Positions 1 through 64,000 are shown, counted from the stretch's first letter. The stretch is DNA of 64,000 bases from Candidatus Collierbacteria bacterium GW2011_GWB2_45_17 (GCA_001001485.1 LCKO01000004.1:4761-68760); one strand, 5' to 3'. Program-made: numbers and translations. Notes: generated by a model not told the origin, from the letters alone.

Positions 1-3
1 AAA

Positions 4-492
4 ATGGGAAAAAAGACTCAGGAGAAAGCAACCACTTTTAATAATGCCGTAGAGGTGGTGGAAAATAAGACCGAAAAATTAATTCGGAGATTGGTAGGCG
101 GACTGTTGGTTTTCCCCGGTGTAAGAGATAGGATTAAGACTTGGTTTAATAAGATTGATTTGCCCGGGGCTTCCGGAAAAGCTCTAAAGCTAGTGGTCGA
201 GCAAGAGGAAGCAGATCCCGGAAAAATAATAGAAAATGTTCAAGCGGAGCTGAAAGAAGTGCTTCAAGAGGCGTACATGATTGGGGGAGAAAGTGAAAAT
301 ACGACCGAGAAAGATGTGCTGGACCTGGCCATTCAGCTAATCCGTGAGGCTATCAGGGAGGAAAAAAAGAAATTGATGGCAGAGATGGAGATGGCTCGTA
401 AGGAGGGTCTGGAAACAGAGGAGGATAGTCTGTTTGCTAAGCTTAACGATCTAAACATAGAAGAGAACAAGATAGTGTCCCTTTTGGGGTAA
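4..492 (+). CDS. Hypothetical protein (possibly the C-terminal part of a gene running off the window start); charged, coiled-coil-like C-terminus
   Basis: Intact ORF ending 22 nt before rpoD; no recognisable motif. The position upstream of rpoD is where dnaG often sits, but no primase motifs are seen. Confidence 0.35.
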
Positions 493-514
493 TTTTGAGG
501 CTTGTTGTGTTAAA

Positions 515-1633
515 ATGGGAGAGAATATTATGGCCGATAAAAAGGAAAATCTCCCCATTCAGTTAAAGATTGCCGAAATACTAGCCCTGGGAAAGGATCA
601 GGGGTTTGTAACCCAAGATGATATCCTGGAGTACTTCCCTCGGGCCGAAACCGAGGCAAATGATCTGGATTATCTTTACGAACTGCTTTTTAAAGCCGAT
701 ATTGATGTGTTTGAAAGTGTTTTGTCTGGACAAGATGCGGAAATTGCCGCGGCGGCCAGTGAGCTAGAAAAAGAGCTGGAGTCGCTCTCAAAACTGGAAG
801 ACACCGAGGTAAATGATCCGGTGAGAATGTACCTAAAGGAAATTGGAAGAATTCCTCTTTTAAAACGAGAAGAAGAAATCTCTTTGGCTCAGAAGGTGGA
901 GCGGGGAGACAAAAGGGCAAAAGACATGCTGACAAAATCCAATTTGAGGTTAGTAGTCTCGATTGCCAAAAAATACATGGGTCGGGGGATGAGTTTTTTG
1001 GATTTGATTCAGGAGGGTAACAAAGGTTTGATTCGGGCGGTGGAAAAGTATGATTGGACAAAGGGGTATAAATTTTCAACTTACGCTACCTGGTGGATTC
1101 GTCAGGCCATTACCCGGGCGATTGCTGACCAAGCCAGAACAATTCGGATTCCGGTCCACATGGTGGAGACGATCAACAAACTTATTAGAACACAAAGAAA
1201 ATTGATGCAAGACCTTGGTCGCGAGCCGACCGATGATGAAGTGGCCTCGGAGCTGGAAACGACTCCGGAGAAAGTTCGAGAGATCTTGAAGATAGCCCAA
1301 AAAACGACCTCGCTGGAAACTCCAATAGGAGACGATGAAGATTCACTTCTGGGTGACTTTATTCCTGATGAGAGACAGGCGACACCGTACGAGGCCACGT
1401 CCAGACAGCTAATGCATGAGAATTTGGAAGAGGCGCTGGGGTCACTGACGGAGCGAGAAAGTAAGGTGCTGAGAATGAGATTTGGACTGGCTGGAGATAA
1501 ACCACTAACCTTGGAAGAGGTGGGCAAGGTGTTCGGTGTCACTCGCGAAAGAATCAGACAGATAGAGAGCAAGGCCCTGCGGAAACTTCGTCACCCAAGC
1601 AGAAGAAGAAAACTACAGGATTATTTGGAGTAA
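515..1633 (+). CDS. rpoD: RNA polymerase sigma-70 factor RpoD
   Basis: Sigma70 region 2 ([61 protein letters not shown]), region 3 and region 4 ([31 protein letters not shown]). Confidence 0.95.
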
Positions 1634-1668
1634 AAACTCAAAAAATCAAAAACTCTAAACTAGAAGCC
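1633..1668. repeat. Degenerate copy of the 8-bp-period A-rich tandem repeat (aaaactcaa aaaatcaa aaactcta aactagaa) just after the rpoD stop
   Basis: Period-8 units RAAHTCWA, same family as the in-frame copies at 27462, 29342, 29603, 58306 and 60931. Confidence 0.6.
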
Positions 1669-1670
1669 TA

Positions 1671-2270
1671 TTAAATCTTTAGCTTCGGTTTTCCAGGAAC
1701 GACATGATGGTTCGGGCAACGAGCCTGATACTCTTGTTCCGCTCCAATTAGAACGATTGGATCATGGTAGTTGGCCGGTTGACCATTAATAAATCGTTGG
1801 GTTTTGGTGGCATCTTTGCCACAGGTTTTTCCATTCTCCCTGTATTTACAGATGGCCGAAGGACGATCTATTTCATCACACAAAGCGAGGAGCTGAGGCA
1901 TTGAGCCGAAAGGTTCACCACGAAAATCGAGAGATAAGCCGGCAAAGATTACTCGAATGTCTTGTCCGAGCAAAAACTCGACCACATTCACAATTTCTTG
2001 GTCAAAAAATTGAATTTCATCGATGGCGACAAGAGAGGTGTCTGTTTGAAGTAAAGGAATGATATCAACAGCGTTTTGAACCGCAGTGGCTGGATAGCTA
2101 CCCCCCGAGTGAGAACGAATTTCATCGATAGCGTTCCAGCGATCATCTTGAGCTGGCTTGAAGGCTTGAATTTTATTACCCCCATATTTTGCACGAGAGA
2201 TTTCTTTGAGAAGGATGTCGGTTTTGCCGGCGAACATAGAGCCGGCGATGCCTTTGAGTCTTTCGGTCAT
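1671..2270 (-). CDS. tdk: Thymidine kinase
   Basis: P-loop GSMFAGKT, VAIDEIQFF, C-terminal zinc-binding Cys pairs; good alignment to E. coli Tdk. Start taken at MTERLKG (ATG 2270); the ORF-track start at 2297 is likely a 5' over-extension. Confidence 0.9.
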   Translation of the reverse strand: MTERLKGIAGSMFAGKTDILLKEISRAKYGGNKIQAFKPAQDDRWNAIDEIRSHSGGSYPATAVQNAVDIIPLLQTDTSLVAIDEIQFFDQEIVNVVEFLLGQDIRVIFAGLSLDFRGEPFGSMPQLLALCDEIDRPSAICKYRENGKTCGKDATKTQRFINGQPANYHDPIVLIGAEQEYQARCPNHHVVPGKPKLKI

Positions 2271-2335
2271 ACAAAAATGATTATGACGGAACAACAAAAT
2301 TTGACAAGGGGAAACGGAGAGGAATATGATGAAGT

Positions 2336-2662
2336 ATGTTAGCCAATTTGATAATCAACGCTCTAGGCTTTTATGTGACTGCCTATATTGTTCCCGGGGT
2401 AAAGATAGAGAACTTCCAATCTTTAGCGGTGGTGGCAATTATCTGGGGAGTTTTGTCCATTATATTGCGACCGATATTGATAATTCTCACCTTGCCGGTG
2501 AACATTATGACCCTCGGACTTTTTACTTTTGCGATCAACGCGTTTTTGATTATGCTAACCAGTAGTATTGTGCCCGGCTTTAAAGTAGACGGCTTTGGGA
2601 CCGCGTTACTGGCCGCAGTAGTGCTTTCTATACTGAATGTAGTTTTGGGTGGACTGAGATAA
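2336..2662 (+). CDS. Phage holin family 4 / DUF360-like small membrane protein
   Basis: About 108 aa with 3-4 TM helices; pattern LIINALGFYVTAYIVPGVKIENFQSLAVVAIIWGVLSIILRPILIILTLPVNIMTLGLF matches the DUF360 (Phage_holin_4_2) family. Confidence 0.65.
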   Translation: MLANLIINALGFYVTAYIVPGVKIENFQSLAVVAIIWGVLSIILRPILIILTLPVNIMTLGLFTFAINAFLIMLTSSIVPGFKVDGFGTALLAAVVLSILNVVLGGLR

Positions 2663-2667
2663 ACTTT

Positions 2668-3138
2668 TTACTCTACGGTGACAAGACCGAAATGACCGGC
2701 GTTGAGATGGTTGTGGTATTTGTAAGTTCCGGGTTTGGGGAAGGAAAAAGATTTGGATTCGTTGGTCTTAGCAAGACCCAGATTAAGGGCCGGATAGTCA
2801 GTATGAGCCGGGTGAGGACTACTGGCAACGTCCATTTTAGCCTCGCCTTGGTTGATCCAGATAACGGTATCGCCGGCTTTGATAATTAAATTTTGGGGTT
2901 TGAAACCATTGGCGTCGTATGTCACAGTAAAATTATCTGTTATCAAGGCAGGGGGAGTGACTATCGTAGTAGGAGTTGGAGAAATAAAGGGATAAGTATT
3001 AAGCTCGGGAGCGTAAACGCTTCCGTTTTTAAAAAAGACATAATAAACAGCTATATACGCAAGGCCGCCGATAAGAAGGTAGATAACAACCCATCGCCAC
3101 ATAGGGTGCTTACCATAACCTGTTTTTGAATCATCCAT
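2668..3138 (-). CDS. Membrane-anchored cupredoxin-like (EfeO-type) domain protein
   Basis: N-terminal TM helix. C-terminal beta-rich domain with His-rich motifs (SSPHPAHTDYP, TYKYHNHLNAGHFG) resembles Cys-less cupredoxin-like domains; weak. Confidence 0.45.
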   Translation of the reverse strand: MDDSKTGYGKHPMWRWVVIYLLIGGLAYIAVYYVFFKNGSVYAPELNTYPFISPTPTTIVTPPALITDNFTVTYDANGFKPQNLIIKAGDTVIWINQGEAKMDVASSPHPAHTDYPALNLGLAKTNESKSFSFPKPGTYKYHNHLNAGHFGLVTVE

Positions 3139-3301
3139 GATTCAGTTTATATAATTTTGAGTCTAATTGTCAAATTTCTTGCTTCGGATGGCTAGTTTTG
3201 GTAAAATGAGCACGTCCGTTAATATTCCCCTGCCCGCCTCGCGGCGGATAAATAGCCCAGAAGGTAGACCTGCCTGCCGTGAGGCAGGACGCCTCCAATA
3301 T

Positions 3302-3547
3302 ATGACTTGGTATGCTTATGTGTTATTAAGTTTAAAGAATGGTAATCTCTACAAGGGGATTACGAATGATTTGGAGAGAAGGATTTCGGAGCACAATTTG
3401 GGGAAAAATCGATCAACCAAAATAAATGCACCTTGGAAAATTGTATATTTTGAAAAATTTATGACTCGAGATGAGGCAAGAAACAGGGAAAAGTTTCTCA
3501 AGTCAGGCAAGGGTCGTGAATTTTTAAAATTTATTATTCCCCTGTAG
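3302..3547 (+). CDS. GIY-YIG nuclease family protein (small stand-alone GIY-YIG domain)
   Basis: YAYVLLSLKNGNLYKGITNDLERRISEHNLGKNRSTKINAPWKIVYFEKFMTRDEARNREKFLKS: GIY...YIG, R, E and N catalytic pattern. Start at ATG 3302; the ORF-track start 3167 is an over-extension. Its stop codon lies inside the 5' acceptor stem of the following tRNA. Confidence 0.75.
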   Translation: MTWYAYVLLSLKNGNLYKGITNDLERRISEHNLGKNRSTKINAPWKIVYFEKFMTRDEARNREKFLKSGKGREFLKFIIPL

Positions 3548-3609
3548 CTCAACGGTAGAGCAACATCCTGTTAAGATGAAGGTTCGTGGTTCGAATCCAC
3601 GCGGGGGAG
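3538..3609 (+). tRNA. tRNA-Asn (anticodon GUU), CCA not encoded
   Basis: Hand-folded cloverleaf: acceptor TCCCCTG/CGGGGGA, D-arm GCTC-AACGGTA-GAGC, anticodon loop CTGTTAA (GTT), T-arm CGTGG-TTCGAAT-CCACG, discriminator G. Confidence 0.85.
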
Positions 3610-3684
3610 CTAAAAGGCCTTAATCTGACCAAAAATGCAGTTATTATGGTAATTAAACAAATGTTAGTCATATTGGTAAACGGA

Positions 3685-4410
3685 ATGAAAAAGATGGTGG
3701 TGATTGTTCTAGTTGTACTACTTTTTCTTGCTTCACCAAATAATGTTAGCGCCAATGGTGGTGTTGTAGTAGAGCCTTCCCAGAATGAAATTGAAAAATT
3801 GAACAATAAAATTGATGCATTAATTTTGAGCAATAATGCTAATGGAATTTCGGGAAATATAATTGGTTTAGCTAATACTCAAATGCAATTTTTAACGTTT
3901 ATCCTTGCTGTGGTTGGTATAGGGATTCCTGTTTTTGCGTTCTTTTTTAGAAAAGAGATTCAAATAATAAAAGATAGAGCAATGTTGAGTGTAGTGAACA
4001 TGGAAAATGAGGTTAAAAAAATAAAGTTATCTGAGAAGGACATCGCCAAAAGAAAAAATGATATTGATAGACTTTATAGTGATTTTGAAAAGAGATTAAC
4101 GGATATTGACGAAAAAATGAAAAAACTGAAATCCACAGAGGGGGGGCCAAAAGAAAAGAATAGATTAGCAGAATTAGAGCAAGAGATAATGGGATTAAAG
4201 AGGAAGCTTTCTCAGGGCATTCAGCCTTATACTTTGAACGTTTCAAGTTATCCAGGCACCGCTAGTGGATATGTTGGACCTCTATCTACTACAACATCCA
4301 CATCAATGGGTAGTTTTGGTGCAATAAGTCCAAGTTCTGCTACAACAACTACGGTTGAGCCCTTTTATCCCAGCCCCTCTGCATCACCATCCCCTGAACC
4401 AGAAGATTAG
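3685..4410 (+). CDS. Secreted/membrane hypothetical protein: signal peptide, one internal TM helix, coiled coil, Ser/Thr/Pro-rich C-terminal tail
   Basis: MKKMVVIVLVVLLFLASPNNVSA signal-like N-terminus; second hydrophobic helix FLTFILAVVGIGIPVFAFFF; K/E-rich heptads; C-terminal STTTSTSMGS...PSPSASPSPEPED. Start at 3685; the ORF-track start 3586 lies inside the tRNA. Confidence 0.5.
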   Translation: MKKMVVIVLVVLLFLASPNNVSANGGVVVEPSQNEIEKLNNKIDALILSNNANGISGNIIGLANTQMQFLTFILAVVGIGIPVFAFFFRKEIQIIKDRAMLSVVNMENEVKKIKLSEKDIAKRKNDIDRLYSDFEKRLTDIDEKMKKLKSTEGGPKEKNRLAELEQEIMGLKRKLSQGIQPYTLNVSSYPGTASGYVGPLSTTTSTSMGSFGAISPSSATTTTVEPFYPSPSASPSPEPED

Positions 4411-4489
4411 TTCACCTTGAGGGAAAATGAACACAACTTAATTGTTTGATTTCCTTTAGTCTTTCTCTCACTTGTTTTACCCACACAGG

Positions 4490-4556
4490 ATTTTGAAAAA
4501 CCTTGATAACTTGTGACAAACTTTCGGCCAGAGCAAAACTAGGGACTGGGAACCAG
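4490..4556. repeat. Copy A of a roughly 65-bp imperfect direct repeat; copy B is at 6852..6918
   Basis: Roughly 75-80% identity, with the shared core ttcggYcagagcaaaactagggacWgggaRc. Reverse-strand translations are conserved at protein level (PVPSFALAESLSQVIKVFQNPVWV vs PVPSFALTEAIERCIKAFQNPIWS). Confidence 0.7.
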
Positions 4557-4610
4557 ATGATACCTAATATGTCTATGGTGTAATATTGTTTAGATGCGGA
4601 TAAATCGTAA

Positions 4611-4988
4611 ATGAATACTAACGAAAAAGAAAAAAGGTGCTTAAATGGTCAGAAGATAAGAAATTTTTTAAGAAAATATAGGTTTATTGCCATTGTATTA
4701 GGGTGGGCTCTTTCCATGGGGGCGGGGTATGTCTTTATTGAAGTATTCACGGTGAGCGATGTTGTGGGTACAACCTTTTCTTGGATTACATTTATATTGT
4801 ATTTTATATGGATATCAAACGGTATCGGCGGATTAAAGAAAATTCTTGGTCTGACCGTAAGCGTAACAAAATGGTTATTAGCGATCTCTATTGTTTTTTT
4901 GGTTATTAGTTTGGCTGTTGGATGGGTAAATACTATATCCCCAACCACTATTATTATTATTCTATTATTACTAATATTAGCCCGATAA
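4611..4988 (+). CDS. Hypothetical integral membrane protein (4 predicted TM helices)
   Basis: Hydrophobic segments FIAIVLGWALSMGAGYVFIEVF, FSWITFILYFIWISNGIGG, LLAISIVFLVISLAVGWV, IIIILLLLILA; AT-rich codon usage. Confidence 0.4.
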   Translation: MNTNEKEKRCLNGQKIRNFLRKYRFIAIVLGWALSMGAGYVFIEVFTVSDVVGTTFSWITFILYFIWISNGIGGLKKILGLTVSVTKWLLAISIVFLVISLAVGWVNTISPTTIIIILLLLILAR

Positions 4989-5078
4989 CGACACTTCTTG
5001 TTGGTCGTTGTTAATTGGGGTTTGAGTAAAGAGATGGGGGTCAAACGACTTAGAATGCTTGAAATAGAAAACTGAAAG

Positions 5079-5462
5079 ATGATTACATTGACGGCCAGTG
5101 AGTTTATTGCGAAGAAGAACGATGATTTTAATATGAACCATGAAGTTGGGGTCAAGGATATTGGTCGTAAGGGGCGGTACTATTATCATCGAGAGGCCTG
5201 GACTTTTAGAATACAGAGTAATTTACCCAAAAAAGTCTTTGTGATTGAGAGACTGAGGAAGGAAAGCACAGAAGGCGAGTTAACGTACGGCAATTGGAAG
5301 AAGGGAGACATTGAATACCGTATTGGCTATTACATTGTTGGAAGAATAGGCAAGGCCAGTGGAAGGTGGGTTTGGGGTCAGTTTTGTCCCTTAATTCCTT
5401 CAAATGATTTAGTAGCCTTACTTGATCAAGCCAAGAAAGAAGGCGTCATTGTTGAGTCTTGA
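5079..5462 (+). CDS. Hypothetical cytoplasmic protein
   Basis: Intact 127-aa ORF in the AT-rich island; no recognised motif. Confidence 0.35.
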   Translation: MITLTASEFIAKKNDDFNMNHEVGVKDIGRKGRYYYHREAWTFRIQSNLPKKVFVIERLRKESTEGELTYGNWKKGDIEYRIGYYIVGRIGKASGRWVWGQFCPLIPSNDLVALLDQAKKEGVIVES

Positions 5463-5712
5463 GTGTTTATATAAGAGGTGAACAAATGAAGACTCTTAAA
5501 CAGGTATCTTTACACAATCGCATTTATCGCCTGCTTTAGAGTTATTTAAAGGTTTTGTATCGCATCTTTATTGATCAGTTTTTATAGGTACTTTACTAAT
5601 CAATTAGGGGACTCTTGGCCACAGGAGATATCCTAGGTTTAGAAAGTGAAAAAGAAACACCGAGCCAATAATTACATTAACTAGAAGATTCGACTTTATA
5701 ATGTCAACCAAA

Positions 5713-6249
5713 TTACGTTTTTATTTTAAGAACTTTATGCAAAAAATCACCAGGACCGATAACTTTTAAATTACCTATTTTAATTTTTTTTAAATCTCCC
5801 ATATCTTTAGTTACCAAATAATTTGCCCCCAACATACCTGAACCATCAAACAACAAGTTGTCCGTACCCTTATTAGTTTGTACTGGTTTATCAACAAACA
5901 TTCTATTAATATAGCCTTTATCTGTAACCATTTTTATTAGTGGTCCAATATGTAAACTATCAATAATTCCTTCTTTGGCTTTGTGCTGTAACACACGATC
6001 GTATTCTTTTAATAAATCGGCGTTTATTATTAGATGAAACATATCAATTTTAAGCGCTTCAATTATTTGATATGGGGCACTATCAATAAATTTTCTTTTT
6101 GATGCTATCAAGGCAGACAACACAATACCAGTGTCTAAAACAACACGAGCTTTATTATCGTTTGGTGGTGTTGGTATGGCTTTTCTGGGAACAGTTAACG
6201 ATTTTCTTTTTAAGGCTGGCAATCTTTCTGTCGCAGGCAATCTAGGCAT
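5713..6249 (-). CDS. PIN-domain putative toxin (TIGR00305-like PIN family) with basic/Pro-rich N-terminal extension
   Basis: VVLDTGIVLSALIAS (PIN N-terminal acidic motif) and C-terminal LVTKDMGDL resemble PIN-family toxin components; N-terminal 35 aa rich in R/K/P. Confidence 0.65.
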   Translation of the reverse strand: MPRLPATERLPALKRKSLTVPRKAIPTPPNDNKARVVLDTGIVLSALIASKRKFIDSAPYQIIEALKIDMFHLIINADLLKEYDRVLQHKAKEGIIDSLHIGPLIKMVTDKGYINRMFVDKPVQTNKGTDNLLFDGSGMLGANYLVTKDMGDLKKIKIGNLKVIGPGDFLHKVLKIKT

Positions 6250-6279
6250 AAGTTTTTGTTCTAATTCGATATAAACAAG

Positions 6280-6732
6280 TTATTTTGTTTGAGTAAGCGC
6301 CGCCTCATTGTAAATAGTTACAATATTATTAATATCAATTGTCATGCTAGGGTTTTTCGTGAGTATTTCAATTACTATTTTCAAAACAGTCAGATAGATC
6401 AATATTTTGTTCGGAGAATCAGGAATCCACTTTTTAAACTTCGAAAATTGGGGAGTTTGTTTAAGCTTTGATAAATCATTCTTATTTTTATTTTTTTCTA
6501 AAGCATCAAATAAACTTTGTGCAGTTTGTAGTGGATCAGGTGAATTTTCCAGTATTTTAATTACACCGTCTATCGTACCCGTAAGATTTCCATTAGGCAC
6601 ATTTTCCATAGATCCACAGTGAGGACATTGTGACTTGTTATTTGAAAAGAAAGCTGACGAACCCACACCCAATTCAATTCCCGACGAAAAAACTCTATGA
6701 CATCGTTCACATTGCATTAAAAGTAATGGCAT
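6280..6732 (-). CDS. Zinc-ribbon protein (CxxC...CxxC) encoded immediately upstream of the PIN gene; candidate cognate antitoxin/partner
   Basis: MQCERCHRVFSSG...CPHCGS zinc ribbon at the N-terminus; same strand, 30-nt gap to the PIN gene. Confidence 0.45.
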   Translation of the reverse strand: MPLLLMQCERCHRVFSSGIELGVGSSAFFSNNKSQCPHCGSMENVPNGNLTGTIDGVIKILENSPDPLQTAQSLFDALEKNKNKNDLSKLKQTPQFSKFKKWIPDSPNKILIYLTVLKIVIEILTKNPSMTIDINNIVTIYNEAALTQTK

Positions 6733-6851
6733 ATGGTGTATTTTACTATGAACAAATTTTTTATTGATTAAAACCTAAACTGTATCCGCTCGTGTTAATA
6801 TTTTGATTTGGTTCAATCTTTGTCGTGCTTGTTCTGACCATATTGGATTCT

Positions 6852-6918
6852 GGAAAGCCTTGATACAACGTTCAATCGCTTCGGTCAGAGCAAAACTAGG
6901 GACAGGGAGCTTTGGTTT
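6852..6918. repeat. Copy B of the roughly 65-bp imperfect direct repeat (see 4490..4556)
   Basis: Aligned by eye: attctggaaagccttgatacaacgttcaatcgcttcggtcagagcaaaactagggacagggagc. Confidence 0.7.
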
Positions 6919-6923
6919 GGGAG

Positions 6924-7454
6924 TCAGATGCAATTTACTTCTCTCAGTATTTCTTTGCTTATTTCGTCAAGAGGTCTATTTGCATTGACGAAAATTGCAT
7001 TTCTTTTTTTCATTTCACCTTCCCACCAATCTTTCCATCCTAATACAACATCTCTACTTTCTTGGGTATTACCAATATCACTTGTTCCCTCTCGGTTTTT
7101 AAGTCTTTCGTTTAGGGTTTGAGAGTTAAGAAGTAGGACAAATTTCTTGTCAAAAAAAGGGAGAATATCGTTCATGTTTGATGCGATTCCACTATAGAAA
7201 GCTAAATTTGATTTTTGAGATTTTAACAGTAGTTCAAGTTTTTCGGTGTTACAAATCCATTCTGCGTTTTTAACATGTTCAGGGTTGGCATTGTCGTAAT
7301 TTTCAAAAATATTTTTGGATTCTTTGTGGTACATTTCAAACATTCCTTTGATGTTTTCAATGTCGCTGGACTCATACCCCATTTTTTTAAGATGTTTGCC
7401 CACAGATGTTTTACCTGTTCCAGATACTCCTGTTATTAAGATCCTTTCTTTCAT
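6924..7454 (-). CDS. P-loop NTPase, small nucleoside/nucleotide-kinase-like ATP-binding protein
   Basis: MKERILITGVSGTGKTSVGKHL Walker A right at the N-terminus (AAA_18/AAA_33-like kinase fold). Start taken at ATG 7454; the ORF-track start 7694 adds 80 aa of low-complexity over-extension. Confidence 0.55.
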   Translation of the reverse strand: MKERILITGVSGTGKTSVGKHLKKMGYESSDIENIKGMFEMYHKESKNIFENYDNANPEHVKNAEWICNTEKLELLLKSQKSNLAFYSGIASNMNDILPFFDKKFVLLLNSQTLNERLKNREGTSDIGNTQESRDVVLGWKDWWEGEMKKRNAIFVNANRPLDEISKEILREVNCI

Positions 7455-7470
7455 TCGAATAATTATATCA

Positions 7471-7486
7471 AGGTTCGAAAATCGAC
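7471..7486. repeat. 16-nt repeat aggttcgaaaatcgac (second copy at 11054..11069); resembles a degenerate tRNA T-arm/3' end
   Basis: Exact 16-mer shared. Compare the tRNA-Asn 3' half aaggttcgtggttcgaatccacgc. Confidence 0.5.
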
Positions 7487-7527
7487 GAACTTGACAAAGG
7501 TAGATTTTAAATATAAAAATTGAGTTA

Positions 7528-8061
7528 ATGAAAAACCAACAAGGATTTGGAATTATTATTCTACTTCTCATAGTTACCGGAATTATGGTGTTCGGTACCT
7601 TAGCTGCGGGAGCTGCGGTGCTTCTAGGAAAAGCACCTGAATGTCCCACCCAAGGATCTTCCTCGGCCAGAAGTGAAAAAGAAATAGGAGACACGTTAGA
7701 ACAAGGATCGGTAAATATTACTGACGGCGAAGCGACAACGCTGGCACAAGGGTATATTGGGGGAAAAGTTGACGAGGCACGGGTCTGTTTTACCGAGGGA
7801 CTGGGTCATGTTTCGGGTAAAATGAATCTTGGTTCAGTCAGTCCATCATTTTATGTTTCAGCAGGAGTTGATCTGTCCGGATCGGTTCCTAAAGCTACTA
7901 ATTTAAGTATTCAACTAGGTTCGCTTCCTAACATTTCTTTTATTTCCGGTTTGGCAATGGATAAAATAAATTCATTAATTTCTGAAAATTTGTCTAAGTT
8001 TGAATTAAAGCAAAAATATACGGCTTCTTTTTCAAATGGATCACTTACCATAAGTAAATAG
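7528..8061 (+). CDS. Membrane-anchored secreted hypothetical protein
   Basis: N-terminal TM/signal anchor FGIIILLLIVTGIMVFGTLAAGAAVLLG followed by a Ser/Gly-rich extracytoplasmic domain. Confidence 0.45.
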   Translation: MKNQQGFGIIILLLIVTGIMVFGTLAAGAAVLLGKAPECPTQGSSSARSEKEIGDTLEQGSVNITDGEATTLAQGYIGGKVDEARVCFTEGLGHVSGKMNLGSVSPSFYVSAGVDLSGSVPKATNLSIQLGSLPNISFISGLAMDKINSLISENLSKFELKQKYTASFSNGSLTISK

Positions 8062-8099
8062 TTACTCAATACGCCACATGTAAATGATACTATTAGACA

Positions 8100-8849
8100 A
8101 TGACGGATTCAAAAGTAAAAACAGTAGATAAAAAAATTGATGTTTACGAAAGACAAGCTGTTCTTTATGATGAAATATATGCGTCTCAAGGCAAAGACTA
8201 TCAGGAAGAGGCTCGTCAAATACACAATGTTATAGATAGCCACAAACGTTCAGATGGATCGCAGCTTTTGGATGTTGGTTGTGGAACGGGTGGTCATTTT
8301 CCCTTCTTGTCTAAATGGTATAAAGTAGAAGGTTTGGATTTAGATGGGCATATGTTGGCGGTTGCCAAAAGACGATTTCCAGATATTTCTTTCCATCAGG
8401 GAGATATGGCCAATTTCAATTTAGAAAATCAATTTGATGCTGTAACTTGTTTGTTTAGCGCTATCGGCTATACAAAAAAAGCTGAAAGTATGCAGAAGTC
8501 TATCGTTAATATGGCCAAACATGTAAACCCAGGAGGAGTATTGGTAGTAGAGCCTTGGTTTTCTCCAGATCAGTGGACTGTGGGTAGACCATCTGCGGTT
8601 TTTGTTGATAAACCAGACCTAAAAATTGCCAGAGTAAATATTAGCGAACAAAGAGATAATGTTTCTGTAATTAATTTTCATATTTTAGTTGCCACTCCAG
8701 GAAAAGTTGAAGAATTTACTGAACTCCACGAGTTAGGATTGTTTACCAAAGAACAATATCTTCGAGGTTTTGAAATGGCCGGGTTAAAAGTAGAACACGA
8801 CCCAAAAGGCATTACTGGTAGAGGATTGTATATTGGTTTGAAAAGTTAA
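8100..8849 (+). CDS. Class I SAM-dependent methyltransferase (TylM1/Methyltransf_25-like)
   Basis: Motif I LLDVGCGTGGHFPFL, motif II/post-I LDLDGHMLAVAKRRF, FDAVTCLFSAIGY. Confidence 0.8.
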   Translation: MTDSKVKTVDKKIDVYERQAVLYDEIYASQGKDYQEEARQIHNVIDSHKRSDGSQLLDVGCGTGGHFPFLSKWYKVEGLDLDGHMLAVAKRRFPDISFHQGDMANFNLENQFDAVTCLFSAIGYTKKAESMQKSIVNMAKHVNPGGVLVVEPWFSPDQWTVGRPSAVFVDKPDLKIARVNISEQRDNVSVINFHILVATPGKVEEFTELHELGLFTKEQYLRGFEMAGLKVEHDPKGITGRGLYIGLKS

Positions 8850-9059
8850 CAATACTTTTATTGTTTGCTAATACACTAAGGGTAATTTGAGATCAGTATT
8901 TAGCTATTTGAAGCTAAGCTGTGCCACTCCAGGCACGAAAGTGCCACACGAGCCATCACAACCGTAATACTGCTATTGCTCTTGAGAACCCCGCTGGAAT
9001 TGTTTAATCTATAAGTAGATAGTCATTACAAACGGTGACTTACTATGATATGAAACAAA

Positions 9060-9074
9060 CCACCTTCGAGGTGG
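9060..9074. promoter_or_regulatory. Palindromic motif CCACCTtCGAGGTGG, copy 1 of 4, 87 nt upstream of the 9161 CDS
   Basis: Inverted repeat CCACCTC/GAGGTGG; extended shared context caaaccaccttcgaggtgggataggggtgggg with copy 2. Confidence 0.6.
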
Positions 9075-9160
9075 GATAGGGGTGGGGTATTAGAGAAAAA
9101 AAGTTTGAAAATAGTTCGGTCTACTCACTACAGGTCGACCCAACCGGCGGGCAGGGTTTT

Positions 9161-9862
9161 TTGGGATGTTATGATTTATTTATGGGAAAGTTCGATTGTG
9201 CTCAAAAACAAAAAGTCGTCCTTAAGTGGATGAAGTGGGGACTGGTCCTCTTTGTAATAGCGGTATTCGCGATGTATGGATATTTTGACGGATACCTCTC
9301 CCGAAGGGTTGTTTTGTCAGAGCCTTCTTTGGTGACAACTGAAACGACAGCCGAAGTTTGTTACGAAAAATCGATGAATATTGAGTGTTTGGAAGGGTTT
9401 GGGTGTACGCGAGTTGAGGCTTTTTGTAACTGTATGGGAGGATCGAACGAGTTGGTAGAAGACTATGGAGCTTGCGTAATTGATGGGGATGAGTATACGG
9501 GAATATCCTTTCAAGAGCTGGAGCAGGGTTGGTATTGGGGAGTTCCTGATTACAAAAAGCCTGGTACGCCCAGTAATTGGGTTTTTAAAAACGATGGGAC
9601 TAGAAGTGAGGGTTGGTTCAGACCAGACCCGACCGAAAGCTCCGATTATATTCTTGAAGCCTCTGAGGGTTCTTGTGACGACAATGCACAGTGTCAATGG
9701 GCGGGAGAGGGTTGTGGTGGTGGACATGGAATGTGCACCAACAATCCGGAAAAGTATCAGGATGTAATAACCACTTGTGATATTAACGAAAACTTTCCGG
9801 CAAATCGTGGTTATTCGTGCGGGTGTGTGGTAACTCTTGGTAGGTGTGGCTGGAAGAGATGA
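9161..9862 (+). CDS. Cysteine-rich membrane-anchored/secreted hypothetical protein
   Basis: TM helix WGLVLFVIAVFAMYGYF, then a domain with at least 16 Cys (CYEKSMNIECLEGFGCTRVEAFCNCMGG ... CGCVVTLGRCGW). Confidence 0.45.
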   Translation: MGCYDLFMGKFDCAQKQKVVLKWMKWGLVLFVIAVFAMYGYFDGYLSRRVVLSEPSLVTTETTAEVCYEKSMNIECLEGFGCTRVEAFCNCMGGSNELVEDYGACVIDGDEYTGISFQELEQGWYWGVPDYKKPGTPSNWVFKNDGTRSEGWFRPDPTESSDYILEASEGSCDDNAQCQWAGEGCGGGHGMCTNNPEKYQDVITTCDINENFPANRGYSCGCVVTLGRCGWKR

Positions 9863-10034
9863 AACGGTATGAAAATTAGGGGTAGAGTAAAAGTAGCGAA
9901 GATGAAAACAAATCTTGATTTCCTGGCTGTTTATTTTGCGGCATCTCTTGTGGTGACTGTTGTCTCCCCGTTTTGGAGAAAAATGAGAAGGTTAAATGGT
10001 TAGAAATCGATTCACTTCTTTGGTTGTATACAAA

Positions 10035-10049
10035 CCACCTCCGAGGTGG
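10035..10049. promoter_or_regulatory. Palindromic motif CCACCTCCGAGGTGG, copy 2, 47 nt upstream of the 10096 CDS
   Basis: Exact 15-mer; a possible -35-like ttgtat sits immediately upstream. Confidence 0.6.
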
Positions 10050-10095
10050 GATAGGGGTAGGATACGCTTCCAGTGTGTCCTGCTAAGATATCTTT

Positions 10096-11028
10096 ATGGA
10101 TTTTGATAAACACAGAAATGCTCAGGAACTGAATTTGGGTGAAGTATCCAACTTTCTGGAAAATAATGGGTTTGTGGAAGTTAATCTCAACCAACAATGG
10201 AGACATATCACCGGTAGCGTGTTTAAAAATGGCACAAAACAATTCTTCAAATTAGCCTCAACCGAAGGTGTTGCCGAAAGAACGGAAAACGAGTTCGCAT
10301 GGAACAAATTGATAAACAACCGGCCGAAACTAAAACTACCAGTTTCGGTACCAAAGATTTATGAGTCAGGTAAATACAACGGCTTGTTTTGGTTTACCTG
10401 TGAATTTGTAGAAGGCACTCCGCTAGCTCAAGAATCTCAAAGTGGTGAAACGAAAAAACTTGAAAATAATCTATCAAAAATAGCGTTGACGGCAAAGATA
10501 ATTTTGGAATTCAAGTCGGATAAACACCTTCCAAATGATGAGAGAAAAAATGATGAGAAAGAAGATCCAAAAACGGTATTCTTGGACAGGATAAAGCATT
10601 GGATGGGTCAGTTTGATAATAACGTTGACGACCTATATGATTTCATTGAAAAACGGATTGAATATGGACTAAAAGCTCCCCAACATGGTGATTTCGTCCC
10701 CTGGCATATTTTTATCACGAACGAAAACAAACTTTTTCTAATTGATGGGGAACATTCTAGGATTGCGGGATTTAAATTTTACGATATCGCATATTTCTAC
10801 CATAGAGTTTATACAAAACTGAAAAGACCAGACATTGCCAACAAATTTCTGGAAGAATTTAATAACATTTATCAATTCAGTAAAGCAGACAAAGAATGTC
10901 TTGGATTAATTCTTGCCCAAAGAGTTATCGGTGGTTATTTTGACTCAAGTAAATGTGGCGAAAAAAATGTCTGCCTCCATGATGAACTAAAAAGAAAGAT
11001 TCTTGAGGGTAAAATTACTATTGGCTAA
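10096..11028 (+). CDS. Phosphotransferase-family (APH/choline-kinase-like) protein-kinase-fold protein
   Basis: HGDFVPWHIFITNENKLFLIDGEHSRIAGFKFYDIAYFY matches the APH catalytic-loop HGD.hp.N... and the ...lIDwE.. activation segment. Confidence 0.55.
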   Translation: MDFDKHRNAQELNLGEVSNFLENNGFVEVNLNQQWRHITGSVFKNGTKQFFKLASTEGVAERTENEFAWNKLINNRPKLKLPVSVPKIYESGKYNGLFWFTCEFVEGTPLAQESQSGETKKLENNLSKIALTAKIILEFKSDKHLPNDERKNDEKEDPKTVFLDRIKHWMGQFDNNVDDLYDFIEKRIEYGLKAPQHGDFVPWHIFITNENKLFLIDGEHSRIAGFKFYDIAYFYHRVYTKLKRPDIANKFLEEFNNIYQFSKADKECLGLILAQRVIGGYFDSSKCGEKNVCLHDELKRKILEGKITIG

Positions 11029-11053
11029 TTTTTTGATTGAAAAGGTTGAGGAA

Positions 11054-11094
11054 AGGTTCGAAAATCGACCCAACCACATCCACCTCCGAGGTGG
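11054..11094. promoter_or_regulatory. Composite repeat: aggttcgaaaatcgac + cccaacc + CCACCTCCGAGGTGG (palindrome copy 3), 37 nt upstream of the 11131 CDS
   Basis: Shares the 16-mer with 7471 and tcgacccaacc with 9135-9145; palindrome at 11080-11094. Confidence 0.6.
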
Positions 11095-11130
11095 GACAGT
11101 GTATTTTTAGTAAGATAAAGGTGGAATGTT

Positions 11131-11922
11131 ATGACACATAATAACAAAAGGCTCCCTGGCCTGTTGGCTCCTTTGATAATTCTTCTGATGTTTGGTGGTA
11201 TCTATGCTATTAGTAATCTCAACAAAGAGGGGGAGGAGGAAACTAAACAAATTAAGAACAGCGATATCAGCTATATTCCTTTTGGCGACTCTTTTACCAT
11301 AGGTTTGGGGGTGGCAGAACCTCATCGCTGGCCAAATATGATGGTAGAGAATTTTGCCAAGGAGGATATAAGTATTAAAATCCTTGAGAATCCTGCTGTA
11401 TCCGGCTATACCGTGAGGGACATGATTAATTTTGAACTGCCGATATTGGAAACCTTAAGGCCTGATTTTGTCACAGTGTTTATCGGCACAAACGACAGTT
11501 TTGTTCAAAAAGATGTTGTGGTTTTTGAAAAAGATTACAAAGAACTGCTTGATAAAATCCAAAAGTTACTACCGGACCCAAAAAGTATTGTGCTGATCAC
11601 AATCCCTGATTATTCAAAGTTTCCAGCTCTTAAACACTACCGAAGAATAAATTATTCAGAGTCTATCACCTCTTACAATGAGGTAATCAGGCAAGAATCT
11701 GTTGATCGAGATCTGATTTTGGCGGACATTTATCCAGTAAGCCAAAAAATGACTGACGAACAGGACTTTATACCGGATGGGCTTCATCCATCTGGGGCAG
11801 GGTATGTGAAGTGGGAAAGAGTGATATATCCGAAGGTGAGAGAGCTATTGCTCAAATCACCTCCGAGGTGGAATACTTTTGTGATGAAGTCTGTCCAGAC
11901 TGAAACCATCTTTTTTGGCTAA
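11131..11922 (+). CDS. SGNH/GDSL hydrolase-type esterase with N-terminal membrane anchor
   Basis: GDSFT (block I Ser), FIGTNDS (block III), DGLHPSGAGY (block V DxxH); N-terminal TM. Palindrome copy 4 (11857-11871) lies in its last 20 codons. Confidence 0.8.
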   Translation: MTHNNKRLPGLLAPLIILLMFGGIYAISNLNKEGEEETKQIKNSDISYIPFGDSFTIGLGVAEPHRWPNMMVENFAKEDISIKILENPAVSGYTVRDMINFELPILETLRPDFVTVFIGTNDSFVQKDVVVFEKDYKELLDKIQKLLPDPKSIVLITIPDYSKFPALKHYRRINYSESITSYNEVIRQESVDRDLILADIYPVSQKMTDEQDFIPDGLHPSGAGYVKWERVIYPKVRELLLKSPPRWNTFVMKSVQTETIFFG

Positions 11923-12688
11923 TATTTGCGAAGATTTGCATAGATATGGTAGAATATACATAGATATGACAAATAGCCTTATTTCGATCAGTAACATCGC
12001 CAAACAACTCGGTGTTTCAATAGATACCCTCAGGAGATGGGATAAAACCCATCGACTTCCCTCGACCAGAATTGGCCCACGGGGTCATCGCTATTATAGA
12101 CAAGCTGATATTGACCTCTTTTTACGAAATGATATCTACTTGGCCAGGCAGTGGGCTATGTCTACGGTAGGATCAACTCCACCATCTGAAGTATATTGCC
12201 AAACAAGAGATGTATTTCAGGTGAGGCTAGAAAGACTCCAGGGGCAACTCCAACGTGTCGTTCCCGAGTCAACAATGTCATTGTTGTGTGCAATCGCGGG
12301 TGAAATCGGGAATAACTCTTTTGATCACAACCTGGGTAATTGGCCAGATGTAACAGGAATATATTTCTCATTCGATTTGAGAAACGGGTACATTGTATTA
12401 GCTGACCGAGGTTTGGGAATATTAACAACCCTTAAACGGGCACTTCCCGAACTAAAAGATACGGACGAGGCGTTAAAAATAGCTTTTACAGAAACAATAT
12501 CTGGTAGGCGTCCTGAGGTTAGGGGAAACGGTTTGAAGTTTGTTAGGCAAGTTGTAATTGATAACCCATTCACACTCATGTTTCAAACAGGGGATGTATA
12601 TCTAAATCTAAAACAAAATGACAGGGATGTTATTATTTCTCATACGGACGGAAATATAAGAGGATGTTTGGCTATAATAAATTTTTAA
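11915..12688 (+). CDS. Excisionase/MerR-type HTH (HTH_17) fused to a GHKL (HATPase_c) ATPase domain, RsbW/anti-sigma-kinase-like
   Basis: HTH: ISISNIAKQLGVSIDTLRRWDKTHRLPSTRIGPRGHRYYRQADIDLFL. GHKL N-box EIGNNSFDH, G1 DRGLGI, G2 GNGLKFV. Alternative start at ATG 11966. Confidence 0.6.
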   Translation: MANICEDLHRYGRIYIDMTNSLISISNIAKQLGVSIDTLRRWDKTHRLPSTRIGPRGHRYYRQADIDLFLRNDIYLARQWAMSTVGSTPPSEVYCQTRDVFQVRLERLQGQLQRVVPESTMSLLCAIAGEIGNNSFDHNLGNWPDVTGIYFSFDLRNGYIVLADRGLGILTTLKRALPELKDTDEALKIAFTETISGRRPEVRGNGLKFVRQVVIDNPFTLMFQTGDVYLNLKQNDRDVIISHTDGNIRGCLAIINF

Positions 12689-12695
12689 AACCAAT

Positions 12696-12974
12696 ATGAT
12701 AATAGAACTAAAAAAATTCGGCACAGCATTGATATCCCGACCATCGGGAAAGGAAGCTTGGTTAGCTTTTCAATCATCTCTTAAGGATGTTTCAGAACAT
12801 GAGGAAGTAATAATTGATTTCACCGGTGTTTTGGTGCTCACACCATCGTGGGCGGATGAGTTCTTAACTCCTTTGAGGACCCGTTTCAAGGATAAAGTGA
12901 AATTAATGGATACAGACAATGCTTCTGTTGAAGCAACCATGACCATACTCGATAAACCGGTGGGGAATGCCTGA
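12696..12974 (+). CDS. DUF4325-type STAS-like domain protein (anti-sigma-antagonist-like fold)
   Basis: About 92 aa; ...ALISRPSGKEAWLAFQSSL...VIIDFTGVLVLTPSWADEFL fits the STAS_2/DUF4325 pattern (i.ldF.gV..lt.SF.dEl); 8 nt downstream of the GHKL gene. Confidence 0.55.
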   Translation: MIIELKKFGTALISRPSGKEAWLAFQSSLKDVSEHEEVIIDFTGVLVLTPSWADEFLTPLRTRFKDKVKLMDTDNASVEATMTILDKPVGNA

Positions 12975-14109
12975 AGGACTAGCCTTTATGAAAATTTATA
13001 ATACTCTCACAAAAAAGATAGACGTTTTTGCGTCTTTAAGGCCCAAAAAAGTATCGATTTATGTTTGTGGTATTACTCCGTATGACACGACCCATCTGGG
13101 TCACGCCTTTACTTATATTAGTTTTGACGCACTCATTAGATACTTAAAGTTTAAAAGATATGAGGTTACATACACTCAAAATGTAACAGACATAAACGAC
13201 AGAGACGGAGACATTTTAGAACGAGCCCGCCAACAAAATATCTCCTGGTCTACCTTGGCTACATTCTGGACAGATAAGTTTTTGGGTGACATGAAAGCTC
13301 TAAATTGGATTCAACCAACCCATTACTTAAAAGCGTCCGAGAATATAGACTCCATGGTTTCTCTGATCCAGAAACTTTTGGCCAAGGGAATTGCTTATAC
13401 CGGTAACAATAGTGTTTATTTGGACGTAACCAAGAAGAACGACTATGGCAAGCTTTCCAGGTTAACTAAAGAGCGGATGCTGAAAAAGGCAAAGGAATTT
13501 GAAGAAGACATAGATAATCCCGACAAAAGAAACCCGCTGGATATAACTTTATGGAAAGCGATCGATTCTAATCAACCCAGTCACATACCATCTTTTGATA
13601 GCCTGTTTGGCAAAGGTAGACCGGGTTGGCACATAGAGTGTTCGGCCATGAGCACCCTTTCTCTGGGGGAACAAATTGATATTCATGGAGGAGGGACGGA
13701 CTTGATTTTTCCTCATCATGAAGCAGAGATCGTTCAAAGCGAGGGCTCAACCGGAAAAATTCCCTTTGCAAAATACTGGGTTCACACCGGTCAAGTTTTC
13801 TACAAAGGAGAAAAGATGAGTAAATCAAAGGGAAATCTGGTGATGGTCTCCAGTCTTTTAGAAAAATACTCCTCGAACGCAGTTCGCTGGCTGATTTTGT
13901 CTCATCATTACAGAAAAAGATGGGAGTTCGATGAAGAGAAACTGGCGCGTGCTCAAAATAAAGTTGAGGTGTTAGAAGGCGACCTTCGTGATGGTAGCGA
14001 AGAAGAGTTTACTAAAATCATGGATAATGATCTCGATACTCCGAAGGCCTTAGAACTATTACTTCGTTCCAAAAACAAACGCGTCTACGACGTTTTAGGT
14101 TTTAGATAG
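12967..14109 (+). CDS. cysS: Cysteinyl-tRNA synthetase (short form lacking extended C-terminal domain)
   Basis: CGITPYDTTHLGHA (HIGH), WHIECSAM and FPHHEAEI (zinc ligands as in E. coli CysRS), KMSKSKGN. Confidence 0.9.
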   Translation: MPEGLAFMKIYNTLTKKIDVFASLRPKKVSIYVCGITPYDTTHLGHAFTYISFDALIRYLKFKRYEVTYTQNVTDINDRDGDILERARQQNISWSTLATFWTDKFLGDMKALNWIQPTHYLKASENIDSMVSLIQKLLAKGIAYTGNNSVYLDVTKKNDYGKLSRLTKERMLKKAKEFEEDIDNPDKRNPLDITLWKAIDSNQPSHIPSFDSLFGKGRPGWHIECSAMSTLSLGEQIDIHGGGTDLIFPHHEAEIVQSEGSTGKIPFAKYWVHTGQVFYKGEKMSKSKGNLVMVSSLLEKYSSNAVRWLILSHHYRKRWEFDEEKLARAQNKVEVLEGDLRDGSEEEFTKIMDNDLDTPKALELLLRSKNKRVYDVLGFR

Positions 14110-14126
14110 CGTGTTACAATGCTGTC

Positions 14127-15284
14127 GTGATAGAAGGAGAAAATTCATCGTTTTCTGGATTTTACAAAAAAACCATTTCCGAGAGAGTTGACCTGCTGTC
14201 TGCGAGAGTCGGACTAACAAAAGAAGAGAGAATGTCTTTCGAACAAGGGCTCAGTATGTTACAGGCAGATTTGATGATAGAAAATGTCGTGGGTGTGTAT
14301 GAACTGCCTTTGGCTATTGCCACAAATTTTGTTATCGATGGAAAGGAGACTTTAATTCCCATGGTGGTAGAGGAGGCTTCTGTGGTGGCCGGAGCGAGCA
14401 AGGCCGCCAAGATAATTTCTAAATACGGGGGGTTTATTACCGAAGCAGGGCCATCATTATTAAAAGGACAGATTCAGATTATTCCCCAGAACTTAGACTT
14501 GACTGTGATTAAGAAAATAATTGAGAGCTCTGAGAAGACTTTAGTAAAACGGGGAAATTCTCTGGTTCCTAATTTGGTGAAGAGAGGTGGAGGGGTTGTA
14601 AGCATAGGAGTAACAATGATATCCGAGACTCGCGTTGGCCCTATGGCGTCAGTTGATGTTTTGGTTAATATCGGCGAGGCGATGGGAGCAAATATTGTCA
14701 ACAAAATATGTGAAGGTCTGGCCGACGAGGTGGGTAAGTTGACTCAGGCTCGAGTGAATTTAAAAATTCTTTCTAATCATTTAGATCAACGATTGGCCGT
14801 GGCCCGATGTCAAATTTCTACCTCCAGTGAGGATTTGTCTCTTGAGATAGCTCAGAGAATCGTCGAGGCGCAAGTATTTGCAGAAGAAAGCGTTGACAGA
14901 GCGGTGACACATAACAAGGGAGTGCTAAATGGAATTGATGCGGTGGCATTGGCCACAGGACAAGATTGGAGGGCCATCGAAGCAGGAGTACACGCCTTTG
15001 CCGCAAGAGAAGGATACGGTCCCTTGACCAAGTGGAAAATTGAGGGAGATTGGTTGAAGGGAGAAATTAAAGTACCTTTGGCTGTCGGAATAGTTGGGGG
15101 AATAACTCAGTTTCACCCGGTGGTAGCAACTTGTTTAAAAATTTTAGGAGTCAAGACCTCCGGTGATTTATCGAGAATTATGGCTGCCGTGGGATTGGCC
15201 CAAAACTTTGCCGCTTTGTATTCCTTGGTAGGTGAAGGTGTCCAGAAAAGCCACGGGAAGCTCCACCGGAGAAAGCTTAAGTAG
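14127..15284 (+). CDS. mvaA: Hydroxymethylglutaryl-CoA reductase, class II
   Basis: ENVVGVYELPLAIA, VVEEASVVAGASKAAK, DAMGANIVN, THNKGVLNGIDAVALATGQDWRAIEAGVHAFAA, GIVGGITQFHP; aligns along the full length with P. mevalonii HMGR. Confidence 0.85.
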   Translation: MIEGENSSFSGFYKKTISERVDLLSARVGLTKEERMSFEQGLSMLQADLMIENVVGVYELPLAIATNFVIDGKETLIPMVVEEASVVAGASKAAKIISKYGGFITEAGPSLLKGQIQIIPQNLDLTVIKKIIESSEKTLVKRGNSLVPNLVKRGGGVVSIGVTMISETRVGPMASVDVLVNIGEAMGANIVNKICEGLADEVGKLTQARVNLKILSNHLDQRLAVARCQISTSSEDLSLEIAQRIVEAQVFAEESVDRAVTHNKGVLNGIDAVALATGQDWRAIEAGVHAFAAREGYGPLTKWKIEGDWLKGEIKVPLAVGIVGGITQFHPVVATCLKILGVKTSGDLSRIMAAVGLAQNFAALYSLVGEGVQKSHGKLHRRKLK

Positions 15285-15311
15285 GTCAAAATGATAAGAT
15301 GATTAATATAG

Positions 15312-16478
15312 ATGAAAATAAGAAAGAAGAAATGGCTAGGGGTTCGGCCTGAATTTTTGGTAATACTGGGATTGGTAGTTTTTGTGTTGGCGATGATTGA
15401 TCTTCGAGATTCACAAAGAGTTTTGGGAGATGCTCGCAGTGAAAAAAATGATGGTTATCGTCAAGATGACGACAATGAAGATGATAATAAAACTGACAGT
15501 AAAGATGAAGGAAACAAGGGGGATAATAAGAACAAAAAGACTAACAGCCAGGGTAATTATTTGATAATCACCCCAACAATTCTTCCAACAGTAATTCCGG
15601 CAATCCAATTCGAGATGCAGACGGGAATTCAACCGACGATAGGGGTGGTCCAACCGACGACTGTTCCAACAGTCACCCAAAAGGCTTCTTTGGAGACGGT
15701 GATGGATCAGCCCTCGATTAAAACCGTCCCGATATCCGGCACCTCAGTAATCTTTACCCCTTTGGTAGTCGATCCTACGATAAAGGTTGATAGCGCCGGT
15801 ACATTAATTAAATCCATAAAAAAAGGCATAGAATCCATTGGAAAAGGAACTGTGCGACCAACAGAAGTCCCCACACCAACCCCGACCACCAAACCATCGA
15901 TAACCAGTACAAAAATACCTGAAGTGGCACTGAATAAAATTAAATTGAAGTACCTGGTAAAAGGAGATCAGGTAATGTTGACGGCCGAGGATGAGAAAAA
16001 TATGCTGATATCTGTAAACGAGGACGATCTGAGAAGAGTGGAGTCGTCCGTGCTCAGTCGGTTGGAGAAAAACGGAGTGGTTTTGAGTTTGGCAAACAAC
16101 AACCAACTGGCTGTAAGTAAGGGAGGGGTAACCGCCATCACTGATTTACCAATTTCGGTGGATGTTCAATCGAAGTCCTTAATCGTAACGACGACGAGTG
16201 GAGTAAAAGAGGTGATGGTACTACCGGACAAGGCACTAAAAAACATTATCGATCTGGGAGTGGTGGCTGAGGTCAATTCAGGGGTGGTGCCAAAAATCGA
16301 GTATTCAGGAGGGGAGGTGCTATATAAGTTTACCGGCACGAAAAACTATAAAATGTTTGGTTTGGTAGAGGTGACAGTACCTGTTACAATTTCGGTTTCG
16401 GCGACTTCGGGAGACGAAGTTCCTGAGAATCAAGCCCTTATAACCAGGGTGGTGAGAAGGCTGTCGATTGTCAGATGA
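15312..16478 (+). CDS. Membrane-anchored hypothetical protein with Asp/Asn/Lys-rich low-complexity linker and Thr/Val/Pro-rich domain
   Basis: TM helix FLVILGLVVFVLAMI; DDDNEDDNKTDSKDEGNKGDNKNKK linker; repetitive PT-rich segments. Confidence 0.45.
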   Translation: MKIRKKKWLGVRPEFLVILGLVVFVLAMIDLRDSQRVLGDARSEKNDGYRQDDDNEDDNKTDSKDEGNKGDNKNKKTNSQGNYLIITPTILPTVIPAIQFEMQTGIQPTIGVVQPTTVPTVTQKASLETVMDQPSIKTVPISGTSVIFTPLVVDPTIKVDSAGTLIKSIKKGIESIGKGTVRPTEVPTPTPTTKPSITSTKIPEVALNKIKLKYLVKGDQVMLTAEDEKNMLISVNEDDLRRVESSVLSRLEKNGVVLSLANNNQLAVSKGGVTAITDLPISVDVQSKSLIVTTTSGVKEVMVLPDKALKNIIDLGVVAEVNSGVVPKIEYSGGEVLYKFTGTKNYKMFGLVEVTVPVTISVSATSGDEVPENQALITRVVRRLSIVR

Positions 16479-16522
16479 GAAAGAAATGTGTAGAATGAAG
16501 TTAGTTAATAATAAAAAAAATC

Positions 16523-16747
16523 ATGAGGAGACCTGCCAAAAAAAATAACAAAGGTTTGCTAGGAGCAGTCGGAGCGGCGGTTCTAGGAGTTGCCGCCGGA
16601 GCAGCAGCAGTATTTTTATCAAAGAAAGAAAACAGAGAGAAGGTTCAGAGAAGCGTTAGTAGTGCCGTGAAGAAAGGTAGGGTCGAGATCGGGAAAGCAA
16701 AGAAAAAAGTCGTGGCGACAAAGAAAAAACTTCTTAAGAGGAGATAG
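16523..16747 (+). CDS. Small basic hypothetical protein with one hydrophobic helix
   Basis: 74 aa, K/R-rich, GAVGAAVLGVAAGAAAVFL. Confidence 0.3.
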   Translation: MRRPAKKNNKGLLGAVGAAVLGVAAGAAAVFLSKKENREKVQRSVSSAVKKGRVEIGKAKKKVVATKKKLLKRR

Positions 16748-17504
16748 TCAAGAAGGCTACAATCGAAAGTAGAATACGATAGACCGCAAACAAAGTGAAG
16801 TCGTGTTTTTTGACGTAATCAATAAAAAGTCTGACTGCGACCAGGGCGGAAAAAAAGGAGATGAGACAACCCAACGCTAGAAGGAGATATTCTTCTGGAG
16901 AAAACCCCAGTCCTGATTTGAGAAGATCGTAGCCGGAAGCAGCTAACATGGTGGGAATGGCCAGAAAAAAGGAAAATTCTACTGCCTGAGCCCTAGTAAG
17001 TCCGAATGAAAGTCCACCAACGATAGCAGCGGCCGAACGGGAAATCCCGGGAATGATGGAGAGTGATTGGAATAGACCAATGCCCAACAGCTGAGGTGTT
17101 GATAGGTCATTTTGTGTTTTTAAACCATGGTTCATTTTGGAAATTCGGTCTACCAGCAGGAGGATGAGACCGCCAAAAAAAAGAGAGTAAACGACGATGA
17201 GAGGGTTACCGAGTAAAACATGGCGGATTAATTTGTAGAGAGTAAAACCAATTATTCCCGTGGGGATAAAGGCGATGATGGTTGACTTCCAGTTTTCCGG
17301 AGATTTAAACAGACGGTGTCGGAAAATCCAAACGACAGCCAGAATGGCGGCGAACTGAATCACGATATCGAAAGATTTAGTAAACTCCGAGGTGGTGACT
17401 GATAAATATTTTTGAGCAAGGATAAGATGGCCGGTACTGGATATGGGTAAAAATTCCGTAAGACCTTCGATAATGGAAAGAATAATTGCTTGAAAAATAG
17501 TCAC
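16734..17504 (-). CDS. uppP: Undecaprenyl-diphosphatase
   Basis: EGLTEFLPISSTGHLIL signature and multi-TM BacA topology. Confidence 0.9.
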   Translation of the reverse strand: MTIFQAIILSIIEGLTEFLPISSTGHLILAQKYLSVTTSEFTKSFDIVIQFAAILAVVWIFRHRLFKSPENWKSTIIAFIPTGIIGFTLYKLIRHVLLGNPLIVVYSLFFGGLILLLVDRISKMNHGLKTQNDLSTPQLLGIGLFQSLSIIPGISRSAAAIVGGLSFGLTRAQAVEFSFFLAIPTMLAASGYDLLKSGLGFSPEEYLLLALGCLISFFSALVAVRLFIDYVKKHDFTLFAVYRILLSIVAFLTISS

Positions 17505-17536
17505 CGGATTCTATTATACGAGGTGGCTGGTGTAAT

Positions 17537-18940
17537 ATGAAAGTGATGCAGATTACCCCTTTATCGCGAGGAGAACTTCCAAAACCACCAAGTTTTTTTA
17601 AGATGGTAGGGCCCAGCTTTATTTTGCTTGGATTGGGGCTTGGTAGTGGAGAACTGATCTTATGGCCGTATCTGACGGCTAACTACGGACTGGGAATAAT
17701 CTGGGGAGCAATCATGGGGATCACCATGCAGTGGTTTATCAATATGGAGATAAGTCGATATACCCTGGTTACCGGAGAAAGTGTTTTTGTGGGGCTGTCG
17801 AGGAAGATGGGTAGAATAATTCCGATCTGGTTTTTGGTATCCACCATTATTCCTTGGATGTGGCCAGGCATCGTTCTTTCCGGAGCAAAATTATTGGTTG
17901 ATGGTCTGGGATGGGGAGATTCAACTATCATTGCCGGAGTGATGCTGGTGATGATTGGGATTTTTTTGAGTCTAGGCCCCGTACTTTACGGAACTCAGGA
18001 AAAAATGCAAAAGATTCTGCTTTTGGTTGGACTACCTTTCGTTTTGGGACTGTCTTGGTGGTTGGCTACCAGAAATGGTCTGACGGCGCTGAGTCTCGGT
18101 ATCTGGGGTAAGGGTGAGGGCTACTGGTTTTTGCCGGCAGGGGTACAGTTATCGGCTTTTTTGGCGGCGGTGGCTTTCTCCGGCGCCGGAGGAAACTTAA
18201 ATCTTGGACAGTCACAAAATATTAAAGAAAAAGGTTATGGCATGGGACTTGGATCAGGGAGAATCACAAGTTTGTTGACCGGGAGAAAAGAAACGATAGT
18301 CCTGACCGGTAAAGATTTTGAAATAAATAATAACAGTTTAAATATATTTTCAAGATGGTGGAGACTGATGAACTGGGAACAGGGAATTGTTTTTTGGTTG
18401 ACTGGAGTAATATCGATAATTTCGCTATCCCTACTGGCATACGAAACGATCTATGGTAAAACCGGAGGTTTGACCGGAGTTAATTTTATTGTCGCAGAAA
18501 GTGGCTATATCGGATCAGTCACCTCTCTATTTATTGGAAAGGCCTTTTTAATATTATTGGGGCTGATGTTAGTCGCGACTCAGTTTTCGGTAATCGGCAC
18601 GACGACAAAAATATTGGCGGAAAATTGGCTTCTTCTAAACTGGGACAAACATCGTTCTGAAAACTTGCCAAAGTATTTTTATACTCTACTTTGGATGCAA
18701 ATCGGTCTGATGCTGGCGGTTTTAGCATTCGGCTTTAGAGAACCATTACAGCTGGTATTAATCAGTGCGGTGATGAATTCTTGGACGATGGTAATATATT
18801 CCGGTTTGGTACTTTGGCTTAATACTAAAGGCTTGGATAAAAGACTGGCGCCGAGTTATTGGCGTAGAAGTGTACTGCTGGGGGCAATTATCTTTTTGAC
18901 GGTCTTGGGAGTTTTGGCTCTGAAGCAGTTACTTTCTTAG
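17537..18940 (+). CDS. Nramp-related polytopic membrane transporter-like protein (divergent)
   Basis: About 11-12 TM helices; the N-terminal GPSFILLGLGLGSGELILWPYLTANYG resembles the Nramp first-TM motif but the DPGN is replaced. Confidence 0.4.
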   Translation: MKVMQITPLSRGELPKPPSFFKMVGPSFILLGLGLGSGELILWPYLTANYGLGIIWGAIMGITMQWFINMEISRYTLVTGESVFVGLSRKMGRIIPIWFLVSTIIPWMWPGIVLSGAKLLVDGLGWGDSTIIAGVMLVMIGIFLSLGPVLYGTQEKMQKILLLVGLPFVLGLSWWLATRNGLTALSLGIWGKGEGYWFLPAGVQLSAFLAAVAFSGAGGNLNLGQSQNIKEKGYGMGLGSGRITSLLTGRKETIVLTGKDFEINNNSLNIFSRWWRLMNWEQGIVFWLTGVISIISLSLLAYETIYGKTGGLTGVNFIVAESGYIGSVTSLFIGKAFLILLGLMLVATQFSVIGTTTKILAENWLLLNWDKHRSENLPKYFYTLLWMQIGLMLAVLAFGFREPLQLVLISAVMNSWTMVIYSGLVLWLNTKGLDKRLAPSYWRRSVLLGAIIFLTVLGVLALKQLLS

Positions 18941-19678
18941 TCTGGGACTAATCATCAAGAAACGGGGGACGCGAAAGACATCTGGTTCGATTTTGGCTGA
19001 TAAAAGATTGGGAACGGTAAAGTCTTTGAGAGTGTGAGTATCATCAATTTCGATAATGGCCAGACCGAGATCGGAAAGAAAAATGGGTAGGGTTTTGATG
19101 AGCTGATTAATGAGAGAGGTTCCTTGTGGGCCACCGTCTAGGGCGAGCAAGGGTTCAAAATCTTTGACCGAAGCGTCTAGGATAGAAATATTTTTCGAAG
19201 GGATGTAGGGCAGATTGGCCAGAACGATATCAAACTTTATTTTGGGAAAATTTTCAAGAAGATTGGACTGTTCAAAAAAGAGGTTGACGGTGGAGGGAAG
19301 TAATCTGGAAGCGTTATTTTTGGTCACATCGAGAGCTTGGGGAGAGATGTCGGAGAGATAAATGGTATAGGGGATTTGTTTTTTTTGGAGACTGACTGCC
19401 AGTGAAAGTCCGAGACAGCCGGAACCGGTGCCAACGTCGGCGATGGTTGGATGAGTCAGCTCATGGTTGGCTATAAATTGCTCAACCAACTGGACAATTT
19501 TTTCCGATTCGAGTCGAGGAATGAGGGTTGATTCATTTACCAAGAAGTCCAGACCACAAAACTCGGCGTGACCGGTGAGATATTCTACCGGTTTTTCACC
19601 CAGACTGGGATTTGTGTCCGAAAAGCCATGTTTTCTAAGGTGGTTTACCTCCAGTGGGGTTAAGACGCGTTTGGGCAT
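18929..19678 (-). CDS. prmC: Release-factor glutamine N5-methyltransferase PrmC/HemK
   Basis: PVEYLTGHAEFCGLDFLVNESTLIPRLESE, ADVGTGSGCLGLSLA, NLPYIP (NPPY variant). Start at ATG 19678; the ORF-track start 19744 overlaps the upstream gene by 60 nt. Confidence 0.8.
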   Translation of the reverse strand: MPKRVLTPLEVNHLRKHGFSDTNPSLGEKPVEYLTGHAEFCGLDFLVNESTLIPRLESEKIVQLVEQFIANHELTHPTIADVGTGSGCLGLSLAVSLQKKQIPYTIYLSDISPQALDVTKNNASRLLPSTVNLFFEQSNLLENFPKIKFDIVLANLPYIPSKNISILDASVKDFEPLLALDGGPQGTSLINQLIKTLPIFLSDLGLAIIEIDDTHTLKDFTVPNLLSAKIEPDVFRVPRFLMISPRLRK

Positions 19679-19682
19679 GGGA

Positions 19683-20438
19683 TTAAGGAGTGGAGAAGGT
19701 GTATTCGGAGGTGGCGACCGGTTTGCCGCCAATTTCCAAAACAATCAGGTATTTGTAGAGGGTACCGGGGAGAAGGCCTTCGACGCTGAGAAGATGATTG
19801 GTTTCCGGAGTGGTGGAGACAGGGTAGGTCTGGGTAAGACCTTCGATAAAACGAATTGAAGTTTTTGCCGGCCTTTGGGTAGAAAAAGAGATAAGCACTT
19901 GGGTAGAAGAGATGGGGGTGATGAGGGGTGAAGTGAGGATTTCGGATGCTTTAGTGCGAGTTTCTTGACTGGTGCCAACTTGCCGGATGATCGAGGGCAG
20001 TAGCGTAGCGAAGGAAAAGATAACCAGTATGGGAATTAGGACGGCAAAAGCCGATCGAAGAGGAATGCCCCAGAGCTTGTGATAATAAATTTTGGACTGC
20101 TGTGCCTGTTTAAAGAGAAGTAATTGATTTTTGGAGAAAAAGTCTCCGTGATTATTGGGGCAGTTATAGACAGTGACGGTCTGAGGAACCGAGTCGTCTT
20201 TGATGCCAGGCATAGTCTGTCCGCATTTAGGACAGATCGGGGTAGTGGCGGGAAAGGTGTGGCTTTTGGGAATGATCGAGTCGATATTTCTGGCTGTTTC
20301 AATGGTAAGAAAATTAGCTAAGTAAGGTTCCAGCAAATGGCCGCCACAGTTAAGGCACTCCGCAACCGAATGAATTTGTCCATCAGAAGTTTCGATTTCG
20401 ATAGCTGAGAGTGGCTGGTGACATTGAGGGCAGTCCAT
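19683..20438 (-). CDS. Hypothetical protein with two N-terminal zinc ribbons, a TM helix and a C-terminal beta-rich (FN3-like) domain
   Basis: CPQCH...CLNCGG and CPKCG...CPNNHG; TM helix AFAVLIPILVIFSFATLLPSII. Confidence 0.45.
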   Translation of the reverse strand: MDCPQCHQPLSAIEIETSDGQIHSVAECLNCGGHLLEPYLANFLTIETARNIDSIIPKSHTFPATTPICPKCGQTMPGIKDDSVPQTVTVYNCPNNHGDFFSKNQLLLFKQAQQSKIYYHKLWGIPLRSAFAVLIPILVIFSFATLLPSIIRQVGTSQETRTKASEILTSPLITPISSTQVLISFSTQRPAKTSIRFIEGLTQTYPVSTTPETNHLLSVEGLLPGTLYKYLIVLEIGGKPVATSEYTFSTP

Positions 20439-20471
20439 GGTTCATTTTAACATTCTGGTAAACTGAAGGAT

Positions 20472-21818
20472 ATGCGATTGAAGTTTATGGGAGCGGCCGC
20501 GACCGTAACGGGGTCGAACTTTTTTTTGAGTAGTGAAAAAACCGGATTGATGGTGGATTTTGGTATGTTCCAAGGAAAACCGGAAGAGGTTGAATTGAAT
20601 TCAGTTAAACCAGACATGGATTTTACAAAATTATCGGGAGTGATTCTGACTCATGCACACCTGGATCATTGCGGAAGATTACCGCTTCTAGCCCGTTATG
20701 GTTTTAAAGGGCCTATTTTTATGACAGAGGCGACCAAGGCTTTGGCTGAGCTGGTGCTCTATGACTGCGCGAAGATAGCCAAAGAAGCGGAGGGGAGATC
20801 AATACTTTATACAGATGAAGACGTCGAAGTAATTTTGAAGCAGGTTTCTTTGGTTGAGTACGACAAGCGATTCGACATTGGAGGTTTTACGGTTACCTTG
20901 GTGGATGCCGGTCACATTTTGGGATCGGCTAGCGTAGTGGTGGAAGAGCGCGCTACAGGTAAAAGCGTGGCTTTTAGTGGAGATTTGGGAAATACCCCAG
21001 AGCCGTTACTTTCGCCGACTCACTTTGTAAACAAAGCTAAGGTGGCGGTGGTGGAATCGACTTACGGCGACGAGATACACGGACCAAGAGAGGAGATCGA
21101 AGACTTGGTGAAGATTATTCAAAAGGCAGAAAGAGAAAAGGGGACGGTTTTGATTCCCTCTTTTTCGATAGAGAGAGCGCAAGAACTTTTGTATATTTTT
21201 GATCAGCTGAAGAAGGATGGGAGAATGGCGTATGAAACACCGGTGTTTTTGGATAGTCCAATGGCGATTAAAGCGACAACGATCTTTAAGGATTTTCCGG
21301 TGCTATATAGCCAGAAGCTTAAAGATCAAGTAAAAACGGATGACCCTTTTGATTTTCCGGGTTTGATGATTTGTGACAGTATGGAAAAGAGCAAACAAAT
21401 TAAAAACTATGAAGGAACAAAGGTAATTGTGGCCGGCAGTGGCATGATGAGTGGGGGTAGAGTAGTTCATCATGCCTTAAATTATTTAGAGGATCCCAAA
21501 ACTCAACTGGTTTTTGTTGGCTATCAAGCAGAGGGGACACTGGGAAGAGAAATTTTGGATGGAAAGAAGAGGGTAAATATTTGGCGAAGTCAGGTAGAGG
21601 TTAAGGCAGAGATACTGGAAATTAAGACGATGAGTGCTCATGCCGACCAGGAACAGGTGCTTAATTGGCTAAAGAAGATTGAAGGTTTGGAAGAAGTAGC
21701 TTTGATCCACGGAGAAGACTTGGCGAGATTAGTATTAAGTGAGAAAATTCATCAGGAACTACCGGATGTTAAAGTAATATTACCTATAATCAATCAGGAG
21801 ATTAAAATTGATTCATAA
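20472..21818 (+). CDS. MBL-fold beta-CASP family RNA-metabolising hydrolase (CPSF/RNase J-like)
   Basis: HAHLDHCGRLP motif 2, downstream D and H motifs, beta-CASP length and organisation. Confidence 0.8.
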   Translation: MRLKFMGAAATVTGSNFFLSSEKTGLMVDFGMFQGKPEEVELNSVKPDMDFTKLSGVILTHAHLDHCGRLPLLARYGFKGPIFMTEATKALAELVLYDCAKIAKEAEGRSILYTDEDVEVILKQVSLVEYDKRFDIGGFTVTLVDAGHILGSASVVVEERATGKSVAFSGDLGNTPEPLLSPTHFVNKAKVAVVESTYGDEIHGPREEIEDLVKIIQKAEREKGTVLIPSFSIERAQELLYIFDQLKKDGRMAYETPVFLDSPMAIKATTIFKDFPVLYSQKLKDQVKTDDPFDFPGLMICDSMEKSKQIKNYEGTKVIVAGSGMMSGGRVVHHALNYLEDPKTQLVFVGYQAEGTLGREILDGKKRVNIWRSQVEVKAEILEIKTMSAHADQEQVLNWLKKIEGLEEVALIHGEDLARLVLSEKIHQELPDVKVILPIINQEIKIDS

Positions 21819-22337
21819 ATGAAAAAAATAATTACGATCATCCTTGGTTCGGCTTTATTTTTGTCTGTCGGTGTTGTTTTTGCCCAAGAGTTGACGCTCA
21901 CCAAGGTGGGGGTCTTGTCTACAGTGGGAGTAGATTACAGCTCGATAGACTATACAGGAGCAATCCCGACACTAGAAGGAACAGCTACACCCTCGGCGCA
22001 GGTATTAATTAAAATAAAAACCTCAACCGAGGCGACCGTAGCCGCCAGTCCTAGTGGGGTGTGGAAGTTTACCCCGGGCGTATTAAGTTTGGGGAGTAGT
22101 TCGATTGTGATTACCTCAGGATCTCAATCAATTTCTTTTTCACTGAACTTTAATGCGACACCGGCGGCCACGCCTACCGCGACGGCCACACCGACACCAA
22201 TTCCCGAAGAACTTCCCGATGCCGGAGTTTGGGAGTATTACTTGCCGGTAATTGGTGCAGGAATTTTGGTATTATTTTTAGGAAAATATATCAAAGAAAA
22301 AATGTTGTCCTGGGAAGGTAGGAAGGATGGGAAATAG
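21819..22337 (+). CDS. Secreted cell-surface protein with sortase-like C-terminal sorting signal (LPDAG + TM + basic tail)
   Basis: N-terminal signal peptide MKKIITIILGSALFLSVGVVFA; C-terminal PEELPDAG-VWEYYLPVIGAGILVLFLG-KYIKEK. Confidence 0.45.
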   Translation: MKKIITIILGSALFLSVGVVFAQELTLTKVGVLSTVGVDYSSIDYTGAIPTLEGTATPSAQVLIKIKTSTEATVAASPSGVWKFTPGVLSLGSSSIVITSGSQSISFSLNFNATPAATPTATATPTPIPEELPDAGVWEYYLPVIGAGILVLFLGKYIKEKMLSWEGRKDGK

Positions 22338-22956
22338 AGTTGAGGTAATTTACGATATTGAGACAAAAAGTTTTTTTGACGACACAAATTTTCGGGATCC
22401 GTCTACGCTGGGGATATCAATCGTATCCGCTTACAGGAGGGAAGTCGATAGAGAACTGAATGAAGTTTCCGGAGAGATGAAAAGTTTTTGGGAACGAGAC
22501 TTCGAAAAGATGTGGAGCTGGTTTGAGGAGGCAGATAGAATTATTGGTTACAACTCGTTGGGGTTTGATAATCCGGCGATGAATGGAATTTACACTAGAG
22601 GAGATTTTACCAAATTGAAACACCTTGATATTTTGGATGAGATAAAAAGGGTTTTTGGACATAGAGTGAAGCTCGATAGTGTGGCGAAGGAAACTCTGGG
22701 TCAGGGCAAGATCGCCGGTGGAGCTGAAGCCGTCAAGTGGTGGGAGAAAGGCGATCCCGAGAGCCTGGCCAATCTGAAAAAATACTGTGAAATGGATGTG
22801 GAGGTGACTAGGAAAATTTATGATTATGGACTGAAGAATGGGAAGCTCAAGTTTAAAGACAGGTGGAATGAAATGAGGGAGATAGAGGTAGACTTTTCTT
22901 ATCCTGAAGCGTTGGTGGTCGAAAAGCCAGCAGAAGAGCAAATGGGTCTGTTTTAG
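22327..22956 (+). CDS. DEDD-family 3'-5' exonuclease (DnaQ/RNase T-like)
   Basis: Exo I VIYDIETKS, Exo II IIGYNSLGFDNPAM, Exo III YCEMDVEVTRKIYDY. Confidence 0.7.
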   Translation: MGNRVEVIYDIETKSFFDDTNFRDPSTLGISIVSAYRREVDRELNEVSGEMKSFWERDFEKMWSWFEEADRIIGYNSLGFDNPAMNGIYTRGDFTKLKHLDILDEIKRVFGHRVKLDSVAKETLGQGKIAGGAEAVKWWEKGDPESLANLKKYCEMDVEVTRKIYDYGLKNGKLKFKDRWNEMREIEVDFSYPEALVVEKPAEEQMGLF

Positions 22957-22972
22957 GTGATAAAATACATTT

Positions 22973-23224
22973 ATGGTAAACACAAAAAAGCGTAAAATAC
23001 TCGAGTACAATGCGGTTTTTCAGGCAGAAAATGATGGTGGCTATTCGGTTTGGGTTCCGGGTTTGCCGGGGTGTACTTCTCAGGGGGAGACTTTTGACCT
23101 GGCTATGGAGAATATCCGTGAGGCGATCGGGCTTTATCTGGAGGATGAGCAGACAAAGGTAGAGTTTCCAGATGAGCGAGGTCAACGTCAGTTTTTGATT
23201 CCAGTAACCTATCAATATGCCTAA
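22973..23224 (+). CDS. hicB: Type II antitoxin HicB
   Basis: YNAVFQAENDGGYSVWVPGLPGCTSQGETFDLAMENIREAIGLYLE, the canonical HicB/UPF0150 pattern. Confidence 0.8.
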   Translation: MVNTKKRKILEYNAVFQAENDGGYSVWVPGLPGCTSQGETFDLAMENIREAIGLYLEDEQTKVEFPDERGQRQFLIPVTYQYA

Positions 23225-23453
23225 ACTGCCAGTAATTTCGGCACAGGTTTTGATAAGAGTTTTGTTAAAAATTGGCTTTGTGATTATTTCTCAACGAGGG
23301 AGTCATATTAAATTGCGTCGTGAAGTGGGGCGTAAAGTGCAAATGGTGATTGTTCCCAATCACAAGATTCTCAAACCAGGGACGTTGCGTAATGGTATTC
23401 TCAAAGCAATTGACCTATCAGTTGATGAATTAAATCAACTACTCAAAAAATAG
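23217..23453 (+). CDS. hicA: Type II toxin HicA (mRNA interferase)
   Basis: LPVISAQVLIRVLLKIGFVIISQRGSHIKLRR...PNHKILKPGTLRNGILKAIDL, the YcfA/HicA pattern; overlaps hicB by 8 nt. Confidence 0.8.
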   Translation: MPKLPVISAQVLIRVLLKIGFVIISQRGSHIKLRREVGRKVQMVIVPNHKILKPGTLRNGILKAIDLSVDELNQLLKK

Positions 23454-24154
23454 TGTCTCTCAGTCCTAGTGGGGTTGTTATAGAGCAAAATTCGGTTATG
23501 AATAAAGAAATAAATAACAAAACCCTTAGAATACTTATTCTCTGGATGCTAATTTTTGGGGCCGTAGAGGTGTTTTTTCTTAACGTAATAACAATGGATA
23601 ACTATCTAATTGCCATTCCATATTTCCTCACAATTATTTTGATGGTAGTAACGTTTAACAAAACCATATTTAGAATAGTCACAAGAGAGACAAAAACAGA
23701 TAAATACCTACTACTAATTATTCCGCTGATATTGCACGGACTAATATATTGGGTTTGTGTAAAATATCTCAGAGAACCGACCGAGCTCATTAGAAATAAC
23801 TCTGTTTCATTTTTGTCGTTAAACAAATTTTATCTATGGGTAAAACCACTACATGTTTTACTGCAACAAATGATGATTATCGTATTAGTCAAAAAGTTAC
23901 ATCAGAATAATGTTAGTTTGAGAGAAATCATGGTTTTTACTGCCATACTTTTTGGAGCCACTCACATTTATCCTTTTCTGGTAGGTAGTATGACGTTACC
24001 CATTGCCTCATATTTTACAGGCTTTGCAGTTGCTGGATCGATCATATTCCCTCATCAAATTCTAATGGTTAAGAATGGATATCTGAATAATATCATCATG
24101 CACACGATGTTTTATTCTTTGTCAGCTTTGTTGTTTTGGTCATTATATGGATAA
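23453..24154 (+). CDS. Polytopic membrane protein, possibly CPBP/Abi-family intramembrane protease-like
   Basis: 6-7 TM helices; the late FGATHIYPF resembles the CPBP FxxxH motif; otherwise weak. Confidence 0.35.
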   Translation: MSLSPSGVVIEQNSVMNKEINNKTLRILILWMLIFGAVEVFFLNVITMDNYLIAIPYFLTIILMVVTFNKTIFRIVTRETKTDKYLLLIIPLILHGLIYWVCVKYLREPTELIRNNSVSFLSLNKFYLWVKPLHVLLQQMMIIVLVKKLHQNNVSLREIMVFTAILFGATHIYPFLVGSMTLPIASYFTGFAVAGSIIFPHQILMVKNGYLNNIIMHTMFYSLSALLFWSLYG

Positions 24155-24188
24155 GTCTATTTAGATTCAAGATAAAAAATATCTAAAG

Positions 24189-24821
24189 ATGTTTATTGAA
24201 GAAAAAGAATTGATAGATGACCAGATAAGAGCGCTTAACATGGATTCGATTATGCTCTTGGATGATCGCTTAGATGAAAACTACACCATTAATTTTGTAT
24301 TGGATAAACCTGAGTGGAGGAAGCTTTATGAAAAACTGACCTGTGAATTTGAGAAGTCTGACAGCGGACTTTATGTGTATCCATTTGAAAGATTGCACAT
24401 GACTTTGCTAGGAAGAATTGATAAGAGGATAGATGAAAACCGAATCGTTGAGACATTGAAAGGTAATTTGGTGGGGAAGACGCTTGTTTTTAAGGTGGGA
24501 TACTTGGCTTGTAATGAGCTGGGAGTGTCAGCGGTTTCGGAACCGGAGTTCGATCTGGCGGAGCTGAGGAATAAAATTAGAAAAGATTTGGATATAAAAG
24601 GAGATGATTATACTAAGTACTTACCTATCTATGAGAGGCTGGGGTGGTTTAACTTTATTAGATTTCAGGACTACCCCGGAGAGAAGTTTTTTGAAACTTT
24701 GTGGAACATGAGGGATTATCAGTTTGGAGAATTCGAGGCAAGAGATGTCGATATTTACCTAAATACCAGCCGGACGATGGATCCGGAGAAGTGCAAGTTG
24801 ATCGAGAAAGTAACTTTTTAG
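24189..24821 (+). CDS. Hypothetical protein
   Basis: Intact 210-aa ORF. A single HMTLLG (2H-phosphoesterase-like) motif, but no second HxT/S motif was found. Confidence 0.35.
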   Translation: MFIEEKELIDDQIRALNMDSIMLLDDRLDENYTINFVLDKPEWRKLYEKLTCEFEKSDSGLYVYPFERLHMTLLGRIDKRIDENRIVETLKGNLVGKTLVFKVGYLACNELGVSAVSEPEFDLAELRNKIRKDLDIKGDDYTKYLPIYERLGWFNFIRFQDYPGEKFFETLWNMRDYQFGEFEARDVDIYLNTSRTMDPEKCKLIEKVTF

Positions 24822-24844
24822 GTCTTTGTGGGCAAATCAGTAGA

Positions 24845-24874
24845 TTGACGGGGAAAAGATACTTGGAGTATAAT
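24845..24874 (+). promoter_or_regulatory. Candidate sigma-70 promoter for the Rrf2-suf operon (TTGACG-18-TATAAT)
   Basis: ttgacg at 24845-24850 and tataat at 24869-24874, 12 nt upstream of the Rrf2 start. Confidence 0.45.
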
Positions 24875-24885
24875 AGTCCAAGTAT

Positions 24886-25272
24886 ATGTTTACACTCACC
24901 AAAAGGGCGGATTATGGACTATCTTTGCTTTCGATCTTGGCTGAAAAAGGCCGAGGGGGTAGAGTTAGTCTTAAAGAACTGGGAGAGATGGGAATGCCGA
25001 GAGCGTTTATGGCCAAGATTGTCACCCCGCTAATTGAGGCTGGAATTTTGAACTCGAAAGAGGGAAGAGGGGGTGGATTTGCTCTTAACTATGATCCTAA
25101 GGAGATTCAGATCAAAGAGGCTCTGGAGGCCATTGAAGGAGAGGTAGAGCCGGTTTCTTGTGGAGGGTGCCCCGCTGGAGACTGTTGCAACCAGCAGGAT
25201 TTTATGGAGAGATTGACGAAAGATATTAATAAATTGTTGGAAAAATATACGTTGGAGGATCTTATCAAATGA
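24886..25272 (+). CDS. Rrf2-family transcriptional regulator (IscR/SufR-like)
   Basis: LTKRADYGLSLLSILAEKG...VSLKELGEMGMPRAFMAKIVTPLIEAGILNSKEGRGGGFAL plus a C-terminal Cys cluster (CGGCPAGDCC). Confidence 0.85.
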   Translation: MFTLTKRADYGLSLLSILAEKGRGGRVSLKELGEMGMPRAFMAKIVTPLIEAGILNSKEGRGGGFALNYDPKEIQIKEALEAIEGEVEPVSCGGCPAGDCCNQQDFMERLTKDINKLLEKYTLEDLIK

Positions 25273-26036
25273 ATTATCGGGCGACCGCAGAGGGTCGCCC
25301 CTACACGAATATGTTAAAGATAAAAAATTTAAAAATTGAAGTTGGTGGAAAAGAAATTTTGAAAGGGGTGGATTTGGAGGTGGGGAAGGGAGAAGTGGTG
25401 GCGTTGATGGGACCGAACGGGTCGGGAAAGTCAAGTTTGTCGAATACCTTGATGGGAAATCCAAACTATGAAATAACTGAAGGAGAGATGATTTTTGAAG
25501 GAAAAAATATCGGAGAAATGTCTCCGGACGAGCGCGCTGGACTAGGGATATTTATGGCCTTTCAGTACCCGGTAGCCATTCCCGGGGTAACGGTCAGAGA
25601 GATGTTGATTACCTCACTTAGGTCTCGTGGACAGGAAGTAAAAGCAATTGATGTCAAAAGACAGGTGGAAGAAATTGCCAAAGAGCTAAGAATAAGTGAA
25701 GATCTTTTGTCTCGAGGACTCAATGAGGGTTTTAGTGGAGGTGAAAAGAAGAAGATGGAAATACTGCAGATGAAGGTTTTGCAACCAAAACTGGCTATTT
25801 TGGATGAGACTGATAGTGGATTGGATCTGGACGCGATGAATTTTGTGGCTTTTGAAGTCCAGAGGCAGATTCAACAAACAGGAATGTCGGTGATTTTGAT
25901 TACCCATTATCAAAAAATGCTGACCCTGATTAATGTAGACAAGGTAGCAGTTTTGAAAAAAGGTTTGGTGGTAGACAGAGGAGGAAAAGAGCTGATAGAA
26001 GAATTAGGAAAAAACGGTTACAAAAAATATGAGTAG
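25269..26036 (+). CDS. sufC: Fe-S cluster assembly ATPase SufC
   Basis: Walker A GPNGSGKSSL, ABC signature FSGGEKKK, Walker B ILDETDSGLD. Possible true start at MLKIKNL (25311). Confidence 0.9.
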   Translation: MNYRATAEGRPYTNMLKIKNLKIEVGGKEILKGVDLEVGKGEVVALMGPNGSGKSSLSNTLMGNPNYEITEGEMIFEGKNIGEMSPDERAGLGIFMAFQYPVAIPGVTVREMLITSLRSRGQEVKAIDVKRQVEEIAKELRISEDLLSRGLNEGFSGGEKKKMEILQMKVLQPKLAILDETDSGLDLDAMNFVAFEVQRQIQQTGMSVILITHYQKMLTLINVDKVAVLKKGLVVDRGGKELIEELGKNGYKKYE

Positions 26037-27459
26037 ATTTGCCAAAAAAATTGTTGAGGAAAAGAAGAGTACGGAAGGGATTGGAGATACTTATGTTTTG
26101 GGACACAACGATAAATTTGAGTATGCCTATAAATCTGCTAAAGGTATAAGTGAAGCGAGAGTTAGAGAGATTTCGGCGCTGAAAGAAGAGCCGGAGTGGA
26201 TGCTAGAGATCCGCTTGAAAGCTTTGAAGATCTTTTTTGAGAAGAAAATGCCGGAATGGGGTGGGGATATGTCCAAGATAAATTTTGATGAAATTTATTA
26301 TTATTTGAAGCCACTTAATAAACCCGGTAAAACTTGGGATGAGGTACCCGCAGAAATAAAAGCCACCTTTGAAAAGATTGGAGTACCGCAAGCAGAAAGA
26401 GAGGCGCTCGCGGGAGTAAAAAGCCAGTACGACTCGGAAGTGATTTATGGATCTCTTCGGAAAAGTCTGTCTGACAAGGGAGTAGTTTTCTTGGGAATGG
26501 ACGAGGGACTTAAACAATATCCAGACTTAGTCAAAGAATATTTTGGCAAAGTAATTCCGATGGGAGACAACAAATTGGCGGCATTAAATACTGCCGCTTG
26601 GTCGGGAGGGTCCTTTGTCTATGTTCCCAAAGGAGTAGATGTAGAACTTCCCCTACAAACATATTTCCGAATCAACAGCGAGAACGCAGGACAGTTTGAA
26701 AGAACTTTGATCATCTTAGACGAAGGGGCGAATTTGCACTATATCGAAGGTTGTAGTGCATCCAGTTATTCTTCTGGATCGCTACATGCGGCAGTGGTGG
26801 AGATATTTGTGAAGAAAGGAGCCAAAATGCAGTACACTACGGTCCAAAATTGGTACAAAAATGTTTATAACTTGGTAACCAAGAGAGCGTGGGTGGAGGA
26901 GGAAGGGTTGATGAGATGGATAGACGGAAACTTGGGAAGTAAATTAACTCAAAAATATCCTTGTTGTATCTTGGCCGGGAGAAAGGCTAGAGGTGAAATC
27001 CTCTCGATTGCTTGGGCTGGGGCTGACCAACACCAAGACACCGGAGCAAAGATGATTCATTTGGCGCCAGAGACCACTTCGCAAATTTTGTCGAAGTCAA
27101 TTAGTAAGGGTGGAGGAAGAGCGACTTATCGGGGTTTGGTACAGATAAATAAAGGAGCCAAAGGGGCGAGATCCAAAGTGGTTTGTGATGCGCTGATACT
27201 TGACTCTAAGTCGAGGTCGGACACTTACCCGACAAATAAAATTATGGAGAATGAGTCAACGCTGGAGCATGAAGCGGTGGTGAGCAGAATATCGGAGGAT
27301 CAACTTTTCTATTTGATGTCCCGAGGAATTTCGGAGCATGAAGCGGAAGGGATGATTGTCAATGGGTTTCTTGAACCAGTGATGAGAGAGGTGCCGTTTG
27401 AGTACGCAATTGAGATGAACAGATTAGTTAATTTGGAGATGGAAGGGAGTGTGGGATGA
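26029..27459 (+). CDS. sufB: Fe-S cluster assembly protein SufB
   Basis: Full-length SufB-like; ILDEGANLHYIEGCSA and KISKGGGRATYRGLVQI motifs. Confidence 0.9.
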   Translation: MSRFAKKIVEEKKSTEGIGDTYVLGHNDKFEYAYKSAKGISEARVREISALKEEPEWMLEIRLKALKIFFEKKMPEWGGDMSKINFDEIYYYLKPLNKPGKTWDEVPAEIKATFEKIGVPQAEREALAGVKSQYDSEVIYGSLRKSLSDKGVVFLGMDEGLKQYPDLVKEYFGKVIPMGDNKLAALNTAAWSGGSFVYVPKGVDVELPLQTYFRINSENAGQFERTLIILDEGANLHYIEGCSASSYSSGSLHAAVVEIFVKKGAKMQYTTVQNWYKNVYNLVTKRAWVEEEGLMRWIDGNLGSKLTQKYPCCILAGRKARGEILSIAWAGADQHQDTGAKMIHLAPETTSQILSKSISKGGGRATYRGLVQINKGAKGARSKVVCDALILDSKSRSDTYPTNKIMENESTLEHEAVVSRISEDQLFYLMSRGISEHEAEGMIVNGFLEPVMREVPFEYAIEMNRLVNLEMEGSVG

Positions 27460-27965
27460 AAAAAAGAACTCAAGGAATCAAGGACTCAAGAACTCAAGAT
27501 GTTGAGAGATTTCTGGTTACAGAGCCGGGGAAGTATGAGTATGAAGTTATTATGGATGAGTTGAATAGTGAGAAAGATCTTTTGGGAATTATAAAGGCAG
27601 AAACCGAGGGAGATTATGAAATAAATCTGTTATCGAGACATGAGGTGGGGAAGACAAAATGTCGAGTAGAAGTCAAAGGAATTGTTTCTAATGGGGCAAG
27701 AGTAAAAGTTAAAGGTCGGGTAAAAATAGACGAGGGAGCTATAGGATCAGATAGTTTTTTGGCCATGAAACTCTTGATGTTGGATAATCGAAGTTTGGCA
27801 GTGGCTGAACCGGAACTAGAAATTGAGAATAATGAAGTCAAAGCCAGTCACAGTGCCAGTGTGGGAAGAATAGACGAAGAACAACTATTTTACTTAGCCA
27901 CTCGTGGAGTTTCTAAATCTGAAGCAGAAAAGTTAATAATTAAAGGCTTCTTGGGGGTAGAATAA
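27456..27965 (+). CDS. sufD: Short SufD-like (SufB/D C-terminal core) protein
   Basis: C-terminal SufBD beta-helix plus HSASVGRIDEEQLFYLATRGVSKSEAEKLIIKGFL. The N-terminal 15 codons are the 8-bp-period repeat (KKRTQGIKDSRTQD). Confidence 0.6.
   Translation: MKKRTQGIKDSRTQDVERFLVTEPGKYEYEVIMDELNSEKDLLGIIKAETEGDYEINLLSRHEVGKTKCRVEVKGIVSNGARVKVKGRVKIDEGAIGSDSFLAMKLLMLDNRSLAVAEPELEIENNEVKASHSASVGRIDEEQLFYLATRGVSKSEAEKLIIKGFLGVE
27462..27505 (+). repeat. 8-bp-period A-rich tandem repeat (gaactcaa ggaatcaa ggactcaa gaactcaa) forming the 5' end of sufD
   Basis: Period-8 units visible directly in the sequence; same family as 29342, 58306 and 60931. Confidence 0.75.
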
Positions 27966-27969
27966 GAAT

Positions 27970-29214
27970 ATGTTGGATGTACAGAAAATTAGGGAGGAGT
28001 TTCCGATACTAAAGCGGAAGATTAATGGACATGATTTGGTGTACTTGGATAGTGGGGCGACGAGTCAGAAACCGGAGAGTGTCTTGAGGGCGATGGATGA
28101 TTATTATCGGAATAATAACGCTAACATTCATCGAGGGGTCTATGACATGTCAGTAGAGTCAACCAGAATGGTGGATGAGGCCAGAGAGAAAGTAGCGAAA
28201 TTTATCGGGGCTAGGACAGAAGAAATAATTTTTACCAGGAATGCGAGTGAATCGCTTAATTTGGTGATGTATTCGTGGGGAAAGAAAAATATTAAAGAAG
28301 GCGACGCTGTTTTGGTGACTCGCTTAGAGCATCACTCGAACTTTGTGCCTTGGCAAGTACTTTGCAAAGAAAATAAGGCGGAGTTTAGAGTTTGGAATGT
28401 TGATAGGGAGGGGAGGTTAGTGGATGAGATTGCTTCGGTTCGGAGTACCGAAACTCGCAATGACGGGAAGGTGAAGTTGATTGCGATGACGGGAGCGAGT
28501 AACGCAATTGGGACCTTGGTGGATATTAAGAAGATGGTGGAGATGGTGAGGAGTAAGAATCCTGATGTAGTGGTAGTTTTGGATGCGTCGCAGATGGTGC
28601 CGCACATGAAGGTGGATGTTTCCAAATTGCCAGTGGACTTTGTAGCTTTTTCGGGACACAAGATGCTGGGGCCAACAGGGGTTGGGGTATTGTGGGGCAA
28701 AAAAGAAGTTCTAAACAAAATGGAGCCATTCTTGTATGGTGGGGACATGATTGGAGAAGTAGGGCTGGAAAGTACGACTTGGGGAGAGTTGCCCAATAAA
28801 TTTGAAGCGGGAACACCAGACATTGCCGGAATAATTGGCTTGGGGGCGGCGGTAGATTATTTGGAAAGTTTGGGAATGGATAATGTCAGAGAGCATGAAA
28901 AAGAGCTGATTGGATATGCTTTGGAGAAGTTTAAGGAATTGGGAGATTTGGTAACAGTATATGGAGTAGATAATGTGGAGGAGAAAGGCGGGGCTTTGGC
29001 GTTTAATGTGAAAGGGGTTCATGCTCATGATGTGGCGCAGGTTTTGAACAACTATGGAATTGCGGTACGATCTGGACAGCATTGTGCCGCTCCACTGGTG
29101 ACCAGTTTTGGAGTGTCGGCGATGGTGAGGGCGACTTTTTATATTTACAATACTAAAGAAGAAATTGATTATTTGGTAGAAAAATTGAAAGAAGTACCAA
29201 AAGTGTTTGCTTAA
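27970..29214 (+). CDS. sufS: Cysteine desulfurase SufS
   Basis: Class V aminotransferase; PLP lysine region FSGHKMLGPTGVGVL, active-site Cys in RSGQHCA; carries the 22-nt repeat (28441-28466) in frame. Confidence 0.9.
   Translation: MLDVQKIREEFPILKRKINGHDLVYLDSGATSQKPESVLRAMDDYYRNNNANIHRGVYDMSVESTRMVDEAREKVAKFIGARTEEIIFTRNASESLNLVMYSWGKKNIKEGDAVLVTRLEHHSNFVPWQVLCKENKAEFRVWNVDREGRLVDEIASVRSTETRNDGKVKLIAMTGASNAIGTLVDIKKMVEMVRSKNPDVVVVLDASQMVPHMKVDVSKLPVDFVAFSGHKMLGPTGVGVLWGKKEVLNKMEPFLYGGDMIGEVGLESTTWGELPNKFEAGTPDIAGIIGLGAAVDYLESLGMDNVREHEKELIGYALEKFKELGDLVTVYGVDNVEEKGGALAFNVKGVHAHDVAQVLNNYGIAVRSGQHCAAPLVTSFGVSAMVRATFYIYNTKEEIDYLVEKLKEVPKVFA
28441..28466 (+). repeat. 22-nt repeat gtaccgaaactcgcaatgacg inside sufS (encodes STETRNDG); second copy at 32962..32983 in an intergenic region
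   Basis: Exact 22-mer in both places; local hairpin ttcgg-agta-ccgaa in the sufS copy. Confidence 0.7.
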
Positions 29215-29622
29215 ATGTCGGACTACAAGGATGAAATTATTGATCACTACAAAAATCCGAGGAACTTTGGGGAATTAGAGAACGCGGATGTGACCATAAA
29301 TGAGGCGAATTCGTCATGTGGGGATGTGGTACAGATACAAATAAGAACTCTAGGAAACAAGAACTCAAGAACTCAAGATAAGGAAGATTTGGTAATAAAA
29401 GAGATGAAGTGGCGGGGGGTGGGGTGTGCGATTTCAACGGCCGCGGCCTCGATGCTGTCGGAGAAAGTGGTGGGGATGGACAAGAGAGACTTGGAAAAGT
29501 TGGGAGAAACGGGGATAATAAAGATGTTGGGTGGCGAGATAAATCCAGGTAGGATGAAGTGTGCCATGCTCGCCTATCGTGGGTTATTGAGAATATTTGA
29601 GGAAAAAAATCAAAAAATCTAA
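29215..29622 (+). CDS. sufU: SufU/IscU-like zinc-dependent sulfur transferase
   Basis: NPRNFGELENADV...CGD...GVGCAISTAAASML, the SufU motifs; contains an about 11-aa in-frame insertion (RTLGNKNSRTQD) relative to B. subtilis SufU. Confidence 0.85.
   Translation: MSDYKDEIIDHYKNPRNFGELENADVTINEANSSCGDVVQIQIRTLGNKNSRTQDKEDLVIKEMKWRGVGCAISTAAASMLSEKVVGMDKRDLEKLGETGIIKMLGGEINPGRMKCAMLAYRGLLRIFEEKNQKI
29342..29382 (+). repeat. 8-bp-period A-rich tandem repeat inserted in frame in sufU
   Basis: aagaactcta ggaaac aagaactcaa gaactcaa gat. Confidence 0.75.
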
Positions 29623-29645
29623 AAATCAAAAACTCAAAACTAAAA
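29603..29645 (+). repeat. 8-bp-period A-rich tandem repeat at the sufU 3' end / next gene 5' end
   Basis: aaaaatca aaaaatct aaaaatca aaaactca aaactaaa; supplies the last codons of sufU and the spurious N-terminal extension of the next ORF. Confidence 0.7.
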
Positions 29646-30286
29646 TGACAAATGATTGGAAATTGATTTTGAAAGTGATTGGAGGGAGCGCCTTGCTCCT
29701 TTTTGTGGTGATCTTTGGACTGTCGAAGATGGCGAGTCCAGATAGCACCCTAAAAGTAGACGAAAAAGTATTGTTGGATGGAGCAAGATTTATTAAAGAA
29801 AATGGGGAAATAAAAGTAACGGTGGTTAATTTTTCGGACATGCAGTGCCCGGCTTGTAAAGCGGCCGACATCCAGACCAGAGAGTTGTTTAGTAAGCCGG
29901 GAGTAAAGATTGTGACGAGACTTTTTCCCCTGCCAGCCAATTTACACCCTTATGCGCTGATTTCAGCTAAAGCGGTAGAGACAGCCCGAATCTTAGGGAA
30001 GGGATGGGAAATGATGACTCTGTTGTATGAAAAGCAAACGGAATGGTCGGCAGTGGACAAACCGGAAGAAAAATTTGCCGAGTATGTGAAGAGTCTGGGA
30101 TTGGATGAAAAAATATTTTTGGAAATGTTAGGTTCCAAGGAGGTGAAAGATAACGTTCAAAGAGACGCCGATTTGGCGGCTTCACTAAGGCTTTCCGGAA
30201 CCCCAACATTTTTTGTCAACGGAGAGCAAGTGGGGGCGCCATTCGTGGTCGGAAAGGTTAAGGAGCTTTTGGGAGAAAAACCATGA
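29645..30286 (+). CDS. DsbA-family thioredoxin-fold thiol:disulfide oxidoreductase, membrane-anchored
   Basis: CPAC active site in VNFSDMQCPACKAAD; N-terminal TM anchor. Start set to MTNDW (29645); the ORF-track start 29597 reads into the repeat. Confidence 0.7.
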   Translation: MTNDWKLILKVIGGSALLLFVVIFGLSKMASPDSTLKVDEKVLLDGARFIKENGEIKVTVVNFSDMQCPACKAADIQTRELFSKPGVKIVTRLFPLPANLHPYALISAKAVETARILGKGWEMMTLLYEKQTEWSAVDKPEEKFAEYVKSLGLDEKIFLEMLGSKEVKDNVQRDADLAASLRLSGTPTFFVNGEQVGAPFVVGKVKELLGEKP

Positions 30287-30969
30287 TTAATATACCGATA
30301 CTGACGGCAACCGCTTTGGCTAACGGACTGAACCCTTGCGGTATTGGAATGCTGATTACTTTTTTGGGATACTTGTTGGTTTTTGGTAGGAAAGGAAGAG
30401 ACAGGAGTTGGTTGTTAAAAACAGGAATGATTTACATTGGCAGTGTTTTTGTGACCTACCTTGTTTTGGGATTGATGTTTTATCAGGTAGCTTTTTACAT
30501 GCAGAGGTGGTGGTTGGCAGGAGTGTTCAAACAAATTCTTGGAGGCGTGATTGTTATCGCCGGACTAATACAGTTGAAAGATGTATTTTGGCAAGACGCA
30601 CCCTTTCATCTGAGAATGCCAAAGATGGGTTTTGAAAAGATCAATAAATTGATGGCCAAGACCAGTTCCGGAGTGACGGTCTTGATTGGAGTATTGACGA
30701 CGATTTTTGCCACTCCATGTATGTTGCCCCTTTATGTGGGAACTACGGCTGTGATCGCCAGATCGGGATTGTCCATGACGGCGGTGCTTGGCTATTTCCT
30801 TTACTATAATTTGATTTTTATTATGCCGCTGATAATTATATTGACGGTGATGGTAGGGGGGAAACAGGTGGTGGAAATGAAAGAGTGGGAACATAAAAAT
30901 ACTGCTTGGATGAGATTTGTTTTGGGGACGGCTTTGGTGGTGATGGGAATAATAATATTTCTTAGATAA
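30283..30969 (+). CDS. CcdA/DsbD-family transmembrane thiol-disulfide electron transporter-like protein
   Basis: Conserved Cys in TM1 (GLNPCGIGML) and TM4 (FATPCMLPLYVG); adjacent to and overlapping the DsbA-like gene. Confidence 0.55.
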   Translation: MINIPILTATALANGLNPCGIGMLITFLGYLLVFGRKGRDRSWLLKTGMIYIGSVFVTYLVLGLMFYQVAFYMQRWWLAGVFKQILGGVIVIAGLIQLKDVFWQDAPFHLRMPKMGFEKINKLMAKTSSGVTVLIGVLTTIFATPCMLPLYVGTTAVIARSGLSMTAVLGYFLYYNLIFIMPLIIILTVMVGGKQVVEMKEWEHKNTAWMRFVLGTALVVMGIIIFLR

Positions 30970-31677
30970 ATGTCTCCAAAAAAACTAATCGGGAAGGTTG
31001 AGTTTAGGGAAAATTTGGCTGGACAAAATTATCTGGTTCGAATCGAATTTGACGAAAAAGTAGATTTTACTCCAGGGCAGTATGTCAGCCTGAAAGTAAA
31101 TAGCGAGGGCTTGAGACGGTCATACTCGGTGGCCAGTTTACCCGAAGAGAAGAGTATCGATGTTCTGGTGGACACAACACCGATGGGAGTGGGATCAAAG
31201 TATATCTTGGGACTCAGAGTTGGTGATGAAGTGGAAGTGTTGGGATTTTTGGGAAATTTTATAATTGACTTTCAAGCCACAGAGAAGGCCAGACACATCA
31301 TGTTTTTGGCTACCGGAACGGGAATCGCTCCGCTGAAGCCAATGATTGAAGATTTGCTATATAAAAGGAGTTTTATCGGAGAGATGAGGCTTGTTTGGGG
31401 AGTGCGACATGAAACGGATCTCTATTGGCTTAAAGAAATGGATAATCTAAACCGCGATTATGATAATTTTAAATTTGATATTGTATTGTCTCAACCAACG
31501 GAGGATTGGCCTGGGTTTAGAGGTCACTTGGGAGGGTTGGTGAACGAGCTGACACAAGACTGGAGTAAGACCTTGGTGTATCTATGTGGTTCACGCGAAA
31601 TGATTGTTGAGATGGAAAAGAGGTTAAAAGAAAAAGGAGTACCCGAAGAACAGATTCATTATGAGAAGTATTACTGA
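30970..31677 (+). CDS. FAD/NAD(P)-binding oxidoreductase (ferredoxin-NADP reductase / PyrK-like)
   Basis: RRSYSVAS (RxYS FAD motif), MFLATGTGIAPLKPMI (NAD(P) motif), YLCGSREMI. Confidence 0.7.
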   Translation: MSPKKLIGKVEFRENLAGQNYLVRIEFDEKVDFTPGQYVSLKVNSEGLRRSYSVASLPEEKSIDVLVDTTPMGVGSKYILGLRVGDEVEVLGFLGNFIIDFQATEKARHIMFLATGTGIAPLKPMIEDLLYKRSFIGEMRLVWGVRHETDLYWLKEMDNLNRDYDNFKFDIVLSQPTEDWPGFRGHLGGLVNELTQDWSKTLVYLCGSREMIVEMEKRLKEKGVPEEQIHYEKYY

Positions 31678-31976
31678 TGATGATTGAAGAAAAAATTCGT
31701 GAGGCTTTGAAAAATGTAATTGATCCGGAATTGGGCGTAAGCATAGTTGATCTGGGTCTCATCTATGATGTTCGATATGAGGCAGGGGAAGCCGAAATAG
31801 AGATGACACTTACTAGCCCAGGTTGCCCCCTGGCAGGGGTAATTGATAAGAAGGTGAGAGAAGTGATGAAGGAAGTACCGGAGATTAAAAACGTCACCAT
31901 AGAACTGGTGTGGGATCCGCCTTGGAGTACCGGAGCGATGTCGGAAGAGCTGAGGGCGGAGCTTGGTATAGACTAA
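31677..31976 (+). CDS. sufT: DUF59/MIP18-family Fe-S assembly protein (SufT-like)
   Basis: VIDPELGVSIVDLGLIYDV...TLTSPGCPLA. Confidence 0.75.
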   Translation: MMIEEKIREALKNVIDPELGVSIVDLGLIYDVRYEAGEAEIEMTLTSPGCPLAGVIDKKVREVMKEVPEIKNVTIELVWDPPWSTGAMSEELRAELGID

Positions 31977-31979
31977 ATT

Positions 31980-32912
31980 ATGGAAAATACAATTAATAAT
32001 ATGGTCGTTGAAGATGAGTTTAAACATGGGGAAACAACTGAATTCGTGGTTGCAAGAGGATCTCGATCGCTAGAGGAAGTGAATGGAAGGTTGGGCTACA
32101 AATATGGCAAAAAAAATGGCTCACTTAAATCGGTCGCAAGTGAAATGTTTAGAGATATAAATAAATTTATGGCTGTGGAAGAACGTGACTGGGGAGCAGA
32201 TGTGTTGGCTGAAACGGGATTACCAGGGACGAAGGTGGTAATAGGAGGGGTCACTGTTTATTTTCATGGGATATCACACAGTCAAGGAAATGCCATAGAT
32301 AAAGGTGTTGGTAAGGAAGAGTTTGATATTTATCTCAAGGAGTGGGTGAATGATACATATTTTGATAAAAAAGAAGGCGTGGTCTTGGAGTCCGGCTTTA
32401 GGCAAGCATATCATATGAATCAGGGAGAACCGGCGGGGGAAGATACTGTAATGGATAATCTCTTCAGAGAGAGCATCGGTAGTTTGTTAATTAATACTGG
32501 AGTTGCAATTGTAATTTCTGGATTTTCGGCCATGATTCGGAGAAATAATATTGAGAGTGGGGTAATTCCCGATTTTCTAAAAAAAGTTATTGATGGCAGA
32601 AAATCAATAAAAGACTTGGTTGATTTGAGAAAATCGTTTTTTAAATTACCACAACCCTTCTGGACATTGCTTCTAGCAGAATTAGCTCCTACTCATGCTG
32701 TTGAAAAATCGATTGTTATGTATCGATTGGGTATGGATAGGGTAAAAGGAGAAAATACAATCCATTTTTTGTGCGGTCTGGATCATGAGCAACATATGGC
32801 AAAACTTGCAAAAGAAGAAGGTCTGTCACGGGTTGGAATGACAATGTTTACAAAAAAAGGTTTGGAGTTGGAAGGTAAACAGCTTTTGGAAAAAATGGTA
32901 GCAGACTCTTGA
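31980..32912 (+). CDS. Hypothetical protein
   Basis: Intact 310-aa ORF; no recognised motif. Confidence 0.35.
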   Translation: MENTINNMVVEDEFKHGETTEFVVARGSRSLEEVNGRLGYKYGKKNGSLKSVASEMFRDINKFMAVEERDWGADVLAETGLPGTKVVIGGVTVYFHGISHSQGNAIDKGVGKEEFDIYLKEWVNDTYFDKKEGVVLESGFRQAYHMNQGEPAGEDTVMDNLFRESIGSLLINTGVAIVISGFSAMIRRNNIESGVIPDFLKKVIDGRKSIKDLVDLRKSFFKLPQPFWTLLLAELAPTHAVEKSIVMYRLGMDRVKGENTIHFLCGLDHEQHMAKLAKEEGLSRVGMTMFTKKGLELEGKQLLEKMVADS

Positions 32913-32927
32913 TTATGGATTGCCACG

Positions 32928-32983
32928 GTTCGGTACCCTCTTTGGGGTATCCATAGAAGTACCGAAACTCGCAATGACGCGAA
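32928..32983. repeat. Intergenic hairpin ggttcggtac...gtaccgaaac, containing the second copy of the 22-nt repeat gtaccgaaactcgcaatgacg
   Basis: Inverted repeat of 9 bp around a 24-nt loop; the 22-mer is identical to sufS 28441-28466. Confidence 0.6.
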
Positions 32984-33000
32984 TAATGTAAGATATTGAT

Positions 33001-33468
33001 ATGAAAGTAATACTGGGGGCGGATCATGGGGGATTTGAAATTAAAGAGAAAACCAAGGTTTGGCTGGAGGAGATGGTGGACCTGCAGGGCCTGGCCCTGC
33101 AGGTGGTGGATGTGGGGAGTGAGAGGAGTGATCCGGATGATGATTATGTGGACTATGCCATGAAAGCGGTACTGGAAAGAAAAGATGATGACAGAATGAT
33201 TTTGTTTTGTCGGAATGGGATGGGGATGGCAATAACGGCGAATAAGCGAAAGGGAGTGAGGTGTGGCTTGGGGTTTGGGTCTGAAGCGGTGAGGAAGGGC
33301 AGGACGGATGATGATATCAACGCTTTGGCGATACCGGCAGACTATTCAACCGATGAGGGAGTAAGAGAAATGGTGAAAATATTTTTGACTACAGAGTTTT
33401 CTAATTCCGAGAGATATAAAGCAAGACTGGAAAAACTTAGTAAACTTGAGGCAATATGGTCACAATAG
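33001..33468 (+). CDS. rpiB: Ribose-5-phosphate isomerase B
   Basis: ILGADHGGF...CRNGMGMAITANK, the RpiB/LacAB pattern; contains a 21-nt perfect palindrome (33085-33105) encoding an inserted DLQGLALQ relative to E. coli RpiB. Confidence 0.85.
   Translation: MKVILGADHGGFEIKEKTKVWLEEMVDLQGLALQVVDVGSERSDPDDDYVDYAMKAVLERKDDDRMILFCRNGMGMAITANKRKGVRCGLGFGSEAVRKGRTDDDINALAIPADYSTDEGVREMVKIFLTTEFSNSERYKARLEKLSKLEAIWSQ
33085..33105. repeat. Perfect 21-nt palindrome ctgcagggcctggccctgcag inside the rpiB coding sequence
   Basis: Self-complementary; shares the ggcctggccct core with the REP-like elements at 39842, 41950 and 62767. Confidence 0.8.
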
Positions 33469-34169
33469 TTCCGGCAATTCTGGAAAAAGATGTTACTTCT
33501 TTTTTGGAGAAGTTTGAGAAGATAAAAGGTAGTTGTAAGCGGGTTCAAGTGGATATAATTGACGGAAAGTTTGCGCCAACAGAGACGGTGATACCGGAGA
33601 TACTACTTAATATAGACACAGTGGTAGATTTTGAAGGCCACCTTATGGTGGAAAAACCGGAAAACTGGGTGGAGAGATGCGCGGCGGCGGGTATGACGGC
33701 ACTTTACGGTCAGGTGGAAAAAATGGAAGATAGAGCCAGGTTTGTGGCCGATACAGAATTTGCAGGCATGAAAGCGGGTTTGGCTTTTGACATCGACACT
33801 CCCCTGGATGGTTTGGAAGAGATAGTTAACGATCTGGATGGAGTATTGCTGATGGGGGTAAAAGCGGGCAGTCAGGGGGTACAGGAATTTGACGCGCGAG
33901 TGCTGGCTAAGATCAAGAAAGTGAGAGCGATGAGTGAATTTGTGACCATTGTGGTTGACGGCGGGCTGAAGGTAGAGAATATTAAAAAGTGTTTGGCGGC
34001 GGAGTGGGCGGAAGAGATAGTTGAGGATGAGTTTAACAAAAGTTTTTTGGGAATGGAGTTTGTGGTGGGAAGTGATTTGTTTGAGGCGCCTGATGTCGCG
34101 GTTGAGTTGGAGAGATTGGAATACTTGACGGAAAAAAATCCTCTGGATTCCGGATCAAGTCCGGAATGA
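33456..34169 (+). CDS. rpe: Ribulose-phosphate 3-epimerase
   Basis: IVPAILEKDV..., VQVDIIDGKFAP, HLMVEKPENW, the Rpe TIM-barrel motifs. Confidence 0.85.
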   Translation: MVTIVPAILEKDVTSFLEKFEKIKGSCKRVQVDIIDGKFAPTETVIPEILLNIDTVVDFEGHLMVEKPENWVERCAAAGMTALYGQVEKMEDRARFVADTEFAGMKAGLAFDIDTPLDGLEEIVNDLDGVLLMGVKAGSQGVQEFDARVLAKIKKVRAMSEFVTIVVDGGLKVENIKKCLAAEWAEEIVEDEFNKSFLGMEFVVGSDLFEAPDVAVELERLEYLTEKNPLDSGSSPE

Positions 34170-34231
34170 CAAGGGTGATGGAGTGAGATTCCTCGACGTT
34201 GCTCGGAATGACGGTGTAGTATAGTTGGGGT

Positions 34232-34855
34232 ATGGCATTTAAGAATTTGAAAGCGGTGACTATTTTTGGATTTGCGGACTGTCAACCAGCCGATCCTCTG
34301 TACAAAGAGACGGTGGAAGTAACCAGGCTTTTGGCTCAGAACGGACTGGAGATCGTTAATGGGGGAGGGCCTGGGGTGATGAGGGCGGCCACAGACGGAG
34401 CTCATGAAGGGGGAGGAGTAGCTTCGGTGGCTACATTTTATCCAAAGTTTATTGAAAATTTTGAAGGAAAAGATCCGCAAAATAAAGCGGATAAAGAGAT
34501 CATCATGAATAACTATGTTGATAGAACCATGAAACTCTTGGAGCTCGGTGATGCTTACGTCATCTTTAACGGAGGAACCGGAACTTTGTCAGAGCTAGGG
34601 ATGGCTTGGGGACTGGCTTATTTGTACTTTGGCCATCACAAACCGCTGATTTTGTATGGTGGTTTTTGGTATCCGATAATTGAAGAATTGGTTAAGAACA
34701 TGAGAATCGGTTCTAGGCCGGGAGCCTTGAGAGTTTATAAAATAGCGACCACGCCGGAGCAGGTTTTGGAGTATCTAAATGAGTTTGATTTGGAAATGCC
34801 TCCTAGGACTGAGATAAAAGATGACTTGAGTGGAGAGAAGGCGTTTATTGAGTAG
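34232..34855 (+). CDS. LOG-family protein (TIGR00730; cytokinin riboside 5'-monophosphate phosphoribohydrolase-like)
   Basis: VNGGGPGVMRAATDGA and FNGGTGTLSELGMAW (PGGxGTxxE motif). Confidence 0.8.
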   Translation: MAFKNLKAVTIFGFADCQPADPLYKETVEVTRLLAQNGLEIVNGGGPGVMRAATDGAHEGGGVASVATFYPKFIENFEGKDPQNKADKEIIMNNYVDRTMKLLELGDAYVIFNGGTGTLSELGMAWGLAYLYFGHHKPLILYGGFWYPIIEELVKNMRIGSRPGALRVYKIATTPEQVLEYLNEFDLEMPPRTEIKDDLSGEKAFIE

Positions 34856-34876
34856 GTGGTTTGGTAAGATGGAGGT

Positions 34877-35725
34877 ATGAGGTTTTCTGATTTGGAAGTG
34901 AAAGCAAATGAGATAAGAGCCGAGGTAATAAAAATGCTGGTAGAGGCGGGGACGGGCCATCCGGCCGGCGCGTTGGGGTCGGCTGATTTTTGGACATTAT
35001 TGTATTTAGGGGGATTGATAAAGATTAACCCCCAAGATCCGTGGAACGAAGATAGAGATAGAGTAGTTTTGTCGGCAGGGCATTACTGTCCGGTGCTATA
35101 CGCGGTCCTCGCCGAAGCGGGATTTTTTCCGAAAGAGGAACTTTCGAGTTTACGTAAAATTGATAGCAGATTGCAGGGGCATCCGGTGGCACGAATGTTA
35201 CCCGGGATAGAAAATAGCAGTGGCACGCTGGGCCAAGGAATAAGCGTAGCGGTGGGAATGGCACTGGCGGCTCGAATGGATAAAAAGAAACACAGGGTAA
35301 TTTGTTTCATGGGAGATGGTGAGCAAAACGAAGGACAGGTCTGGGAAGCGTACATGAGCGTGGCAAAGTATAAACTGTCAAACTTAACCATCGTGATTGA
35401 TAGAAATAATATCCAGATAGACGGACACACTGAGGACGTGATGCCACTGGAGCCATTAGAAGAAAAACTGAAAGCTTTTGGATTTGCCGTGATAGAAGTG
35501 GATGGACATAATATGGAAGAGATAGAAAAAGCAATGAATAGAGCAAAAGTAACTTTTGAAAAGCCGACGGCGATAGTTTTACACACTATCCCTGGGAAAA
35601 ATGTGGATTTTATGGAGAATGATTATGCTTGGCACGGCAGAGCACCCGGAATGGGAGAGACGGTGCAAGCCCTGATGGAGCTACATAAGTTAAGAACTTT
35701 AGATGGAAAAATAATTAATGATTAA
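34877..35725 (+). CDS. tkt: Transketolase, N-terminal (TPP-binding) subunit
   Basis: GTGHPAGALGSADFW, SAGHYCPVLYAVLAEAGF, GSLGQGISVAVGMALA, MGDGEQNEGQVWEA. Confidence 0.9.
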   Translation: MRFSDLEVKANEIRAEVIKMLVEAGTGHPAGALGSADFWTLLYLGGLIKINPQDPWNEDRDRVVLSAGHYCPVLYAVLAEAGFFPKEELSSLRKIDSRLQGHPVARMLPGIENSSGTLGQGISVAVGMALAARMDKKKHRVICFMGDGEQNEGQVWEAYMSVAKYKLSNLTIVIDRNNIQIDGHTEDVMPLEPLEEKLKAFGFAVIEVDGHNMEEIEKAMNRAKVTFEKPTAIVLHTIPGKNVDFMENDYAWHGRAPGMGETVQALMELHKLRTLDGKIIND

Positions 35726-36695
35726 TCACGAGATGAATCTTGTGGAAGATTGGAATAACTTGGAAAAGAGGCCGATGAGGGATGGATATGGAGAGGCGAT
35801 GGTGGAGATGGCCAGGAAAAATACTAAAGTGGTGGTCTTGATAGCCGATTTACTGGAAAGTTTGAAACTGGATGAGTTTAAAAAAGAGTTTCCGGAGAGA
35901 TTAATTGAAGTGGGAATACAAGAACAGAATATGATGGGGCTGGCGGCTGGCATGGCTTTGTCTGGAAAAATTCCCTTTGTAAATTCTTTTGCCTGTTTTA
36001 GTCCGGGGAGAAATTGGGAGCAGTTACGGATCTCGGTCTGTTTGACAAAAAATAATGTCAAGGTGATCGGAGGACACGCGGGATTTGGAAACGGAACCGA
36101 TGGAGCCAACCAGCAAAGTTTTGAGGACATGGCGATTACGAGGGTATTGCCGAACATGATAGTCTTGGCGCCGGCGGACTATGAACAAATAAAAAAAGCG
36201 GTTTGGAGAGTAATGGCTTTAGACGGACCGGTTTACATGAGAATGACAAAGCCGGCCAGAGAAGGAATGACGACCAGAACAACTCCTTTTGAAATCGGAA
36301 AAGCTCAAGTATTTCGAGAAGGAAAAGACATTTCAGTATTTGCTTGTGGCAGTATGGTCTACGAGGCTATGCTGGCGGCCAAAGAACTGGCAGGGACAGT
36401 AGAGGTGGAGGTAATTAATGTCCACACTATTAAACCGCTGGACACTGAAGCGGTGGTGAAGTCGGCCAGAAAAACCGGAAAAGTGGTGACGGCAGAAGAA
36501 CATTCGATAATTGGAGGTTTGGGGAGCGCGGTGGCAGAGGTACTGGGCGAAAATTATCCAGTACCGATGAGGCGGGTGGGAATGCGAGATACTTTTGGGG
36601 AAAGTGGAGAGCCGGAGGAGTTGATGAAAAAATATGGTTTAACAAAGAACGAAATAATTAAGGAAATAAAAATACTAGTAAATAAAAATGAGTAG
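35718..36695 (+). CDS. tkt: Transketolase, C-terminal (pyrimidine-binding + C-terminal domain) subunit
   Basis: Split-tkt arrangement; EQNMMGLAAGMALSGKIPF, FACFSPGRNWEQLR, GGLGSAVAEVL. Confidence 0.9.
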   Translation: MINHEMNLVEDWNNLEKRPMRDGYGEAMVEMARKNTKVVVLIADLLESLKLDEFKKEFPERLIEVGIQEQNMMGLAAGMALSGKIPFVNSFACFSPGRNWEQLRISVCLTKNNVKVIGGHAGFGNGTDGANQQSFEDMAITRVLPNMIVLAPADYEQIKKAVWRVMALDGPVYMRMTKPAREGMTTRTTPFEIGKAQVFREGKDISVFACGSMVYEAMLAAKELAGTVEVEVINVHTIKPLDTEAVVKSARKTGKVVTAEEHSIIGGLGSAVAEVLGENYPVPMRRVGMRDTFGESGEPEELMKKYGLTKNEIIKEIKILVNKNE

Positions 36696-37425
36696 TATCG
36701 AGAAAAATGGGAAGGTGATGCTGTTAGCTTATGACCAAGGACTGGAGCATGGGCCGATTGATTTTGATGATAAGAGCGTAGATCCGGCTTATATTATGGA
36801 GATTGCTAAAAACGGTTACTTTACCGGCGTGGTTTTTCAGGAGGGAGTGGCGGCCAAGTACTATCAAAAAGAAAGCGGCGTACCACTAATTGTGAAACTA
36901 AACGGAAAAACTTCTTTTCAAGGCGAAGAACCGTTGTCCCTCCAACTTTGTACAGTAGAGAAGGCGGCGGAACTGGGAGCGGTGGGAGTGGGATACACAA
37001 TATATGTGGGAAGTGAGCATGAAGAACAGATGCTGGTGGAGTTTTCCAGAATAGAAGATGAGGCTCATGCCAGAGACATGATCGTAATCGCCTGGATGTA
37101 CCCTAGAGGAAAAAAGGTCGCTGGTAGAGAGTCTGAACGAGATGTAGTCGCTTATGGGGCCAGAATGGGGATGGAATTGAATGCCGACTATGTAAAAGTG
37201 CCTTATACAGGGGATTCGGAAAGTTTTAACTGGGTGGTGCGGGCGGCAGGAAAAACGGGGGTTTTGGCCCAGGGAGGTAAAAAAGTCGACTGGGAAAACT
37301 TGGAACTAGAGGTAGAAGGAGCTATGAAGGCCGGAGCCAAAGGAATTGCGATTGGTAGAAATGTTTGGCAGGACGAAAACCCAAATGAAATTTCAAAAAA
37401 ATTATCGGAAATAATATTTAAATAA
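36688..37425 (+). CDS. Class I fructose-bisphosphate aldolase, archaeal/DhnA type
   Basis: LAYDQGLEHGP ... ADYVKVPYTG (Schiff-base Lys in VK) and GAKGIAIGRNVWQ. Confidence 0.75.
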   Translation: MSSIEKNGKVMLLAYDQGLEHGPIDFDDKSVDPAYIMEIAKNGYFTGVVFQEGVAAKYYQKESGVPLIVKLNGKTSFQGEEPLSLQLCTVEKAAELGAVGVGYTIYVGSEHEEQMLVEFSRIEDEAHARDMIVIAWMYPRGKKVAGRESERDVVAYGARMGMELNADYVKVPYTGDSESFNWVVRAAGKTGVLAQGGKKVDWENLELEVEGAMKAGAKGIAIGRNVWQDENPNEISKKLSEIIFK

Positions 37426-37428
37426 TTT

Positions 37429-38412
37429 ATGCAAAAGGTGGTAGTAATTGGGGCGGCGGTGATGGATGTGCTGTTGAAGTCCAATGGCTTAAAGGTGGTT
37501 AAGGGGCATGAGGTTCCCGGCGGAGTAGCTATGTGTGAGATGATTGGGGGAAAGTTGGAGGCTGAGGAGAGTTTGGTGACTAGCGGTGGCGGAGGGACAA
37601 ATGTGGCGGTGGGGCTTCACAGACTGGGAGAGGCAGTAAAGATGATTTCTCGCATAGGAAGTGATGATTTGGGAGAGGTGATGACTAAACAACTAGAGCG
37701 AGAAGGGGTAGACCTATCTATGTTGCAAAAAGGAGAAGGGAAGACGGGAATCTCGGTGGTGCTAGTATCTCCGGATGGAGGAAGATCGATCGTGACGTAC
37801 AGAGGGGAAAGCGGACTAATAGATTCAAGGGAGATTGATTGGGAAGAAATGAAAAAGGCGGACTGGATTCAGATTTCTTCGCTTGGCGGAGAAATGGAGT
37901 TTTTGGAGGACATGGTAACCTTTGCCTTGACTAATGGCCTAAAGATTGGGGTTAATCCAGGTAAAAAAGAACTGGAACAAAAAGGGAGGTTGCTAAAACT
38001 ATTACCTAAATTTGATCTCTTTAACATTAATCGAATGGAAGCGAGTCTTTTGTTGGGAGTAGATTATGAAGATGAGAAGGAGATGGTGAAAAAAATGGTC
38101 GATATGGGAGCAAAAATATTGTCGATTACCGATGGGAAGAGAGGGGCGAGCGTGGCGGCAAACAGAAGGTGGTTAAAAATGGAAGCTTTTTCGGTAAAAT
38201 CGGTTGATGATACCGGGGCCGGAGATGCGTTTGTGAGCGGGGTGGTATCGGGAATACTACAGTATCGGAACCCGGAAGATTTTTTGAAGATGGGGCTGGC
38301 AAATGGAGGGAATAAAGTAACTAAACTGGGGGCTAAGGAAGGTCTCTTGTATAAAGATGAAATGGAGGGGTGGATGAAGAAGAAATTAAAGATGACTGAA
38401 GAGTGGGTATAA
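37429..38412 (+). CDS. PfkB-family carbohydrate/nucleoside kinase
   Basis: N-terminal VVIGAAVMDV, GGGGTNVAVGL, C-terminal DTGAGDAFVSGVVSGIL (DTxGAGD). Confidence 0.75.
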   Translation: MQKVVVIGAAVMDVLLKSNGLKVVKGHEVPGGVAMCEMIGGKLEAEESLVTSGGGGTNVAVGLHRLGEAVKMISRIGSDDLGEVMTKQLEREGVDLSMLQKGEGKTGISVVLVSPDGGRSIVTYRGESGLIDSREIDWEEMKKADWIQISSLGGEMEFLEDMVTFALTNGLKIGVNPGKKELEQKGRLLKLLPKFDLFNINRMEASLLLGVDYEDEKEMVKKMVDMGAKILSITDGKRGASVAANRRWLKMEAFSVKSVDDTGAGDAFVSGVVSGILQYRNPEDFLKMGLANGGNKVTKLGAKEGLLYKDEMEGWMKKKLKMTEEWV

Positions 38413-38419
38413 GATAGTT

Positions 38420-38530
38420 ATATTTTCCACAAGTGTTCGAAGTGCGCAAAAAGACGTGCTCGACCTCCGTCCCTCGAGTACGAGTGCGGATCCGCTCCGC
38501 GCGACCTTTTGCTTGCCCTTCTGCACCCTT
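38420..38530. other. GC-rich structured intergenic segment with nested palindromes (gcggatccgc; gtgctcgac...ctcgagtac)
   Basis: Local GC is far above the surroundings; several inverted repeats; no ORF. Confidence 0.3.
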
Positions 38531-38570
38531 GCTGAAAAACATCATTCTTTTTATATGGTTAAATGAAGGT

Positions 38571-39557
38571 ATGGGAAAGCCGAAGATTTTTGTAACACAT
38601 GTTTATTTGGGGAAGTTTTTGGAAAGACTGAAGGAGAAGTATGAAGTAGTTGTTTGGAAAGATAAGAATATCACGAGAGAAGATTTGCTGACAGGAGTAA
38701 AAGGATCGGTAGGGATTATTTCCCTGTTGACCGAAAAAATTGACGGTGAAGTGATGGACAGCGCCGGATCTCAACTTAGGGTGATCAGTAATTATGCGGT
38801 TGGTTATGACAACGTTGAAGTAGAAGCAGCTACCAAAAGAGGAATTAGTGTGACAAATACTCCGGGAGTATTAACCGAGTCGGTGGCTGAAGAAGTCATC
38901 GCTTTTGTTTTGGTTTTGTTTAGAAGGATAGCAGAGGGTGACAGATTTGTTCGGGAGGGAAAGTACAAGGGTTGGGAGCCGGACTTACTACTGGGTACCG
39001 GAATTAAAGATAAGACGATGGGGATAGTAGGTCTCGGGAGGATTGGGCGGTGGACGGCCAGGATGGCCAGAGCCTTGGGAATGAAAGTAATCTATTTTAA
39101 CCGTCATCGAGATGAGGAGTTTGAGGAAGAGTATGGGGTGACTTATCATACATTTGACCAACTTTTAGAAAACGCCGAGGTGGTGAGCCTGTCGGTGCCT
39201 CTGACAGATGAGACCAGACATCTGATTGGCGAGAGGGAACTGAAACTGATGAAACCATCGGCGATTCTGATAAACACCTCGAGAGGCCCGATAGTCGATC
39301 AGGAAATTTTGATAAAAGCCTTAAAGGAAAAATGGATTGCCGGAGCAGGGCTGGATGTTTTTGAAGATGAGTCACAAGTCCCTGAAGATTTAAGGGCTTT
39401 GCCTAATACCGTTTTGACACCGCATACCGCTTCGGCCACGATTGAGACAAGAATTGCTATGGCTAGAATAGTGGTGGATAATGTGACTGACGCGATTGAA
39501 GGAAGACAGCCTTTGTGTCTCGTGAATCCTGATGTTTGGAAGGAGAAAATAGATTAG
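38571..39557 (+). CDS. D-isomer-specific 2-hydroxyacid dehydrogenase (glyoxylate/hydroxypyruvate reductase-like)
   Basis: NAD-binding GIVGLGRIGRWTARMARALGMKV, catalytic R/E/H region ...NTSRGPIVDQ...LTPHTASAT. Start at ATG 38571; the ORF-track start 38433 lies in the GC-rich segment. Confidence 0.8.
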   Translation: MGKPKIFVTHVYLGKFLERLKEKYEVVVWKDKNITREDLLTGVKGSVGIISLLTEKIDGEVMDSAGSQLRVISNYAVGYDNVEVEAATKRGISVTNTPGVLTESVAEEVIAFVLVLFRRIAEGDRFVREGKYKGWEPDLLLGTGIKDKTMGIVGLGRIGRWTARMARALGMKVIYFNRHRDEEFEEEYGVTYHTFDQLLENAEVVSLSVPLTDETRHLIGERELKLMKPSAILINTSRGPIVDQEILIKALKEKWIAGAGLDVFEDESQVPEDLRALPNTVLTPHTASATIETRIAMARIVVDNVTDAIEGRQPLCLVNPDVWKEKID

Positions 39558-39558
39558 C

Positions 39559-39828
39559 ATGAAAGACTTGGATACAGAGCTGGAACTGCCGATGGACGAA
39601 GACGAAAATATCGGAGACGGTTTTAAGAAAAAGAGGTTAAAAAGAAAAAAATCCAAAGAAGAAAGAATCGCGGAAAGAAGAGTGGTCTTTTGGACATTTA
39701 TGATAATTGTAGGGGCCACCATCTTTTTTTGGTTGTGGCCAAGACTACAACTGGGAAATTTTAGTCTGCCATCTTTTGATGGAACCCCAAACAAAGAATG
39801 GAAGAATTATGTGGAGTATCAATTGTAG
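39559..39828 (+). CDS. Small hypothetical membrane protein
   Basis: 89 aa, acidic N-terminus, K/R stretch, one TM helix VVFWTFMIIVGATIFFWLW. Confidence 0.4.
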   Translation: MKDLDTELELPMDEDENIGDGFKKKRLKRKKSKEERIAERRVVFWTFMIIVGATIFFWLWPRLQLGNFSLPSFDGTPNKEWKNYVEYQL

Positions 39829-39832
39829 TTGT

Positions 39833-39903
39833 CAAATTCGATAGGGCCAGGCCTTGAAGATCTGGGACCCTATAAGGCCTGGCCCTGTGGGAGGATTGGG
39901 GGA
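39833..39903. repeat. REP/MITE-like palindromic element, copy 1 of 3 (between convergent genes)
   Basis: aaattcgatagggccaggccttgaagatctgggaccctataaggcctggccctgtgggaggattgggg; stem agggccaggcctt / aaggcctggccct. Confidence 0.8.
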
Positions 39904-41936
39904 GAGGGAGCAAGACGTCGTTCAATATCGGTCGGGTCGCAGGCAGTTTTTGGTTCGGTGCCTTTGACAAAGTAATCAACCCTGGTAGGACAACCCGTGC
40001 AAGTAAGTGTACCGGTAAGAATACAAATAGGTACCTTGATAAGATTTTCCGGTGGCGTAAGATTTTTGGGTTCATGATTTTTTTCCAAGATGGTGTTGAA
40101 TACTTTGGCCCAGATAGGAGAGGCGCCGGTGATACCGGAGGCTATTTTGGACATGGGTGAGCTGTCATTGTTACCGACCCAGGTGGCTACCAGAAAATTT
40201 TCCGTAAATCCAATAGCCCAGTTATCTTTTAGATCATTGCTGGTGCCGGTCTTGACGGCAACTTTGGCCGACTTGATATTGAGAACTGAGTTGGCTCCGA
40301 AAGCCGCGCTTCTGGCACCGTTGTCACTGAGAATGTCGGAAACAAGATAGGCGGTGGTTGGAGACAAATTACGTTTGGGAGTGCAGATAACTTCTTCGGC
40401 GTTGACAACAGTGTTACTGCCGGCGAGATTTTTTTGACTAGGGCAGGTAACTAGCTTAAGAAGTTCACCGGTATTTTTTTCTACTTTTAAGATAGTGAGG
40501 AGAGGAGTAGTGATACCTTGGTTAGCAAAGGTAGAGTAAGCGGTGGCAAGATCGGTCATCTTGACCTCCAAACTGCCGAGCGCAATTGAAGGTCCGAACC
40601 TTCCCGGGTCGTCCCAGGTGGTGATTCCAAGTTTTTTGGCAAAATCGGCGAAGTTGTTGACGCCATTTTGCAGAAGGATGAGAACGGAGGGGATATTGTA
40701 TGAACTGGCTAATGCCTGACGAAGAGTGATGGTGCCGTGAAATTTGCCATCGTAGTTTTTGGGCGTCCAAACTTCATTACCCGAAAGACGGACTGTAACG
40801 GGACGATCTTCGATAATGTTGGCTGGGTTGTGACCTTTTTCAAAATAGAGAGCGTAGTTTAAGGGCTTGATAGAGCTCCCCGGCTGGCGAGTGGCTGTGG
40901 TCAGGTTAACTTGACCATTTTCCTTCAAATTAAAATAATCCTTTGAACCGACCATGGCTAAGACCTCACCGGTTTTAGGATTGGTGACCAAGGCGGAACC
41001 ATTGGATACATTTAACCTTTTTATTTTCTCAACTTCTTCGGTGACAATCTTTTGAACCTGATCTTGAAGGTTGGCATCAAGGGTGGTGTAAACTCTTAAA
41101 CCTCCCTGGGTAACGACGCCTTCTCCCAACTGATCAACTAATAGGCTTTTGACGAGCATCACAAAATGCGGTGCCTTGATCTCAATTTTGGCAGATTTAA
41201 AGTCAATTTTTTCTTCGAGAGATTTGTCTAAATCTATCTTAGTAATCAAACCATCCTTGAACATTTGATGTAAAACCCATTGTTGTCTGGTAATAGCCAG
41301 TTCCGGTTGGTCTCCGAATGGAGAATACTTGCTGGGGGCTCGGGTGAGTCCGGCCAAAAAAGCCGCTTGAGCCAGATCTAGGTCCTGGGAATCGATGTCA
41401 AAATACTGACGGGCGGCCTCTTGGATGCCATAAGCCGGGCCGCCAAAACCGACTTGATTGAGATACATCTCAAAAATTTTATCCTTAGTGAAGAGATGTT
41501 CTGCTTTGATAGCCAGAATAATTTCTTTGACTTTTCGGGTAATAGTTTTTTCCGGTGTGAGAATAGTATTTTTGATTAATTGTTGAGTGATGGTAGAGCC
41601 ACCCTCGAGTTTATCGTCGAAAAGATTTTTATAAATAGCCCTAATAAGTCCCGGTAGTGAGAAACCGTTGTGAGAATAAAAATCCTTGTCTTCGGCGGCG
41701 AGAAAAGCGTTTTTGACGTGCTGAGGAAGAGAATCTAGAGAAATTAGAGTTCTGTTTTCGTCTTTGTAGATTTTGTATAACAGAACACCGTTTCGATCAA
41801 GAATTTGGGTAGTTAATTTTGAGGGGTATTGAGAAAGTTGTTTGGGGTCCGGTAAGCCACGGAAAATTTCAAAGTAGAGAATAAAAGAAAGGACGGCTAG
41901 AGATAGTAGAAAAAAAAGATTGCGTTTGGGGAGCAT
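39870..41936 (-). CDS. PBP1A-family bifunctional transglycosylase/transpeptidase (penicillin-binding protein) 1
   Basis: GT51 EDKDFYSHNG, GGSTITQQLIKN; TPase GSSIKP (SxxK), SSYN (SxN), KTGTSND (KTG). Start at ATG 41936 (MLPKRNLFFLL TM anchor); the ORF-track start 42161 reads through repeat copy 2. Confidence 0.85.
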   Translation of the reverse strand: MLPKRNLFFLLSLAVLSFILYFEIFRGLPDPKQLSQYPSKLTTQILDRNGVLLYKIYKDENRTLISLDSLPQHVKNAFLAAEDKDFYSHNGFSLPGLIRAIYKNLFDDKLEGGSTITQQLIKNTILTPEKTITRKVKEIILAIKAEHLFTKDKIFEMYLNQVGFGGPAYGIQEAARQYFDIDSQDLDLAQAAFLAGLTRAPSKYSPFGDQPELAITRQQWVLHQMFKDGLITKIDLDKSLEEKIDFKSAKIEIKAPHFVMLVKSLLVDQLGEGVVTQGGLRVYTTLDANLQDQVQKIVTEEVEKIKRLNVSNGSALVTNPKTGEVLAMVGSKDYFNLKENGQVNLTTATRQPGSSIKPLNYALYFEKGHNPANIIEDRPVTVRLSGNEVWTPKNYDGKFHGTITLRQALASSYNIPSVLILLQNGVNNFADFAKKLGITTWDDPGRFGPSIALGSLEVKMTDLATAYSTFANQGITTPLLTILKVEKNTGELLKLVTCPSQKNLAGSNTVVNAEEVICTPKRNLSPTTAYLVSDILSDNGARSAAFGANSVLNIKSAKVAVKTGTSNDLKDNWAIGFTENFLVATWVGNNDSSPMSKIASGITGASPIWAKVFNTILEKNHEPKNLTPPENLIKVPICILTGTLTCTGCPTRVDYFVKGTEPKTACDPTDIERRLAPSPPILPQGQAL

Positions 41937-41937
41937 G

Positions 41938-42011
41938 ACAAAATTCGATAGGGCCAGGCCTTGAAGATCTGGGACCCTATAAGGCCTGGCCCTATAGGAG
42001 GATTTGGGGAG
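41938..42011. repeat. REP/MITE-like palindromic element, copy 2 of 3 (immediately upstream of the PBP gene start)
   Basis: Near-identical to copy 1, including the flanks aaattcgat... and ...ataggaggatttgggg. Confidence 0.8.
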
Positions 42012-42188
42012 TGTGAGACGGGGAGGACGAAGAGTGAGGAGTTTTTCAAACAAAAGGATGACAAAACCGACAAAAGAAACGAAAAAGACAAGTAAGCTGA
42101 AGACGGGACGACCAACTAATAAAAAGACGTTTTTGGATTGAGTTTTTTTCTTTATACCCATGATTGTAAGGCTGAGGGGTAAAAAAAA

Positions 42189-43400
42189 CTAGAGGGTAGA
42201 AATGTTTTTTATCGGCTCCCATAACTCTCCGAAGGGGACTTCATAACCGAGGGCCCAGATGGCCACCCCCCCAAGATTGGCGGATTTTACCAGTTTTATC
42301 TTTTGTTTGAGGGACTCCGAATTTTCAAAATATATCTGATGTGTTTCCTCGCCTTTTTCAAACACCAAGTAAGGACTAAGGGTGGTTTGAGACCACATAG
42401 CCGAGAGAGAGGATATTTTTGAGTCGGAAAACAACGATTGAATTCGGGAATAACTGGCCAGCGAACCCGTGCCGGGATAGGTGTTGGCCAGAAAATCCTT
42501 TCCTGCAGTTTGCCATTCATAACCATAAAAAGGGATTCCGAGGATAATCTTTTCCGGTGGCACAATTTTGGTAATTTGTGAAAGATGGGAGATGATATCT
42601 TGATCAAGACAGGGGAGGCTTTGCTGATGATTACATTTGCCCGTTAAGGGGGCGACCGGACCGGCCTGAGACGATGACTTACGAGAATAATCATAGGCCA
42701 TGACGATAAATCGGTCAACGACTGGACTGAGACCGACGAGATCCCAAAGACGATCCTTGGTCGCGGTATCGGCGAAGATATCAACATCGATTTGACAGTT
42801 CTTGTTTTGGGTCCGGCAGGCGTTTTTTAAATTTCTGATGAAGGTGATGAAATTTGATCTGGTTGTGGTTTCGGGCTTTCCGACGTATTCAAAATCGACG
42901 TTGATGTCATCAAAGTTTTTATTTTTGTATATCTCCATGATCGAGTTGATTGCTGTTCTGGAATTAGATGGATTTTCCAGTATTGACTCGATTAACTCCG
43001 GATCCATGGCAGTAACTGTCAGGATGGTTTTTTGACCGAGAAGTTTTGATTGGTAAAGAAGTTTTTCGACGGCGTTCGAATTTATTTTATTCCAGCCAGG
43101 TTCTTGTTCTTTTTTGACATTTATCTTGTTTATGGTGCCATCCGGATTGAGGTCTATGGCGAAGTAAGCAAGGTGAGTAAGAAAATTTATATTTAGTTCG
43201 TTAGCATATTTACTGTTCCAGTAAGGGAAAAACCCGTAAATGATTTTCGGAGATTTTGAAGCGGTGGAATGACCGGTAATGACGTCTATAAGGGCAATGG
43301 GGCTGATCAGGGGAAGAGTATTTTGCCAAACTACATAAATAGTAATGGTGATAAGGGAAAGTCCAAGGACAAAGAGGATGGCTCTAATTTGGCTGAGCAT
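42189..43400 (-). CDS. Glycoside hydrolase family 18-like (chitinase/peptidoglycan hydrolase-like) membrane-anchored protein
   Basis: FDDINVDFEY matches the GH18 DxxDxDxE catalytic motif; N-terminal TM anchor ILFVLGLSLITITIYVV. Start at ATG 43400. Confidence 0.65.
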   Translation of the reverse strand: MLSQIRAILFVLGLSLITITIYVVWQNTLPLISPIALIDVITGHSTASKSPKIIYGFFPYWNSKYANELNINFLTHLAYFAIDLNPDGTINKINVKKEQEPGWNKINSNAVEKLLYQSKLLGQKTILTVTAMDPELIESILENPSNSRTAINSIMEIYKNKNFDDINVDFEYVGKPETTTRSNFITFIRNLKNACRTQNKNCQIDVDIFADTATKDRLWDLVGLSPVVDRFIVMAYDYSRKSSSQAGPVAPLTGKCNHQQSLPCLDQDIISHLSQITKIVPPEKIILGIPFYGYEWQTAGKDFLANTYPGTGSLASYSRIQSLFSDSKISSLSAMWSQTTLSPYLVFEKGEETHQIYFENSESLKQKIKLVKSANLGGVAIWALGYEVPFGELWEPIKNISTL

Positions 43401-45717
43401 TTTCTGGGGTTGGGGTTGGCAAGTAGTTTGACGGGGTAACAGTCTTTGACTGGAATTTGGAGTAGTCGACGATGGTTTGTGGCCATTGAATGTGTCCATT
43501 GTCATCTACGGGATAGACGCAGTCTAGACAAAAATCATAAGTAAAAGGATCAGAAACGACAGTGTGTTCTTCTAGGTCACGGTCGACCGTTTCATCTCCG
43601 GGCAGAACCGGATACTTGTCCGACCGTCGAACCCAAACCTGTTTTTTGGTGAGATAATTATTTTGGCTTAGAGGAAGAACGCCTTCGATAAAATATTCCG
43701 AATGGGATTCGCACTGATTTTCTTGTTGAGCCAGAAGGCCGGTTAGATTGCAAACTTGAAAGTTGGTGACCATCTCCGGTTTTGACAGTGGCTTGTCTTT
43801 GATGTTTTGAAGTACTTTTCTCATGATGGTATTCCAGATTGGAGAAGCGCCGGTGACGCCTGAGGCGACATAACTCATGGAGGAGTTGTCATTGTTACCG
43901 ACCCAGGTGACGGCCAAATAATCCGGCGTATAGCCTATGGTCCAGTTGTCCTTTAGGTCGTTGGTGGTACCGGTTTTTACGGAAACGGTATGCCCGGGAA
44001 TAACCAGTTTGCTGGTAGCTCCAAAAGCGGCTGAACGGGCACCGTTGTCGGCTAAGATATCAGAAATAATAAAGGTGACTTCTTGTGGAAGAGTAACTCT
44101 GGGGTCGGTGGGAAGAAGGTTTTGTATTTGATTTTGTTTCCCAAAATCGGTCCAGTTTAATGGCATGACAGAAACTAAGTTTGCCGTTTTCTCCGGCTGG
44201 AATTCTTCGAGAATTTGACCGTCGAAAGTTTCAATCTTTAAAACGGAAACAAGAGGTACAGTAACACCCCTGTTAGCAAAAGTGCCAAAGGCTTTGGCCA
44301 TATCAAACATGGTTACCTCCCCGCCTCCAAGAGTAAGGGATAGACCGTATTGACTAGAGTCTGTCCATGAGGAAATTCCCATGGCAGAGGCAGTAGCGAT
44401 GAAGGAGGCGTTGCCATTGAGAGCCAGTTGTTTGACGGCCGGAATGTTGAGGGAGCTGGCTAGTGCTTGACGCATAGAAACCGGTCCACGGAAAGTATTA
44501 TCGTAATTTTTGGGACAGTACTGTTTTTGGCCAGAGACATTAAAACAAGTAGGCAGATCGAGATAGGTGGTGCTGGTTGGCCAGCCATTTAAAAGTCCGG
44601 TGGCATAGTTTATGGGTTTAATTGAAGAACCGGGTTGGCGCTGGGAAGTGACCACGTTTACCTGGCCATCAATATCATCATCGTAGTAATCTTTGGAACC
44701 AACCAGGGCCAGAATTTCTCCCGTGTTGGGGTGAGTAACGATGGCGGCGCCGTTGCTGATTTTTAACTTGGCAATTTTTTTCATTTCGGCCGAAAGTGAA
44801 GCTTGAACGTAGTTTTGTAAATCAAGGTCCAAAGTGGTGGTGACTTTTAGTCCACCCAAGTTCACTTTATCCTCACCATACTTTTGAACCAGACTGTCGC
44901 GAACCATAAGAGAAAAATGTGGACCGTTGATAGAGATATTTTTTTTGATAAAGTTAAGTTTTTCTATTTTAGCCGCTTCCAGCTGATCAGAGGTCAGGTA
45001 ACCATCTTCAAACATTCGACGAAGGACTTCGTGTTGACGATTGATGGCCAGCTCCGGTTTGGCTCCGAAAGGAGAGTATCGAGTGGGAGATTGGGGTAGG
45101 CCGGCCAGTAAAGCAGACTCGGCTAGATTAAGGTCTTTAGCCGATTTACCGAAGTAAGTCTGGGCTGCCGTTTCTATGCCGTAAACTGTGCCCCCATAGG
45201 GGGCGTGATTGAGGTAAAGTTCCAGAATTTGGTCTTTGTTGTAATAAACTTCCGTGACTAAGGCAAGGATGGCTTCTTTGATTTTCCGGGTGATGGTTCG
45301 GCGAGGATCCGAGAGGAGTGAATTTTTTACTAATTGTTGGGTAATGGTAGAACCACCCTCCAGCCTTTTACCAGTCAAGGTTTTAAAAGTGGCTCGGATA
45401 ATGGCCAAAGTGTCCAAACCGTGGTGTTTATAAAAATTTTTATCTTCGATAGCGATGGTAGCTTGTTTGACAAAATCGGGAATATTTTTGGAGGAGATGG
45501 GTGAGCGGCGAATGTCGGAGTAGACCTCATAAAGCAGTTTGCCGTTTCGATCAAGGATTTTGGTACTAATGGGAGCCGGTGTTTTGACTAGTTTGGCCGG
45601 ATTGGGAACATCTTTTAGTAGAAAAAATAAAAAAATTAGAGATAGGCCAGAAAAAATTAACACCAGACTTAAAGGCGTGGGACGGTATTGAAGAAGTTTC
45701 TGGCGAGTGATGACCAT
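43384..45717 (-). CDS. PBP1A-family bifunctional transglycosylase/transpeptidase (penicillin-binding protein) 2
   Basis: GT51 EDKNFYKHHG, GGSTITQQLVKN; TPase GSSIKP, SSLN, KTGTTND. Confidence 0.85.
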   Translation of the reverse strand: MVITRQKLLQYRPTPLSLVLIFSGLSLIFLFFLLKDVPNPAKLVKTPAPISTKILDRNGKLLYEVYSDIRRSPISSKNIPDFVKQATIAIEDKNFYKHHGLDTLAIIRATFKTLTGKRLEGGSTITQQLVKNSLLSDPRRTITRKIKEAILALVTEVYYNKDQILELYLNHAPYGGTVYGIETAAQTYFGKSAKDLNLAESALLAGLPQSPTRYSPFGAKPELAINRQHEVLRRMFEDGYLTSDQLEAAKIEKLNFIKKNISINGPHFSLMVRDSLVQKYGEDKVNLGGLKVTTTLDLDLQNYVQASLSAEMKKIAKLKISNGAAIVTHPNTGEILALVGSKDYYDDDIDGQVNVVTSQRQPGSSIKPINYATGLLNGWPTSTTYLDLPTCFNVSGQKQYCPKNYDNTFRGPVSMRQALASSLNIPAVKQLALNGNASFIATASAMGISSWTDSSQYGLSLTLGGGEVTMFDMAKAFGTFANRGVTVPLVSVLKIETFDGQILEEFQPEKTANLVSVMPLNWTDFGKQNQIQNLLPTDPRVTLPQEVTFIISDILADNGARSAAFGATSKLVIPGHTVSVKTGTTNDLKDNWTIGYTPDYLAVTWVGNNDNSSMSYVASGVTGASPIWNTIMRKVLQNIKDKPLSKPEMVTNFQVCNLTGLLAQQENQCESHSEYFIEGVLPLSQNNYLTKKQVWVRRSDKYPVLPGDETVDRDLEEHTVVSDPFTYDFCLDCVYPVDDNGHIQWPQTIVDYSKFQSKTVTPSNYLPTPTPENAQPN

Positions 45718-45753
45718 GGTTAGGTAATTATACTGGTATGTTAGTATTTAAAG

Positions 45754-46332
45754 ATGAGACGGCTTTGGTACTACTATTTATACCTATTAATTGTTTGGGG
45801 GAGTTTCAGATATTTTGTCCGCTTGCCAGACGTAATTGAAGAGCTTTGGTTTAAACCTCTGATTTGGTTAGTGCCTTTGTTTTGGTGGGGCTTATCGCTT
45901 TCCACCAAATTAGTAATGTTCGGAAAAGATTTGTTTCGTTCAGTGGTCTGGGGAGTTTTTGTGGGAGCTTTGTATTTTGGACTGATTAGAAGGTTTAATT
46001 TTAATGGAGAGATCGGCAATCTGGATATGATGGGAGTGGCTTTGGCGACAGCAGTGACGGAAGAGCTAACCTTTAGTGGTTTTGTAGCCGGATATCTGGA
46101 AAAAATTCAAAAAGGGAAGTGGATAAACTTTTTAATAGTGGGGTTGATGGTAGCAGTCATAAGATTGCCAATATTGTTATTTGTTTACGGTTTGGGACTA
46201 GTTGACTTGGTTGGCGTAATATTCTTCGCCGGTGCGAGTGGAATAATAAACGCTTGGATAAGAATACGGACAGGGAATGTGACCGGTTCGATTTTGGCGA
46301 GGTTGGGGATGAATCTCGCCGTATTGGGATAA
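45754..46332 (+). CDS. CPBP-family (CAAX protease/Abi) intramembrane metalloprotease-like protein
   Basis: Multi-TM; TEELTFSGF (EExxxR/F-type motif 1) and later FFAGASGIINAWI. Confidence 0.5.
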   Translation: MRRLWYYYLYLLIVWGSFRYFVRLPDVIEELWFKPLIWLVPLFWWGLSLSTKLVMFGKDLFRSVVWGVFVGALYFGLIRRFNFNGEIGNLDMMGVALATAVTEELTFSGFVAGYLEKIQKGKWINFLIVGLMVAVIRLPILLFVYGLGLVDLVGVIFFAGASGIINAWIRIRTGNVTGSILARLGMNLAVLG

Positions 46333-46377
46333 ATTGGGGGTTGACATACTAAGGGTGGTGGATAAAGATGAAAGTCA

Positions 46378-46393
46378 ACACTAAATATTGTGT
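46378..46393 (+). promoter_or_regulatory. NrdR box acacTAAATATTgtgt at the nrdR start
   Basis: Matches the NrdR-box palindrome pattern (acaC-w-AtATaT-w-Gtgt); precedes nrdR-nrdJ. Confidence 0.55.
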
Positions 46394-46398
46394 TTCTT

Positions 46399-46872
46399 AT
46401 GAACTGTCCATATTGCTCTAATGAAGATTCGGCCGTCCTGGAGAGTCGGGGTCTGCCGGAGGATGTGGGGGTACGAAGGAGAAGGCGGTGTAAAAAGTGC
46501 GATAAACGGTTTACGACCCACGAGACGGTGGTGAAGATAGATCTCAGAGTAATAAAAAAGAACGGTCGAGTAGAGCAGTACGATAGAGAAAAACTTTTGA
46601 AGGGTATTGGGAAAGCGTGTTATAAACGAAAAGTAACAACAGAAGAAATTGAAAATTTGGTGGATGAAGTGGAGTGCAAGATGCTAAATAGGCGGACGGT
46701 AGAAATTAAGTCCAGCGAGATAGGTAAGATGGTTCTTAATCGGCTGAAGAGATTGGATGAGCTCGCCTATATGCGATTTGCCAGTGTTTACCTGGATTTT
46801 CACAATGCCGATGATTTTAAGCAGTTTGTTTTGACTTCACAGAAATCCTTCGGCTTTGCTCAGGACAAATAA
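46399..46872 (+). CDS. nrdR: Transcriptional repressor NrdR
   Basis: MNCPYCSNEDSAVLESR...RRRRCKKCDKRFTTHE zinc ribbon plus ATP-cone. Confidence 0.85.
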   Translation: MNCPYCSNEDSAVLESRGLPEDVGVRRRRRCKKCDKRFTTHETVVKIDLRVIKKNGRVEQYDREKLLKGIGKACYKRKVTTEEIENLVDEVECKMLNRRTVEIKSSEIGKMVLNRLKRLDELAYMRFASVYLDFHNADDFKQFVLTSQKSFGFAQDK

Positions 46873-49165
46873 TTACCAATTAATTAAGCAGAAAATGAAA
46901 AATAAAAAGAAGGTGCAAGTCAAAGAGGAAAAATTTGAAGTTCCAAAGACAATTGTCAAAAGAGACGGCAGAGTAATGCCGTTTGAAATTAAGAAGATTG
47001 AAAAGGCGATGCTCTTGTGTTTTGAGGATTTGGGCAAGGAACCGGCAACTCCGATAGGGGAACTAGCTAAGAGAGTAGTAAATATAATTGGAGTCAAGTA
47101 TGTAAAACCGACGGTAGAGCAAGTCCAGGATACGGTAGAGTTGGTTTTGCAAGCGGCAGGTGAGTTTGCGGCGGCCAAGAACTACATTATCTATAGAGTG
47201 GAGCATGCCAAGATGAGAGATGCCAGACCGGTGCCCAGGGAGGTGGCTAAGGCGTTTGCGGATAGTGATGTTTATTTTGAAAACCAGATCCAGAAATTCC
47301 AGTTTTTTGATAAGTATTCGCGTTTTAATTATGATTTGGGAAGGAGAGAGACTTGGAAAGAAACGGTAGATAGGTCGGTAGATTATTTACGAGAACTGTC
47401 GGGAGAAAAGCTGGATGCGAGTGTGTACAAAAGAATCAGAAGTTCGATGTTGGAAATGAAGGCCACGCCGTCGATGAGACTCTTGGCCATGGCCGGCCCG
47501 GCGGCGAGAAGAAATAATATCAGTATTTACAACTGTTCTTATCAGCCGGTGGACAGTATAGATTCGTTTGTTGAGGCCTTGATTATTTCCATGAACGGGT
47601 GCGGCGTTGGTTTTTCGGTGGAAAGTAAGTATGTCGAAAATCTTCCCAGAGTAAAAAGACAGAATGGCTTGGAAACCAAACAAATGGTGATAGAGGATTC
47701 AACGGAAGGTTGGGCCGAGGCTTTGAGGACCGGTCTTACTACTTGGCTTGGAGGCGGAGATGTTCGATTTGATTATTCCGCTCTCCGTCCAGCCGGAGCG
47801 ATACTTCGAACCAAGGGAGGCAGGTCATCTGGTCCGGAACCACTAAGACGAATGATGGAGTTTGTCAGAGAAAGAATTTTTGCCCGACAAGGGAGTTTCT
47901 TGAGACCGATTGATGCTCACGACATGATGTGTGAAGTGGGCAATGCCGCCGTTTCCGGAGGAATGAGAAGAACGGCGATGATTTCACTTTTTGATTTTGA
48001 TGATAACGAGATGTGGAACTCTAAGTCAGGGGACTTTGAAAGAGACAACAGCCAGAGGTGGAACGCTAACAACAGCGCGGTCTGGCCACTGTCCGGTTTG
48101 ACACAGTTTGAGGTTACCAAGCAGATGCTGGAGATAGTAAAATCCGGAAGGGGTGAGCCGGGTATCTTTAATCGACAATCGGCGATTGATACGAGGCCGG
48201 CCAGACGAACAGTGGCTGAATTTGGAACCAATCCGTGTGGAGAGATTATCTTGAGACCTTTTGAGTTTTGTAATCTTTCGATAGCGATAGCCCGACATGA
48301 AGATACCTATGAAACACTGAAAGACAAAGTTGAGGTGGCGGCAATAATTGGGACGATTCAATCACTGGCTACCAATTTCCCCGGTTTAAGACCGGCTTGG
48401 AAGAAAAACTGTGAAGAGGAAAGACTTTTGGGAGTAGACATTAATGGACAGATGGATAGTCCGGTAGCCCAAGATCCGGCAGTTCAGAACCGACTACGGC
48501 AGGTGGCGATTGAGACAAATAGATTAACAGCTCAGAAACTGGGAATAAACCAAGCAAGTGCTGTTACCTGTGTAAAACCTTCCGGCAACTCATCACAGTT
48601 ATTTAACTGTTCGTCGGGAATTCATGCCCGATGGTCTCCCTATTACGTCAGAAACATCCGAGTCAGCACTCACTCGTCTATTTATAAGGTGCTGAAAGAT
48701 GAAGGGGTGCCGATGGATCCGGAGAATGGTCAGACTCCCGAAACAGCGAATACTTGGGTAATTCACTTTCCGGTAAAGTCTCCGGATGGCGCCATCACCA
48801 GAAAAAGTTATTCGGCCATACAGCAGTGTGATTACTGGTTTCAAAATAAAGTTAACTGGACAGAGCACAACCCAAGCGTGACCATAACTTATTCTCCCGA
48901 TGAAGTGATTGACCTTATTAAGTGGGTCTGGGAGCACAAGAACCTAATCGGAGGAATGGCCTTTTTACCGGTGTTTGACGCCGCCTACTCGCAGATGCCT
49001 TACCAGGAGATAGAAAAAGAGGAGTACGAAAAGTTGAAAGCGAAGTTCCCAACGATTGACTTTAGTAAACTATATCGATACGAGGAAGAGGACTATACCA
49101 AGGCGGCTCAGGAGCTGGCTTGTGTGGCTGGTTGCGATATAGATCCCAATGAGGGGAAGCTCTAG
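46856..49165 (+). CDS. nrdJ: Ribonucleotide reductase, class II (adenosylcobalamin-dependent), with N-terminal ATP-cone
   Basis: ATP-cone VKRDGRVMPFEIKKIEKAM; active site FGTNPCGEIILRPFEFCNLS. True start possibly at a downstream Met. Confidence 0.75.
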   Translation: MLRTNNYQLIKQKMKNKKKVQVKEEKFEVPKTIVKRDGRVMPFEIKKIEKAMLLCFEDLGKEPATPIGELAKRVVNIIGVKYVKPTVEQVQDTVELVLQAAGEFAAAKNYIIYRVEHAKMRDARPVPREVAKAFADSDVYFENQIQKFQFFDKYSRFNYDLGRRETWKETVDRSVDYLRELSGEKLDASVYKRIRSSMLEMKATPSMRLLAMAGPAARRNNISIYNCSYQPVDSIDSFVEALIISMNGCGVGFSVESKYVENLPRVKRQNGLETKQMVIEDSTEGWAEALRTGLTTWLGGGDVRFDYSALRPAGAILRTKGGRSSGPEPLRRMMEFVRERIFARQGSFLRPIDAHDMMCEVGNAAVSGGMRRTAMISLFDFDDNEMWNSKSGDFERDNSQRWNANNSAVWPLSGLTQFEVTKQMLEIVKSGRGEPGIFNRQSAIDTRPARRTVAEFGTNPCGEIILRPFEFCNLSIAIARHEDTYETLKDKVEVAAIIGTIQSLATNFPGLRPAWKKNCEEERLLGVDINGQMDSPVAQDPAVQNRLRQVAIETNRLTAQKLGINQASAVTCVKPSGNSSQLFNCSSGIHARWSPYYVRNIRVSTHSSIYKVLKDEGVPMDPENGQTPETANTWVIHFPVKSPDGAITRKSYSAIQQCDYWFQNKVNWTEHNPSVTITYSPDEVIDLIKWVWEHKNLIGGMAFLPVFDAAYSQMPYQEIEKEEYEKLKAKFPTIDFSKLYRYEEEDYTKAAQELACVAGCDIDPNEGKL

Positions 49166-49324
49166 GAGGGTCTGATTACTATCAGTCTTTTGTTGACATT
49201 GCTAAGAGTTAGTTTGGGCGATTTTACGGTGCTGTACCGCTCTTTTTATATCTTTCTTGTGGGATTTATTTGTCTTCCTTGGCTTCTCTCTGGTTACAGT
49301 GAAGCAGTTTTGGTATAGTTAGAT

Positions 49325-49690
49325 ATGCCTGCTTTGGGTAAGGAAATAGAACGCCAACTGACTCCCGACGAGATCGCCTTGCGAGAGGTTCAGGGGTATA
49401 TAGATAAAGTAGAACATCAGGCAGAAACGCAAGAACCACCGGTATACAGTCAACAACAGGTTTCCCCGGGGATGATGACTACACCTCGACCCACCAGCCC
49501 GAATATAACAAGCGTGATTCCGGTTTCGACCAAGCAGAAAATAATTCTGCCTCTTGATCAAACGGGAGTAGAGGGCGGTTTAAAAAACCATGTGTTTGAG
49601 GGACTGCGGTGGTTGTCTGAATGGTGTGTCATGATGATTAAAAAATATCCAGGCAGAGTCTTTTATATGTCGCCTCAAGTAAACAGATGA
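49325..49690 (+). CDS. Hypothetical protein
   Basis: Intact ORF overlapping the following ATPase gene by 4 nt (operon-like). Confidence 0.35.
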   Translation: MPALGKEIERQLTPDEIALREVQGYIDKVEHQAETQEPPVYSQQQVSPGMMTTPRPTSPNITSVIPVSTKQKIILPLDQTGVEGGLKNHVFEGLRWLSEWCVMMIKKYPGRVFYMSPQVNR

Positions 49691-52008
49691 TCTATCTAAA
49701 CTTCTGGATTCAGTATTTCTTGGCAATACTCTTGGGACTTACCTTGCTGGGGACAACGGTGGTTGGTTTTTGGATGTTGTTTGTAATCTGGCTTCGAAAC
49801 AGAAATAGAGAAGAGGTCAGTCTAAACTTTGTGCTTTTGGAAATAGCCGTGCCCAAGGACAATGAAATAAAGATTGATGCGGTCGAACAGATGTTTGCCT
49901 CTCTTTTTTCCTTAAAAAAGGGAGGCTTTTGGCAGAAGTTTGAGTCACAACAACATTTGTCTTTGGAGATTGTGGGGCGAAAAGAAGATATTCGGTTTTA
50001 TATTTCTTGTCATAAAAAGAATGTCGAGCTGGTAGAAAAACTAGTTTCCGGTACTTATCCCGGGACCCACGTCAAACAGGTTGATGAATACAATATCTTT
50101 TATAAAGATACTAAAGTAGATTTTGCCGAGTTGGCTTTAAAAAATGAAAGTTTTAAACCAATAAAATCTTTTAAAGAGCTACCGGTAGATTCTTTGTCTT
50201 CAATTACTTCAGCGATGGCAAAATTTGGAGATAATGAAGCGGCGGCGATACAGATAGTGGTTTCCCCAGCCGAGTCTCACTGGAGTAAGTCCGGCCTTGA
50301 TTACGTTTCAAAGCTGAAAAAAGACGAATCCGATCCGGAGAAGGCAAGATTTAAGATGAACCCTCAGGACATGGAGGCGATTACCAATAAGTGTTCCAAG
50401 GTAGGATTTTTGACCAGCATTAGAATTGTGAGTGTGGCTCCGACTATGGATCAGGCGAAAGCCAACCTTAGCAACCTAAAGGGAACTTTTTCCCAGTTTG
50501 CAGGTAATCAAAACAATTTCACCGGTAACAAAATTTGGTTTAAACAGTCATTTATGCTCGATTTTATTTACAGATATCAAAATATGTGGGGACTAAACTC
50601 GGTCTTGTCGACCGACGAGCTGGCAACGGTGTGGCACCTTCCAAACAAAACAATTGAAACTTCACACATTTACTGGCTGACGGCAAAGACAGCCCCGGCA
50701 TCGGGTGAGTTTCCCGAGTCCGGTTTGTGGCTTGGCAGATCGGTAGACAGAGGTCAAGAGAGAAATATTTATATGGGAGAGACGGACAGAATGAAACACC
50801 TTTATATCATCGGCCGAACGGGTACCGGAAAAACGGAACTTCTGAAATCGATGATCATTCAGGATATGAGGGCGGGCAAAGGGCTCTGCTTTATGGAACC
50901 ACATGGCGACGGTATCGAGGAACTGTTGGAGCTGGTGCCACCGGAGAGAGCCGAAGATGTGGTGGTCTTTGATCCTTCGGACAAGGAGAGACCGATGGGT
51001 TTTAACTTACTTGAAGTAAGGAATTATGAAGAGATGCACATCGTGGCCTCTTCGATCATCAACTTGATGTACAAGCTCTACGATCCACACCGGACCGGAA
51101 TGGTGGGACCGAGATTTGAACACGCCATCAGAAACGCCATGCTGACGGTGGCGACCGTTCCCGGAGCCACTTTTGTGGAGGTGAACAGAGCCCTGACAGA
51201 TCAGAAATACGTCCAAGAAATACTGCCAAACGTAAAAGACCCGATTGTCAAACGCTACTGGACGGACCAGATTGCGCAGACCAGTGACTTCCATAAATCA
51301 GAGACTTTGGATTATATCGCCTCTAAGTTTGGAAGGTTCGTGACCAATCAACTAATTAGAAACATCATTGGTCAAGCGAAGAGCACCCTTAATTTTAGAA
51401 CGGCTATGGACGAGGGAAAAATCGTGTTTCTTAAACTGGCCAAAGGTATATTGGGGGAGGAAGACTCCAGCTTTTTGGGTAACATACTGATTCCGAAGAT
51501 ATTATCGGCGGCACTTTCCCGACAAGAAGTGCCCAAGGAGCAGAGACGCCCCTTCTACTTATATGTAGATGAGTTTCAAAACTTTGCCACGCCGGACTTT
51601 GCCCAGATGCTTTCCGAAGTACGAAAGTACGGAATTGGCTTGGTGCTCGCTAATCAGTTTGTGAGCCAAATCGACGAACAAGTTCGAGACGCTATCTTTG
51701 GGAACTGTGGAACCTTGATGACTTATCGGGTGGGCGTTCAGGATGCGGCCATTTTGGCCAAAGAGTTTGAAGGAGTCTTTGGTGAGACGGATCTTGCTAA
51801 TATACCGGCTCAAAATATTTATGTCAAAACAGTCGTAAACGGAACTCCGGTGCGACCATTTTCGATGAACGTAGAGAGAGATCTAAAAGCGGAGAGGGCT
51901 CAAGGAAGTCTGGAAGTGTCCAGGATGGTCAGGGAATTATCCAGGCTGAAATTTGGGCGGGATGTTGCCGAAGTGAGTGAGGAAATAGAGAGAAGATCAA
52001 ACCTGTAA
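49687..52008 (+). CDS. Membrane-anchored VirD4/TraG/TraD-like (type IV coupling protein family) P-loop ATPase
   Basis: Two N-terminal TM helices; Walker A LYIIGRTGTGKT; Walker B FYLYVDEFQNF; TrwB/TraD-type all-alpha and C-terminal segments. Confidence 0.55.
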   Translation: MIYLNFWIQYFLAILLGLTLLGTTVVGFWMLFVIWLRNRNREEVSLNFVLLEIAVPKDNEIKIDAVEQMFASLFSLKKGGFWQKFESQQHLSLEIVGRKEDIRFYISCHKKNVELVEKLVSGTYPGTHVKQVDEYNIFYKDTKVDFAELALKNESFKPIKSFKELPVDSLSSITSAMAKFGDNEAAAIQIVVSPAESHWSKSGLDYVSKLKKDESDPEKARFKMNPQDMEAITNKCSKVGFLTSIRIVSVAPTMDQAKANLSNLKGTFSQFAGNQNNFTGNKIWFKQSFMLDFIYRYQNMWGLNSVLSTDELATVWHLPNKTIETSHIYWLTAKTAPASGEFPESGLWLGRSVDRGQERNIYMGETDRMKHLYIIGRTGTGKTELLKSMIIQDMRAGKGLCFMEPHGDGIEELLELVPPERAEDVVVFDPSDKERPMGFNLLEVRNYEEMHIVASSIINLMYKLYDPHRTGMVGPRFEHAIRNAMLTVATVPGATFVEVNRALTDQKYVQEILPNVKDPIVKRYWTDQIAQTSDFHKSETLDYIASKFGRFVTNQLIRNIIGQAKSTLNFRTAMDEGKIVFLKLAKGILGEEDSSFLGNILIPKILSAALSRQEVPKEQRRPFYLYVDEFQNFATPDFAQMLSEVRKYGIGLVLANQFVSQIDEQVRDAIFGNCGTLMTYRVGVQDAAILAKEFEGVFGETDLANIPAQNIYVKTVVNGTPVRPFSMNVERDLKAERAQGSLEVSRMVRELSRLKFGRDVAEVSEEIERRSNL

Positions 52009-52037
52009 TTTTTGGGTGGTAAAATACTTCATAATTG

Positions 52038-52112
52038 GGGCGACTAGCTCAATGGTAGAGCAAACGTCTTATACACGTTCGGTTTCAGGTTCGAGCCCTG
52101 AGTCGCCCACCA
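52038..52112 (+). tRNA. tRNA-Ile (anticodon UAU), CCA encoded
   Basis: Hand-folded: acceptor GGGCGAC/GTCGCCC, D-arm GCTC-AATGGTA-GAGC, anticodon stem AACGT/ACGTT with loop CTTATAC (TAT), T-arm TCAGG-TTCGAGC-CCTGA, ACCA 3' end. Confidence 0.75.
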
Positions 52113-52115
52113 AAA

Positions 52116-52487
52116 ATGAAAGCTATGACAAAAAATACTCAAAAAATTAAGGTAAAGCAAGATAGACTCTTGAGAGTGGTTCAGCCCGAGGGGGGAATCA
52201 AGGACTATTTGGGCAACAATTGGCCACAAGAAATGGTTATCAGCGGAAACTTGGAGCTGGGGAAAACCGGAAACCCCGTCACCGTCTATCTTGAAGATGA
52301 GATAACCGGCGAGTCACTGGAGATTTCGGGGGTTAAGAATGCCTTTGTCATATTGGAAGATACCAGAAGATCGACTTCGGGCTGGCTAGCGATGGCCGTA
52401 GGCTCAATAGAGAAAATGGGAGACGTTCTGGGTTTTTTATCTCAGACAACACTGGACACTATCAGGAAGCTGACCAAAAGGACTTAG
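52116..52487 (+). CDS. Hypothetical protein
   Basis: Intact 123-aa ORF immediately 3' of tRNA-Ile. Confidence 0.35.
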   Translation: MKAMTKNTQKIKVKQDRLLRVVQPEGGIKDYLGNNWPQEMVISGNLELGKTGNPVTVYLEDEITGESLEISGVKNAFVILEDTRRSTSGWLAMAVGSIEKMGDVLGFLSQTTLDTIRKLTKRT

Positions 52488-53359
52488 AGGTCAACAATCT
52501 TAGGTTTATCCTTAGCTGGTTTTTCGGAAATGAATTCCAGATATTTTTCGGTGGTGGAGAGTCTTTTGTGGCCCACGAGCTTACTGATATAAACTAGGGG
52601 ACTGCCGGAAGTGAGCTGTTGGGCAATAAAAGTGTGTCTCAGGTCATTGACCTTGGCTTTTTCGATACCGGCAAGATGAAAGTATCGGTCAAGATTAGAG
52701 CGGATATTTCTGATTAAGAAAGAGTTGCCAGTCTTGGTGATGAAGACATTGGTGTTGGCGCTTTTGGGACGAACAGTAAGATATCGATCAAGAGCTTCTT
52801 TGGCCGGCTGGTTGATGGGAATGATACGTTCCGGATGTGATTCGTAGGCACGGATCGTGATTTGATGGGTGTGGCCATCAATGTCGGAAATTTTTAGATT
52901 GGCAAGCTCAGAGATACGCATCCCAGTTTGGAGAAGAATCTCAACAATGGCGGCCATTCTAAGATCCTCTCTGCAAGTGTCACGAAGGGCGCGATACTCG
53001 ATTTTGTTTAAGAGCCGAGGAGGTTTGATGTCGTATTTGGGGTGAGAAACTCCAACGGAAGGGTTTTCGGTGATGAGGCCTTGGGACTCAATATAGGAGA
53101 AAAAGGATTTGATGGAGTTAATTTTTCTGGAAACTGACTTGGTGGTGTAGTTTTTTTCGGCCAGATCGGCTTTGAAAGCGTCGATATGATCTTTGGTGAC
53201 CTCATCTAGGTTCAAGATGTTTGACTTGGCGACAAAGTCGGCCAGCTGTTCGATATCCTTAGAGTAAGCTAAAATAGTAGCAGAAGCCCGGCCTTGCTTG
53301 GCAAGGTTGGCTTTGAAGGCCGAAACGGCCTGTTTGATATTTAGCTCGGTTTGTTCCAT
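52484..53359 (-). CDS. Tyrosine site-specific recombinase (XerC/XerD/phage-integrase family)
   Basis: N-terminal SAM-like core-binding domain; catalytic GMRISELANL (Arg I), LRHTFIAQQL (His/Arg II), LVGHKRLSTTEKYL (His, Tyr). Confidence 0.8.
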   Translation of the reverse strand: MEQTELNIKQAVSAFKANLAKQGRASATILAYSKDIEQLADFVAKSNILNLDEVTKDHIDAFKADLAEKNYTTKSVSRKINSIKSFFSYIESQGLITENPSVGVSHPKYDIKPPRLLNKIEYRALRDTCREDLRMAAIVEILLQTGMRISELANLKISDIDGHTHQITIRAYESHPERIIPINQPAKEALDRYLTVRPKSANTNVFITKTGNSFLIRNIRSNLDRYFHLAGIEKAKVNDLRHTFIAQQLTSGSPLVYISKLVGHKRLSTTEKYLEFISEKPAKDKPKIVDL

Positions 53360-53415
53360 GGTTTTAGATACTTTAATTATGTATGGCGCTAATTATAACA
53401 CTCTAGGTCTAGCAA

Positions 53416-53796
53416 ATGCAAGTGGCTAATCGTGGTAATGGCGATAGGCACGAGATAGGCTGGTTAAAGGCTGTTATTTTGGTCGTAGCTTGGTTGATAA
53501 TTATTTCTTTGGCTAAGGATGTGTGGCAAATAAGAACCGGTTTTAACCGAATAACCGAGTCGGAAAGAAGATTGACGGCTGAGGAGGCACGACAAAGTAA
53601 CTTGAAACAGAAACTGGAACTGGTTCAAACCCAACCTTATATAGAAAAACTAATTAGAGAGAAACTCAATATGCAAAAGGTGGGAGAGGTGATCGTAGTC
53701 ATGCCTAAGAAAGGGAGTTTGAGAACTGTAGACGAGGTAGAGCCTGGTTTGCCTGAGCATAACTGGGAAAAGTGGTGGAAATTGTTGCGGGTCTAG
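53416..53796 (+). CDS. Septum-formation-initiator-like (FtsB/DivIC-type) membrane coiled-coil protein
   Basis: Single TM helix AVILVVAWLIIISL followed by a coiled coil (RRLTAEEARQSNLKQKLELVQTQPYIEKLIREKL). Confidence 0.4.
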   Translation: MQVANRGNGDRHEIGWLKAVILVVAWLIIISLAKDVWQIRTGFNRITESERRLTAEEARQSNLKQKLELVQTQPYIEKLIREKLNMQKVGEVIVVMPKKGSLRTVDEVEPGLPEHNWEKWWKLLRV

Positions 53797-53926
53797 GGTT
53801 CCGCCCCCTAATTAAGTCGGATTATGAGCCCGACAAGATACTTACCTTCCACCCGCAAATAACGAACACCCATATTTTATCACGGATGGGTGAGCTTGAC
53901 AATTCGGGTAATATATGGGTAAATGA

Positions 53927-54607
53927 ATGTGGATGGCAAAATCAAAAGAGAGGCTCGAAGCTAGAAAAATGAGACTGGAGGGAATTAGCATAAGAAAAAT
54001 CGCGAATATGGTCGGCGTTTCGAAAGGCACCGTAAGTCTTTGGTGTGGAGATATTGTGCTAACCAAAGAACAGCAAGATAAGTTAATCGAGGATGATAAA
54101 AAAGGTGGTGCGGTTGGACGAGCGAAGGCATGGAAAAGTATAAGAGAAGAAAGATTGAGGAGATTATCCAGAAATATGCAGAGGGGAGCAAAATTAGTTG
54201 GACAAATGAGTGCAAGAGACATATTCATTGCAGGCGTGGCATTATATTGGGCAGAAGGAAACAAGAAGAACCGTAGGTTGGTGTTTTCTAATTCAGACCC
54301 AATGATGATAAAGCTAATGATTAAATGGTTAGTCGATTGTTTGAATATTCCAAGAAGTGACATCTATTGTAAGGTCGGAGTCAACCAGATTCATATAAAT
54401 AGGGTTGCCAAAGTTGAACAATATTGGTCTGAGGTTACCGGAATTCCGCTAAATGAGTTTCGTAAAGTTAGTCTGAAAAAAGTAAATTCCTCAAAGGTAT
54501 ATGAAAATACAGAGGAGCATTTTGGGACATTAAACTTGATAGTCAAAAAAAGTACGGATTTAAATTATTTGGTTCTGGGTTTGATCGAAGGGTTGACACG
54601 GACTTGA
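53927..54607 (+). CDS. HTH + LAGLIDADG-like homing-endonuclease-like protein
   Basis: N-terminal HTH (ISIRKIANMVGVSKGTVSLW); central FIAGVALYWAEGNKKNR resembles a degenerate LAGLIDADG motif followed by the usual ...LVFSNSDPMMIKLMIKWL block; ends 30 nt before tRNA-Met. Confidence 0.35.
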   Translation: MWMAKSKERLEARKMRLEGISIRKIANMVGVSKGTVSLWCGDIVLTKEQQDKLIEDDKKGGAVGRAKAWKSIREERLRRLSRNMQRGAKLVGQMSARDIFIAGVALYWAEGNKKNRRLVFSNSDPMMIKLMIKWLVDCLNIPRSDIYCKVGVNQIHINRVAKVEQYWSEVTGIPLNEFRKVSLKKVNSSKVYENTEEHFGTLNLIVKKSTDLNYLVLGLIEGLTRT

Positions 54608-54636
54608 GGCTAATGCGTGATAAAATAAACGGTAAT

Positions 54637-54708
54637 GGCAGGGTAGCTCAGTGGTAGAGCAAGCCCATCATAAGGGCGAGGTCACGGGTCCGACCCCCGT
54701 CCCTGCTA
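54637..54708 (+). tRNA. tRNA-Met (anticodon CAU; three G-C pairs closing the anticodon stem, initiator-like), CCA not encoded
   Basis: Hand-folded: acceptor GGCAGGG/CCCTGCT, D-arm GCTC-AGTGGTA-GAGC, anticodon stem AGCCC/GGGCG with loop ATCATAA, T-arm ACGGG-TCCGACC-CCCGT. Confidence 0.7.
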
Positions 54709-54710
54709 CT

Positions 54711-55718
54711 ATGAAAAAAAGAATTTTGTCCGGTATAACGCCTAGTGGAAGTGCCTTGCATATTGGCAACTATTTTGGAGCCGTTAAGCCTCAAATTGAG
54801 CTTCAAAACGGGAATGAGACTTATTATTTTGTGGCTGACCTCCACGCTCTGACCACGGTTCAAGACAAGGAGGATTTGGAAAGAAACATAAAAAATGTGA
54901 TCTTGGACTATCTGTCTTTGGGACTTGACCCCCAGAAATGCGTATTTTTTCGACAATCAGATGTACCCGCCCATTCTCAAATGGCTGTAGTTATGGGAAA
55001 TTACGTAACTTATGGTCACATGCAGAGAATGCACGCCTTTAAAGATAAATTGCAGAAGGGTGCCGGATCCGAATCGATCAATATGGGTTTGTTCAATTAT
55101 CCAATACTTATGGCTGCCGATATACTGTTATATAAACCTGAGGCTATTCCCGTCGGTGAAGACCAAAGACAACATGTAGAAATTACTAGGGATATGGCAG
55201 AATCATTCAACAACAAATATGGAAATATACTGGTATTGCCGGAACCTATGATCTCAAAGGCGACCGGTAGGGTGGTGGGTACTGATGGAGAAAGGAAAAT
55301 GAGCAAGAGTCTCGGAAATGTGATTGGAATTTTTGAAGATGATGAAATTATTCGCAAGCAGATAATGAGTAGTTTTACGGATCCGAATAGAAAAAAAGCG
55401 ACCGATCTGGGAAAAGTGGAGGGTAATCCGGTGTTTATTTTTCATGACCTACTGAATGACGATAAGGAGGAGGTGAATGATTTAAAAGACAGATACAGTA
55501 AGGGAATGGTTGGTGACGTGGAGGTTAAGGAAAGACTGATCGTAGCGCATCAAAGGATGTTTCACGAAGCTAAGAAAAGAAGGAAATTGCTAGCGAATGA
55601 TCAAGAAGGGTTGCGAAGTATATTGAGAGAAGGAGCGGAAAAGGCGGCGATGGTAGCCAACGAGACACTAAAAGAGGTTTACACCTCGATAGGAATAATA
55701 AACGGTTTGAATAAATAA
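54711..55718 (+). CDS. trpS: Tryptophanyl-tRNA synthetase
   Basis: GITPSGSALHIGNYFGA (HIGH), YFVADLHALTT, KMSKSLGN. Start at ATG 54711; the ORF-track start 54651 lies inside the tRNA. Confidence 0.9.
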   Translation: MKKRILSGITPSGSALHIGNYFGAVKPQIELQNGNETYYFVADLHALTTVQDKEDLERNIKNVILDYLSLGLDPQKCVFFRQSDVPAHSQMAVVMGNYVTYGHMQRMHAFKDKLQKGAGSESINMGLFNYPILMAADILLYKPEAIPVGEDQRQHVEITRDMAESFNNKYGNILVLPEPMISKATGRVVGTDGERKMSKSLGNVIGIFEDDEIIRKQIMSSFTDPNRKKATDLGKVEGNPVFIFHDLLNDDKEEVNDLKDRYSKGMVGDVEVKERLIVAHQRMFHEAKKRRKLLANDQEGLRSILREGAEKAAMVANETLKEVYTSIGIINGLNK

Positions 55719-55719
55719 A

Positions 55720-56055
55720 ATGAAAGATTTGATTACTTACGGTGACTTTGGAAAACTGGATATAAGAGCCGGGAAGATAGTGGAAGCGAGTGCGCCGGAA
55801 TGGAGCGATAAACTAATTAGATACGAGGTGGATTTGGGAGTAGAACTGGGGAAGAGAGTTCTGTTTTCGGGAATTCGTAAATGGTACAAACCGGAAGACT
55901 TAGTAGGTAAAATTATTCCGGTGGTTATTAATCTGACTCCCAAGAAGATGGGCGATGAGGAGTCACAAGGCATGGCCATCATGGCTGACGGAGAAACGGG
56001 GGCAGTGATGATTTTTTTACCGGACTCGGTTGAGCCAGGAACGGTGATAAGATAG
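55720..56055 (+). CDS. tRNA-binding (Trbp111/CsaA/EMAP-type OB-fold) domain protein
   Basis: FGKLDIRAGKIVEAS...DKLIRYEVDLG...LFSGIRKWY.PEDLVGKIIPVVINLTPKKMGDEESQGM matches the MetRS-C/CsaA family. Confidence 0.8.
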   Translation: MKDLITYGDFGKLDIRAGKIVEASAPEWSDKLIRYEVDLGVELGKRVLFSGIRKWYKPEDLVGKIIPVVINLTPKKMGDEESQGMAIMADGETGAVMIFLPDSVEPGTVIR

Positions 56056-56065
56056 GAAGTTCAAG

Positions 56066-57946
56066 ATGGCAAAACAAACTAAACCACAGACAAAGAAGTT
56101 TGAATTCAGATTTAATCTGAACTTAAGAAGAGTTCTGATGTGGATATTGATACTATTTCTTTTTCTACCAAGTCTGATTAAGTTCTGGTTGGGTTCTGCA
56201 GGAGTAGTAAAAGAAATTCCTTTATCGACGGCCATCGCCGAAATAAAAGCAGGCAAGGTTGAGTCGGTTCAGATAAGAGGACAAGAGCTTATACTTTTGT
56301 ACCCAAAGGAGCTGGACGGTAAACAAGTAATCGGTATGTCCCGTAAAGAGGAAGGAGCTAGCTTTATGGATCAATTGCAGAAAGCCGGCGTGGATGAGGG
56401 TAAAATAAAACTGGAGGTGGTATCTCAAGATCTGATAAATTCATTTTGGAATGTAATGTCTTTGATTTTGCCGATAGTTGGGTTTGGACTATTGATGTTT
56501 TATATGATGAAAAGACAGGGAGGGGGAGCGGACATGTTTGGTATCGGAAAAAGTAAGGCCAAACTCTTTGCTAAGGGAAAACAAAACGTCAAGTTCTCGG
56601 ATGTAGCCGGAGTGGACGAAGCCAAAAAAGAGCTGGAAGAAGTGGTTGATTTTTTGAAAAATCCCAAGAAATACATCGACCTTGGAGCCAGAACTCCCAA
56701 GGGAGTTCTCTTGACCGGTCCGGCCGGAGTAGGAAAAACACTGCTGGCTAGAGCAGTGGCCGGTGAAGCCGGAGTGCCTTTCTTTTCGATGGCTGGATCG
56801 GAGTTTATGGAGATGTTGGTAGGAGTGGGAGCCAGCAGGGTGCGAGACCTGTTCGATACGGCTAAGAAAGCCAATCCGTCGATAATTTTTATCGATGAAA
56901 TAGACGCCATCGGTAGAACTAGAGGTGGCAGTGGGGGTTTTGGTGGTCATGATGAGCGAGAACAAACTTTAAATCAGATTTTGGTGGAGATGGACGGCTT
57001 TACTCAATCGGACAATGTAATAGTACTGGCCGCCACGAATAGACCTGATGTACTGGATCCAGCTTTGGTTAGGCCGGGACGTTTTGACCGCAGAGTAACT
57101 CTAGACCTTCCGGATATCGCCGGCAGAAAGGCTGTTTTGGAGATCCACAAAAAAGGAAAACCCTTTATAAAAGATCTTAACTGGACCAAGGTGGCGGAGA
57201 GAACGGTTGGTTTTTCCGGGGCTGACATCGAGAACATGCTTAATGAAGCGGCCATACTGGCGGCACGAGATAGTCAAAAGGAAATTGAAATGAAAGATAT
57301 TGAAGAGGCGGCCATGAAGGTTAAGATGGGTCCGGAAAAAAAGAGATTACAGTCTAAGCTAGAAAAACAAATGACGGCCTATCATGAAGCCGGGCACGCC
57401 TTGGTAGGCCACTTGTTGCTGGGGACAGATCCGATTCACAGAGTAAGCATTGTTTCTCGAGGAATGGCCCTGGGATATACCATGAGCCGACCCAAGACGG
57501 ATAAATATCAGCAGACCTTGTCTGAATTGAAAGATGAAATCGCGATGATGTTGGGTGGTAGAGCGGCCGAAAAAATCGTTTTTAATGAGCTCACGGCGGG
57601 AGCGGCCAGTGATATTGAAAGAGGAACCATATTAGCCCGAAGGATGGTGGTAGATTTTGGTATGAGTGAGCTGGGGCCGGTGTCTCTTAATCAAACAATA
57701 GATACCAATGCTTGGGGATATGGTGCGGGAGACAGCATTAGACTGTCTGAAGTGATGCAGGCAAAGGTAGACTTGGAAATTAAGAAATTTGTAGACGATG
57801 GCTATAAATTGGCTGAAAGTGTAATCAAGAAGAATAGAAAAATTCTGGATAAAATTGTGGACAGATTGATGAAAGTGGAGACGATTGAGCAAGAAGAGTT
57901 TGAGAAGATTGTTGGAAAGATAAAGCCATCTGTAGACGAAAAATGA
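56066..57946 (+). CDS. ftsH: ATP-dependent zinc metalloprotease FtsH
   Basis: N-terminal TM helices, AAA+ [18 protein letters not shown], Walker [13 protein letters not shown], zinc site HEAGHAL. Confidence 0.95.
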
Positions 57947-58884
57947 GGAAATTAATTCTCATCGATGGTAACGCTTTGCTACATCGAGCGTATCACGCTT
58001 ACCCGCCACTTTCGACACCCAAAGGAGAGCTGGTAAATGCGGTATATGGTTTTTCATCGATGCTGTTGTCGGTATTGGAAAAACTGTCTCCCACTCACGT
58101 GGCGGTGGCTTGGGACCTTAAAGGACCCACTTTTAGAAAACAGGAGTTTGAAGCTTACAAAGCCAACAGAGACCCGATGGATGAGGATTTGGCGACACAA
58201 ATAGACCGAACGAAAGAAGTGGTGGAGAAACTTAATATTCCTCAGTATGGCATCGAGGGTTTTGAAGCGGATGATATTATCGGAACGATCTCAAGGCTGG
58301 CATTCGAAAGAACTCAAGAACTCAAGAACTCAAGAACTCAAGATGAGGATACTCAGGTGGTAATTGTGACGGGAGACAGAGACTCACTTCAATTAATTAA
58401 AGGGAAAAAAGTTGTTGTTTATCTACCGATCCAGAATCATCACGGCCAGTCGGTGGTTTTTGATGAGGACAAAGTCAGAGAGGTTTACGGCTTGAACCCC
58501 AAACAGATAATTGATTTGAAAAGTTTAATGGGAGATGCCTCGGATAATATTCCGGGGGTTAAAGGGGTGGGTAGAGTGACGGCAACCAAATTAATTCAAG
58601 AGTTTGGAAATCTAGAAAATATTTACAAAAATATTAATGACATAAAGATTACTCCAAGAGTGAAAGCCATGTTGTCGTCGGACAAGGAAATGGCTGAAAA
58701 AAGTTTCCATTTAGCGGAAATAAATTGTGACGTACAATTGAAACTCGATTGGGACGATTGTTTGTTAACTAACTATGACAAAAACGGAGCCCTGTCTTTG
58801 TTTGAGGAATTGAACTTTAAGAGTCTGATTAGTAAACTACCTAAAGATTCCTGGGAGAAAGAAATCCAGGATATATTTATATGA
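57943..58884 (+). CDS. 5'-3' exonuclease / flap endonuclease (Pol I N-terminal-domain-like)
   Basis: LILIDGNALLHRAYHA, FEADDIIGT, VTGDRDSLQL, H3TH GDASDNIPGVKGVG; carries an in-frame 12-aa repeat insertion RTQELKNSRTQD. Confidence 0.8.
   Translation: MRKLILIDGNALLHRAYHAYPPLSTPKGELVNAVYGFSSMLLSVLEKLSPTHVAVAWDLKGPTFRKQEFEAYKANRDPMDEDLATQIDRTKEVVEKLNIPQYGIEGFEADDIIGTISRLAFERTQELKNSRTQDEDTQVVIVTGDRDSLQLIKGKKVVVYLPIQNHHGQSVVFDEDKVREVYGLNPKQIIDLKSLMGDASDNIPGVKGVGRVTATKLIQEFGNLENIYKNINDIKITPRVKAMLSSDKEMAEKSFHLAEINCDVQLKLDWDDCLLTNYDKNGALSLFEELNFKSLISKLPKDSWEKEIQDIFI
58306..58346 (+). repeat. 8-bp-period tandem repeat (gaactcaa)x4 inserted in frame in the 5'-3' exonuclease gene
   Basis: aa gaactcaa gaactcaa gaactcaa gaactcaa gat. 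Confidence 0.85.
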
Positions 58885-59993
58885 AAATTGCTTTGGTACA
58901 CGACTTTATGAAGGAGTTTGGAGGAGCCGAGAGAGTGCTAAGAGTGTTGTCCGAGATGTACTCTCAAGTACCCATTTACACCGCTTTCAAAGTATCCGGA
59001 TCCAGCTGTGATAAAGAGTTTGCCGATAGAAAAATTATCGAAAGCTCGTTTGGTTGGCTAATAAAAAGCTTTAACCTGTACAGCCCCTTGAGATTTCTGG
59101 TACCGCTAATTTGGAGGTCAATTGATCTGTCTAGTTATGACTTGGTAATTACTTCCTGTTCCTCATATTTTGCCAGAGGTTTTAAGGTCTCCCCAAAAAC
59201 TTGTGTAGTGGCTTACTGCCACACTCCACCGAGATTTCTTTACGGATATGAAACGAGCATAAATTTACAAAGATTTTGGATAGTGAGAGTTTACGCAGTG
59301 ATTGTTAATCACTTCTTAAGAATTTTTGATTTTTGGTCCTCCCAAAGAGTTGATAAGTGGATAGTGAACTCCGAAAACGTAAAAAGGAGGGTCTGGAAAT
59401 TCTATCGAAAAGAAGCGGAAGTGGTCTATCCACCAATAGATGTTGAGAAAATTATCCGAGAAAGTGAGGGGGTAAAAAAACAGGATTATTTCTTAATTGT
59501 TTCGAGATTGGTGGGAGCCAAGGGATTGGTCGAGGCGGCCAAAGCGGCCAGACAGACCGGCTTTAAACTAAAAATTGTAGGAGAGTCAGTGGGATTTTCT
59601 CAAATAGAAAAACAGCTAAGGAAGATTAGAGAAGTAGAGCTTTTAGGAAGAGTAAACGATAAAAGACTGGGCGAGCTCTATGCCGGAGCTAAGGGGTTTA
59701 TTGCTCTAGCCAGAGATGAGGATTTTGGAATTACACCAGTGGAAGCGATGGCTTCCGGAACTCCAGTGATCGCTTTTAACGGAGGGGGATTTAAAGAGAC
59801 GGTGGTGGAAGGGGTGACCGGTTTGTTAATAAACAATACGGATACGGAAACATTGGAATTGGCGATGAAAAAGTTTGAATCGAAAAAATGGAACAGAGCT
59901 GAACTGGTAGAGCAGGCCAGAAAATTTTCCAGAGACAACTTCGTAAAAAAGATTAGGAAAATAATTGATAAGATGGTCGTGGATGAGAAATAA
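58881..59993 (+). CDS. GT4-family glycosyltransferase (glycosyltransferase group 1)
   Basis: C-terminal EDFGITPVEAMASGTPVIAFNGGG (E-x7-E region) typical of GT4/GT-B enzymes. Confidence 0.8.
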   Translation: MKIALVHDFMKEFGGAERVLRVLSEMYSQVPIYTAFKVSGSSCDKEFADRKIIESSFGWLIKSFNLYSPLRFLVPLIWRSIDLSSYDLVITSCSSYFARGFKVSPKTCVVAYCHTPPRFLYGYETSINLQRFWIVRVYAVIVNHFLRIFDFWSSQRVDKWIVNSENVKRRVWKFYRKEAEVVYPPIDVEKIIRESEGVKKQDYFLIVSRLVGAKGLVEAAKAARQTGFKLKIVGESVGFSQIEKQLRKIREVELLGRVNDKRLGELYAGAKGFIALARDEDFGITPVEAMASGTPVIAFNGGGFKETVVEGVTGLLINNTDTETLELAMKKFESKKWNRAELVEQARKFSRDNFVKKIRKIIDKMVVDEK

Positions 59994-60540
59994 TCTGGCC
60001 TTGAAGGTGTTGTTTATCAGTAACTCGCTTTATGTGTTTGCGGCCTTGCTTCTCGGGCCACTTTACGCTGTCTATGTTCAAAGAATAGGAGGAGGAGTCC
60101 TGTTGGTGAGCGTATCAACGGCAGTGTTTTACGTATCGACGACTTTATTTCTTTTATTTGTCGCTAGGTGGGGAGATATGCTAAAAGAGATGGAACTAAT
60201 GTTGGTGGTTAGTTATATTATTCGAGGCTTGGGATTTTTAAGCTATATTTTTATTGACAGCGCTCTGTTGTTAATCTTGTCGCAGGTTGTTTTTGGTTTG
60301 GCTGAGTCGCTTGGAACTCCGACATTTGGAGCTTTGTTTGCCAAACATATTGATAAAAAAGAAGAAGTAATGGAGTTTTCTGACTGGGCGATGGTGTCGA
60401 ACTTGGTAATGGCTCTAGGAACTATCATTGGCGGCTTTATTGCCAGTAGTTTGGGATTTAATTTTTTGTTTGTAACAATCGCGATTTTGTGCTTTGTTTC
60501 TGCCGGGTGGATATTGTTTACCCCGAGGCAAGTTTTGTAA
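59965..60540 (+). CDS. Hypothetical 6-TM membrane protein (MFS-like half-transporter fragment?)
   Basis: Six hydrophobic helices; no signature motifs. Confidence 0.35.
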   Translation: MIRWSWMRNNLALKVLFISNSLYVFAALLLGPLYAVYVQRIGGGVLLVSVSTAVFYVSTTLFLLFVARWGDMLKEMELMLVVSYIIRGLGFLSYIFIDSALLLILSQVVFGLAESLGTPTFGALFAKHIDKKEEVMEFSDWAMVSNLVMALGTIIGGFIASSLGFNFLFVTIAILCFVSAGWILFTPRQVL

Positions 60541-60541
60541 T

Positions 60542-61390
60542 ATGCCTGAACTACCGGAGGTGGAAACCATTAGAAGACAACTAAAAGAAGTCCTTGTTGG
60601 GAAAACTATCTCTAAGATCGAAGTGTTGCGGGCAAAAAGTTTTGCCGGTGATCCCAAGTCGCTGATCGGCCGGAAGATTAAGGATATACAAAGAAAGTCG
60701 AAAGTAATCGAGGTTTCGTTTGAAGACCACGAGAAGATGGTAACAGTTCACTTAAAAATGACCGGCCAATTGGTATTTGTAGATGGGGAGATGAGAGTTT
60801 CTGGAGGGCATCCGACGGCGGACTGGGTGAATGGCTTGCACAGTAAACATACCCGAGTAGTGTGGACTTTTGATGACGGGTCAAAACTGTTCTTTAACGA
60901 CATGCGCGTGTTTGGATGGATGAAACTAGTAGAAAGAACTCAAGAACTCAAGAACTCTAGGTATCAAGTTCCAGATGTAATAGACAAAGATTTCACAGAA
61001 GACTATCTCTTCAATTCATTAAAGAAGACTAAAAAACCGATAAAGCTAATTTTGCTTGATCAGAACAAAATTGGCGGCCTGGGGAATATCTATGTGAATG
61101 ATGCTTTATTTATGGCCGGGGTAAGACCGGAGAGAAAGACCGACACTTTAGAAAAAAAAGAAGTCAGTAAACTTCACAAAGCCATCGTAAAAGTGATTAA
61201 TCTGGGAATTAAGTATGGAGGTGCCAGTGCCAGTAACTATGTTCAAGTTTCAGGACTGGGTGGAACTTATCAAGATCATTTTTTGGTTTATAAAAGAGAG
61301 GGTCTGAAGTGCCGGGATTGTGAGAGCAAAATTCAAAAGATAAAATTGGGAGGACGAGGAACTTTCTTCTGCCCAAGCTGTCAAAAATAA
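60542..61390 (+). CDS. mutM: Formamidopyrimidine-DNA glycosylase Fpg/MutM
   Basis: Starts MPELPEVETIRR (catalytic Pro2, Glu3); H2TH; C-terminal zinc finger CRDCESKIQK...FFCPSCQ; in-frame repeat insertion RTQELKNSR. Confidence 0.85.
   Translation: MPELPEVETIRRQLKEVLVGKTISKIEVLRAKSFAGDPKSLIGRKIKDIQRKSKVIEVSFEDHEKMVTVHLKMTGQLVFVDGEMRVSGGHPTADWVNGLHSKHTRVVWTFDDGSKLFFNDMRVFGWMKLVERTQELKNSRYQVPDVIDKDFTEDYLFNSLKKTKKPIKLILLDQNKIGGLGNIYVNDALFMAGVRPERKTDTLEKKEVSKLHKAIVKVINLGIKYGGASASNYVQVSGLGGTYQDHFLVYKREGLKCRDCESKIQKIKLGGRGTFFCPSCQK
60931..60968 (+). repeat. 8-bp-period tandem repeat inserted in frame in fpg/mutM
   Basis: aa gaactcaa gaactcaa gaactcta ggtatcaag. Confidence 0.8.
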
Positions 61391-61427
61391 AGCAATGCGG
61401 GGATAAGGATGTAGAATATGGGTAGAA

Positions 61428-62477
61428 ATGCTGACAAACTTAAGGCTGAGCGAGTTTAGAAATTATAAAGAAGCTGTGTTCGAGTTTTCGCCTGGAGTAA
61501 ATGTGGTGGTGGGGGAAAATGCCAAAGGAAAGACAAATCTTTTGGAAGCGATTTATCTTTTGGGAGTCGGAGACAGCTTTCGGGCGAAGAGAACGGAAGA
61601 GATGGTTACTTTTGGACAGGAACTGGGGAAGGTGGCGGGAGATCTTCAGCTAGCAAAAGACGATCAAATGACTTTGGAGGTAATGATAAACGGAGGAATG
61701 GTGATGGGCAAGATGGTCAACAAAAGAAAGTACTTAGTAGATGGGGTATCAAAAAGAAGACGAGACATATTAGGACTACTGCCATTAGTGCTTTTTCGGC
61801 CCGAGGATGTCGAGCTCGTTAGTGGATCTCCGAGTCCGAGAAGGAAGTTTCTGGACAGTCTTCTGATACAGGTAGACAAGGTCTATGAGAATAGTTTGTC
61901 CACCTATGAGCAGGCATTGCGGAGGAGAAATAAGATTCTTGACGCTATCCGTGATGGATCTGCCAGTCGATACGCACTGACCTTTTGGGATGGACTTTTA
62001 ATTCGACACGGCCAGATAGTTTCCGACAAAAGAAGAGATTTGATTGAATATATAAATGCTTTGTTTAAAAAAAGCGATTTGTTTAAAAATATTCAAATGG
62101 CTTATGACATGAGTGCGGTGAGTGAATCCAGGCTTAGCCAATATAAAGAGGCTGAGGTGGCGGTGGGATACACCTTGGTAGGCCCGCACAAAGATGATTT
62201 CTTAATTAAAGATAAAAGTCGCGATTTAGCCACCTACGGTTCTAGGGGAGAACAAAGAATGGCGGTACTGGCTTTAAAGATGGGAGAGATTTATTTTATG
62301 GAGGAAAAAAGTCACAAAAAAGTATTATTGCTACTGGATGATATTTTTTCCGAACTGGACGAGACGCATAAAGGAGAGGTACTGAGAGTAATGTCCGGCA
62401 GGCAGGTGGTGGTGACCACCGCAGATGAAGGGGACGCTAAAATGTTTAAGAAGGCAAAAACGATCAGACTTTCTTAG
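61428..62477 (+). CDS. recF: DNA replication and repair protein RecF
   Basis: MLTNLRLSEFRNY, Walker A GENAKGKTNLLEAI, signature and Walker B LLLDDIFSELDE. Confidence 0.85.
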   Translation: MLTNLRLSEFRNYKEAVFEFSPGVNVVVGENAKGKTNLLEAIYLLGVGDSFRAKRTEEMVTFGQELGKVAGDLQLAKDDQMTLEVMINGGMVMGKMVNKRKYLVDGVSKRRRDILGLLPLVLFRPEDVELVSGSPSPRRKFLDSLLIQVDKVYENSLSTYEQALRRRNKILDAIRDGSASRYALTFWDGLLIRHGQIVSDKRRDLIEYINALFKKSDLFKNIQMAYDMSAVSESRLSQYKEAEVAVGYTLVGPHKDDFLIKDKSRDLATYGSRGEQRMAVLALKMGEIYFMEEKSHKKVLLLLDDIFSELDETHKGEVLRVMSGRQVVVTTADEGDAKMFKKAKTIRLS

Positions 62478-62736
62478 AGTTGATTCTTTCCAAAATGCGG
62501 GTGGCTTGAATAGTAACAAGAACAGCAATGGCCGTAATGGCAATGGCGTAGATAAAAAGGGAGATGACTCCGGAACTTTTGGCAAAATAGGGCTTGATAA
62601 AGACCTCAACATACTCCTTAATGGCTTCGTTCCAGGCTAGAGCGGCGACCAGACCGAAAGAGGTAGAAATGAGAGTGATAACCTGGGTGGCGACGGCGTG
62701 TGGAAGTGGTTTGACGGGTTTCTTTTTGAGTTTCAT
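62464..62736 (-). CDS. Small hypothetical membrane protein (2 TM helices)
   Basis: Start at MKLKKKP (62736); the ORF-track start 62946 reads through REP-like copy 3. Confidence 0.4.
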   Translation of the reverse strand: MKLKKKPVKPLPHAVATQVITLISTSFGLVAALAWNEAIKEYVEVFIKPYFAKSSGVISLFIYAIAITAIAVLVTIQATRILERINSKKV

Positions 62737-62757
62737 TGTTTTATTATAATGCTTGTG

Positions 62758-62825
62758 AAATTCTAGGGCCAGGCCTTGAAGATTGGGGATCCTATAAGGC
62801 CTGGCCCTGATAGGAGTAAAATTGG
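62758..62825. repeat. REP/MITE-like palindromic element, copy 3 of 3 (between divergent gene starts)
   Basis: gaaattctagggccaggccttgaagattggggatcctataaggcctggccctgataggag; variant of copies 1-2 with small indels. Confidence 0.75.
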
Positions 62826-63696
62826 TGATGTGAAGATTGAAACATTTGATAAAAGCTGGTTTGAGGACAGTAAGACGCTGAAAAATATCGTCGGCAAACA
62901 TGCCGCCGGACAAGTGACCATTATTGGAGGAAGCAAACTGTTTCATGGCGCACCATTACTGGCTTTGAGAGGGGCGGCTAGAATTGCGGGGATGGTTTAT
63001 TTTTCGACACCGGACGAAGATAAAGAGGTGGCAGATAAAATCAAAACAGGGCTGTCTAGCTTTGTTTGGGTACCTTACGAGGAAGCCGGAAACTACATTG
63101 CCAAATCTGATGCGGTACTAATTGGACCGGGGATGATGAGGAGCCACATCAAAGAACAGAACTTTGTTTGTGACCGCGAGGGAGAAGCGACGAGAAGAAG
63201 GTGTCAAGATCTATTTGATAAACATGCCGACAGAAAATGGGTGATCGACGGTGGAGCCCTGCAAGTGGTAAGTGTAGAAAAAATGCCTCGAGGAGCAGTG
63301 GTGACTCCAAATGATAAAGAGTTTGAGATGATGTTTGGTCAAAAAATAGAAGAGGAAATTGAAAAAAGAGGTGAACAGATTCTATCACTGGCTAAAAAGT
63401 ATCACCTGGTAATCTTGACGAAAGATAAAATTTCGATAGTAAGCGATGGTGAAAGAGTCGTAAAAATATTGGGAGGAAATGACGGACTGGTGAAGGGCGG
63501 TATCGGGGACACGATCGCCGGTGTGTTGGCGGGGTTTTTGGCCAAAGACGAACCGATATTTGCCGCGGCGGCGGCCTCATATTTGGTAAAAGGAGCGGCA
63601 GAAAAGTTGGCCGAACGGCAAGGCTATATGTTTAACGCTGATGATGTAGTAAATATGGTGCCAGAAATATACGGAGAGGCGGTAAATAACTTGTGA
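62776..63696 (+). CDS. NAD(P)H-hydrate dehydratase (YjeF C-terminal / Nnr2, carbohydrate-kinase fold)
   Basis: VTIIGGSKLFHGAPLLALRGAARIAGMVYF, VLIGPGMM, GGNDGLVKGGIGDTIAGVLAGFLAK. The 5' end is uncertain: the first codons come from the REP-like element, and a GTG at about 62830 is an alternative start. Confidence 0.7.
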   Translation: MKIGDPIRPGPDRSKIGDVKIETFDKSWFEDSKTLKNIVGKHAAGQVTIIGGSKLFHGAPLLALRGAARIAGMVYFSTPDEDKEVADKIKTGLSSFVWVPYEEAGNYIAKSDAVLIGPGMMRSHIKEQNFVCDREGEATRRRCQDLFDKHADRKWVIDGGALQVVSVEKMPRGAVVTPNDKEFEMMFGQKIEEEIEKRGEQILSLAKKYHLVILTKDKISIVSDGERVVKILGGNDGLVKGGIGDTIAGVLAGFLAKDEPIFAAAAASYLVKGAAEKLAERQGYMFNADDVVNMVPEIYGEAVNNL

Positions 63697-63726
63697 TATT
63701 CCGCAGAAAATGCGATAATTGATTTA

Positions 63727-64000
63727 TGTTTTCTCCGTCGTATCAGATAACAAACAAGATTCTTTCCAGTCTAATAAATATTGAAGTAAACAGTAAGATC
63801 ATTGAACTGGCTCAGTTGCAGGTGGATTGGGAGGGGAGACTTAGACTGGAGAGTTTGGTAAAACGAATTTACAGTGTGTTTCATTTTGTGGAAAATGGTT
63901 TGAGTACAGATGATGTGGCAAAAATAGTCAAAGACGAGCCGGAGAGGGACGATAAGGCCGGGGAGGTGGCTTTGAGAACGGGAGTGGTGGGAAAAGAAAA
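63727..64000 (+). CDS. Partial hypothetical ORF running off the window end
   Basis: MFSPSYQITNKILSSLINIEVNSKIIELAQLQVDWEGRLRLESLVKRIYSVFHFVENGLSTDDVAKIVKDE... with no stop before the end. Confidence 0.3.

What the first reader, a model, noticed from the sequence alone, without database searches (positions are those of the whole stretch)
33085..33105. Perfect 21-nt palindrome inserted in frame in rpiB, related to a REP/MITE-like element present in three intergenic copies
The sequence ctgcagggcctggccctgcag is exactly self-complementary and sits inside rpiB. Relative to E. coli RpiB (HLVERG-VEVIDKGTW) this gene reads WLEEMVDLQGLALQVVDVGSE, an extra stretch of about 7-8 aa. The palindrome's core ggcctggccct is also the core of a roughly 65-nt palindromic element present in three copies (39833-39903, 41938-42011, 62758-62825), whose minus-strand reading likewise contains DLQGLAL.

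This is a second, independent class of small repeat occupying coding sequence without breaking the frame. A palindrome that must also encode a tolerated peptide is strongly constrained, which argues for a recent insertion or a selected nucleic-acid function such as a protein-binding site or an RNA hairpin inside the mRNA.
Basis: seen in the sequence. Interest (0 to 1): 0.65.

Follow-up and report, generated by a model that had tools for sequence, protein, structure and literature searches.

The report
REP palindrome inside the rpiB gene
The palindrome in rpiB is one copy of a 23-base mobile-type repeat (a REP element) whose matching transposase gene is found in the same groundwater bacterium; the repeat sits in frame in a surface loop of the enzyme, as it does in many other essential genes of these bacteria.

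Summary
The window carries ACCTGCAGGGCC-T-GGCCCTGCAGGT at 33080-33104 inside an intact rpiB.

It is not a private oddity of rpiB. Its 23-nt core, CCTGCARGGCCWGGCCYTGCAGG, is a dispersed repeat with sharp ends and unrelated flanks. I found 93 non-redundant single copies in low-GC CPR/Patescibacteria contigs. It also occurs as head-to-head doublets, and the three 44-nt doublets in the window belong to this class.

The same 23-mer flanks a Y1/HUH (IS200-like, RAYT-type) transposase gene on both sides and occurs twice in frame inside it. That gene is recorded in the same Collierbacteria MAGs as the window's RpiB. More distant relatives of the transposase carry a co-varied palindrome at the same four positions.

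About 30% of copies lie in frame in real genes (PheS, ArgRS, LeuRS, MnmA, PGM and others).

In rpiB the repeat is old. It is shared by recombining lineages, three of six alleles are perfect palindromes, and two of those three carry compensatory changes. The 18-nt length difference lies upstream of the palindrome.

Best reading: an intragenic REP tolerated in the α1–β2 loop. This is a new variant of the known REP–RAYT kind.

The parts
33081..33103 (.). REP unit: the 23-nt palindrome CCTGCAGGGCC-T-GGCCCTGCAGG. Symmetry extends to 33080-33104. It is read in rpiB as (D)LQGLALQ.
   Evidence: It is identical to the 23-nt consensus of 93 dispersed single copies and to the units flanking the RAYT gene of the same organism, apart from the centre base.
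33001..33468 (+). rpiB (ribose-5-phosphate isomerase B, 155 aa), the host gene. It is intact.
   Evidence: Pfam LacAB_rpiB E=8e-30. The exact protein is in NCBI as Candidatus Collierbacteria RpiB. AF2 model has pLDDT 92.5.
33064..33081 (+). 18-nt segment CTGGAGGAGATGGTGGAC (LEEMVD). This is the real length difference between the 155-aa alleles and the 149-aa REP-bearing alleles.
   Evidence: DNA alignment A2. P0242, P0007 and P0008 go straight from Trp to the palindrome.
39843..39886 (.). REP doublet 1 (REPIN-like): arms AGGGCCAGGCCTT (39843-39855) and AAGGCCTGGCCCT (39874-39886). The repeat family spans 39834-39910. It supplies the last 6 codons and the TAG stop (39870-39872) of the minus-strand PBP1A gene.
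   Evidence: hairpin -32 to -38 kcal/mol.
41950..41993 (.). REP doublet 2 (family span 41941-42017). It is open in frame with the PBP1A ORF (…RARPYRVPDLQGLALSNF…), immediately 5' of the Met at 41937.
   Evidence: The L001 orthologue has a different repeat at this same spot.
62765..62808 (.). REP doublet 3 (family span 62756-62832), in the divergent spacer between a small minus-strand membrane-protein gene and a plus-strand gene (no family assigned here).
39870..42161 (-). PBP1A (Transgly + Transpeptidase) ORF, whose two ends are touched by doublets 1 and 2.

Best explanation
The rpiB palindrome is a single copy (singlet) of a REP-type repeat. The repeat belongs to a REP–RAYT system native to this Candidatus Collierbacteria (CPR/Patescibacteria) lineage.

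Shown:
- The unit is a 23-nt near-perfect palindrome, CCTGCARGGCCWGGCCYTGCAGG.
- It is dispersed with unrelated flanks, as singlets and as head-to-head doublets that fold into long hairpins.
- It brackets a single Y1/HUH tyrosine-transposase gene of the RAYT type, and lies twice inside that gene. The gene is present in the same MAGs as the window.

Inferred:
- The transposase, or single-strand hairpin processing that depends on it, spread the unit.
- One copy entered the DNA that encodes the α1–β2 loop of RpiB in an ancestor of a Collierbacteria sub-clade.
- It was tolerated for three reasons. The unit has no stop codon in any frame. The net change was a multiple of three. The encoded LQG(Q/L)ALQ only lengthens helix α1 and a loop on the face opposite the active site.
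- The copy has since been inherited and shuffled by recombination. In some lineages the protein length was restored by an 18-nt deletion next to it.
- Its symmetry is kept by compensatory changes, either through selection on a hairpin or through template-switch or conversion 'correction' of the arms.

For RpiB itself the copy is most likely a neutral passenger.
For: Family membership:
- The rpiB site has a 22-nt exact identity with an element half in a related MAG.
- It equals the 23-nt consensus of 93 non-redundant singlets, whose flanks are random beyond positions -1 and +23.
- Arm pair 6/16 co-varies across copies: G-C 56, A-T 34, mixed 21.
- All 13 doublets found through the singlet pattern are A-centre then T-centre.

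Transposase link:
- Nine loci have palindromes about 26-57 nt upstream of the ATG, at +149, at about +456/471, and just after the stop of a 221-240-aa gene.
- The gene matches Pfam Y1_Tnp at 3e-11. Its only NCBIfam hit is REP_Tyr_transpos.
- The HUH motif and the catalytic Tyr align to ISDra2 TnpA.
- The predicted fold matches IS608 TnpA (E=4e-5) and E. coli RAYT 4er8 (E=5e-5, rmsd 3.4 Å).
- The L028 copy is 100% identical to P0260. P0260 carries locus tags UW48_C0014G0007 and UX08_C0014G0007, which are the same MAGs as the window's RpiB.
- A 62%-identical relative carries CCTACAGGGTC-N-GACCCTGTAGG at the same four positions, which is two compensatory pairs. It is syntenic with a second species.

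Derived state in rpiB:
- Outgroup RpiBs and solved structures lack the segment.
- Six rpiB alleles were read. Three are perfect palindromes, and two of those three carry compensated pairs. Three have a single mismatch.

Tolerance:
- Residues 25-34 are the end of helix 9-29 plus loop 30-33, and this is the lowest-confidence block of the model.

Generality:
- About 32 of 111 copies lie in open frames with at least 50 codons on each side.
- Ten were checked against Pfam. In eight (PheS, PGM, an α/β-hydrolase, an RluB-like synthase, ComM, ArgRS, MnmA, a LysRS-like protein) the repeat lies inside a matched domain. In two (an ELP3-like protein, LeuRS) it lies between matched domains.
Against: - No transposition has been shown, and activity of the CPR transposase on this palindrome is untested.
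- The transposase scores 43-45 bits against NCBIfam's RAYT model, below the cut-off of 80.
- The unit lacks the 5' GTAG or CGTC tag of classical REPs.
- The net length change in genes is not +21 or +23. It is +18 or 0 nt in rpiB, 0 in PGM and RluB, and +6 nt in MnmA. Simple insertion is therefore not enough: either compensating deletions or an overwrite mechanism must be assumed.
- Only one perfect singlet occurs in this 64-kb window. Whole-genome copy number is unknown.
- The compensatory changes in rpiB rest on few independent events, and recombination blurs the history.
Confidence: 0.8

Rival explanations
1. The rpiB copy is more than a passenger. The palindrome would be kept by selection as a cis-acting site inside the mRNA or DNA. 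Candidate roles are an RNA hairpin that sets mRNA stability or translation of the rpiB–rpe operon, or a binding site for the Y1 transposase or another dimeric protein.
For: - The sense-strand hairpin is strong: 11 bp, about -22 to -26 kcal/mol, z -2.2; the antisense strand gives z -4.5.
- 97% of arm cells are paired across 8 alleles. Two pairs changed on both sides. Only 2 of 500 shuffles reach the observed covariation, and slid controls collapse to 26-52% paired.
- A further perfect A-T variant occurs in P0242.
- REPs at two fixed in-frame positions of the transposase gene persist across lineages with co-varied sequence. This shows that intragenic copies can be under constraint.
Against: - Three of six rpiB alleles carry an unpaired position.
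- The L002 allele folds no better than shuffles (z -0.01).
- The same unit sits in many unrelated genes and frames, which argues against a function specific to rpiB.
- Compensatory pairs can arise without selection, by template switching in quasipalindromes. This is a known mutational mechanism that I cite from general knowledge; it was not tested here.
Confidence: 0.15
2. The palindrome arose in place within an ancestral RpiB loop, for example by quasipalindrome correction. Its resemblance to the dispersed repeat would then be coincidental.
For: - The short 149-aa alleles show the palindrome replacing seven codons with no length change.
- PGM and RluB also show replacements of equal length.
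Against: - The site is identical over 23 of 23 positions to the consensus of more than 90 dispersed copies. It is identical outside the centre base to the units flanking the organism's own transposase gene.
- The expected number of chance matches is 0.00.
- Outgroups have unrelated sequence at the site: 7 of 21 identities by my own reading of the aligned sequences.
Confidence: 0.02
3. The 23-mer is a DNA-uptake-type or restriction/modification-related signal. It contains CCWGG, GGCC, CTGCAG and CCTGCAGG, and would be enriched genome-wide for that reason rather than through transposase-driven spread.
For: - It occurs in both coding and non-coding DNA.
- It is palindromic and made of several classical restriction-site motifs (read directly from the sequence).
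Against: - Its density is far below that of uptake sequences: one perfect copy in 64 kb.
- Four copies cluster in and around each Y1 transposase gene, and the palindrome sequence co-varies with the transposase lineage.
- Doublets have a fixed head-to-head polarity.
Confidence: 0.03

Closest known systems
REP / REPIN – RAYT systems (E. coli REP/BIME with TnpA-REP, PDB 4er8; Pseudomonas fluorescens REPINs)
   Same: - A short dispersed palindrome with unrelated flanks.
- Inverted doublets that form a longer hairpin.
- One Y1/HUH transposase gene bracketed by the repeats.
- The transposase is syntenic between species.
- The repeat sequence co-varies with the transposase lineage.
- Repeats overlap stop codons of neighbouring genes.
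   Different: - The unit is an almost perfect 11+1+11 palindrome with no real loop and no 5' GTAG or CGTC tag.
- Roughly 30% of sampled copies are in frame inside genes.
- Two copies lie in frame at fixed positions inside the transposase ORF itself.
- The transposase is below NCBIfam's RAYT cut-off and has a long C-terminal extension (about 225 aa).
- The host is a CPR bacterium. In the paper library searched, none of the ten papers listed for the search pairing RAYT with CPR terms contained the RAYT term.
Intragenic GTAG/CGTC REPs (Di Nocera et al. 2013, PMC3733652)
   Same: These are REP units lying wholly within ORFs of known proteins. They are read through as extra amino acids, sometimes at the same site in related species.
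   Different: Those families carry GTAG or CGTC tags and are reported in other bacterial species (Opitutus terrae, Rickettsia conorii, Thauera, Xanthomonas). Here the intragenic fraction is high, the unit is stop-free in all six frames, and net length changes are small or zero.
Rickettsia palindromic elements (RPE)
   Same: These are palindromic repeats inserted in frame into genes for functional proteins in a small-genome bacterium, adding surface peptide segments (as summarised in PMC3733652).
   Different: From general knowledge, RPEs are about 100-150 bp, have no known dedicated transposase, and are restricted to Rickettsia. The present unit is 23 nt (44-60 nt as a doublet) and has an associated Y1 transposase.
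IS200/IS605 insertion sequences (IS608, ISDra2)
   Same: The transposase has the same fold and the same HUH and Tyr chemistry. It recognises DNA hairpins at element ends, and there are no long target-site duplications.
   Different: Here the gene looks single-copy and syntenic, and what is multiplied is the hairpin alone.

Membership tests
REP/REPIN–RAYT system | Short (20-40 nt) palindromic unit dispersed at many loci with unrelated flanks | tested here: met
   There are 93 non-redundant singlets. Base frequencies are random beyond positions -1 and +23.
REP/REPIN–RAYT system | Multiple copies within one genome | tested here: inconclusive
   The window has 1 perfect unit plus 3 doublets. The 58-kb contig Ga0075756_110, which carries the same organism's transposase, has at least 6 perfect units. 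One MAG has at least 13 doublets. No whole-genome count was possible.
REP/REPIN–RAYT system | Inverted doublets (REPINs) able to form a long hairpin | tested here: met
   13 of 13 doublets are A-centre then T-centre. Window doublets fold at -31 to -38 kcal/mol, z -3.2 to -6.5.
REP/REPIN–RAYT system | A Y1 (HUH) tyrosine-transposase gene flanked by the repeats | tested here: met
   Most of nine loci have palindromes on both flanks. Pfam Y1_Tnp 3e-11. Fold matches 4er8 and IS608 TnpA. The gene is present in the window's own MAGs.
REP/REPIN–RAYT system | Transposase reaches the curated RAYT model (NCBIfam NF047646, cut-off 80 bits) | tested here: not met
   43-45 bits. It is the only family hit, but it is below the cut-off.
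REP/REPIN–RAYT system | 5' GTAG (or CGTC) tetranucleotide tag next to the stem | tested here: not met
   The unit ends in CCTGCAG…CTGCAGG. Only the L142 variant contains CTGTAGG, and there it lies within the stem. The tag definition is from PMC3733652.
REP/REPIN–RAYT system | Extragenic location | tested here: not met
   About 32 of 111 copies lie in long open frames. Ten were checked against Pfam: in eight the repeat lies inside a matched domain, in two between matched domains.
REP/REPIN–RAYT system | Repeat sequence co-varies with the transposase lineage; the transposase is single-copy and vertically inherited | tested here: met
   L142 and L143 carry variant palindromes at the same four positions. 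The PPDK–transposase–PGI synteny holds in two species. Single-copy status was not checked genome-wide.
REP/REPIN–RAYT system | Transposase binds or cleaves the repeat as single-stranded DNA | not testable with these tools
   Needs biochemistry.
Rickettsia palindromic elements (RPE) | In-frame residence in genes for functional proteins | tested here: met
Rickettsia palindromic elements (RPE) | Element of about 100-150 bp belonging to the Rickettsia RPE sequence families | tested here: not met
   The unit is 23 nt and the doublet core is 44 nt. The host is Collierbacteria.
MITE | 70-300 bp with terminal inverted repeats and target-site duplications | tested here: not met
   No flanking direct repeats of 3 nt or more were found. 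2-nt identity occurs 15 times in 87 against 5.9 expected. The size is 23-60 nt.
RpiB/LacAB sugar-phosphate isomerase (host gene) | Full-length match to PF02502 and to solved RpiB chains | tested here: met
   104 bits, profile positions 1-138 of 138. 15 PDB RpiB sequences at E<1e-10.

The most novel reading that the evidence does not exclude
In CPR bacteria the REP–RAYT relationship may be self-referential and may reach into coding DNA. Three observations point this way:
- The transposase ORF itself carries two in-frame copies of its own recognition palindrome, at fixed positions (+149 and about +456/471). Their sequence co-evolves with the flanking and dispersed copies.
- The dispersed copies are written into essential genes.
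- The net length change is small or zero (0 nt in PGM, RluB and short RpiB).

This would mean an overwrite or conversion mode of spread and active homogenisation of intragenic copies, rather than classical insertion. The internal copies might act as master templates or as autoregulatory sites.
Probability: 0.25. Interest if true: 0.75.

Novelty: new variant of a known kind. Interest (0 to 1): 0.55.

Why it matters
REP–RAYT systems are best known from Proteobacteria, and how REPs multiply is still unresolved. This window leads to a REP–RAYT system in the ultra-small CPR/Patescibacteria.

The CPR system has three unusual properties:
- The unit is stop-free in all frames.
- About a third of sampled copies are translated as part of housekeeping enzymes, including aminoacyl-tRNA synthetases, MnmA, PGM and RpiB.
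- The transposase gene carries its own repeat twice in frame.

Practical consequences:
- Peptides such as LQG(Q/L)ALQ and PAGPGPAG in CPR proteins are repeat-encoded, not functional motifs.
- The palindromes are likely breakpoints for recombination and for assembly chimeras. The rpiB alleles are mosaics around the site.
- The co-varying repeat/transposase pairs give a natural series for testing Y1-transposase recognition rules.

Tried and rejected
- Rfam (gathering thresholds) on the whole window found only three tRNAs and nothing at the repeats.
- The viral-contig scan for the 21-mer gave a single hit in a 64%-GC contig. I judge it a chance match in coding DNA, so there is no sign of a phage origin.
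- About 15 metagenome hits in contigs of 60-74% GC were set aside as chance matches.
- A Pfam scan of 74 window ORFs shows only the first 25 of 105 families, so it could not exclude a transposase. A tblastn with the transposase found none in the window or in L001-L026. The link to the window's organism came from accession and locus-tag records instead.
- I tried to order the rpiB events (empty, then +REP, then 18-nt deletion) by similarity. Region-wise identities show mosaic alleles, with P0001 matching the window at the 5' end and P0002 at the 3' end, and P0007 matching P0004 at the site and P0006 at the 3' end. No reliable tree can be drawn, and some mosaics may be assembly chimeras.
- A tandem-duplication origin of the extra 18 nt was rejected by eye. 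LGEMMG and LQGQAL share no DNA similarity.
- Sequence search did not retrieve E. coli RAYT 4er8. Only the fold search did.
- Target-site duplications were not found beyond a weak 2-nt signal.
- The variant palindrome AAGGACWGTCCTT was sought in all loci. It occurs only in the two rpiB alleles.

Full report
**Observation.**
The window reads ...GTGG ACCTGCAGGGCC T GGCCCTGCAGGT GGTGG.... The symmetry is 12+12 nt around a central T (33080-33104). It lies in ORF 33001-33468(+), which matches Pfam LacAB_rpiB over the full profile at E=8e-30. GGCCTGGCCCT occurs 7 times against 0.01 expected, and GGCCWGGCC 7 times against 0.26 expected. The other six hits are the paired arms of three elements: AGGGCCAGGCCTT, then 18 nt, then AAGGCCTGGCCCT, at 39843-39886, 41950-41993 and 62765-62808. 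Their minus-strand reading gives DLQGLAL or NLQGLAL.

**The site in rpiB orthologues.**
A protein search returned 195 RpiBs. In the alignment, the window, P0001-P0005 and P0016 share a 6-residue surplus between helix α1 and strand β2, relative to all other relatives. They also share it relative to T. maritima RpiB 1o1x. DNA was fetched for eight alleles and aligned.
- The 149-aa alleles P0007 and P0008 also carry the palindrome, directly after Trp. So does P0242, which sits in the window's own 90% cluster.
- The 18-nt indel among these alleles is therefore the upstream CTGGAGGAGATGGTGGAC (LEEMVD or LGEMMG).
- Truly 'empty' alleles (P0006, P0009, P0010 and beyond) read WLGE-MGVE-VLDVG, with unrelated DNA at the site.

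Six palindrome alleles exist:

| Allele | Sequence | State |
|---|---|---|
| window, P0001 | CTGCAGGGCC-T-GGCCCTGCAG | perfect |
| P0242 | CTGCAAGGCC-A-GGCCTTGCAG | perfect; pair 6 G-C changed to A-T |
| P0004, P0007 | CTGCAAGGAC-A-GTCCTTGCAG | perfect; two compensated pairs |
| P0002 | not tabulated (alignment) | one mismatch |
| P0003 | not tabulated (alignment) | one mismatch |
| P0008 | not tabulated (alignment) | one mismatch |

On the 8-sequence alignment, 97% of arm cells pair and two pairs changed on both sides. Only 2 of 500 shuffles reach the observed covariation, and slid controls fall to 26-52% paired. Region-wise identities show that the alleles are mosaics around the site. The history cannot be drawn as a tree, and some mosaics may be assembly chimeras. 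The insertion is therefore old and shared, not recent.

**The repeat family.**
A scan of one genome per species for the doublet found 16 loci in four MAGs. One is Candidatus Collierbacteria RIFOXYD2_FULL_45_13. One MAG has at least 13 copies. Many of those doublets read CTGCAGGGCCAGGCCTT…CTGCAGGGCCTGGCCCTGCAGG, a 22-nt exact match to the rpiB site.

- Roughly 15 of them are in contigs of 60-74% GC and look like chance matches.
- The rest are in contigs of 38-53% GC with unrelated flanks.
- After removing duplicates there are 93 singlets. Base frequencies are flat outside a 23-nt unit, C-CTGCARGGCC-W-GGCCYTGCAG-G.
- Arm pair 6/16 co-varies: G-C 56, A-T 34, mixed 21.
- Every doublet recovered through the singlet pattern is A-centre then T-centre. 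The centre base therefore marks polarity, and doublets are head-to-head pairs that form one long hairpin.
- No target-site duplication of 3 nt or more is present.

**The transposase.**
Several loci carried three or four units within about 800 nt. Each cluster surrounds a 221-240-aa ORF.
- The ORF matches Pfam Y1_Tnp at 3e-11.
- Its only NCBIfam hit is REP-associated tyrosine transposase, at 43-45 bits, below the cut-off of 80.
- The HUH motif (PNHFHF) and the catalytic Tyr (KYIHRNP) align to ISDra2 TnpA.
- An AF2 model has a confident core. The two repeat-encoded peptides fall in low-confidence loops.
- The model's best PDB matches are IS608 TnpA and the E. coli RAYT–REP complex 4er8, the latter at rmsd 3.4 Å.

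In nine loci the palindromes sit about 26-57 nt upstream of the ATG, at +149 (read LQGxxL[QK]), at about +456/471 (read P[AS]GPGP[AE]G), and just after the stop. A 62%-identical relative carries CCTACAGGGTC-N-GACCCTGTAGG at the same four positions, which is two compensatory pairs. It lies between PPDK and PGI, as does a second species' copy. The family is large in CPR, including Collierbacteria, Woesebacteria and Moraniibacteria.

The L028 transposase is 100% identical to P0260, which has accessions KKT54259.1 and HCX25491.1 and locus tags UW48_C0014G0007 and UX08_C0014G0007. The window's RpiB, Rpe and neighbouring gene are exact matches to proteins of those same MAGs, labelled Candidatus Collierbacteria / Microgenomates GW2011_GWC1_44_23. 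The window's organism therefore encodes the transposase, bracketed by the same 23-mer that sits in its rpiB.

**Intragenic copies are common.**
About 32 of 111 non-redundant copies lie in open frames with at least 50 codons on each side. Ten were checked against Pfam. In eight of them (PheS, PGM, an α/β-hydrolase, an RluB-like pseudouridine synthase, ComM, ArgRS, MnmA and a LysRS-like protein) the repeat lies inside a matched domain. In two (an ELP3-like protein and LeuRS) it lies between matched domains. The unit has no stop codon in any frame. It is mostly read as LQG(Q/L)ALQ or PAGPGPAG, and rarely as CRA(R/W)PCR.

Net length change against solved homologues is small:

| Gene | Net change |
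|---|---|
| PGM (LLQGLALQG against LISGLLSTG) | 0 residues |
| RluB-like | 0 residues |
| MnmA | +2 residues |
| RpiB | +6 or 0 residues |
| LysRS-like (doublet) | +14 residues |

This does not fit plain insertion of 21-23 nt. rpiB shows both the long and the length-restored state, which favours insertion followed by a compensating deletion. An overwrite mechanism is not excluded.

**Where it sits in RpiB.**
The AF2 model (pLDDT 92.5) places residues 25-34 at the end of helix 9-29 and in loop 30-33 before strand 34-37. This is the lowest-confidence block of the model. By the usual geometry of this α/β fold, that is the edge opposite the C-terminal ends of the strands that form the active site. 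This is an inference and was not measured here.

**The three doublets in the window.**
- Copy 1 supplies …PQGQAL and the TAG stop of PBP1A. The L002 orthologous site has the same doublet. L001 instead has the unrelated '…gattgccac…tcgcaatgacg' repeat, and its PBP1A ORF stops earlier (…PTPQIL, TAA), where the window ORF reads on into the doublet (…PPILPQGQAL, TAG).
- Copy 2 is open in frame with the PBP1A ORF, just 5' of Met 41937. L001 carries the other repeat there, also in frame. Whether the long N-terminal extension is translated is unresolved.
- Copy 3 lies in a divergent spacer. A GGAG on its right flank is 13 nt upstream of the first in-frame start candidate of the plus-strand gene, GTG at 62830 (inference).

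**Interpretation.**
The best-supported account is an intragenic REP singlet of a REP–RAYT system, tolerated in a surface loop (confidence 0.8 for identity). The steps shown are family membership, transposase association, presence in the same organism, the derived state in rpiB, and the generality of in-frame copies. The steps inferred are mobilisation by the transposase, neutrality for RpiB, and the cause of the retained symmetry.

Rivals:
- A selected hairpin or binding site in rpiB (0.15, and not exclusive with the main account).
- In-place origin with coincidental resemblance (0.02).
- An uptake or restriction-related signal (0.03).

**Comparison and novelty.**
REP–RAYT systems, REPIN doublets and even intragenic REPs are known (PMC3733652; PMC3116915 and PMC3337134 listed). 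This case differs in several ways:
- The unit is loop-less and lacks the GTAG or CGTC tag.
- The intragenic fraction is high.
- Net length changes are small.
- Two in-frame units sit inside the transposase ORF.
- The host is a CPR bacterium. In the paper library searched, none of the ten papers listed for the search pairing RAYT with CPR terms contained the RAYT term.

I rate it a new variant of a known kind, interest 0.55.

**Limits.**
- Copies were retrieved with a near-perfect pattern, so their perfection is partly ascertainment. Only rpiB and the protein-retrieved transposase loci are unbiased.
- Genome-wide copy number and strand bias could not be measured.
- No activity data exist.

Noticed in passing
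window 32914-32990; 28425-28470; 34150-34215; also L001 16875-16962: A second, unrelated CPR repeat (…gattgc[c/t]…tcgcaatgacg…) lies just upstream of rpiB, inside the intact cysteine-desulfurase ORF (27970-29211), and at the rpe 3' end. In L001 it occupies exactly the two PBP1A sites where the window has REP doublets. In metagenome loci it is often directly adjacent to REP singlets (L033, L035, L053, L056, L075, L111, L119, L137).
   Followed up: partly
window 27447-27508, 29326-29379, 29595-29645, 58299-58352, 60925-60978, 1632-1665: There are short tandem arrays of an 8-nt unit (AAGAACTC / AAAAATCA). AAGAACTCAAGAACTC with up to 2 mismatches occurs 8 times against 0.06 expected. The same motif flanks a REP doublet in L137.
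   Followed up: no
window 1-64000: GC skew is positive in every 2-kb bin (0.04 to 0.40) and most long ORFs are on the plus strand. This strong strand-composition asymmetry resembles one reported for a Microgenomates genome (PMC7143001, title seen).
   Followed up: no
L002 2310-4838, compared with window 26029-27456 and L001 4030-5460: SufB of the L002 relative carries an intein with a LAGLIDADG domain (842 aa). The window and L001 SufB are intein-free (about 476 aa). HicAB and MazE/PIN toxin-antitoxin pairs are also inserted in L002 and L003 but are absent from the window's syntenic block.
   Followed up: no
rpiB alleles: L009, L010, L007, and proteins P0016/P0024: The rpiB alleles are mosaics with switch points near the palindrome. 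P0001 is 100% window-like up to nt 110, then 98-100% P0002-like. P0016 joins a P0004-like N-terminus to a P0024-like body. This is either recombination at the repeat or chimeric metagenome assembly.
   Followed up: partly
P0011 (RpiB homologue, 156 aa): A different 7-residue insertion (GDPTSPAATLGAS) occupies the same α1–β2 loop in another lineage, so this loop is a general indel hot spot.
   Followed up: no
L011 1612-5163: Two REP doublets lie in frame in a low-complexity linker of a 1184-codon open frame. By my reading of the translation, that frame joins a P-loop (GKSGTGKS Walker A) ATPase to a Nudix-like C-terminal domain; no family search was run on it. The repeats may have fused two genes.
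   Followed up: no
window 31980-32912: A 310-aa ORF with no Pfam match sits between the Fe-S assembly genes and rpiB. It is absent from the syntenic loci L001 and L002, where FeS_assembly_P directly precedes rpiB.
   Followed up: no
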